A stretch of 63,434 nt of DNA, counting the filler, from Polymyxa betae A26-41 (taxonomy: Eukaryota > Protista > Endomyxa: Phytomyxea), in the NCBI GenBank assembly GCA_003693705.1. It is 5 parts of 5 records of this genome, joined end to end, with 100 filler letters (N's around TTAATTAATTAA, not from the genome) between each part and the next. Parts side by side here need not be neighbours in the genome. Positions count along the whole stretch, not along the records: positions 23,592 to 44,145 come from RBZT01000341.1; 4 more parts are not named here. One strand, 5' to 3'. This document shows, in pieces, positions 1 to 63,434 of this stretch (position 1 is its first letter; each line of letters begins with the position of its first letter). The position numbers and the translations under genes were made by a program. The notes beneath the pieces were generated by a model. The model saw only the letters and a list, made by a program, of their open reading frames with translations. It had not been told where the DNA came from and searched no databases.

Positions 1-169
1 AGTTGGGAGACGAGGGGACCCGCACAGTCCGTGACAGTTAGGGCTCTTCCACTATAGGAGTCGTCAGCAAGGGCGCGGCCATCTGCGCAGCCCCTCAGGG
101 AGGGCCAGTACGACTGCCTGGTAGTCGGCTGGGCGGCTGCGCGTACTGTCATGCTCAATGGGCATGACA
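1..169 (-). repeat. LTR-like repeat fragment, second copy at about 50035-50203, with terminal hairpin
   Basis: Near-identical to 50035-50203 by eye; both stop at the same base, ...GGCATGACA (TGTCATG start on minus strand). Confidence 0.7.
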
Positions 170-454
170 TCCAGACGACTGATCATGGGAGCCTGCCAAT
201 GTTATAAGCCACGATGTCCCGAGCCTTGTTGCGGATTTTCACAAATCTATCCCCACCTTCCCGGTCCGGCTTTCACCGAGCCTCCACGTTCTCGCGCGTC
301 TGGTATCTGCTCCAAGGATCAGGCGTGACGTCACACGGCTCTCATGCGTGAGTCGCGTGAGCCGCTGATCACAGCTGATGTCGAGGCCATGATGATCAGT
401 ATGGAATACAATTGAAAGTGCCCTAAATACTGAACATCACATTCCGTAGAATCA

Positions 455-468
455 GATTAAGAGTCCCA
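455..468 (+). promoter_or_regulatory. Primer-binding site complementary to the tRNA-Lys(CUU) anticodon arm
   Basis: GATTAAGAGTCCCA directly after the LTR is the reverse complement of TGGGACTCTTAATC, the anticodon arm of eukaryotic tRNA-Lys(CUU). Confidence 0.8.
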
Positions 469-486
469 CTTCTACCTAGCGAGCAA

Positions 487-1560
487 GTGCAATGGGAGAA
501 GACGGCCGATGCGACGACCAGTGCTCCAACTACAAGTAACCAAAGTCTGTCAATCGGCTTCAAGGTGGACGGACCCAGCATCTATACATCATGGAGGTTT
601 GCGATGACAACGCTGCTCACCGCATTCGGTCTTGGTGACTATGTGGACAAATCCAAAGCGGAGATTGCCACGGACCCGATTAAGAAGGCCAAGGCTATGC
701 TGGCGATCACCCGGAATGTTGAATTGAATCAGCTCACCCTGATCAAGGCATTCGCGAACGATCCAGCAGGTGCCTGGGACGCGTTATCAAAAGAATCTGC
801 TGGTTCCACAAATCAGGATATGGCGACGCTTCTGATTGAGCTCTTCGGAAAAAGGCTCTGTGAGAATGCGACCGTGAAGACGGCGAAGGAGCAATTCGAG
901 TCTATGACGGATTTGAACCTGCGTCTAAAGGAGATCGGAAAAGACCGTGCACTTCCGGACTTGGTGATAGCTGTTCTGATGTGCATGTCACTGCCCAACG
1001 ACATGGAGCAGATCCGATACAAACGCCTGTCAGGTCCTTCTGTGGACCTAACTCCGAGTAATATCCGTGACGACGTGATCTCCCTACTGAGGCGGATTGC
1101 GGTTACGGACCAGGCTTCGGCCGGGAACGACGGGTACGCGATGTTCGGTGGACGCGGTCGAGGGCGTCGAGGACGCGGAGGAAACGGGAATAGTGGCGGA
1201 TTTCAAGGCAACTGCTTCAAATGCGGTAAGTTCCGACATCGATTGTCTGACTGCAAGAGCAGTGGGGACGGCAATAGTAATGGTCAGGCGCACATTGCGA
1301 TGCTGACAGTGGCATTGTCGAGCGGCAAGTCTCCTCGGATGGGCATGCGCGACTGAGTCATGGATGGTGCGATGACTTGCGGACACATTCCCAGTTGCAG
1401 AGAGCATTTTAAGAATTTGAAAATGTTCGAGGAGAACGAACGACCGACTGTCGGTGGAGTTGGCAGGGACCGTATTCAGGTCCATGGTCGCGGAGATGTT
1501 GTTTTGCGTGCTGTTACCGGGACTTTCATCACGGTCGATGCTGGATATGCCCCTGATTCT
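487..1560 (+). pseudogene. gag: Copia gag and protease, with a stop codon and truncated by an insertion
   Basis: CCHC knuckle CFKCGKFRHRLSDC after an RGG tract; protease-like D*VMDGAMTCGH with TGA at the conserved Trp. Confidence 0.88.
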
Positions 1561-1569
1561 CCTGCGATC

Positions 1570-3140
1570 TCAACCGAACGAATCGATTTCTGCTCAGAGT
1601 TTCAAGGTCTGGATCTGTGCCCAACTTCATAAACAAGTGGGTCTTCTCCGTCCTATCGATGTTTCAGAATCCACTGCTCGTCGATGGTTGATTCGTCTTG
1701 GAAAGAAATTATCTGGATACCGCCCTGGCACTTATGTAGATGGGCATGAGCCAGAAGATGTCGTTTTATATTGAAACGACTCTCTAAAACGATTGGCTGA
1801 CTATGAAAGAAGAATGGCGAAGTTCTCCGGACAGGATATGGAATTAGAAGAAAGTCCGGAGCATTCTGGAGCGAAAAGAATCGTGCTTGTCACTCACTAT
1901 GAATCTGTGTTTTCCTCTCATGACGGTCGAAGAACAATGTGGATGGATGAGGATCACAAACCTCTGCGACCTAAAGGTGAGGGGCGTAGCTTAATGGTGT
2001 CAGAATTCATATGTGAATGCCACGGACCCTTGAAACTCCCAGCCTCCCTTGTTCCGACCAGTCATTCGAACACCCCGACAGAATCATTGGCGACCTTGAA
2101 ACCAGGAAAGAATGCGGATGGTTATTGGAAGAATTCTGACTTGGTTGAGCAACTTCGTGATAAGGCCATTCCAATCTTCTATATCTTGCATCCCGATGCA
2201 ATCGCATTATTCGTGTTTGACAATTCACAGAATCACCATTCCATACCGCCCGATGCGTTACGTGTTTCCACTTTAAATCTTGGTGATGGCGGCAAAAATG
2301 CTAAATCAACGAGACGGATGGTTCCTTCAAAATGGTTCGAAAGTCCGACAGTCAATGGTCAGCGCAAACGGAGTTCCCAAAGGCGTTAGAACGATCCTGA
2401 AAGAGCGTGGTCTTTGGGACCATACCTTGGGCTTGAAAGGTGCCCGGGAGCTATTGAAAGAACAGCCAGATTTTATGGAACAGGAGTGGTTGGAGGAAGT
2501 TGTGACCCAGCAGGGCCATTTAATCGACTTTTACCCCAAGTTTCATCCTGAATTTAACTTTATCGAAATGTCCTGAGGATACGCTAAAGCGTACTGCCGG
2601 CGTCACTGTGACTATTCTTTCAATGGATTGCAGTGGACTCTACCGGAAGCGCGGAAAGTGTCATTATCTTGCATTAGAAAGTTTGCTAGAAAATGCTTCA
2701 GATACATGGATGCGTATCGAATCAGCACATCGGACGGTACGAGCCTCAATTCGAAGCAAACTAAGTATGCCGTGAAGAAGTACAAGAGTCACCGCTCGAT
2801 TCCTGTTCGCATGTTTAAAGAACTTTACGGAATTTTAGAAAAAATATAATAGAAATTATACAAACTGCGTGCGCACTTTTTAAATTGATTTGACAAAGCT
2901 GTGGTGTTAAGGTGGCGGCAACGGTATTCACATTCTCCTGATTATTCGCTCTTAGACGGCAAAGCGATTGCCTGCAGCCATGGCCCAAGAGCGGCGCCCG
3001 TCTAATCCCCATTGAAATCGCCGAATCGTGGCGCGGATGTCGCCTCCGTCCGGACAAGGCCCAAAATGACCCCATATTGAACCCATGTTTGCATAGAGGG
3101 TCCACGGACCCTCTTTTAATAAATTGCGTACCCCGGTTTA
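1570..3140 (+). mobile_element. IS630-Tc1-mariner superfamily transposase pseudogene with long D-to-E spacer, 5'-truncated
   Basis: Motifs YVDGHE, LVTH(Y)[44 protein letters not shown] across ORFs 1454-2849; frameshifts and stops. Confidence 0.8.
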
Positions 3141-3180
3141 ATGGTCTCTCTTAGCGGACAAAATTTTTGCAAAACGCAAT

Positions 3181-4160
3181 AGTATTATTAGATTCCAGGC
3201 CCCAAGGTCTCGTCCAGGCCGGCCAGGGTAGTTCCGGGCTTCCGGAGGCCGGACCGTGACTCACGCAGCCCAGTGGCGATTTGGCCCTTTCGGGTCTCCC
3301 CACTGTCACTTTAGGGTTCTCCAAGGATACCTTCCGATGGATTAATATCACTGATCAATCATTAGCATCGATTGACTCAGCTGTTCTCTTTGTCTTCAAT
3401 GTGAGATAGCCTCACTACACACTACCTCCCCCAAGGACAGTTCACCTTGCGACTAATTTTCATAGCTAAACCGCTCTGTGAGCCGGATCACAAATTCGAA
3501 CTTGAATTCATTTCCGCATGCTAGCCTTAGTCCTCGAAATAATCTTTGTAAGTTCAGTCACATACTGATGTGATTTGTTTCGAGCATGCAACAACTTAAC
3601 CAACGCTGGTGCATCTGCATTAATTGAGGTTCGTTGCTGGATCCCAGGAGTTTTCAGCCTCTAAAAATCCTTTCCATTGGATTAACAGCTGGAGTTCGCC
3701 AGTCTCTTCATCCATACGCATGTCGATCACTTTGTCTATGTCAAAGGATGCGTTATCAGAAAAAAACTGCGTTTTGATATCCTCGGTAACATTCAACATA
3801 TTATCTGCATAGAACTGCAGCCGATCTCCGTGCACTTACTGTCTCGCACTGGTTACAAAGTTTTCGAATTGAAAAACATATCCATTTAGCAGATCAACCA
3901 CACGATATGGCCCACGCCAGTTCAACGACAACTTCTGCCCATGTCTCTTCTCTGGAACCCCGACTAATACATAGTCACCGAATCCAAAGTTAGGCTTCTG
4001 CAGCTTGATGCTGGGCTTTTGGTGTGCTAGGCGCTCACAATCGGTATCGTCATCAATGATCTTATGCATGTGATCCATACTGATTTGCAAATCTTCAACA
4101 TATTTCCGAATGCGCTCATCTGGGATTTGCTTTCTGTCCACAAGTACATTTGACGGATCA
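3181..4160 (-). mobile_element. Gypsy (chromovirus-like) 3' end: integrase C-terminus, chromodomain, PPT and truncated 3' LTR
   Basis: GDYVLV...WRGPYRV and LLIQWKGFLEAENSWDP; PPT GGGGGAGGTAG; LTR 3181-3419 matches 13209-13465 in reverse. Confidence 0.9.
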
Positions 4161-4609
4161 TGGGAAACTATTTGGCAGTCCGAGAAAAAGCTGAAATTTT
4201 CAAGAACTAGCTTGCAAATTAGAAACTGCTGCAGCTGGCTCGATGGTAATTTTTGTTCAAGATGAAAAATCTATAGCAAAGGTGCAGCTCCTATCTGAAG
4301 ATAGCAATCCGAAGAAAAACATCGCGAGTCGATCCATAATCATTCGAGTAATTTGGTAACGCAACGGTGTGTAAAATTTGCCAATTATTGACTAAGGAGA
4401 CTCCTCCCTTTCTCTCAACTGATGGTTACAACGAAGAAATCGCTTTAAAGGGTCTTCGGGTCTTTGCTAAAATTGAAAATCTTGAATTTAGCGCCCCAGC
4501 CATGTAAATAGGACTATTTTCTAATAACAATTACTAAACTCTTTCGTCTTTAACTGTAACCTAACGAGCCAAGAATACCGAAAAGCTGTCTGAATCAAAT
4601 CGAGATACT

Positions 4610-4727
4610 TACTGGCCCAGACGTCTCTGGCGTGATCATCCATAAATCTTGGGTTTTTAGGGTTTTGGTAACAAAACCGAAAACCGTGTTTTGATTTTCC
4701 TAAAACCAGGGGCTTCTTCCAGCCCTG
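4610..4727. mobile_element. hAT-type terminal fragment
   Basis: Ends TTCCAGCCCTG (CAGGGCTGGAA TIR) with AAAACC subterminal repeats, like the element at 38559-38993. Confidence 0.5.
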
Positions 4728-5062
4728 TTCAAACCCCGTCACGACTCATCCTCCTATCTAGTCACTTCGAAAGTTCAGCACTTATGCTCTTCTCTAGAAT
4801 GTAGGATCTACCGCTGCGGTACCCAAGTTCGTCGGGGACTTGCTCTCGAATAACATTATTCGATATGGGCTTTCGAGTTCCTGTTGGCTGCAGAGACCAT
4901 TAAAGTATTGGATATCATTAATAATGCCGAGACCGCGCCTCCTGCAGCGCAACCTGCTGCATTCAAAGATCACAATCTTCGACTTGCTGTCGTTAAAAGT
5001 TAAATTGTCCGTTGCATTGATGCTGAAATGAAAATGAAGATAATAGACTTGGCCACTGCTAT

Positions 5063-5183
5063 TGTTAGGTAATACGCTAGGAGTCACAAGGAGTTGAACC
5101 CACGACCTCCTGATTAACGTTCAGGTGCTATACCTCTGAGATATAACTCCGAAGTCCAACGAGCATGTGGATTGAATTCAACA
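5063..5183 (-). mobile_element. Lone short LTR containing a tRNA-like cassette
   Basis: TGTT...AACA termini; homologous to 25176-25269 plus 25447-25490; no matching TSD seen. Confidence 0.75.
5079..5150 (-). tRNA. tRNA-like pseudogene inside an LTR, GTT at the anticodon position, non-canonical loop
   Basis: Acceptor stem GGAGTTA/TGACTCC, anticodon stem CCTGA/TCAGG with loop ACGTTAA, B box GGTTCAACTCC; D and T stems degenerate; C rather than U at position 33. Confidence 0.7.
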
Positions 5184-5439
5184 CTTAAAAGATGTGGACT
5201 ACCCTTAAATATTAGGGTAATGGAAGCTTTGCAAATGACAGAACGCAGCCGTTCCGAATTGCATGGATTGCGTTTTCATGATTATCGAAACCTGGCTGCT
5301 TATCTCGATGTTGTTTTACAAAAGAAACGTGAATTGGTTAATGTGAGCGCAACTGTTTGTGATGACGAGGTGCTCATATGTCATCCTGAAAACTCTCACA
5401 AAATCCTTTCGCTACGCTGCCTCTTATATACGAAGCCCA

Positions 5440-7033
5440 AACCTGTCTCTGGAACAGGGGGCAGCGAAGGAGTATTTTGCTGAGACCCAGGAAAATTGTC
5501 GCAAGGATATCGAAATGGCTTCCGGAGTGCTTCAGCAGCGGTTTGCAATCGTAAAGAATCCTGCTCGATCTTGGAGCAAGGAAAGATTGGTAAAGATCAT
5601 GAACACTTGTATTATCTTACACAATATGTTAGTTGAAGACAAGCGAGTTGACCCAAACCCACTGGAAAACATGGATGTTCTTACCTTGGGAAGAGAGACA
5701 GCGCGATTCTAAGCGTACTGGAAAACCACGAAAACGACGCCGACGACTTCCACAAGCGCCCGACGACAAGATTGAGATATCTCATACTGGTGTTGGTGAT
5801 ATGCCTGACTGATCTCTAGCGGCGATCTTAGACCGAATGGGGAGTGTTCGAGACAGACAGCGACACTACCAGGTACAGGCCGATCTGGTCTGTAATCTGT
5901 GGAATACGACAGCATCGAAAGCATGAAGGCAGCGTTGGCTAGGTATATTTCACTACACCAAAGAGTGAGAAATCAGGCAAGCAACAGTCAGACAAAACAC
6001 TATCGTAAGGAAACTGATATTCCGCTGGTAGCAAACCGTCCTCCTTCGCCTTCTTAATCTGCTTCTCCATCTCAATTCGGCGTGTAATGTTGCACCAGCT
6101 TTTCGACAACGCGTCGTCTCTGGCATTACACATCTCAATACGGTTTTCTTCGGCTTGAAGTTCAATCAACTGTTTGCTGATGCGATTTTGTTCCTCCAGC
6201 AACTCATTCCGTTTGAGAGTCGCCTCTTTAATCGCCGCCCGATACTGCAGTTTGGAATCCTAAGTGCAGGCTTCTTCCTTAGCTTTGTTCACACCGATGG
6301 GGTGCTCTAAACTCGAGGAATTTGAGGTATCTTTGCCTTCACGCTCAATTAATTCCTCAATGCTACCGTAGGTGTCTCTGGGAGGCATCGCTTCGTCCGA
6401 GTTGTTAGTGATGGTGTGGCAGCGGCGAGGACGGTGTCTTCAAATTTCGGGACTTGGGATCTAAGATATTCCAAAACAATTCGGTAAAGGAATTTTGAAT
6501 TTTCTGCTCGTTCGAATAATTGAAGGGCCTTTTCGATGTAATCTTCCTCCTTCGAACCGGATTGCTCAACTGCTTTCGCGGTGCTGTAGTAGCAACAGAA
6601 AGCATTGAGAGCAGGTTGTAGATCCTTCTTCCAGCGGTTTTGCAGATCGCACCCAGATCTCACGAATTTCTGAAACTGCTGGAATACCTTTTCCCAGAGT
6701 TGTTTGGCAAACTGATCTGTTCCTGTCAGAGGATCATGACTGATGGCGACAATCGATCCGGTGAGGAACATGTCCCCTTCCGAAGTCCATGATTTTCCCT
6801 TTCCCATGCTATTGCAAAATTCGGCGAATAAAAAAAGGAAAATTATCAGATTTGTTCTGAAAATCGAAGAACTTTCTGCCTAGATTTCTAATAGCTTTGA
6901 GAGCTAGCGGGAGCAGAAAATCTCCGAATGTCGCAAAATCTAATTTCATATAGCTTTTGGCTCGGCGGTGGGGCTTGTTCTAAAGCTAAATTTTGCATTA
7001 GCTCGCTGTTTTAGCTCCGCGTTGGAGATGCTC
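5440..7033. mobile_element. PIF/Harbinger transposon, right half: transposase C-terminus (+), Myb/SANT ORF (-) and TIR
   Basis: QENCRKDIEMASGVLQQRFAIVKNPARSW...CIILHNML; convergent ORF 5939-6807; end GTTGGAGATGCTC followed by TTA. Confidence 0.88.
5939..6807 (-). pseudogene. Harbinger-associated Myb/SANT-like DNA-binding protein
   Basis: WTSEGD...DPLTGTDQ...LWEKV...LQNRWK...SGSKEEDY motifs typical of PIF ORF1; frameshifted. Confidence 0.8.
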
Positions 7034-7102
7034 TTACAATCATGCTTATGTACCGTTAACAGAAAATATTGCGAGGAGAGCATCACCGTTTAAAACTTTG
7101 TT

Positions 7103-7720
7103 TCACACAGGAGACTGTCCAAGAATGTTGATGTCATTCAAAGAACCTGGTGAACCAAAGTTACAATGACAGATCCAAAGATGACGATCGGCCCATGCTT
7201 CTAGAACGAACGCCGGTTTCTTTTCCTTTCCTTTATGCTGACCTGCCAATGACGCATGCAGGGCAATTTTTCCATTGCCAATGGATGCAGTCAATCGAGC
7301 CAAGCATACCGACAATTCTACGCTCTGCATTACTGCAAGAAGCCTATTAACTTCTCCTTCTTTTGGGGAACGAAGGTATTCAGCACCGCAAAAGCGCTGA
7401 GAGCTTTCTAAAATAATGGAATCTCCCAATTCCCACTTTTCATCGAGAGAATCTGCTGAAGAGCCATTCGGGGAAAATCTAATATCACCTGCGATTGCTC
7501 TACGATCAGCGGACTGATCTACTCCGCGCACTTTTCGCGAAGGTTGTAGTTTTCACTATTTTCTACTCATTTTTCATCTGCTCGTGGGCGGCTATGCATA
7601 ATTCCAAAATTTCATCGCTTTATCTCAACTTTTATTATGCATTAATGGTTATTTGCCGTTTTCTGTTAAACTGGGACAGCATGAGGTCTTTTTATTTTTC
7701 AGAAGCTCTGCTTTGAACCC
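7103..7720 (-). pseudogene. PIF/Harbinger transposase N-terminal half
   Basis: EYLRSP; GMLGSIDC-HW-WKNCP in the alternate frame; GKEKKPAFVLEAWAD; GSLNDINIL. Confidence 0.85.
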
Positions 7721-7789
7721 CCTGTCTATCTATAATGGACCTACCGATCATTGGTTCTAGTTTGAATCCTATTTGCGATTAGGGCGGCG

Positions 7790-10700
7790 CTTTCCAAATT
7801 GGGGAAGGACGCAGAACATCGTGAAACTGCGCGTTCATCAAAGATCGTCAATAAGGACGGGAAGGTGTTGGTGACAGGGTCTGTCCGCGGAGGTCTGCTG
7901 TATCTGGACCTACACGCGGAACAGAATTTTTGCTAAGGGGGAGCGCCTTGGTCTCCCCCGGCGAACTTCCAAACCAAGGCCATTTACCTTGCGCGATCTC
8001 TATGGAGCTTGCGCATCAGAGACTCTGTGACATAAGTATTCAAACGTTATATAGGATGAACAAGAATAAGTCCGTGGAAGGACTACGGATTGACGAGACG
8101 GACCATATGGCTTCTTGCAAATGCCGTATCTTTATTGAGGCGAAAATGAAGATGTCGGCGACGCCGAAACGAAGGACCCCAACATTGCGACCGGCTCAAA
8201 TTGTTCGGAGCTGATCTACAGTCGTTTTCGACAAGAAGTCACGACGGTATGCTCTACATGGGAATATGGGTTGATCATGTCTCTGGGTTCGCGGCGACAG
8301 TGAACATGGCTTCCGAGACAGAGAAGCACACTGTGGCGATTTTGCGGAGATTCGAACGGATGTCCAGACAGATCGTGATGGTGTTCCGCTCGGACCAGGG
8401 TGGCGAATATGTCGGAAATTCTTCTCGTGAGGTATTGTATATGGACGGAATCCATCAGGAATTTTCAGATACGCGGATGGCGTTTCACAATGGACTCCCT
8501 GAGGTGATTGGCGGCAAGATTGTCGCTATGGTTCGGGCATGTCTTGTCCGATCCTGCGCGCCGGAATCCTTTTGGTCTAATGCCGCCGCAAACGCGACGT
8601 GGGTACATAATCGTGCTCCACTTAATCGTCATCAAGGTCGTACCACTCCTTTTGAAGTGCTGACAGGTCAGCGACCGAACCTATTCCGAGCGAGGGTCTG
8701 GGGATGTGAAGCGTGGGTGATGATACGTCGCCAAAAGAAGGAGAAGCTGAAACCGAAGGCGGAACGGGCTGTTCACTTGGGGGTTTCGACATCGAAAAGG
8801 CATGGGTATTCCTGATATGGGAAACGCGCAAGATCGTGGAATCACGGAATGCCTTCTTATATGAATCTGTGTTTCCGTTCCAGGAAGTCGATGATGTCAA
8901 GACCGTGGACAAGAGGGCGGCCGTGATCGGGGACATGTTTGACGTGGACATTGAGGATGACGGCTTTCCTCTTGATGATGGATCAGCAGCTCTGGGCGGC
9001 GTTGGCTGTGATGTTGAAGCTGCAGCCCATCTCTCTAATCTTGATGATGGAAATGGAGACGTGGATGGCGGTGGTGCCATTGCAAATGAAGAGGAAGAGA
9101 ACGAAACGGGCGTCGAGCATCTACAACTTGGTCGAACCGGGCGGATTTGCAAACTACCGGTCCGATTTGCGGAAGTTGACTACGACGAGATTGCACGTGC
9201 TGCACGAAGACATGCAGGCGGATATAATGTGAATGGTGATGGATCCGGCGACAGAATTGAAGATGCGCAAGTCGATGAGTCGGTGGCGGACGCGCTGCAA
9301 GAACAAGATAATATCATCGACGTGGTGGACGCCGAAGCGGTCGAGCCTAGTTCGGCCGAGAAGGAGAATGAGGGTGCAGAGGACATCTTCTACGATGCTC
9401 AAGAAAATCATGAAGACGGACACTGGGCGTGTTAATGCTCGGTGGCCGGGGCGGACAACGGACTGTTCGCCCTACTGACGGAAGAAGTCCCCGATGTGCG
9501 TTCTGACCCGAAGTCAGAAGCGGAGGCTCGGGCTAGTGTGGACTGGAAGCACTGGCATAATGGCGAGATCGAGGAGATTAACTCTATCATGGAGAACGAC
9601 TGCGTGGAAGTGGTCGACAGACCTACTGACACCAATGTTTTACCAGCCAAATTTGTGTACACAGGGAAGCGTAACGAACATGGTGAATGCGTTCGGTGGA
9701 AGGCACGTTACGTCCCGCTCGGATGCTGCGATCCGTGGAAGGCGTGGAAAGAGACTTTCGCACCAACGCTGCGGTACGCGACACTTCGAGTTATCATTAA
9801 TCTGGCCGCGCAGTTTGGCGCGAGCATTCATCAGATGGACTTGAAAACAGCATTTCTGAACGGGGTCCTGGACGTTCCTGTGTACTGTGAACAGCCGCAT
9901 GGGTTCGAGAAAGGCGATCCAAGGAAGAAGGTGTGGCGGCTGAAGAAGGCCCTCTACGGTCTCGTTGAGGCGCCTCGAATCTGGTACGAGACACTACACG
10001 GAGTTTTGGCGGAGTTCGGCTTCGAACGGACAACCAGTGATCCGTGTTTGAACGTGCTGCGTCGCATGCGACACCTATTGCTGTTGGGAGTGTTCGTGGA
10101 TGATTTTCTTATCTTCGGAACTAGTGAGGATTTGGTGCTGAATGTGAAGAATATGCTCTCGCAGAAGTTCCAGACTAAAGACCTCGGGCCAGCACGCTGG
10201 GTGCTGGGAATGTGCCTAATGCAGACTGACTCAGTTTATGTTCTGGACCAGACACAATACCTTCGAGATGTTCTGGCGCGATTTCAGAAGCCCGTCAAAG
10301 AAGTCCGCGGAAGAGCGCGGGTCCCGACGGCACCTCTGCCAGTGAAGATGCGAAAGACCCGGGCGAAAAATGGAGATGAGGCAACAACCATGCCTTATCG
10401 TGAGCTGTTGGGTTGCATCGGACATCTCGCAATCGGGACAAGAATTGACATAGCGTTACCGGTGAGTTTGCTGTCACGATTTGTTTCGTTACCTACCCAG
10501 GAGCACTGGGATGCTGCGGTTCATGTTCTCCGGTATTTGGCGAATCATGACCGAGTATCGGTTTGGTGTTCAAGAAAAGGAAGACGCTCACGGAATTCAA
10601 TGAGACCATCATGAACTTCGACGATTGGAGCGAGCCGAGCGGCGCTGTTGATTCTGACTTCGCTAATGATCCGGACACGCTGAATTCTGTAGGAGGACAA

Positions 10701-11100
10701 CTGGTGACGATGTTCGGCACTGCGGTATCGTGGAGATCCAAGTTGATGAGCACAGTCGCAACATCAACATGCCACGCGGAATACATCGCCGCCTGCGAGG
10801 CTGCGCTAGAGGTCGCGTGGCTGAGGATGCTGCTGAAGGAGATTGGTTTTGTTACCAAGTTTCCGAGCATCGTGTTCGAGGATAACGCAGCAGCCAAGCT
10901 GAACTGCGGAGACCGTTGTTGTGACAGACGCCAACAAACACATTCAAGTGAAATGGCATTTTGTGCGTCAGTGCGTTCGTGAAGGAATGCTCAAGCTGGT
11001 GACTGTGATGAGTCAGGAAAATCCAGCTGACGCATCGTTGATGGTGATGATGAAGGCAGCCGGAATGTGCGATGTTGACAAGTTCAGAGTGCGTGACGAC
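7790..11100 (+). pseudogene. pol: Copia pol remainder: integrase, reverse transcriptase, RNase H
   Basis: LAHQRL, RSDQGGEY, TPFEVLTG; RT QMDLKTAFLNG, LKKALYGL, VFVDD; RH DSDFA, STCHAEY, EDN, KHI. Confidence 0.95.
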
Positions 11101-11280
11101 CCGCCAGATCAGGGCGGCTGTTCCAAGGATCAGGCGTGACGTCACACGGCTCTCATGCGTGTGTCGCGTGAGCCGCCTATCACAGCTGATGTCGAGGCCA
11201 TGATGATCAGTATTGAATACAATTGAAAGTGCCCTAAATACAGAACATCACATTCCGTAGATTCAGTATCCGCACGTTTC

Positions 11281-11688
11281 GGGGGGGGGGTAATGTCATG
11301 AAACGGCGCTACTCTCTACATTTTCTGCGCTTAGTTAGGAATCTGCGCACAAAGCCCCGTAATCTGAACAACCTATAACAGACTGGCCCAGAATGCACGA
11401 TCAACGATTCATGAGTTTTTGACTGTTATGCCAGCCGTCTCTGACTCTGTCCAAGTCGTCGTCGACCCTGTCCAAGTCGCCTGGTCCACTGTCGACTCCT
11501 CGTGTGGCCTACAGTTAGTCAGCGTCCTATTTAGTCGTCTGATCTCGTCCTATATAAACCATTCTTTAATCTGATTGCTTCTATTCACATCCTGTTCGCC
11601 TGCAAAGTTGTTAGTTCCCTTCGTCCCCTTCTTCTAGCTTCAGTCACTCCCATTGCAAGTCTACAGCGCAAGCATCAACGTTACGACA
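11281..11688 (+). mobile_element. PPT (G10) and 3' LTR of an older LTR element that the Copia inserted into
   Basis: G10 tract, then TGTCATGA at 11294 to TTACGACA at 11688; internal TATATAAA. Confidence 0.65.
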
Positions 11689-11904
11689 CGAGAAACGCCT
11701 AATCACCTCGAGTTTGGAAGAGATCTTCGTGGACCTCTGCGGTAAAGTGTTAGGATACCACGCGAGGCGTCGAGAGACCAGAAAATGTACCTCTAAGAGC
11801 TTCAAACCGGCTCCGGGCGGCATGGGCAACAACAGAGGAGATCGCGGCCAGCGAATATCAGCGGCGGGCCGACAAAAGCCAATACAGGCAGACATGACAT
11901 GGTT

Positions 11905-12055
11905 CTAGAGCCTGGACAACTAGTCTGGGTCACTTGAACAGCAGTAGAACCGGTGATAAAAGAGCGGCAATCCAGGAGGCTACTTCCAAGACTGACGGGG
12001 CCATGGCGGGTTCTGTGTCGTCACGATAATGCGCCGGGAACGTATCGCCTTCGAC
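11905..12055 (+). pseudogene. Gypsy integrase C-terminal (GPY/F) fragment
   Basis: Manual translation PGQLVWV*...LLPRLTGPWRV. Confidence 0.55.
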
Positions 12056-12069
12056 TGATTAGCACGAAT

Positions 12070-12565
12070 TAGGGCTCCGACTCGGTCGGATACTACCCTG
12101 CGTCCTGGTCGGATACTACCCGAGTATCGGAGTTCGGATCGGATACCGGTAGGGTACCGGTTCTATGGAGCTACCCGACCGGGTACCGAAAACTACCGAA
12201 ATTTATAGTCTCCAGAAAACAGGTAATGGATGAAGTGGATAAGTACCTGAGCTTGCGCTGAGAGCATCCAGCAGTCGATCCCTTGGAATTGTGGAAACCC
12301 TATCCGAAGCAGTTTTTCGAACCACAGCAAAGTTGCCAAGGACATTCTTTCAACCAATGGATCATCAGGGGCGGTTGAAAGAAAATTTAACTGAGTTCGA
12401 GATATGATCGGGCTTCGCAGATACTCATTGAAGCCAGAGACGCTCAATTCATCACTCTTCGGCAAGCGTGCATTGAAAAAATGAACAGTAAAAGTTGTTT
12501 CTGCTCCTGTATTACAATTTCGTGTTTCTGTAGGCAGGTACCCGAGACTACCGATCGGAGCCATA
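12070..12565 (+). mobile_element. Internally deleted hAT element
   Basis: TIR TAGGGCTCCG / CGGAGCCATA; perfect 8-bp TSD GCACGAAT; dimerization-domain remnant DEVDKYL...DPLELWK...SGAVERKF. Confidence 0.9.
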
Positions 12566-12782
12566 GCACGAATCAAAAAGTCTCCTTCAACATCGATCAG
12601 ATCATCCCGTACCGGAACCGCGAGTCTGCTGCAGCCACGGACGACACGGAGCTGGAGGGGAACCCGGGAACTGTTTCGGTTATCTTCCCGTAAACTTTAA
12701 CCTCTCTATCGCTCCTGCTTTCTTTTTGTTCTACGTCTTCAGTGAACTCTACGATCCCCGGTTCCTGGACGTTTCAGCAGCT

Positions 12783-13200
12783 ATTGGGGAAAACAGAAAA
12801 TCCATTTACGGAGACGAACGCAGTTCTAGGAAACATGCGTGGTAGAGTGGGACTCCGTGGAAAGTTAATATGAACATATACCCACTAAACTGAAACCAAA
12901 TTTGCTGCGAGCATTTCAGTTGGAGGATATATGGATTCCTTAACATTTAATAAAGTCCGTAACTCCTGGAAATGCGGCTTTGGGAGGGCTCTGGTGAATA
13001 TGTCAACGATATTTTTCGCTGATTCGACTCTCTTTAGTGCTAGAACACCGTCAGCGATTTCCTCTTTGAGAAAGTGATATTTTAGGTCGATATGCTTCAT
13101 TGAAGACAGGAATAGGCTGCGATGACCATAGGATAAGCAACCCTGATTGTCTTCAAAGATGACCAGTGGTGACTGCATTGGAAAACCTACCGTAAACCCC
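12783..13200 (-). mobile_element. Copia RNase H 3' fragment with PPT and start of the 3' LTR
   Basis: EDNQGC...KHIDLKYHF...DIFTRAL; minus-strand TGTTCA at 12876 after a purine tract; LTR distal end uncertain. Confidence 0.75.
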
Positions 13201-13208
13201 GGCGGGTG

Positions 13209-13565
13209 TGTAGTGAGGCTGTCTCACATTGAAGACAAATAGAACAACTGAGTCAATCGATGATAATGATTGATCAGTGATATTAATCCATCGGAAGGTA
13301 TCCGTGGAGAACCCTAAGGTGAAAGGGGGAGACTCTGAAGGGCCAAATCGCCACTGGGGGCCAAGTGGGGTGGAAACTGCGTGAGTCACGGTCCGGCCTC
13401 CCGAAGCCCGGAGCTACCCTGACCGGCCTGGAGGAGACCATGGGGCCTGGAATCTAATTATACTAAATCATAATTCAATTGTGCTCTCAATTCTAAAGTC
13501 TTTGTTTGTAGGATACCAAAGACACAGAACGTTCTGTAGCCGTACTAATTCACGTCTACGCTACA
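13209..13565 (+). repeat. Gypsy 5' LTR
   Basis: TGTAG...CTACA termini; same family as 3181-3419; followed by gag-like sequence. Confidence 0.85.
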
Positions 13566-13662
13566 ACCCTAACCCTAACAACAGCGTCGTTCACTGCCGT
13601 GAACTGGCTCCATACTACAACGAGGACTCTTCCACGGAGACATGCTCTACTCCGGAATTCGC

Positions 13663-14182
13663 TATGCGAGTCCATGACGATGATGATAACAGTGTAACGT
13701 TATCATCAACCACCGATGTTTCGGTACGTAGACGCCAGAGTAACGAGCGTCGATGAATCCAATGGACCGAATGTAACGTTACCGTCGGAGTCTCGGCCCT
13801 CTGATCAAGTGCTCATGCAAGCCAACAGCGCGACTACGTTAAGGCGAACCGTTACCAAGGACATTATACGGTTCTTGCGCAAGTATGCGCTGTATCGGCA
13901 GAACATTGAGGACGTCAATGCGGAGTCCGTGGTCAAGATAACTCCGCGGACCGTTAAGTCTATGTTCGACCCGGCCGGTTTTATTATCGGCGCTTTTGAA
14001 GTATGAGCTGGACTGGAGGTCCGTCGGAACGGCTTTATGTGACTCGTTCCTGCTACGATGGCTGAAGAAGCAGCAGGGCAGCGACACCTCGAGCCGCATA
14101 CTCTTTCCAAGATTATGCGTGATAATCTGAAGATGGACCTTCGGATTTCGGCGTCTGTAGCTCGTCACCGCAACTCCGTGAG
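13663..14182 (+). pseudogene. gag: Gypsy gag, 5' part, interrupted by a CACTA-like insertion
   Basis: DIIRFLRKYALY...LKMDLRI; resembles the gag fragments at 41668-41943 and 52723-53000. Confidence 0.65.
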
Positions 14183-14900
14183 CATGCGTTTTCCTGCAAC
14201 CAATCACATGCGAATTTTGGGGGATAATCTTGCACGGCCACGCATTTTTTTGCATAGGTGATTGCGTGAAATCGCAGATTTTTTTCGAAGATAATCATAG
14301 AGTATTGCAGAATATTGCATGAATTCTTTGCGCAGATCTGCCTATAGTATGTGCATGAAATGACAGAGAAACGCATAAAATAGCATTGGAAACGAGTTGT
14401 GGAATAATTGGGAATTCTGCATTATTCAGACATTTTTTGGTTCTAAAGCATATAATAATAGTCTATTAGATAATATTAGATATTGATTTATTTGACTGAT
14501 AGTTTTTAGTTTGTCCTACTTGCTCTTTTGACGACCTGAAATGGTTACGACCGCACATATCGTTTTGAACGGACAGCAGATTTGCATGGAGCGTCACCAA
14601 AAGAAATGTCTTTGTAGAAGACGAATAGCCTTCAGAATACACACCCTGGGGATTATAGCATTTTGTAAGGGGCCTGGTACCGTTTCATGTGAGTAGTTCA
14701 AAAGGGACGTAAACATCACAGAGTTACTCCGACAGCAGCCAAGACCCACCGGTATTAAGCACCCTAAACGCGTGGGCCGTATGGGTTTGAAACTTGACTC
14801 TAAGGTACATCGGAATAGACAATGTAAGTTTTTAGTACCGACTGACTGACAACTGGAGGATGAACAAGACATTAGACACAGTCGAAGCTTGAAGAGAAGA

Positions 14901-15024
14901 GAGGTCGTCCATTATTTCAGGCGACCGGCCCCCGAATCGGGAGCCGTACACCTCTTCTCTACAACGGGAGGGGTCGTCCGTTATTTCGGGAGACCGGCCC
15001 TCGCGCGCGAGAGCCGTACACCTC
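14901..15024. repeat. Two-copy tandem repeat of about 69 bp within probable LTR debris
   Basis: GGTCGTCCRTTATTTC...GACCGGCCC...GAGCCGTACACCTC occurs twice. Confidence 0.7.
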
Positions 15025-16534
15025 AACAGCCTCTAGTCTTAGTGGTGGCCAGGCCGAACTTTGATTGTTACCGATATGATGTAGAGAGGAATGGTAAATG
15101 GATGATGCGAACATGGGTATACGGGAGCGGAGTCCGCACGGGAACTTGCTCTGCTTCCTGATGTCACCATCCAAAGGAGCGCCAGTGGAGAATCATAATG
15201 CGCCTAGTGTTAATAATAAACTGCGTCTGTCATTACAAGAAAATTTGCGCGCAATAGACTGTATTGCCCCCAGATTCTGAGAGCTGTCTCAATTTTGACT
15301 ACAAAAAAGATTTCTGGAATTGGGAATTTGCATTGTTTGAATAAACACTCGCAGACAATCAAGTCGCAATTTCGCAGAAATTCCCGACTGCAGCACTCCC
15401 CAATTTTACGATGTCAGAGGTTGCAGCTCCCGGGTCATCAGTGTTCTTCATGCACAATGGCAATCCGGTTGCCAGAGTAATGTTGCTAGCAGAACCTGAT
15501 GAAAGCCGAAACCATATCAAAGTAATGCACGGGGAGGAGATAAATCTTGATACCAACCGAGGAGTTCGTGTTATCAAGGTTCTTGCGACAAGCGCAATTC
15601 CATCAGTTCGAACCAGCTCTTCAAACGACGAGATTCTTGTCAAAGACCTCAGGTTCATTGCTGCTCTTGATGACCTTCAATTCCAAGTTGACAGCCGAAG
15701 TAAGAATTCTACAAACCGCTTGTGACATATTTTATCGTTGCTCATTGTTACAATCAGAAAAGCGCAGCAAGCCTCAGCTAAGCTTATCGAACGAACGAGA
15801 CGCGTATTGGCCACGAACCCAATGGCGTGATCATGATACAGAAGGTCCGATCACCGTGGAGCTTTTGGACAAATTTCGCATGGAGACGGTGGACAGCAAA
15901 ACCCCAGAGAGGTTGGCAATGAGACAATTGCTTAGAAACCATATAAATTTCTTTCGGTAATTGTTTATGAATGTGGATACATGCAAGCTCACCTGATTCG
16001 AAGAATGTCCCCAGCCACACAAGGTGCAGATGCAGAAAGGCTACTGAATGCAATCAACAGCAAATTCCCCAGGCGGACTCCAATCTTGAAATGGTCAGCA
16101 AAGGTACTCCATTAACCCTCAATGCGCACGCATACGAAAAGTAACAATGCAAAGAGTTATCGAAAAAGATGGCGGACATGGAAGCAAAAGAGAAGATAAA
16201 GGCAAAAAATAGCAAACAGAGCGATGTGGAGCAGGCCGATAATTCACAGTAAAAATTTCCAAACGACTCTCTTGGATTGACGCTAGAATCCATTTACGAG
16301 GAATTCGTACATCGCGCGTTGAATGATTTTGTTGAATTCGATATCGTCTCTAGCCAAGGACAAAGGCTTCGGGCACAAATTGTTTCGCTTTTAGACCGGA
16401 AATCATCGGAGGGCTCGCGAAAGAAAGCAAGATCGGCCTAACATCCATTGAAAGTTTCGTCTAATACAAAATATCCATGAGTACCGATCGCTCCTGATGG
16501 CAGTATTCTAGCAGTTGTTTGTAGCAGCTGTCTC

Positions 16535-19500
16535 TTGATGTGTTCTAAAACACTCAGACGAACTAGAAATGGCCTTGAAAGACGATGTTATTGTAGATCG
16601 AACCGATGCAGAGGAAAGATCGTTAACCCAAGGACATTCCGTGCCCATGAAATTGACGATTTAAACCTGAACGACCAGCAAATAGATCATTTATCGTCAT
16701 TTTCGGTGTTGACGTCTACCAGCTCTCACGCATCTCTCCCTGCATACATGAAAACTCCATTCCAGACGATCGGTCACGCTCTGAGTGCTCAGATGACATG
16801 GATGAAAAAGACGTTGATTTAGATCTGCCTTTCGGCAATTCAAATGGATCTGTTGACACAAGCATTTCAGGACAGAACGATTCAAACTCAGAGCACAATG
16901 GCCACGATCTTGCTGAAAGCAACTAATTTCGGCTGGAAATTGATGAATCCGATTCCCACTTCCAGCAAAGACATGTGGACCATACTCAAGACCTTGAACA
17001 CTCGTTTGATGCAAAGGTTCTGAAAGCTTTGAATAATGCAAGAGCACTGTTACAAGGTCGTGCGCTCATACATGAGAACCAAATGCACGACCATGGAATT
17101 ACAAGCATCGCTCTTCTCGATAGCATCAAAATTAAGATTATGCAGTTCGCTGACCAACGCCTACGTTCTGGTGTCAATCAAAAAAGCTTTGAAGAATTCG
17201 TGGCCTTATTTCTGCAAGAGATGGCGTCGAAGCCTGATCTAAGAACCGGATAAGATTTGCCGATTTACAAGAGTTTTCCACAAGATTGGCACAGTGCTAA
17301 GGCCACGATTCTCAGAGACATCCTCTTGCAGCTCAAGCCCATTCCAATGCTCTCATGCCCATCTGGGCACTGTATATATATATTGGGACTTGAAAATGCA
17401 ACCAAATGCCCTGTGTGTGGTGCGTCAAGGGAGAAATCGAGAGCTTTCTTTACTGGCCTCTCTGCTATGATATTCAGGTATTCAACCAAAGTATGTCATT
17501 TTTATCAATGTTAATTTACCAACCAGCTACGATTTGCTTTTTAATCTGTTGCAAGAATGTTCTGGTCGGGATTCAACGAGATTAAGAGCCTAGTCGAGGA
17601 TTACAACGAAACCAAGGCGAAAAAAGAAATAATGACAGACTGGACTCACGGCGATCTCTTTTATGATTTTTACTTGCCGTTCCATGTGAAAGAATCCGAA
17701 ACCGAATCGGTGTCAGGTAAACTATTTTGCTCACGAACTTTGGCCCTCACATCATGAATTTGATAGGGAAGAGGATCATGATCATTGCTTTAGCACATTG
17801 CTTTGACGGAATGAGGGTTCACAATTCCTCTAAAGTTTCGGTTTTAACCTCATGTTTTCAGCTATTGAACTTTGCCACCCTTTGCTCGCTGCAAACCGTC
17901 TTCTGTAGTTCTGACGACGTCATCAAATTTTTCCAGTCAGGCATTTTTTCAGGTTTTTGCACATGAACTGAACTTGATCAACGAAACTGGCCTATGTATA
18001 TACGATACGTCCTCAGAGGCGCTTATTATGGTAACTAGCACACAGCCTCACAGCTTTCTGGTGAATTGATGAACTATATGTAGGTTAAGGTCAAATTAAT
18101 GCAAAGCATGGCAGATCTGCCTGCTTTCGCCAAGGGGATGATGAAGGCTGGTGCTCGTAGTATCATGGAGCCTGTATCTGCAGCTTGAGGGGAGTCAGAT
18201 CTTACAGAAGAACATGTCGTTTGGGGTCTTTCACTTTCTTGCCGCCTTCCCAATATGCTTTCCGCAGAAAAGCTCTTATTCCAAGATGTGATCTGCAACT
18301 TCACGCTCGATCTCCAGCACCTACGCTCTGGACAAAAAAGCAGATTCTAGAGTCAGGTGGTTCCATTTGTACTCCAATGTTATTTGGTGATTTAATGCTA
18401 AGCAAGAGCATCCGAATGCCATGAAAGTCGTAGACGTTTAGAGCAAACGCGATCCAATAAGTCCTACGAACGATCAAACGATCAACAACACCCTATAAAA
18501 GTGAAGGACCTGGCCATTATGGTGTCGATGTATTGACGAAGACCTTGGGCGCCAACTGGGATGCCAGTCGACAATTCAAAACCGACTTTATGCATCATTT
18601 AGGAGTAAGGAAATCAAAATGTTTGTGCTTGACAGTGATGATAGCATCCTTCCTATAGAATGTTGTCAGGACACTGGTGGAGGCTCTAGACTGCGATAAC
18701 GGTGGTTCTGGTCTTGTATTTGATAACGGGGCTCGTGCAGCAGAAAGGGAGCTTTGCAGGCTAGAACCCATTTGGGATCTGGAATCTGATCTCCCGTGGT
18801 CATTGATCAGAGGCGCTCGACTGAAGATAACCGAAAGGTTAAATAGCCTCAGGCCTCCTGCGAGTAAGCAACCTTATCGACAAGTTTTCAATTTTGATAG
18901 TGCTTTCAGATACCGAACTTTTCGACCCATACGTAAAATCGCAAGTGTTAACAAAAAATTCTCAATGGCATATGCTCTTGCGTGGCTTATTCAGGTTCTT
19001 GACCCAGGTTTTATTTCACAAGGATATCCATTTTAGGTATCCGGACGAGAGAGCGAACCACAAGTTAGGCGAACGAGGAACAGATACCGCTATTGACGGC
19101 CACGAAGGTAATATATGACAAGACACCCCTATGAAATTTCTGCGGCTAGGTCCGTGGCGCAGTCCGGACCCCAGCCGCCACGAGGTAGGGAGACCAAGCT
19201 CTCCCGACCTCTGGACTCTCACTCTTCTATCTCGCGTGCATTTGCCCCGTAGCCAACCAAGCCTAACCAAAAGGAATTGAATACCGATAAGCCGAATAAT
19301 AATAAAAACAGCCGGGGAAAGGGCTGAGGAGATTCTCGAAATGAACGAGATCTTCGGCCCTTCCGGCCTTTCCACCCAACCGAAATGAGACATCAATGCG
19401 AAATTTTTTCAGAAAGAGCTCTATAACTTTTTTGATTCCCTGTCAGATTGTTTTAGCTCTTTTTTTAAGATGTCCGAACTCCCCAATTTGCAGTTACGAA

Positions 19501-20830
19501 TAACAGAATGCTTGGCTGCTCTTGAAAAAGTATGTTCGTTTCGAATCCAATCTGGTTAACTTATAATTGTGTACTCCAGCAAATCCCGAGTATGCTAATG
19601 ACACTTCCTGTTCACTTCATGTTGCATTTCGTTTCCCATGCTCTGCAAGACCTTGGCCCTCTTAAGGGCACAGCCTGGAATTTCTGGTCAGAACGCTTCA
19701 TGCGACCGCTAAAGTCTATGAATCACGCCAGTCGGGGACAGGCAGTGAATATGGTCCATAACTATTCAGAGCAAGTTCCAGTTTCCTGTCTCAGGTAACA
19801 CAATCGATAACAAATTCCATGACTAAACTCTGTCTTAGGCATCAGCATCATCAACGCTATGCTTTCAGCTCACGAAGAATGTGGACGTTTGGCCAAACCA
19901 TTGAGGACATAGAAACTTGTAATGACCTGAACTCTGACAGCGATATCATTCATTTCAAGGCCGATGACCCCCCAGATTAGTAAAGATAAACATAAAAATG
20001 ATTGACGAGTGCTTATTGCTACAATAGGCCGGCTTCAAGACGAACTGATGAAAAGAGTCCCAGAATATAGACAGCAAATTGAAGTATTTAATTCAAGACT
20101 CCCAAAGCCCTTCACACAAGCCAGATTGAATAGCCACCCATCATTGTTTATTCAGCAAAAACTTGAAGGATTGCTCCAGCATTTACAGCTGAATGGTTTT
20201 AGTAACGAGCTACTCATGATTTTACTAGGTACGTAAATTCTGATACTGATATCATGTTTTCTTCATTGTTAGAATGTTTATATTGTGTAATATATTGCCC
20301 TATTCTGGAAAATAAACCTAGCTAGCTTTTATTGTTCAGCTCTTGCATTCGATCTATAGTAGATTTAGTAACGATTGTGATTTTATGGAGATTAAAAATA
20401 GAGACAGCCTTATATATTGCATACCATATCAAAGTTGATAAAGATATCAGGGGAAATAGCAATATCGAGACGAAAAATGCATGAAGGGACACTATTTCGT
20501 TCCAGGGATTACGAACAAAGAAGAGCTCTTAAAACCTGCAGCCCTATGATGCAGGTGAAAATTGAATCTAATTCAAACAAGACTGTTCGATGGTTCGCCG
20601 CTGCTCTGTGGTTTTCTTCTCTTATCGTCAAAGAAGACGCTTCCCCTTTGGAACTGGCCTTTGTTGATAGGTACCAATCACCAGCATCGAGCCAATCCGG
20701 GCACAGCTACCGCTGGTCGTGACCATGAGCAAATCCCAGAATAACATCGAGAACGTAGAACCCTTAAACGTAATGCTCGGCGAACTCTCAGGAGTTAAAA
20801 GCTATTTTATAATTAGAATGGGACGAGAAG
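16535..20830 (+). pseudogene. CACTA (Tnp2-like) transposase, multi-exon, decayed
   Basis: CYCRSNRC; CPSGHCIY...CPVCGASR; DWTHGD; FDG; ADLPA; DFMH; HFMLH...LGPL...WNFWSERFMRPLK. Confidence 0.8.
19029..19389. mobile_element. Unclassified insertion of about 360 bp in the transposase
   Basis: Reading frame KDI|NAKFF is split; flanked by GATATC/GACATC; imperfect inverted ends CATTTTAGG / CCGAAATG. Confidence 0.45.
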
Positions 20831-20954
20831 AAATTTGTTGATAATAAATAAAAATGATGTTAAACTGATATACTCAATGGGCATGATGAAATTTGAACAA
20901 TCAAAAAGTTAATACAAAGCGATTGAATCAAGTCATAACAAAGCAATGAGAAAT

Positions 20955-22570
20955 CAAATCCAGATTATGGCTACGATGAAAGGATTAGGACGCCAACGGA
21001 CGACGACATGGTCTAGATAATGATGGCAGCAGCAGGATGGCGTCAGGTCGGGACTATTGCCGTTCAAAGAGGCTGTGTGTGGACGACGACAGTGGCACGA
21101 ACGGAGCGACGATAACGGCAGCGGCAGGAACGGGACGATGGCGACGACAGCAGCAACAAGATCGGATGATGAAGGCGATGACAGTAGCCGCACGATCAGG
21201 ATGGTGAAGTTGACGATGACGACAGCAACATCAGGATCGGGACGAGGACGATGACGACAGCAGCATCAGGATCGGGACGAAGACGATGTCGATGATGACC
21301 ACAGCAGCAGGATCGGTACGTTATCAGAACGATCGGGAACAGTTCGACTGTCTTTTCGTCTAAAATCTCCACTTGCTGATCCATCAGCATCTGGCGCGCG
21401 TTGTATGGCCTGCTTTGTCTATGGTAATTCCATTTGTGGCTTAATGTTTCGATCGAATTCGCCCTTGAAAGCCCCTCTTGTATTTGTTCGAAGAAGCGCT
21501 TGTCGTTGCTAAGAGATTGGGCCATTCTCAGGGCTTGGACGTCTTAAATTGCCATTCTGGGCTTTAACCTGATTTGTGACAACTGCAGGAGGGACACTCT
21601 GACTTCGTCTGGCAGGGTTTGTTGGCGACGTCAAGGATTCTTGTTGTTCATTCTTCGAATTTACTGATGCCATAATGATTAGGCCCAGCTTGGTGATTCC
21701 GCAATCTTTTCCCCCTTTACGACTGTAAAAGGTAACCGTTTTCATTTCAGCCCCTTCTGCTGTGTCAACTACTAGGGCAGTGTGCTAGCCTTGCAACAAT
21801 CCCGGAAGATTATTCTTGGGGCTAGGGCTTACTTTTTCGTATCACAGCTAGCGATGCTATGGAGGCGAACCCGTCTTCTCAGAGGTACTAAGACAGAGGT
21901 CGAAGATAGATGAAAAATAAACGAGATGTACGATGACGACAGCACAGCAGTGTCGGAAGGATGACGATGCCGAAGATGACAGCAGCAACAGTATCGGGTG
22001 GCTGACGATGGCGACAGCCGCAGGTTCGGAGCAAGGATGGCGGCAGCGGCAGGAATGGAACGATAACGACGACGAAGCAAGATTGGAGAGTTGATGACGG
22101 CTGCAGTAAGTTTGGGATGATAGGGTCAGATCGGACAATGGCCGGTCCAGTACGTCGATGGCGACGGCGAAAATGATATATGTTAGTAGGATGGCCAAGA
22201 GATTCAGGACCCAGATAACGACTGGATCGAGATGACAGCAGCAACACGTCGGAATGGTGGACATGTTTTTAGGCCACGACACTTTCCTCACGCAGATGAC
22301 AACACCATGACAATTATCACAAGATCTGGACGATGACCACAACGAAGACTGGGTGAAGATTCCGATGAGGAGTTCAAGATCAGATGATCACTACGACGTT
22401 TGGCAGCTGTATGATGAGGTCGCCAAAAGGCTGTCCAGGATCGGGGCGCGAACACGATGTGCATCAACACCAACTGGTAATGGCGCCATGCATGGAGACC
22501 ATGGCTCAGGCGGCTTCGATCTGCAGCATTTGGTTGGCGACGTCATCAAGAGGCGATTTTGACCACAATA
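20955..22570. repeat. GAC/GAT-rich degenerate minisatellite, interrupted at about 21320-21890
   Basis: Recurrent GACGATGACGACAGCAGCATCAGGATCGG units with a 30-bp period at 21212-21285. Confidence 0.75.
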
Positions 22571-22904
22571 CTAGGATTAGCATGAAGACGTTCCGTCACA
22601 GACGGTTTCAGTTTTAGATAAAACTTCCTTTTTCTTTAATAAATTTAAATTAATAGCGGTGTATTTGTTAAAAACTTCTGCAAATTTTCTTAATTCGAAT
22701 TTTCGCATGAATTTGCAAATCAGATTCGGAAAGAATGCAGAATTTTCCGTACAGCCTCTTAACAACGACCCTGTCTCCAATGCGCACTTCTTCAAAACGC
22801 AGATAATTTGCATCTCAAAATCCCATACGCAGGTTTCTGTCAGAGAATGCATAATTTCGCCAGAAGATGCACTATAACGCAGGCTTGCGCAGTTCCGGTG
22901 CGTG

Positions 22905-23491
22905 TACATGATCTGCAACGCCCAGTCGAGCAACAAACTACTGAAAACAATTGGGGCGGCCTTTTTTTGCAACTCCGGGTGGCAAGAAGAACCTTGTCAG
23001 ATTCCTGATCGAGGCAGTGCAGCCCCCCTGCTTCCGGAACTACATGAAGAATGTGGTCAACGTGTCGATGCCGCACCTGCAGCAGGACCCCGAGGCTTTT
23101 TTCGACCCGCTGAAGGCCAAGACCAAGATATTCGACGAGATGAATTCAATGGGTCAGGACATGGGAGTCCGCAGCGTGGCGTCAAAGGAGCCGAAGCGGA
23201 AACGTGGAGGCGATGATCGGAAGGGCAAAGATAAGAAGACCAAAACCGATCGGCGCGAAGTAAAGTATCTTAAAGTGCGGACAAGGTGGACATCTTATGT
23301 CGAAGTGTCCGCAGAAGTTTTCAAAAGAGGAGCAAGAGCTTCTCTTAAAGAAGCATCGGGCGCAGATGTCCATAAAATCTTCGGATAATAAACATTCGAA
23401 GTCGACTTACGTTTTTGTGAACAGAATCGAAAGTAGTCAATGCAGTGACTCGATTTCTATAGACGTAGAAACTGCCAATGAACATTTAGTG
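22905..23491 (+). pseudogene. gag: Gypsy gag, 3' part with degenerate zinc knuckle
   Basis: KKNLVRFLIEAVQP...QDPEAFFD; knuckle-like (Y)LKCGQGGHLMSKC across a frameshift. Confidence 0.65.
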
Positions 23492-23591
23492 NNNNNNNNN
23501 NNNNNNNNNNNNNNNNNNNNNNNNNNNNNNNNNNNTTAATTAATTAANNNNNNNNNNNNNNNNNNNNNNNNNNNNNNNNNNNNNNNNNNNN
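23492..23591. other. Artificial contig spacer
   Basis: N44-TTAATTAATTAA-N44; same design at 44146-44245, 49866-49965 and 57608-57707. Confidence 0.97.
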
Positions 23592-25175
23592 TACAAAACC
23601 TAATGGCTCATGCTTCTATAACGATACATGTTGGTTTTCTCGCTCGGTGAGCGGCTACGATTCAGAACGATGTGAGCCGAACACAATCAATAACAGAATG
23701 AGATGTATTAGAAGTGAAAATTGATCTTTAAATACTCGAGTCTATTAGGGCGCTCTCATACCTTGGTAAACTCCGCGGCGGAGTTTTCATCCACCGTGGC
23801 TGTAGGCCATCACCCACTGGTTTCACAGTATAGTAATTCTGCTCGTCGGGGTTCTCGAGCGACTTGGGTTGTTATGGAGGCGCCACACTGCTTACAGATA
23901 CTAGTCGAGTGTTGGCTCGTGGTGGCAGCGAGATTGTCTGTCGTGTGANNNNNCCCGCGTATAGACGTCTGTTATGCTCTCGGGATTGGACGCAATACCA
24001 ACAAGGATCAACTGACTGGAGCTTTTCAGAACTCCTGTTGTGTTTTGCATGTGCGCGTTATAATGGGTTAGGCTTCCTCATTCGTTAATAAGCTCGGAAG
24101 AGGTACATGACTAAATCCGCCCAAAATCAGCAGCTTGGCGCCGCAGCTTTCACTGATGATGACTTCACGCTCCTTTCCAATATTTGCTCCCGCTATCAGC
24201 ATGATTATCCAGGCAAGCAACTCTCTCCTGCGCAATTGATTCACGAGTCCATTACGGATCCTGATACAGACGAAATTCTTGAGCAATCTCCCTTTGCTAA
24301 GTTTAAGACAAGAACGCTGAGTTCAAATTTGCCCACATATTACAATGCAAAGGCTAAGCTGGCGGTCCTACTCACCAAAGCTGGTAACGTAACATAAAAG
24401 TGCGATAATATGGATTTCTGAAATTGTCGATATCTGAATTAGGATCAATAAAGACATCCAGCAAGGTTTTCCAGCGCCACCAAAAATCTGATCGTTGGGT
24501 CTTTGAAACGGCAAGCGACAGCCGTTGACCCCAACGTCAAAACCCACCTTGCAGTCTGTGTGCTCCACGACAAAACACTGTATAATATTGCGTGCATGTG
24601 GATCGGGTTACATGAGCAATTAACATATTCCAACAGTGTTACCGGTCGTGACAAAGTCCTGATAAGTTTTACGATGACAGCTAGCACTTCTACAGTGAAG
24701 GTGAGCAATGACGGTCTCCGCGGTTTTTCACACTGCGCGATAAGATTTCGGATCCTCACGAGCTTATACTTACATCGAAAATCTCTGAGACAGAGGCTCT
24801 GCGGAAATTATTTCGGGACCAAGTGCGGAAGCTGCTGAACTATGAAGTTGAACTATCGAATCCCGTTAAAACGAGCGTCGAAAAGATTGCGTTTACAGCG
24901 ATGATCAGAAGCCAGTGCGCTTGATGGTCACGCTGACTGTTACGGAGGACGAGGAAAGCGATGAAGCATTGTCTTCATAGCTCTTCTACTTATAAAAATT
25001 TTATGTTTCAAATAAAATTCAATGATAAAACAAATTTAGGCTGTTTTCCAGCATTTACCGCGGCTTCCCTGGCACGCTTTTCCGATGATGTTCAGTCTTT
25101 GCCGCTGAAGCAAAAACTTTTTAATTCGACCAAGATTCCTTGCATCTAGAATCGAGATAGATCGTCAACGCCTTG

Positions 25176-25490
25176 TGTTGGAATTCAATCAACATGCCTA
25201 TTGGACTTCAGAGTCATAGCTCAGTGGTAGAGCATATGAACGATAATCAGAAGGACCCGGGTTCGACCCAACAATCTTGAGGATGGAATTCCAACACCCA
25301 CCCCAAGCACATGCCTTGTCCTCCCAGAGGGACAATATCCGAGTAGGTCTTACGATCAAGTCCTACAGTGTTGTTAAAGGTCCATGGTGTTCTTTTTAGC
25401 GCTTCGGCTGTTAACCAGTAGAAAATACGCTAGGAGTCATCTGGACGACCCGGGTTCCGACTCCTGGTGACTCCTAGCTTATTTTTGACA
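25176..25490 (+). mobile_element. TRIM-like miniature LTR element with tRNA-containing LTRs and an inverted centre
   Basis: Outer ends TGTTGG / TTGACA; TSD-like CCTTG / CTTTG; minus-strand LTR end, PBS (25397-25416), about 100 bp non-coding, PPT GGGGTGGG, LTR start. Confidence 0.8.
25210..25269 (+). tRNA. tRNA-like cassette, 5' part; 3' part at 25447-25475
   Basis: A box TAGCTCAGTGG, D stem GCTC/GAGC, loop ACGATAA, B box GGTTCGAC; T stem CCGGG/CCTGG and acceptor TGACTCC completed downstream, then T5. Confidence 0.7.
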
Positions 25491-26254
25491 CTTTGTTTGG
25501 ATTTCACATATAGATTGGTGACTCAGCCGACATTAAGATAAATCTTCAGTTTCGTCATCTTCTCAATCTGACAATCCTGTGATTGTTGGTCTATTAAGGT
25601 TTTGTTAATCGGAGACTGGATTTCATAGTCTGTAACGTCCTCGACTTCAACGAAGAGATCACATTCGCAGATTGTTTCGAGCACAATAGTCTCGAGCATG
25701 GAGACTAACGATCGTGGCTGACCTAGTGTCTGCGAATCGCGAAAGTTTCGCAAGTATCGATCGCGGCTTTCCTTGAACTTCAAGATCGCCTTGCCATTCA
25801 GTTTCCGTACGACCGCAGCCATGTTCGTTTCGTGCACGGCGAGGTTGCCTGAGGTCACTCTTGATTGATTCAGGCAAATCCGGCATATTTCGAACTTCCA
25901 TTTCGTTCGCAACATAAACAGGCATCCATTTAGATAATCTTCCATTTCGTTCGGGAAAGCCTTGCGATACTCCACAACTGTTGCGGTTTCTCGAACTACT
26001 GATTTCACACACACAAATAATGATGGGAATACAATTCTGATTCTATCAATTCGACACTTCCTTCCGAACGGTCGGTCCTTCACGGAGTTCCTAACTCCGT
26101 AGATGCATATTAGGGCCGCCCTCTCCATAGTTTCGTCATCTTCGGTTTTTCTGTCTAATCAGATTTATGCGAGGAATTCTGCGCAGTGTCCTTACATTCT
26201 GCGTAGTCATCTGATATATCATTGCGTACTGGGTTGTTTATTACTACCACAAAT

Positions 26255-26980
26255 CTGATTCACATCCGCGCGTTCATGCCCGTCCAGATACATTCCTTTC
26301 TTCGACGAGTCACCGACTTGATAAACAATATGTGTAACCATTGCGTTGCTGTTCGTTCAGTAATTTCTATAGACGAAGTAACACCAATTTTCTAATGAAT
26401 ATGCTCATTGATCATGTGGCAGAAATTCCTGCCTGATATGGTATTATTTCTTTGCGAACGAATCCACGTTCGGCAGGTTTGTACAGCATTATCATCAGAA
26501 ATGAGAGTTTTCGTCTTGATGTGACAGCCTTGAATAACGTCTGGTAGTCGGTGCTCCTTTCGAAAGAAGTCTGACCAAACTCGGATTCAGCCCAGTTTCT
26601 GGATAAATTGCTTTCGCGATGTCTTCAGAGCCTAGACGGCCTGCAACTTTTCACGATTTCGTTCAAGAACCGATAAACGCAAATCGACCGAATGGAATCG
26701 CTGTTTGTTGTTTGTTGTTTCTCTCAAAGCCTTTTCGAATATTCGATTGGGGGCATCAATATGAAAAGAACCTCGCAGAATATGGAGCACGTTAGATATT
26801 CTGTCATCCGCTTGATCGGTCTCAGATTCAGGAACCCTCTCAGGCTCACAGCATGATGCTCCAGCGATGCGGTTAGTATTCCACAAATCAAAGAGAGTCT
26901 TGTTTCCAATCATCTGCTTTGCTCTCGTCTCCAGCGACTGACTCCTATATGTACCGTAGCAGTCGCCTATACTCGACAAT
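26255..26980 (-). pseudogene. N-terminal fragment of the same ITm transposase type as 1570-2850
   Basis: Manual translation ERTATQWLH...KKGMYLDGHERADV matches ESTARRWL...GTYVDGHEPEDV. Confidence 0.65.
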
Positions 26981-27201
26981 TTCAGATAGGGGTACTAAAA
27001 ACCCTAAGAATCCATGGCAGAACGCCATATCAAAATTATGATAACTGCAATCGATAGATCTCGTCCAGAGGAATACAGCTCAGTTCTCCAATTTTGTAAA
27101 TTCGAAATATCAACGGAGTTATAGGCTTCCGCATTTATAGTTTTTAATAGGGCATTGATGAGATTTGGACGGTATAATACCGTACGCAAATATGTGATAT
27201 A

Positions 27202-27680
27202 CAGTCACGCAAAATAAATGCGGGGGCTGCGCCACTCTCGCAGTTTTGTCAAGTGCGGGTTTTGCGAATCCGTGTCAGTTTAATCGCTGGCAGGCGGTGT
27301 CATTCGATGCCACGTCCGAACAAACGACTCAGCATGCTCGTCGCATGGTGGCTGCTCGTCTTCCTCGCCAGGGGACCGTTGAGAACGTTATGGTGCCGAG
27401 CCCCGGGCCTGCTGCTGTGACAGATGAATGGCTAGACGATTTAACTTACGTAGAAGATGACGTTTTTCTCGATATTGATGTTATTCGATGGACTCCCGGG
27501 GCGAAACCTCGAACTCGTAAATCCCACGATGGTTTTGGAAGGTCTTTCTTGTTCGCTATGAAAGCGAAACGGAAGAAGATGCAGGAGATGTGCGTTATTG
27601 ATCAAAATGCTCGCCTCGAAGTTTCACTCACAGGAGGAAATGGAAAACTGTCGCCGTTTAACATCATATTTTCTTAACGG
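27202..27680 (+). mobile_element. Possible Tc1/mariner-type left end with ORF fragment
   Basis: TA|CAGTCACGCAAAATAAATGCGG resembles a Tc1 TIR; no partner TIR found. Confidence 0.35.
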
Positions 27681-30507
27681 GCAGTTTCTCATGATAAATC
27701 AGGTTGAGCACGCCTTGCGAAAGTACCGCGGCCATCGAACCTTTCCTGCATCCATTAAGGCAGAATTATAAGAGTTTTCAACTAAATTGCGGACTTTTTC
27801 CGAAAAATTGCGTACGGACTTTTTGAATGTAGAATTGGACTTTCTGGACAAATTGTCGAGTATAGGTGACCGCTTCGGTAGCTTCCTTATTTTCGATTCT
27901 GCTTCAGGAACCCATTTAAGCAATAAAAGTTCTGCCTTTTCAGCCTCTCGTCAACTTCAGCTAGCCAGTATGGCATCTTTGGTAATCCCGTACGACGAGA
28001 GACGAATAGATTGAAGAGTGATTGTATTTTCAAGTCCGTACGGACTTTCATGATGAACAATTATAAAATTTGATCAATACTGTACCAATATTTTTCCTCC
28101 AGAGTCACGATTTGCCATCAAAACATTTCCCCTCAAATCATGGGGCGTAATTCATAGCACGAATTGATCACGGCACCATAGGAACTTCGGTGTTTGTACG
28201 GGTTTAGTAAAGAAGTTAGAGACCATATTCGAGGTTTCGCAATACTGAAGCATTCTTTGCCTTTCTGGGAACAATTCCCTTGTGTAATGGTTTTTTACTT
28301 CAATGTGTTTCGTTTTGTCATCGTTACTGTTGTCGTTAGTCACTATCAACGCTGCCCAGACTGTTCCCAAATCCGAATCCCTACCACCTCTCGACCAACC
28401 ACCCCACCTTCCTACGAACCATCCACCGAATCCATTCCCTAACCTCTACCGTCCACCCAATCGATCAACCTAACGATTCATCTCTCCCTACCCTTCGGTC
28501 CGACCGAGCCTCCTAAGGCTCGGGAGGCAAAGGTGATCCCGATGTCATTCGCAAGCATAGTGCTAGTTTCGTGGTATGCTTATGATATTGCAGTACTCGA
28601 AGTGCGGCTTTCCAGTGTTGGAATCCCGGGATTCTCGTCAATCGGCACAACATCCCGACTGTTTGCCTGATGTTAGGTCTAGTCGATCGTGCTATCCATT
28701 GTAGGCTTCCCACGAGCATGTCGTATGGTATCGGCTCAACATCTTCAGGCCTTCGTGGACCCATCTCTTCTGTCAGGTGAATACCAGGTTGATGAGGTGT
28801 CGGGACTGATCAAGTGTCTTCCGGAATATTGAAGTTATCAAGCTGTTCTTTAATAATCGGCTCCATGTTCCCGAATATTGAGTTGGTTTCTTTACAGTTT
28901 TTGACACACATTCCGAGCAGACTTGAAGGTTCTCCCAGATCCGTTATCTCGAACATTTCTTGTATGTGCTTGGTCAGTTTTTTCAACCAACTTCCTTTTC
29001 GTCATTATGAATGGCTCCTTTCCATGCCCGCCAGGCCATTGGGACTGTACAAAGCTTTCAGTAACCTACTGGGAGCTTTTGAAATGTCTTCCCTAGAGAA
29101 TTCCTCCTGTTGTATTAAACAGATTTCCTGATCAAATGGAGCATTCAGATATTCTTTTACGATGTCGATTCGTCTCAGACTCATGCCTTTTTTTGCTGCA
29201 ATAGCAAATATCGCTTTAAAGGATTCGCCGTGGGCCACCGGTGAGATAGACTCGTCGATGTCGATTCTAGCCCTTTGTGAGAAGTCTTCCACAACAAGAC
29301 GGGTCTTGAATTTCTTCACCGATTCTTATGAATTTTGCTTCACGCTGCAAATCCATTTACAGCCAATCTATTTAATCTTTTGGGGTCTGCTTCTAATCGC
29401 CATGTGCCTGCGTCAACCAATTTGTTAAAACTCATCTTCCACCGCAGCCAGCCAATATCTGTGATAGGGATTTGATGTATTGATAGCCTCTTGCAAGAAG
29501 TTCGGTATACGGGTCTCATGTGATTAATATTCAGCAAGTGTGGCCCGATTGTGCTAGTTAAAATCGCATACTTAAGGGCCTTGAGGATCATTTTCTTTGG
29601 TTGATTTGCTGCAAGTCGAATGAAAGAGCAGGTGAATCGAACGTCCCTTGTGTCTACTTTGCCTAAATCTTGATGGTAACGGTCTGGTTCATGTCGCATT
29701 CGAGTTGATATTCTGTGCTCAAACGGACTTCTCCGCAGATGCTCCTCGTTCGATGCATGTCCATCGTGGTTGCTTCTTTCTTCCGATTCATCTTCACTCT
29801 GATCATCAACGTTATCGGCACTCGCGTCTCTGTCTGTCAGAATTTCTTTCGCGTCGAAGTAAAGACTTGCGTCCCCATCGGATACCTGAAGTTCTTCGTC
29901 ACTTTCTCGTCATGGTTCATTTTCGTCTGAGTAATTACTTTCCCGGGATATTTCCGAATCGTTCAGGGCCTGATGATTTGTATGACTCAGATCTTCATCC
30001 CATGAGAATCTGTGCTCGTCGAATCTGACGCAATTACTTGTATACGAGGTTATTGTGCATGGATCTCAGATCTTGTAGCATTTTTGATTGTCCGCATAAC
30101 CGATGAATATTGCGCGTTTTGCCTTTTGATCTAGTTTGCGACGAAGCTTCTTTGGTATATGGGGCCAACTATCTAGATCCCCACACTTTCCACCTGTAAA
30201 CGTCGGGCAAATTTCCTGGACAAGGCTCTTCTGGAGATTTCTCTTCGTTCTCCGTACCGTCCAAAGCGGCCGTCGATGATTCATTCCGAATTACATTATC
30301 TGGGGCAATCGCGTCAGCCCAAAACCCCGGTGGGTGTTTTGAGTGAAATCTCATCACTTCGGCCTTTTCGATAATCATCCTGTTTAATCTCTCCGCTACT
30401 CCCATATGTTCGGGATTATATGCAATTGATGATTCGTGTATGATGCCCAGTTCTTTGCAGTAGTCGTTGAATATTTGAAGAACTCGGTTCCGCTGTCGGT
30501 TCGCCAC

Positions 30508-32069
30508 GTTCTTATCCTAAAATTAATACAAGAAATCGAATCTGGTAGATTAAATGAAGTACATAAAAACCCCTTCATCGCTACCATGGATGTCACTGCG
30601 CTATACACGTGCATTGACCTTAAATTGGGACTCGAATTAATTCGTGGACCATTACTCAGATTATGCAAAACAACTGACGAAGTTGATTTCTGCGTTGATC
30701 TGTTAGGTTGGGTTCTTCAAAAAAATTACTTCTCATTTAAAAATTCCTTTTATAAACAAATTAAGGGAGCTGCAATGGGAGGGAGTGTCTTTGGCATTTT
30801 CACCGAGTTCTTGCTGAAATGGAAGAATTCTTATTCGAAAAAGTCGCGAATCAAAAATTCATGCCAATATATTATAGAAGATACAGAGACGATATCGTTA
30901 TGATAGTAGACTCTAGAAAATCTGCTCTACTTATAGAAGATTTCTGGAATGAATCAAAATTCCTTAAATTTAACTTAGAGCAAATAGGATGTTCCGTCAA
31001 TTATCTTGATATATTACTATATATCTAGGTAACAATTGGACAGAAAGGAGACAATTGGATATAAAACCATTCTCCAAACCTACTACTAAACATGACTACA
31101 TACACCATGCCACCTATAAACCAGAGTGTACAAAAAACTCCTGGATCACGGGCGAAACTATTCGACTTATGCGAGCCTGTCAAACTGAGCGGATGTATAT
31201 AAAACAAATAAACCAATTCCAAAAAAACCTTAGAAAGGCTGAGTATCCGTCAAAGATTATTCGGGCGCATACCTGATATTCTTTCAAAGATCGCAAATGG
31301 CTCATTGGAAAGCAGCCAAAGAATGATAAAATATGGTTTGCCATTCACAATGGTAGAATGGCTCATGAAAAATGGAATTTTATGCAAAATAATTTCAAGC
31401 CATTGTTAAAGCTTAATAATATAAATATTACAGCTTCTGTTGGAACAACTACCATGGATAAAATCAACGGGGTATCTAAAAAACTCCTTAATGCGCAGCT
31501 GGCTACCAGAAACCAACAATATTTGAAACAGATGAATCATAATAAAAAGATTCGATATAGAAATTTCTAAATAAAAAGAAATCTGTTGATGTTGGTACGC
31601 AGCATGATACATTAGCTCTTGGCTCAAATATCACCGACCCTACCATGCGAAAACGGGCGCGTGATAAGATATCATCGAAAAACGCTGCCATAGAACAGAT
31701 AAGCGGCTCTGCCCACCCAACTGTTACTATGAAGTTACCTGTAAATCCGAATGATCATAAAAGATTACGGACTACCCAGGGCCAGAATGTTGAATCTTTC
31801 AAAAATTCTGGGCAACCGACGAAACGGCCTGATGAGGCGAAGACCGAAACCAGGTCGCATGGAATGAACGCGTCAGTCAATAGATATTCTAATAATAAAA
31901 TATCTATATTGCACCTTTTCAAAAGGAAGAAATCATAAACTACTTCCGAAAAGGATACCATTCGCAATATCTTTAAAAATAAAATTTTTGATTTTTTGCA
32001 ATATATGGAGCCCCTAATATTAATTTGCCTATAAAAGGCTATTTACGCACAGAACCAGTTCATTCTGGT
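30508..32069 (+). mobile_element. Penelope-like retroelement, 5'-truncated, inserted in the Copia integrase
   Basis: RT motifs TMDVTALYT, YKQIKGAAMG, YRRYRDD, NYLD, FSKPT...YIH; degenerate 14-bp duplication at 30494-30507 and 32070-32083. Confidence 0.9.
31825..31860 (+). ncRNA. Minimal hammerhead ribozyme-like motif in the Penelope 3' region
   Basis: CTGATGA-GGCGAAGACC-GAAA-CCAG-GTC core; stem I only 2 bp, probably decayed. Confidence 0.55.
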
Positions 32070-32461
32070 TGTCGTTTCGTCACTTTAACCACGAAATTCC
32101 TGCCGCTCGAACGACTGAACATTTTCTTCACGTCAGAACGGTGCTTGAGAAAATATTTCTAATAGTTGTGGAATAGTCATCAATGAACGATATGTACGGA
32201 GTATCTATTTTCGCCAGTGGGAAACGGTCTTACCACATCACTCCAGACGATCTCGAACCGCTCGTTTTGCGCGCTCATCGCGTGACTGAAATGGATTTCT
32301 GGTCATCTTGGCTTGTATACAGCCGTCGCATATGTCTTCTGGCTTGTTGATGTTCTGTTTAGCGAATTCGATAACCATGCACAGATTTAGGAACGCAATC
32401 TACGAGTTTCCCACAAAGATGGCCCGATCTCAGATGAGCCAGGCGTTTTTTGAAAAATATG

Positions 32462-32851
32462 TAGGGTTGGGGGAAAATGAACCCGACCCGAGCCGGACAG
32501 AGTCGGGTATTTCATTGACTGGGTCGAACCCGGGTTGGACCCGATCTCACTGATTTTGCTGAATTATCCGGTCTCATCGGGGATAATCCATCCTAACTGG
32601 TCTCGGAATGCTACTTTTGCTTTATTATCGATCGGTTGTCTCATCACGACCGTTTACACTGAGAAAATATATAAAAAGACTACAGTTCACAAATGTCCTG
32701 CAGAATGCGTTGAAAGTTTATTAGAATTTTTTTCCAGTCAACCCGGGTCGTAACCCGACCCGACCGAGTCGGGCCCTTGGCCAACCAGATCAGATCGGGT
32801 TGGGTATTTGTAAAACCCGACACGACCCGACCAGACCCCTTTCCATCCCTA
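32462..32851. mobile_element. hAT MITE
   Basis: TAGGGTTGG / CCATCCCTA ends; 8-bp TSD AAAATATG / AAAATATA; ACCCGA subterminal repeats. Confidence 0.88.
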
Positions 32852-34649
32852 AAAATATAATTGGTTCGGAGGTCATCGTCATGGTTCTGGCCCTCGTAGA
32901 TCAGATAGAGGTTGTTTTCGGTCTTTAATATATTTTGAATGGCATCAAAGTCTTTGTTGAGTAGATATCAGTAATCTCCAGTGAATAAACAATTTAATAT
33001 GCTCTCTCTCACAGACAGAGGATTGTGTCATGCCAGGTAGGTGGTGAACATTCTGTAATTCTAGGGCTGCGTTTTCTAGTTGAATAAGATTTCCCTGACC
33101 ATCGATGTTCATATCGCGTCCATCAGCGATTGTTATTCGCCTGTCTCCATTTCATTGCTGAATAATCGCCTATCCTGAATCCACATCCATTTTTTTGTTT
33201 TGTGGTCCTCTTTGCTTTCTGATGTTAAAGAGCACGTCATGTAACCCTTAATAGTGTCGCAGTTTATGTGGTTATTACGGTCTTCCCATCATTTCGGTTC
33301 TTTGGACGGAGTTGCAAACCAGCACTTTTGGTTAGAAAGATTGCCCTGTCGCACATAATTTTTGAACGTTTGGCTTCTTGGAAGCTGTGTTTCCAGTTTA
33401 TGCCGAAGCACAGCGTTGTCTAACTCGAGGTTTTAACTACATCGGCCGAATTGGCGGCTGAATCTTCTTTCATCTCGGAGTTGAGGTTCAGTTCTTTGTT
33501 CAACAGCATTTTTGTTACCTCCGCTGTAGATAGATCTCCGGAATGATTATCCAATACTGTGGCGACTCCGTCATATCCTTCAGGTAATTCTGCAAGAACA
33601 AACGCCGCAACAATCTTGTCCGGCAATGTAACACCGGATGAAACATTTTGGGGAGCACTCTTGATCTATAGCACATTCGACTGGATCGAATCTTTCCCTT
33701 CTTCTGTTCCAAACATTATCTTCACCGCTGCCACCGTGGCTGCGGAGGAAAAACGATTATATTGCTTCACGAGGTTTTTGCATCGTTTGTGTACCGATTA
33801 GGCTGCTTCTGCTCCAACTAAACATTGGACCCCGCTGCTTAAATGCTATCTTGGCTCGTGCTTTGATGTCATTTCTAATGGACAAAACCCTCCTTGCCGT
33901 CAGCTTTCAATTCGGGGGTCGTACGTACCATCTAACTTTCTTGTTGTCGGGTTGATTTGGACTACCAGGTCGAAGTCTTTGTCTACAAATGTCTACAAGC
34001 AGGATTATCATCCTTGAGCTCCATCCTCGGAAGCCACTCCCGTTGAAGACCCTTGTTCATTGGAGTCTGGGACCCTTAATCTGTTAAACTCGTACGGCGA
34101 GAGACGAATATATTGAAGAGTGATTGTATTCTCAAATCCGTACGGAACTTTCATGATGAATAATTATAATATATTAATTAATAGCGATATTTTTTCTCTA
34201 AGAGTCATGATTGGCGATCATAACAGCATCTCATCATCCGAAGATTCTGAATCATCGGGTTCCCTAAAGTCCCATCCAGATCGCCTCCTCTCTTAGCCAC
34301 ATCACTTTCCGAAGATGCCACTCGCGTTCGCTTGACATTCATCCTGCTCAGATTGTCAAACAGCTTTGACTTCCGGGGCATGGAGATGTTTTAATGCTCT
34401 GTCGAGTTTTTTCAGAACAATTTGCGCGCGAGTCGGACTTTTTTGACCGCGCAATTTTGTTTTTTGGAGCGGCGCACTGTTTGTGCTACGCATTTCTCAA
34501 ATGTGCGCCTCCTGGTCAGGCCACATCAAATAGTGGTTTGGCCCTATTTACCTAAATAGCTTACTTAGTGCTCTCCACCAATATTATTCAGTGTTATTTA
34601 GTGAAACCGCCTGTATTGTCAGTAATAGATTCTATTCCTCCCTCATAAC

Positions 34650-35210
34650 CACTGCAATGCGTTGAGCAGATCGGCATGAAGATTCCTTCATATGAGAAGT
34701 CGGTCATTGATCCTCATTTTCGAAATGTCGAAGAAGCGTGTTCTGAAGATTCTGTTTGCCCTCGAAATATTGTCGCTTGAACTTAACAGAACATAGCTGA
34801 TACTGTTCCCAATCAGATTGATGCTGTAACATGAGATGCTGTTTATAGTATTGCGTCCGAAACTTTTCAAAGTATTTGAAGTTGGTGGTCCGCTTGCGTT
34901 TCCCACCAACATTCTCATTTCCTCCCAGAATAATCACAGAAAACAGCGAACCGAAATAACCAGCTGGCTGCCAGGATCTCTGGCAGTGATTTTCACATCA
35001 AATTCTGGGAAATGGTCTTGCTGAAAACAGGGTCCTGCTTGTAACCAACCAAGGCTGAAACTGAAATCCGAAAAGATGATATTTTTCCCACCAAAAACGT
35101 CGAAAAGAGAGAGAAACACACGCTGCAACTATTTGCGCCACGGACTGGGCTTCGCTTATTTAATGCTCGCCACAAATATAATTTAGTGCTATTTAGTGAG
35201 CGTTCCAATC
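34650..35210 (-). pseudogene. Probable DNA-transposase N-terminal fragment, hAT-like
   Basis: GGKRKRTTNFKYF..FRT..YKQHLMLQH...W resembles zinc-finger N-termini recalled from oomycete transposases; from memory only. Confidence 0.35.
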
Positions 35211-35617
35211 AAGGACACGATTTAAATGGCATGCTCTGGGTGCATTTGTCGGCTCTCACTGGAATCCGATATTAAGCAGTTAATTTGAATGCTTTATTGA
35301 ATAGATCAGCTGGAGCTTAAATAGGGCCCCCATCTCCGATCTCCGAACCAGCTTCAATATTTTCTCTAAGATTCCGATCTCGGAGCCGGTGGCCGCTCTC
35401 CACCACACCGCCTTCTCCAAGAACAAGTTCAACGAGTGCAGAGAGTCAGCTTGGGATAATAATATTGATAAACAAAATTTTCAATTGAGTTGTGAAGCAC
35501 CAGTAAAAACCTATAGAATATTCCGCAGCCATCGGTATAAAACTGATAGGAAAAAAGGTCTACTTCCTCAATGTGTCACAGTCGTCTGCGGCAAAATGTG
35601 CGTACAGATAAAATCAA

Positions 35618-37924
35618 GAAAAATTACACTGAATAGCACACATTTTTTGCGTATTTCACAGAATGGCACACTTTCTTGGATATTTATAAAATAACATACT
35701 TTTTACGCCGAGATTCAGAATTCGCTTCATCTAAAGACAGAGTGAATAAAAGCTTGAAATTTCGGGTATCTGCTATGCGCTTCGCTACATGTTCGACGAT
35801 TGTGTCCACTTTGTCCACAGCTCTTGCAGACGCGCCCAGTTTCCGACCCTGGGGCTAGACTGACAGCCTTTTTCTTTTCTCTTGGTAGCAGGTCTTCCTC
35901 TTGAAGGAACAACACGGGGCGGGAGCATTTCTTCGGATTACAAATTCGTCATTGTTATCGGGGTATAACATCTGTGTAGTGCAGAAATAATTGCGAACAC
36001 TTATTGCGCCCTACTTTAACCGTTATGATACATGTTATGTTACATGAAGTCTTAGAAGGTCCCATAACGACAATTTGCATTCAATTTTTTTATATGGAGC
36101 ATTAATGCGTGGCAATAAACAGATTACTTTTTCCATATTATTTCTTATTTTGGTTAAACATCGCTCATAAGTCTGTCGATAGTTTGATAACGTATAAACG
36201 TCTGAGACTAGACTAATTGGAGCTACCTCTACTTTGATAGCAAAAACGCAGGGATGACTGCACGGCACCAAAAAGTTTTGGTAAAACCTGCAAGAGCAGC
36301 TCCCGTACACGCTTTTTGATGAAGGTAATTCGATGACAAATTGCTGTCCTGACGCGACGATAACCACACCGGGATCGGCACTTACTGGGCGAACTGTCAT
36401 CAAGTGAGCATTTGTGAACTTGGTGTTGAATCTGTCCATGGCGGTTGGAACTAAGGGAGACACCCATTTCATTGAATCCTCTTCTCGCTTCTGAAACATT
36501 TCATTGGTGACGATAAAGGCTGTCCAGCCTTTCCAGAAGCGGCATCTCCCGAAATGATCGGATAATAGAATGGGCTATTTCGGCTAAATTGGAGGTACAT
36601 TGTCCATAACGGCGGTCTTACATGGCATACGTCGCCCAATGCTCGTGAGGAATCGATAGAACGAATTCTGCAGCGCTTTCTTTTAGCTGATATGAAGCGA
36701 CAATGCAAGCTTCAAATTTATCTTGCGTCTCTGCATTAGCGGCTTTCCTGAACAGCCCCCAGAAAAAGTTTAGATAAAAAAAATTTCTTGACGACATCAA
36801 ATGTACCTCTTCGCTGCAAGCCCGAGTTTTGTTTGCTCATTTGATCCGATGTGCCAGAAACAGTATGCATTCAAAGCATTGGGAACAATATCCTGAACTG
36901 CTTGTAAAAGGCCTTTTTCTCGGTCGTTAATTCTGACTGCTTCACGATCGTTGATGGACGGATACGCATCACGGATACCTTGCAGAAACCAGGACCATGT
37001 GTCGTAAAATTCGTTAGGAACAACAGCCCAGGCAAGAACCACAAACTGAACTTGTGCATCCATGCCGACTGCTAAAAGCAATATCTGAATGAAGCGATTC
37101 TTGGTAATTGGGCCACCAGCAGCCATGAAGCGGCGCGTTTTGATGAAAGCATCCGACAGCGCCAGGAGCAACCATTATTGAATGGAATCTTGGGGCATGT
37201 CCATCGGGCATCGCTTGTGCTTGTGTCTCGATCTTTGCGATAGTGCCATCTTCTACTTTCAATAGCTCATCAAATAAGAATGAAGAAAAGAAATTTGACT
37301 ACTTTGAGCATCAACGGAATCATTGAGTATCGTTTCCTTTGCCTTATGTGCCGTTGTGTAAGCGATCTCGCTGCCAATTCGCTGTTTGAGAAACATCTGC
37401 ACGTCTTTGACCGGAGTATTCTTGTTCACAATCATATCGATTCGGAGCAGATTAACAAGAAATTCATGATCTGGTTGGGTTCCTCGAGGAGCTTGCAGAG
37501 TCCCTAGTCAAGAATGAGTATCCCCTCGCCTCCCGACAACGTTGTGTTCAAGCTTCTTGAAAGCGAGAGCCGAGTGTAGGCCTGACAATTGTTCCCCGAA
37601 CACTTCAGAGCTGCACGATTTTTGTTTCGATTGGTAATCCTATAACTGAAGCCATGCTTTTGCGCATGGAAGCGGGCAGCATTGATCGCATCGTCCTTTG
37701 TGGCATAGCAGGCTCCTTCACCGAGAGCTGGTAGTGAGGCAGCTTGAGCTGGTATCGAACCGGTGCTGCCGAGCCTCATGAGGAATTACAAGAATAATGG
37801 ATGTACCGCACAACAAGAAAACAGATTCTGAAACTGCGACAAAAGTGTGCATTTTTATGAAAATCCAAGAAAGTGCCATTCTGTGAAATACGCAAAAAAT
37901 GTGTGCTATTCTGTGTAATTTTTC
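35618..37924 (-). mobile_element. Mutator-like (MULE) transposon with long TIRs and decayed transposase
   Basis: About 70-bp TIR GAAAAATTACAC...; AT-rich imperfect 10-bp TSD; LLLAVGMDA, DREKGL, CFWH, SWIM CSC...PCSH, CCHC CKSCGQSGHNRRTC. Confidence 0.93.
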
Positions 37925-38558
37925 AAAAATTCAATAATGGATGATTTGGATTATTGCCCAGAAAGTCCTGTATATCCCCGTGATTCTCAGTCCGAACACT
38001 GAATCCTGGACTCCAATAATCTTCAATATATCAAAGTTCCTCCATTTAAAAGAAATTAAATGTCAGTCTTTGTAGAATTATTTCTGGCACCCACTATTTT
38101 CTCTATTTCACGGGATGCTGTATCATAAGCAAATTGATTCAAATTTCTTCAGAAACATTAAGAGAAATATCAGAATAAAACTGAATTCGGTCCTCATGAA
38201 TTTGCTTAATTTCTTTAGTAAGTAAAGTCTCATCTGAAAAACGTAGCCGTTGTGAGTATCAGTTTCCCGATAAGGACCATGCCATTTCAAAGTTAATTTG
38301 TTCAGATGTTTCTTTTCAGGTATTGCAACCAAAACGTAATCTCGTTCCAAACTTGGGAAAAAATCGATTGCGAGAAGATCGCTGACTACGTTTCATCCGT
38401 TCACATTCAGTGATGTGAAAAATATTTTTTTGCACATTATTCATGCTCTCAATCAATTTATCCGTAGCCTCCTATGTATTTTCACTTTCTAACTCAATTA
38501 TACTAATAGTTCCAATTTGTGAATTGAGAAATATTGAATCAAGAGGATTGTCTGCTGG

Positions 38559-38993
38559 CTGGGCTGGAAAAAACCCGAATTTAGCTCGGAATAAAATCAG
38601 GTTTATGGATTCTTAGGGAAACCCCATATAGTCTTTGGGTTTTTTAGGTTTTATATCAGACTCGGTATTTATTAAACATTTAATGGGTTTTGTCAGATTC
38701 CTGATCATCGCAGGAGGAATGGGAAAATAGGAGATCGTCAAGTTCCTGCTGAGCATTCGGGAAATTAGCTCTGATATAGACCAGCTTCTCAACCCGCTCG
38801 GGGGCTAAAGAGCTCCGCAACTTTGTATCGATATATCCTGATTGGAGAAACTTCTTTCGCATGCCCACAAACTGCGTTATTTGCGAAAAAATAACGTAAT
38901 ATTGTAACCCGATTTTCTGGGCTGGAATAAAATCGGGTTGTTTTAAAAAACCCAAAAAACCCACGAATTAAAAACCCCGCGCTGCCAGCCTTG
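38559..38993 (-). mobile_element. Internally deleted hAT element
   Basis: Ends CTGGGCTGG / CCAGCCTTG; TSD TCTGCTGG / TCTGCTAG; remnant TKLRSSLAPERVEKLVYIRAN. Confidence 0.88.
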
Positions 38994-39199
38994 TCTGCTA
39001 GTAAGCCATTCATGACAGTAATAGGTGCAAGATTTCCCAATCGCTGTTGTGACCTATGATTCAAGGTGTGTTGAATTAGGTTACTCAACAAAGGCCATTC
39101 TAACTTGTGGTAAAGTAATTCAGAAATTAAGGCTCGTAATAGATAAAGAGTATCTCTCTATTAATGATTTCAATAGAACCTCTGGAATATTGAGCGTAT

Positions 39200-40717
39200 G
39201 CCGTCACGAAATGTTGTTTTGTACCAAGTCGTCTTGTTAATTCTTTCATAGTCTGGGATACAAAGTAAGATGCCTGATCAGAGACCTAAATCTCCGAAAT
39301 CCAAAAAGTGCGTCTCCGCAATTCCTGACGAGACATCAGCAGATCACCATCAAACTACGATGTACACAATGGGTGGTGGATCGGGGGTTGCGAATACAGC
39401 TTTCTTCTGTCCTGTATGGCCCATACTGTGCAGCTTGGCATCAAACATGGAATGTCGAGCTGTCGAAATCTTGATGTTGCTATCGGTCGTTTTCGGGATA
39501 CCATCAAAAAAATTTCCGACTCACCAAAGCTGTTGGAGGCTTTGAAGGCGCTATGTACCTCTCTCAATATAACTTGGCGAAACCTCGAGTTGGACGTCGA
39601 AACTCGATGGAACTGTACATGGTCTACTCTATGCTGAATTCCTTTGTCCTGCTACGAACATCAATTGAAGAGCTTCTTAGAAGAATTCGAGAGCGCCATG
39701 TAGGTTACTGTGAGTTTACCATTGCACCCTCTGATCCTCTGGCTTCTGAAATTCCTGCTGGAAGCTGGTATGCTGTTTAAGACTTTTGCAATTTTCCTCA
39801 ACCATTCAAAGACGCCACTGTTCTCCTGTCTGCATCACATTATCCGACTTTGAGAATGTCACTTCCTGTATTCTGTACCATTCTCCAGCACGTCCAAAAG
39901 TCAATTCAAGCTGCGCATGGCTTTAAATGTACATTGACCATCAAATTCGCGAAAGCCGTTCAGGATAAAATGGAGTCTTACTATGATAAGATCAACCAGA
40001 GCCATGTTCAGATCGCAGCTGTGCTAGATCCGCGCATCAAAGGATATCTCAACAAAATGGGCCTGTCCCACTGTTATTTTTCTGGTCTTACGCGAATACG
40101 ATGCCTTTTACAGAGCTCAATACGAGTGTTATTCCGCAATAAAGCAAGCTCCAGAGACTGCCGAGGCCCAAAGCGGGATTGCGGGCACCTTAATGAATAG
40201 TTTTATGGATGTATTCGACGAAGATGAAGGAAGCAGTGGTGATGCTCAGTCGTCTGAACCATTTCAAAACGAACTAGAACGTTGGTTCTCTTATGCCCCA
40301 ATGAAATTAGATCAAAGCTCCCACGATGTTTTAATGTGGTTTAAGCTCAATTCGGCCTTATTTCCCAGGGTGGCGTTTAAGGCAAGGGACTATCTAGGAG
40401 TAACAGCCACTTCAGTTCCGAGTGAGGTGGCTTTTTCACGCGCTGGAACGGTTGTCAGCAAAACACGTGCACGGCTGGGCGACGATGCTGTGCAAGCAAT
40501 TTGCGAAATGAAGTCATTTCTCAGTTTTATGAAGTAGATTTTAAATATAAAGCTGAACTTTTGTTTACTAATTTTTAATCGACTTTAGTCGACTTGAGTT
40601 AACTAGAAGATATGTTGAGTGATTAGAAGTCGATTGGGCACTGTCGACTGAAACTCAGCTGACTGGGTCGACTGTAGTCGAATGCAGTCGACTATATAGT
40701 CGAATCTGACACCCCTA
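39200..40717 (+). mobile_element. hAT transposon, 3' half
   Basis: C-AHTVQL, DVETRWN, AAVLDPR, dimerization WFK...FPRV...ATSVPSEVAFS; TIR ...GACACCCCTA; GTCGAC repeats. Confidence 0.92.
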
Positions 40718-43700
40718 ATCCGGTCCTAATTTAACGCGGAATACATCTCTGGGAGATAACAATAGTTGCGTTAAAGTATTTTCATATTTTAGGATATAGT
40801 CCACTAAAAAAAATCTTGGACATTGTCTTTAATCAATTCTAATATGTCGGAGCCAATATCTGCTCCTATCTCAAATTGATCAGAAACAATGTCATCGATA
40901 AGACTATCATCATGATTGAGAATTAAAGTATCCAAAGCATTGTTAGGATCAATGCCCAAAGTGATTAAAATGTCCTTTCCAAGCAAGAACTCTGTATTCA
41001 ATTGGTCCCATATGATAATTCTTTGACTTGATAGTATCAACTGCCCAGCCTTTGTCGCTAATTTAATATCACTATCAACTGCTTGAGTAACCTCATGAAA
41101 ATCAGAATTTGGCAATTGCAAAGTTAGAGATGGTTTTAGTGATTTGATCTGTAAATTCTTATCAAAGGCTTTTAATTTATTTAGAGCATTGCATGAAATT
41201 ATAGTAGGATCAGCCCCACTATCAAGGATTGCTTTACAGAGCAGATATCCGTCAGCCAGCAAAATTTCGATGCTACGATCAGTCATAGAGACATGATCAG
41301 CTACATTCGCTATAATGATATAAGCCGAAGATTTCGAAGGTGTATATTTTTACATTTTATATCAAGCGGTTAAATCCTTTTGCTCAGCCGCAGAAGGCTT
41401 CACCGGACATTATTTGACATGATGACCATCTTTCTTACATTTTAGAAAATAGTGAATAGTGCCTTTTTAGCAATAGATAATGATGATGATTCTGATTGTG
41501 TTTGCTGAGTTGAAACTGGACGCTTTCCAAATCTATTAGTATTCGGCATAGAATATTTAAAAACATGGTGATAAGTTTCAACTTTGTTATAAAGTTCGGC
41601 AACAAATCCAGGAATATCATCTTCAAGCTCGGAGTTTTGCCATTGAATCAAGTCTTCCATATGCATTTTAAACTCGATCGGCTGAAAAACCTCGCATTAA
41701 AAAACGGATATAATTTTTGGGACCATTCCGGGAAGTAAAAGAAGCCTTAAAATTGTTTGACTCTATTGATTCATCAAAGCAATAAACCAGGTGTGAAACC
41801 CGATCACGAGGCGGAAATTTCATCCTCATTTTTAACGACGAGACAACAGTTTCTCGTATACGATGAACACTGGATGCATCGGCGTCCAAATAATCATCAA
41901 TAACTTTCTTTAACTGGTCGTCCGTGTTACTGTACTGGTTCACATCCCGAGGTGAAATGATGGGTTTTAATGAACTTCATCAAACTCCCATCGATCATGT
42001 GTCTTAATTCAGCCGGGAATGCAGATGCTCAAGCCCCCCGCCTTTGAACGTCATATATTATGCCCCTGTATCGAGACACACTGTTCTTGAAGTCGATCAA
42101 GGATTTCCGATCAAATTTTTTCTGAAACGGTGGCTCTGCCGGCTTCAGCACTTATAGCAGTCCAGACAGTGGCAGGTGGTGCTGGCGCAAACGCATTAAT
42201 CTGGGCTTCTTCTGATTCAATTTGCATGACGTTGCCATGTCCCCTCACAGCATTGTCCACAATTTCAAGAGGTGCATGATCAGCGATTTGCTGTGCCTCC
42301 ATAATCAGCCTTTATGATCAGACTAAAGAAATTTCTTTGTCTGTTCTCACAGCAATCCGATATTAGGCAGTTATATAAATGCTTTATTGAGTAGATCAGC
42401 TGGAGCTTAAATAAGGCCCACATCTCCGATCTCCGAACCAGCTTCAATATTTTCTCTCCGATTCCGATCTCCGAGCTGGTGGCCGTTCTCCACCACAGTG
42501 CATTTCTGATGCCTTCCTACAAATATCATTCGCTAAACCTCCGTTAATAATTTATATTTTCCAAAAACGGGGCCGCTGATTATGCAGCATGATGAGTTCT
42601 GTCGATTAACGGTTTATGTTCCACTTAATCAGGTATTCATTTGAAGCCTTAGCATTTCCCCAGCTCTCCAGACTAACTGTATGACAGTCAAGATGTCAGT
42701 GTCTGTACCAAGTCTGGTAACAAATGAGCCCAGATGCTGAGCGATCTCAAATTGCGTTTGGGTTTTGCTTTTTTGGCGAATACGGAATACCATGGTATAT
42801 CGTACGGGACGTCATATTGAACTTTCAAGAAGCTTGGTGTACGCAAGACAGCGGAGATATGAATTTATAAACTACGTGGTATGAGTTAGAAACTGCGAGG
42901 TGTAATTTAGCATGGATGTGGGTAGGTGAGCGATGACGTACGGTACCGATCGCTAATTGTTAGCTCCAGCGTTAAAGAGTAAGCCTTTAACTGATTCAAA
43001 GATGGGATTAAAGCAAATCCTAGCTTTTTGGCCCAGTTGAGATGTACCAAAGAGCTAGCGTTTAAGATCTAAATCCCATCTTGTTCACTGGGAAGTTATG
43101 ATTTGAGAATGTCCGTTGTGGGATTTAATTTTCGCACCCTAAACCAAAAGGGTTGTAATTCTTATGTGCCATTACATACTGTTAAATTGATTTCAAAAGT
43201 GCGAAAGCAGTTTTTGCGAGCAACCACAATTTTTCAGAAAGTGCTTGCATAAAAATGCGAAAACCGTGGCGGACATCTTAACTGTCTGTGTAGTCTTTCA
43301 GAGTTCTTTTCGAGATGAACATAATTTTATCTTTATAATAAAGAGATCTGTAAATTGTGCGAAATCCGTATCTCTCGCTATGAGTTGGCTCCGAGTTTAT
43401 GGTGCGCACCCTGATGCGCAGAAAATCCGATGGTCCCCAAAGTTTGGCTATGAGTTTGTTATAGTCGTTCACAACTGGCCTATCATGGGCGACAATGGAA
43501 ATCTTGACGCTTTGGAGTTGTCTCTGATTTCGCAGTCCTCCTTGATGAACATTGGAAGCTCTGCTGCAACTTCGCTTGAGTCGTCATCTTTGGGCAAGAG
43601 AAAACGTCAGTTGCTTCAGAACGAGCAATTGGCAGCGCTCATATCATCGTATCACCAATACTTATCTGAATACAGTGAAACAAGTAAGAACGTTTGTCAA

Positions 43701-43805
43701 AGAATCTCTGCGGCAGTATGGAAGTAGGTATTCTTTTGTATCAACTTATATGTTCTCCAAATGAAGTAATAAATACTGCGACACTGCGCACTATTTAAAC
43801 CGCAT

Positions 43806-43981
43806 TGCGATACTACGCAAATGGTAACATAAGGGTTTCAAGTCAAGACCGCCGGAAGCTGAAGGCCCCCAAGCCCTGAATCACGTTCCGTCGGAATAGA
43901 GTCACGGACATGCGTCACGGACCGCGGAACTACCCTAGAAGAATTACAGTTTGATTAAATTACCATTACGATTTTACAGCA
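43806..43981 (+). repeat. Possible solo LTR
   Basis: TG...CA ends; shares GAGTCACGG and CTACCCT motifs with the LTR at 13209; no clear TSD. Confidence 0.4.
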
Positions 43982-44245
43982 CTAACTCCAACGACTATCA
44001 CGTTTTAGTAGAAGTGCTATAGAGGACAGCGAGGCGGCAATCGTCGATGTCAGGGACATAGATGCGGTTCAGGAAAAGGAGATTTCCGGATCGCGAGAAC
44101 TCGGAGAAGGGAGAGAGCTCATCGAGCTTCGACAGGGCATACTCGNNNNNNNNNNNNNNNNNNNNNNNNNNNNNNNNNNNNNNNNNNNNTTAATTAATTA
44201 ANNNNNNNNNNNNNNNNNNNNNNNNNNNNNNNNNNNNNNNNNNNN

Positions 44246-44700
44246 TCACGGATTCATTATCCTGCTTGCAACAACTGGCATGTCTCCCATACAAATACAA
44301 ATTCGTGAATGCCGTTGTAAAAGACGTCGCTGAGAAACTCGCTGAACTTAGCGAAGAAAACGAAGTCGAACTTCACTTTATTCCAAGTCACACACAACAG
44401 ATTGCAGAAAGTGATGCGATAGACGAACTAGCCAAGCAGGCTGCAATAGAAGGAGAACGAATTGAACACGACCCATTAGTTTCTTCATAGAAATTAATGT
44501 ATAAGCAGTTAAAAAGACAAAAACTACATAATTATTTATTGAAAAGGTGAAACCAAGCGGATTTGCAAACTACCCGAAACGAACTCCTCTAATAGATGGA
44601 TATTCTCGTACACAGAGCAGAGATGGTAATACAGACTACCAGATCTACTTTGATCATTCCAGCCGGCTGGTGAACTTGTCGGTCCAGGCATGCTGGACCA
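44246..44700 (+). pseudogene. Non-LTR retrotransposon RNase H C-terminal fragment
   Basis: VELHFIPSHT...ESDAIDELAKQAA matches the W-P-H...GNE-AD-LAK motif. Confidence 0.75.
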
Positions 44701-47112
44701 TGCTGATTGTTCATAGTCTCTGCTGGATTATGCACCTGAAAGAGAGAGAGACGCAATCTATAGTCAATGAATCACCAATTCGATAAAATTTGAGCAAAAT
44801 TCTCGAAATTTGTTTGAGTCTGACTCAGACCGCAACCACTGCGCACATTCTCACAACTCAGATTTTTAACGGCACTTTTTTTAATCAATTTTCCCGCAAT
44901 TTCTTGGATGGAAACTGAAGTGACGTGAACCTGTCTTAGTCTGACCTTCTCCAAAAAGAACTCGGAAATGAGCAAATGACGCAGATACTGACGAGATACA
45001 GGCCTGCTCTAATATAGACATCACGGAGTGCGGGTCGGGGTCTCGGACTATCTCACGGACCTCCATTAACCATCTCATTAAACAAGTCAGCTCGATTCCA
45101 TCAACCATGAATTCCGCCCTGGTTCTGTCCCTGATCGTGGCCGTACTGGCTCTCCAGATGCGATCCGGCTCCATGCCCGCTCTGTACGTATCGTGGCCGT
45201 ACTGACCCCCCGTCCCCTGACATGTTGTTACAGTGGACGAATGTTACAGCAGCAGCTGCCTCAGGCGAATGAGCTCAACAATATTACCGGAGTGCGAGGT
45301 TCGCGATCATAAACAGTCCGAATATCGAGCCCGACCATCCTCCGAGACATACCGAAGGGGGGCCGGTACGATTCAGTCAGTCCGTCTGCGAGGTAGACAG
45401 GACACGGAGCACCAGTGCGATTCTCAAACCCTAACTACTTGGTCCCGGAGTGGGCATTCAGGATAGACCGCGTTTTCGGTCCGCCCTCATACAAACGGAT
45501 TGCGAGTACGACCGCGACCCGGCGTTCAGGCGGCATGGAGAGCTGCCGAATCAAGGGCGACGACACCTGCCCGAGCCACACATCTTGGTGGCTGAGAGGT
45601 CATATCATCCAATGACATTTTAAGTGAAGCTGCCTGTCGGTTAGGGTTTCTATCACAAGCGAATAGAAAGTTCTGTTCATGGTGATGGAGGAATTCGAGG
45701 CGATCTCGTTACAAACGAATCTGTAAACTTGATGAAGCAATGTGCTGCGTGGATATTCGTCCTGAGATGAGCAGGATTTAGAGGACTCAGCTGATAGGTG
45801 GCGATGGATTTTTAGAAGGTAAACTCTACAAAATTGAATTTTATTAAACTCAGACTTAGAAGAGCGAATAAATTTAGGATGTTGATAAACATTATCGGAC
45901 AAAAATGTATCATGGGAATGATAAGAAGTGAGCGGATAACAGAGCGACATCTTGATGGCTTTATTCTGCATTCACGCAGATGTGAGCGGCGTGAATATTG
46001 TCGATTTCCTTTCTCGGTCTGTAATGAGATTTCGGACTATCCAGCATTCCTTCCAAACGCAGCAATCGAAAATGTCGCCAGCTGCGATTGGAATTGCGTC
46101 GAAGCAGCATTTTGTCAGATGAATCATCATATCCTATGAGCGTCCTCGATCCCTATACTGACCTGGTCCTCACAATCGCCGTCAGATCAATATCCAGCCA
46201 CCGAACCTCTCACAATCTTTCGTATTCGGTTTCTTTATCCCTCAAGATGTGTTAAATCTCATTCGAGGATCTCGAGCGGCTCTTTTCATAGGGAAAACTG
46301 CTGATCCGATTGCTTCCGATAATAGTCGAACGGATTTCGCATGCAATGTAGCTGCCAATGCTCCTATAGCAGGGCCAAGCCCTTCGATATTGCTTACGAT
46401 TGATCTCGTATGTAACGCCAAGGATTCCGATACAAAGTGCAGATCGCTGCACAAGATTTTTTGCTCAATTTTATATTCTCACATCTACGATTTACTGAAT
46501 AAGTTTCACAGTTTTCAGATTTGGAATTGCGACCGTCAGCTGAACGCCTTTGACAAATTCAGTGATCTCTCAGATATCTCATCCTATTGAGAGCGTCAGT
46601 CATCAGCTGCGTCTTGATCTGAGAAGCATCATAATGTGACAAGATTCGTTTATGTTTCTCAGTTGCAAAGTTGAGGGTCGGCGGCTGCTTGATCACGAAG
46701 AAGAGTCGCGAGAAAACTAAAAATTCCAAATTAAAAAGGAAATAAATAAATAAATAAATATTAAAATGAAAATTATTTCTTGAGTTGTATTCGAGAACTT
46801 CAAATACCTGAGAGCAAATCTGGCGGTAGATCATTTTCATTAATAGTCTTTGTCTGACAATATCTTCTTATATGTCCAGACTGTAGATAACGCGATGATC
46901 TGGGCCAAATAGAAGGAGAGATTCGAACCATTCAAAGATGAGCAATCCGATGACTCAAGAAGAGCTGCGGCCGAGGATAGGCTTGACGCGGGCGAACGGA
47001 AAACTGCGCGGTCATGGGAACGGAAGGGCGCGGCCGCCTTCCTATCTTTGATCGGGTCAAAAGACCCCAAACGCCCAAAGGCCCTTCAATCGCAACAACT
47101 CTCTCAACTCTA

Positions 47113-47641
47113 ATGCAACGAATCCTATCGGCGGTCGTACTGGTCCTCGCCCTCGTCGGCGTCGCTTTCGCGGCCCCCAAGGCAACGCCAAAGGTCCGAA
47201 AAGGTCGGTGCCGTGTTCGTTGCGCGGCCGCGCCCTTACTGACGGATTTCGAAACAGTGCGGTTTGCGGAGACCACGCTGGCTCATGTCCAGGACGTCGA
47301 GGGCCAGTTCTGCACCTCGGTGGTGCCCTTGGAGATGACCGACTCCGACAAGCGCATCGTCCTGAAATCGCCGCTGAATGCGATCTTTCCGGTGGCGGAT
47401 GTTGACAGCCCCAGTCCGACCAGAAAGCCGTCCTCATGTAATGTTACACACCACGAATTGATCATCTCTGTCAAACGTTTCACCGTTTTCCTGTCTTTTA
47501 CGTTACCACTGCCTATTGTGACCGCGTTTTGCGGCGATTTTTCTCATCGTGTCAGCAGGCTGCGCCCGCGGACGATTCTGGAACTGTTTCTCTATGGGGG
47601 CCGCCCGTACGGTCACATCAAAAGGACGCTGTTATTGTTGA
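47113..47641 (+). CDS. Predicted small secreted protein, 117 aa, exons 47113-47203, 47258-47437, 47559-47641; RKVRF motif; Cys-containing tail
   Basis: Signal-like MQRILSAVVLVLALVGVAFA; GT-AG introns with branch-like TACTGAC; splice sites conserved in the paralog; AATAAA right after the stop. Confidence 0.75.
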
Positions 47642-48086
47642 GCAATAAACTCGAGCTTGATCCTATTGATGTTTTCGATTGAAAATTTCACAATGCCGGT
47701 TGGATAACTTTGCTGCAGAAGTAGGGTTTTCCACCAAGTCGGACTTCGCGAAATTCACGTACTGTACCTATCTGTCGGTGAGCCTTGTAATTGTTTGTTT
47801 TGTTCTGGCGATACATTCAATCTCGAGACTGTACATAATGCCAAGATCTGGGCAAAATACTATAAAGTTTTTAAAATACATTTTCATATAAATTGAACTT
47901 TAAACAGTTTTACGTGAAGAGATTGTTATTTACCTCTCATAAAGATGCGATCCGATGACTCACCGATCTGTGTTCTTGGATTGAATTCCATTCGGGCGAA
48001 CGAAAACTGCGTCGTCGTGGGAGCCGCCGAGCGCAGCCTTCTCGTCTCCCCCCGACGCCTCACGGCCTTTTGATCGCATAGCTCGG

Positions 48087-49305
48087 ATGCAACGAATCTT
48101 ATCGGGGGCCGTACTGGTCGTCGCCCTCGTCGGCGTCGCTTTCGCCACCCCCGACAACGCCACTTCAAATGTCCGAAAAGGTCGTTGTCATATAGCAATG
48201 GGAGTCCGCCTTTGATGATCGGTTGGGAAACAGTGCGATTCGCGGAGACCGTGCGGGTTCATGCCCCGGACGACGCGGGCCAGTACCGCACCGTAGAGAT
48301 GCCAATGGAGATGTCTGAAAGCGTCAAGCGGGTTGTCTTGAAATCGCCGCAAGCCATGGGTGTTGTATCTGCCGTGGCGGACGTTGAGCGTCCCAGTCCG
48401 AGCCAGGAGCCGTCCTCATGTAATGTTACACGACACGAATTGACTGTTGCATTTCTGTCAACTTTTCAACTTTTTCTCTTTTGTGTCAGAATTGCGATGG
48501 CCTGTTCAGCTGTTTTGTACAATTTGCCTTTATCTGACATTTCATTTGTGACTTTTTTGGGCTCTCAGCCTCAATGTCTATCACTTTTCCAGTCTCATTC
48601 TGTCAACTTTTTTTACTTTTGTTCGATGGTACCTTTTTCACTTCTTTCATTAGTTTTTGACATTTCCCGAACTTGTTCTGGATTACCTGACATTTTCACA
48701 TTGCCCGTTTCGACTTCCTTGTGCTTATCGGTCTACTTCTAGCTCTACTTTTTATGTTTCCCATCATTTTTTGGGAATTTCTTCTTTCTGTTTTGCCTGT
48801 TGCAGATCTATATATTGCTATCAAGTTTTTTATCGATTTTTGTTCATATTTGTCTTTCAACGATTTTCTGAACTTCCTGCCAACAGGCTGCGCCCGGGTG
48901 CGGCTCTCGCACTGCGTGGCGGCCGTACTGGCCACCAAGTTCGTCCACGTCCTCTGCGATCTACCGCTGTTCGTCGGCGGTCATACCCGTCGCTGCTCGG
49001 AGTCCGTGGTCGACCCGCGCGTCCTCGGCGACTGCCCCTACTCCGCGACCGTATTGCCCCAGGCGTTATTTGTGGCCGCTTTCGTCATGATGATGTGGAG
49101 ATCGGAGAGCGGTTCGCGCCGCGGGCGGCTGGCGGCGTTCGCTGCGGCGTTGGTGGTGTTTTTAGTGGAGGCTGCGCTCCGGATTGCGTACTGTGCGAAG
49201 CCGTGTGTCCCGTTCGGACAGAGATGGGCGTCGGTTGTGATTTATGCGGCCACGTTTCTGTTGATGTTTTTTGGAGCGCATCGATGTATCTGGGCCGATT
49301 TGTAA
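48087..49305 (+). CDS. Paralog, 232 aa, exons 48087-48180, 48234-48419, 48887-49305; signal peptide, RKVRFAETVRVH, 3-4 hydrophobic C-terminal segments
   Basis: MQRILSGAVLVVALVGVAFA; same intron positions and phases; spliced length 699 nt is open and joins ORFs 48185 and 48721. Confidence 0.75.
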
Positions 49306-49965
49306 CATAATGTCTATTAAACGTTTCGCTCTCATTATAGTCGTATTTGGTCAATGGCCATTAATTCGATGGGACGGGCGATGAAATCTCGTTCGAGCTG
49401 CCTCTAGAGCGCAGCATGGAATTCGACGATATAATCGTGGAACCCTAAACCCTAACAGCTGGGGTATTGGCACTTGCGATTTGGGCAGCTGTCGTCATGC
49501 TGAAAAGGTTCATGAAGTCTGAATCAACCCCGCAGAGTTCGAATTTCAGATTTGCCTCCTCAACTGAAATTAATTACACCACCACCCCAAAAACTGCAAG
49601 TAAGAGAAAACGTCCCTCAGCAGCAAAAACTCGAGAGAAAAAACATGTTGTAATCAGTGGCGGAGCCAGAAAAGTTTCTCTGAGGGGGTCCATCGCAGAC
49701 AACCCAGTTGTGATAGTGTGTATTTAAAAAAAGATTAAAGTGGACTTTTCACAGGCGTCTGGATTTCATATCGCAAAACAGAGATATCACTACATCTACA
49801 GCAGTTCCGCGGAAAATGCCCTTTTCGATGTAAAGTATGGGTAAATCAACCATCCAGGCGTCACCNNNNNNNNNNNNNNNNNNNNNNNNNNNNNNNNNNN
49901 NNNNNNNNNTTAATTAATTAANNNNNNNNNNNNNNNNNNNNNNNNNNNNNNNNNNNNNNNNNNNN

Positions 49966-50203
49966 GAGATGAGAAACGTATGAATTTTGGAGTTGATCGG
50001 AATGGTTGCGTGGAGGCCGCTCCTCGCCATTCATAGTAGGGAGACGAGGGGACCCGAGCAGTCCGTGACAGTTAGGGCTCTTCCCCTATAGGAATCGTCA
50101 GCAGGGGCGCAGCCCTCTGCGCAGCCCCTCAGGAAGGGCCAGTACGACTGCCTGGTGGTCGGCTGGGCGGCTGCGAGTACTGTCATGCTCAATGGGCATG
50201 ACA
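49966..50203 (-). repeat. LTR-like repeat at the contig start, same family as 1-169
   Basis: Direct sequence match. Confidence 0.7.
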
Positions 50204-50324
50204 GCAGAAGGTTCGGCCGGGACGTCGCCGGGTGGTCCGGCGGCATCGGTCGAAGGTAAGGCGGTAAGGAACGACGGCCGGGACATGGCCTTAGAGAAAA
50301 CAGGATGAATTTTAATCAAGTTTA

Positions 50325-50714
50325 CCGTTGCGGACAGCTTAACTCTGTAATTTTGATAGGGGTGACCTTGCGGACTTTATAAATCGGTCCCAAGAACATT
50401 TTCTTCAGAAAACTCAGCGCCAAACGATAGATCTCAACGAAAGCTTTCGAATAGCGTTAAAAATTTCCGAAAAAATTGATTTTATTGCGAACTTATAACG
50501 GTTTAAATTTGTTAGAAATTCTTATCCATTGGCACTTGTATGGCGAAAACAGATATTCCTCTACGCAAACTTATATGCGGCAGTCTCGCAGATTGCGCTG
50601 CCTTCGCAGTTTTTCTATGGCGCACTTCCGTGCGTGTATGACAAAATGTAAAACTACGTACGCACTTGTCCGATCAAATTGGCACTCATTACAGAGTTAA
50701 GCTGTCCGCAACGG
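50325..50714. mobile_element. Tc1/mariner- or pogo-type MITE
   Basis: Perfect 27-bp TIR CCGTTGCGGACAGCTTAACTCTGTAAT with TA on both sides. Confidence 0.9.
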
Positions 50715-50999
50715 TATAAGCGCAGATTGTTTATGAGCATGGGTCCTTCGTCCCAAATAACTGTAGTTATTTGGATTCACAACGATCTTTGGTTCCAATT
50801 AACCTCGATTTACCTGCGTAAGTCCGGGACCCAGAGCGGGACCCAGCGGGACCTCCCGGGTCCTCCGATCCTTTTAATTAAGATTATGTATTTTTTTAAG
50901 GTGCCGAAGGCACATGGATCATTTTAAGTGCGTACACCAAGTGGTAGTCGCAGGAAGACAAAAATAGGGGAGAAACCAAGCCTAAATACGCCACATCAT

Positions 51000-63434: not shown

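Follow-up and report, generated by a model that had tools for sequence, protein, structure and literature searches.

An old, internally inverted relic of a probable Helenus-type TRIM with tRNA-derived sequence in its LTRs

The 315-bp segment at positions 25176-25490 of the window (the whole 63,434-nt stretch of DNA that was analyzed) is a transposon relic and not a chance pattern. We read it, with a probability of about 0.72, as an old, dead, degenerate, and internally inverted copy of a Helenus-type TRIM (class TRIMp3). It is a so-far-undescribed member, from an apparently unpublished family, of an already described class. An earlier note on this DNA had proposed a miniature LTR retroelement with a tRNA-type Pol III sequence in its LTR; the kind of element was recognized correctly, but the copy is rearranged, with its inner module inverted, and does not have the intact LTR-interior-LTR structure that the note assumed. 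Because of this rearrangement, membership in Helenus rests on features other than direct LTRs. The copy is unable to transpose, since both composite LTRs are broken and the interior is wrongly oriented. At the level of sequence, a difference of ~23% over 30 nt between the two LTR heads, together with the imperfect target duplication, points to an old copy.

Ends, inverted layout, and proposed history

The element starts with TGTTGG and ends with GACA, giving the termini TG...CA, and a T5 run (25482-25486) lies ahead of the right end; the TGTT start, ACA end, and preceding T run reported in the earlier note were thus all recovered. So were the flanking pentamers that it had taken for a target duplication (Table 1), for which agreement at 4/5 positions or better has a chance of ~2%. 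No ORF was found in the 315-bp element, its internal domain included, and no further copy of the element was found in the 20.5-kb piece (23592-44145) that contains it.

Table 1. Features of the element and its flanks, by position along the window
Feature	Positions	Strand	Details and evidence
Candidate left target-site duplication, CCTTG	25171-25175		4/5 positions same as CTTTG at 25491-25495
Outer LTR head, TGTTGGAATTC..., 34 nt	25176-25209	+	Inverted repeat of it at 25268-25296
tRNA-derived segment: acceptor 5' strand, D arm with A box, anticodon arm (loop ACGATAA), T-stem 5' strand, T loop with B box	25210-25268	+	Rfam tRNA, 22.5 bits; lacks T-stem 3' strand and acceptor 3' strand
Inner LTR head, inverted, TGTTGGAATTCCATCC... 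on minus strand, directly after PPT	25268-25296	-	Inverted-repeat search, shuffles
Polypurine tract (PPT), GGGGTGGG	25297-25304	-	Adjoins inner LTR head TGTTGG (TGTTGGAATTCC)
Non-coding internal domain	25305-25395	-	No ORF; single copy in piece
Primer-binding site (PBS), GGTTAACAGCCGAAGCGCTAA	25396-25416	-	Complements D-stem 3' strand and anticodon stem-loop of tRNA-Asn(GTT)
Inner LTR 3' part: degenerate T loop/stem, acceptor 3' strand TGACTCC, TAGCGTATTTT, CTACT end, directly before PBS	25417-25451	-	Inverted arms of 24 nt, 88%; palindrome alignment; hairpin fold
Outer LTR 3' part: T loop (GGTTCCGACTCC), T-stem 3' strand, acceptor 3' strand TGACTCC, TAGCTTATTTTT, GACA end	25452-25490	+	Palindrome, fold
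Candidate right target-site duplication, CTTTG	25491-25495		Pairs with CCTTG at 25171-25175

In all, the locus retains four LTR ends. The outer pair, a head and a tail, is on the plus strand, and the minus strand carries an inner module running tail-PBS-interior-PPT-head. The two heads, compared in inverted orientation, agree at 14 of their first 15 nt (a score equaled in 0 of 2,000 shuffles) and are ~77% alike over 30 nt. At the right edge, the plus-strand tail TGACTCCTAGCTTATTTTTGACA is 88% like the inner tail over 24-nt arms, and the palindrome that they form extends to its center, ACCCGGGT. Read downward from 25441 on the minus strand, the order is GATGACTCCTAGCGTATTTTCTAC, T, GGTTAACAGCCGAAGCGCTAA, ~90 nt of unique sequence, CTTGGGGTGGG, and TGTTGGAATTCCATCC.... 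The pair of matching ~120-bp LTRs proposed earlier (25176-25296 and 25369-25490) was not upheld: global alignment gave ~49% identity, and the only local match between the two intervals is a 23-nt T-arm stretch. We also rejected 25369-25490 as an LTR starting TGTTGTT, its first 48 nt being inverted interior and PBS.

LTR elements begin minus-strand synthesis from a tRNA primer and plus-strand synthesis from a PPT, and they integrate with a short duplication. Here the PBS begins one base after the LTR tail ...TTTTCTAC. Its plus-strand form, TTAGCGC-TTCGGCTGTTAACC, matches human tRNA-Asn-GTT primer and fragment sequences at 21 of 22 positions, the primer reading GGTTAGCGCGTTCGGCTGTT and the fragments (tRFs) TCGGCTGTTAACCGAAAGG; the tRNA-Asn identity was set from these published human sequences. 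The 14-mer TTCGGCTGTTAACC occurs once in the window, with 0 occurrences expected by chance, and a scan of public collections with an 18-mer of the PBS returned eight chance matches, none of them at a tRNA. By its pairing, the PBS is a predicted site for a 3'-truncated tRNA-Asn(GTT), that is, for half-tRNA (anticodon-loop) priming. On the minus strand, the PBS (GGTTAACAGCC...) and the PPT (...GGGGTGGG) bound an interior of ~120 bp. All three parts named in the earlier note are therefore present; their arrangement as flanks of the tRNA-like LTRs is not: the tRNA-like sense strand carries neither PBS nor PPT, both of which are on its complement.

To our knowledge, anticodon-loop priming has been documented solely in some lineages of the Copia superfamily. 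Copying of the element would have depended on a trans-acting autonomous LTR retrotransposon, most likely one of the Copia superfamily by analogy, given a PBS that pairs with 3'-truncated tRNA-Asn(GTT) and a candidate 5-bp flanking duplication.

An intact LTR was reconstructed from the parts of this one copy by joining 25176-25258 (83 nt) to 25452-25490 (39 nt). It would be ~122 bp long, with the 34-nt head followed by a ~72-nt tRNA-derived unit that contains both the A box and the B box; a short tail, rich in T, would close it with ACA. With a 120-bp interior, the full element would measure 364 bp, and loss from one LTR of ~49 nt, corresponding to the tRNA 5' part and 5 nt of the head, would leave the observed length (2 x 122 + 120 - 49 = 315 bp). 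Each joint falls within, or immediately next to, a copy of the 8-nt T-arm palindrome ACCCGGGT (25255-25262 and 25448-25455). An inversion or fold-back between the palindromic T arms of the two LTRs, combined with one deletion, would produce the present layout and would account for both the 315-bp length and all four LTR ends. A clean two-break inversion does not fit, because the T loop (CCCGGGTTCGAC) is found on both sides, indicating a short duplication at the joints. The inversion may date from the reverse-transcription step, or it may be a subsequent chromosomal event; one copy fits either. On this account, the locus would be one example of a palindromic tRNA arm within an LTR seeding inversion or fold-back.

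The same parts, with a plus-strand head and tail outside and a minus-strand tail-PBS-interior-PPT-head inside, would also result from nested insertion, in which a plus-strand solo LTR was struck in its T arm by an oppositely oriented copy of the same family and two later deletions took most of the incoming LTRs. Although the ~23% difference between the heads suits two separate copies, we consider this history unlikely. It requires at least four events (an insertion, formation of a solo LTR, and two precise deletions), and no 5-bp duplication surrounds the inner module. Moreover, the right outer part starts at the CCCGGG core, which would be expected to the left of the proposed insertion point, and a length equal to that of a full element minus 49 nt would be a coincidence.

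The tRNA-derived segment and the palindromic hairpin

Both internal promoter boxes described in the earlier note were confirmed. The perfect 18-nt D-arm/A-box sequence TAGCTCAGTGGTAGAGCA occurs a single time in the window (0 expected by chance), with the A box TAGCTCAGTGG at 25217-25227 and the B box GGTTCGA at 25260-25266. The B box is present again as GGTTCCGA (25453-25460), and GACCCGGGTTCGA, present at 25254, recurs at 25447 with two mismatches. Judging from the literature on related elements, we presume that the tRNA-derived unit served as an internal Pol III promoter.

In contrast, the claim that the LTR is mostly a tRNA cloverleaf with all four stems pairing failed, as did the tRNA-finder and covariance-model check proposed for it. 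ARAGORN called no tRNA gene in the element or anywhere in the piece 23592-44145. The best Rfam family for the segment was tRNA, whose 22.5 bits fall short of its gathering score (29); E values were 0.041 over 701 bases and 1.2 over the full piece, in which no Rfam family reached its gathering score. The fold of 25210-25282 was no better than that of shuffles (z = 0.14), and within 25210-25279 the acceptor and T stems are unpaired. A four-stem cloverleaf exists here only as a composite of two halves. The further point that the anticodon loop is non-canonical and decoding unlikely agrees with our data: position 33 is C, and no tRNA was called. As for the second unit, "GGAGTCA ... TGACTCC" at 25433-25474, we rejected its reading as a tRNA with a deletion; it is the core of a 65-nt near-perfect palindromic hairpin that includes the T-rich flanks (z = -6.9; 0/500 shuffles).

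The embedded gene is tRNA-like, and no 5S rRNA sequence was found in the element by Rfam at any threshold. A genuine tRNA-Cys(GCA) gene on an unrelated eukaryotic metagenome contig (L001, 237-309, minus strand) begins with the same 24 nt as the segment; this gene was the sole match in a metagenome scan with that 24-mer. Identity over this stretch hints that the captured tRNA was Cys-like. A 24-mer from the T arm and acceptor gave no match in the viral and prokaryotic collections scanned. Elsewhere in the piece, the palindrome GGGTCGAACCCGGGTTGGACCC (32520-32542), which is ringed by repeated CGGGTCGGGT motifs (32480-32800), has 16 nt identical with the T arm of the element (32520-32535); it was rejected as a related copy, as the identity does not extend to a significant alignment.

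The tRNA-like sequence also raises the question of a tRNA-derived SINE or a decayed cluster of tRNA pseudogenes, whose LTR-like features would be coincidental. The heads of SINE2 elements are likewise tRNA-like and bear A and B boxes, both of which occur here, and the second unit is followed by a T run. SINEs differ, however, in their LINE-derived or A-rich tails, target-primed reverse transcription, variable target-site duplications, and absence of PBS, PPT, and LTR ends. The locus has no A-rich or simple-repeat tail and ends in TG...CA, and the 21-nt tRNA-Asn complement beside an LTR tail and the G-rich PPT beside TGTTGG are not features of SINEs; such an origin is thus very improbable. Slightly more improbable still is a fold-back or MITE-type DNA transposon made up of hairpins, in which unit 1 would carry 15-nt terminal inverted repeats and unit 2 would be the 65-nt hairpin. 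The inverted repeats are indeed significant, but the whole 315-bp unit is without terminal inverted repeats past TGT/ACA, unit 1 alone is without a flanking duplication (CCTTG versus CCCAC), and the PBS and PPT would be left unexplained.

Comparison with Helenus and Cassandra

The earlier note knew of no described TRIM family with a tRNA in its LTR; such a class was in fact published in 2024. Helenus comprises TRIMs with tRNA-like sequence in their LTRs and forms class TRIMp3 together with Cassandra and Ajax (Kojima 2024, Biology 13:119; PMC10886601). It includes 113 families in rust fungi, a few in Agaricomycetes, and others in six animal phyla and Selaginella, with total lengths of 311-1263 bp (PMC10886601). 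Fungal Helenus elements have 5-bp target-site duplications, anticodon-loop PBSs (including tRNA-Asn-GTT), and Copia helpers, the last inferred from similarity of the PBS region and, in one case, of the interior (PMC10886601). All animal Helenus elements described so far have 4-bp duplications, use tRNA 3' ends as primer, and are linked to Gypsy (PMC10886601). In Helenus, the tRNA-like part is not regarded as a working tRNA; its presumed role is that of a Pol III promoter (PMC10886601). Helenus elements are thought to have arisen through insertion of a SINE2 into the LTR of a TRIM.

The relic resembles these elements in most of its architecture. Like theirs, its reconstructed LTR runs from TG to CA over ~110-125 bp and consists of a head, a tRNA-like unit with A and B boxes, and a T-rich tail ending in (g)aca; the A box (TRGCY..YGG) and B box (GGTTC) lie inside the LTR. 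Shared as well are a non-coding interior of ~100-140 bp, a G-rich PPT, and a tRNA-like part that is unlikely to decode; the candidate 5-bp duplication, with 4/5 positions agreeing, would have the length seen in the fungal families. The anticodon-loop PBS right after the LTR has the layout of the iMet PBS ggttatgagcccagcgc that opens many published interiors; in those consensuses, ggttatgag... comes after ...aca, and in the element the PBS stands one base past the LTR tail. Published internal portions close, on their 3' side, with G-rich sequence of the form shown by the PPT GGGGTGGG. By eye, the small-LTR architecture and the outer tail resemble small Helenus LTRs (...cccgggttcgagtcctggtggagccatttcttttctgaca) such as those of Helenus-9_PSt and Helenus-6_PTrit, which are also the nearest in size (LTR, 111-112 bp; interior, 97-99 bp; total, 321 bp). 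With respect to the primer, the closest are Helenus-3_PGr and LTR-2_PSt, which use tRNA-Asn.

The locus departs from published Helenus elements in being truncated and in having no direct-repeat LTRs, its inner pair of LTR ends being inverted relative to the outer pair. When k-mers of the element were looked up in the published consensus file DataS1.fa, only generic tRNA motifs and one 10-12-mer at chance level were found, in a k-mer look-up that matches split by line wraps could escape; that 10-12-mer was the only match from the LTR head or the interior. The PBS also differs from that of the Asn-primed families of Puccinia: it follows the TTCGGCTGTTAACC form as in human, whereas the Puccinia families read gattaacagtcgaa. 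These families start c(g/a)attaacagtcgaa, reflecting a different tRNA-Asn sequence (PMC10886601).

Because the PBS copies the TTAGCGC-TTCGGCTGTTAACC form seen in human and not the Puccinia form, we considered a further proposal that joins two parts: a Helenus lineage outside rust fungi, and hairpin "LTRs" centered on the T arm as the footprint of snap-back synthesis in reverse transcription. We hold this combination to be speculative and doubtful. If true, snap-back synthesis would be a hazard peculiar to an LTR that carries a tRNA stem-loop, and if the host were an animal, the element would be the first Copia-type animal Helenus, with a half-tRNA primer and a 5-bp target-site duplication.

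The analogy to plant Cassandra drawn in the earlier note is sound insofar as the element is of a non-autonomous kind with tRNA-derived sequence in its LTR, both PBS and PPT, and a candidate 5-bp duplication. Cassandra follows the same design: it is a non-coding TRIM, and each of its LTRs contains a small fragment of a Pol III gene, internal promoter included. However, its fragment is 5S and not tRNA, it belongs to plants, it is longer (565-860 bp), its transcripts have been shown experimentally, and it has no sequence relation to the element described here. Least probable of all is an intact, possibly active, undescribed TRIM with two homologous 120-bp LTRs and a cloverleaf in each, for although the overall size and the listed motifs are present, the proposed LTRs have only 23 nt in common, neither forms a cloverleaf, and the class is already published.

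As a degenerate Helenus-type copy, the locus has limited weight beyond annotation, being a real but ordinary transposon relic. For that purpose, tRNA-like hits in this genome may stem from LTRs of Helenus-type TRIMs and not from tRNA genes or SINEs, which is relevant to counts of tRNA genes and to repeat libraries.

Surroundings of the element

The piece at 23592-44145 is eukaryotic and transposon rich, with Copia pol fragments on its minus strand (RVT_2, Pfam) and, by eye, Gypsy-like gag, protease, and integrase pieces. A ZAD domain in the ORF adjoining the element was unsupported, as Pfam found nothing there, and exact protein look-ups of three ORFs of the window gave no match.

A decayed Copia element occupies 27980-34230 on the minus strand. 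Its LTRs of ~146 bp, 6.1 kb apart, are 89-92% alike (27980-28069 versus 34082-34172), and it contains RVT_2 and integrase-like ORFs. The sequence after its 5' LTR, GATTAAGGGTCCCAGACTCC, approximates the complement of the anticodon loop of tRNA-Lys(CTT), with 15/20 positions matching the human sequence. From this anticodon-loop-type PBS (GATTAAGGGTCCC), close to tRNA-Lys-CTT, it follows that half-tRNA-primed Copia elements exist in this genome. We rejected this copy as the direct helper of the TRIM, its PBS being Lys-CTT-like and not Asn. Apparently inserted in the Copia element are ORF pieces resembling a Penelope-type reverse transcriptase (30433-31273, plus strand), recognized by eye from the motifs GAAMGG..., YRDD, and KPT..H; they had no Pfam match and no homologue in a word-indexed protein search.

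Farther along the piece, a hAT remnant (39329-40534, plus strand) had, in an exhaustive search, only relatives at 50-71% identity, in metagenome contigs. Just past its ORF, at 40538-40718 (plus strand), is a weak Rfam match to an alphacoronavirus 5'UTR (29.1 bits versus a gathering score of 70.3; E = 0.0014), which is almost certainly spurious. A 2.3-kb MULE-like element (35618-37924) is bounded by terminal inverted repeats of 52 nt with 98% complementarity. By eye, a transposase core can be recognized in its ORFs, as can a CxC...CxH motif of the SWIM type. A word-indexed protein search with a MULE ORF gave no homologue at the length window searched. The near-identical ends suggest that this element was inserted recently. 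Finally, a 132-nt direct repeat (35283-35414 and 42373-42504; 90% identity, 7.1 kb apart) probably represents a pair of LTRs, those of a Gypsy-like element with the MULE nested inside it and the hAT remnant also within its bounds; parts of the Gypsy-like element would include a protease (40807-41349) and integrase-like ORFs (38126-39157, minus strand).
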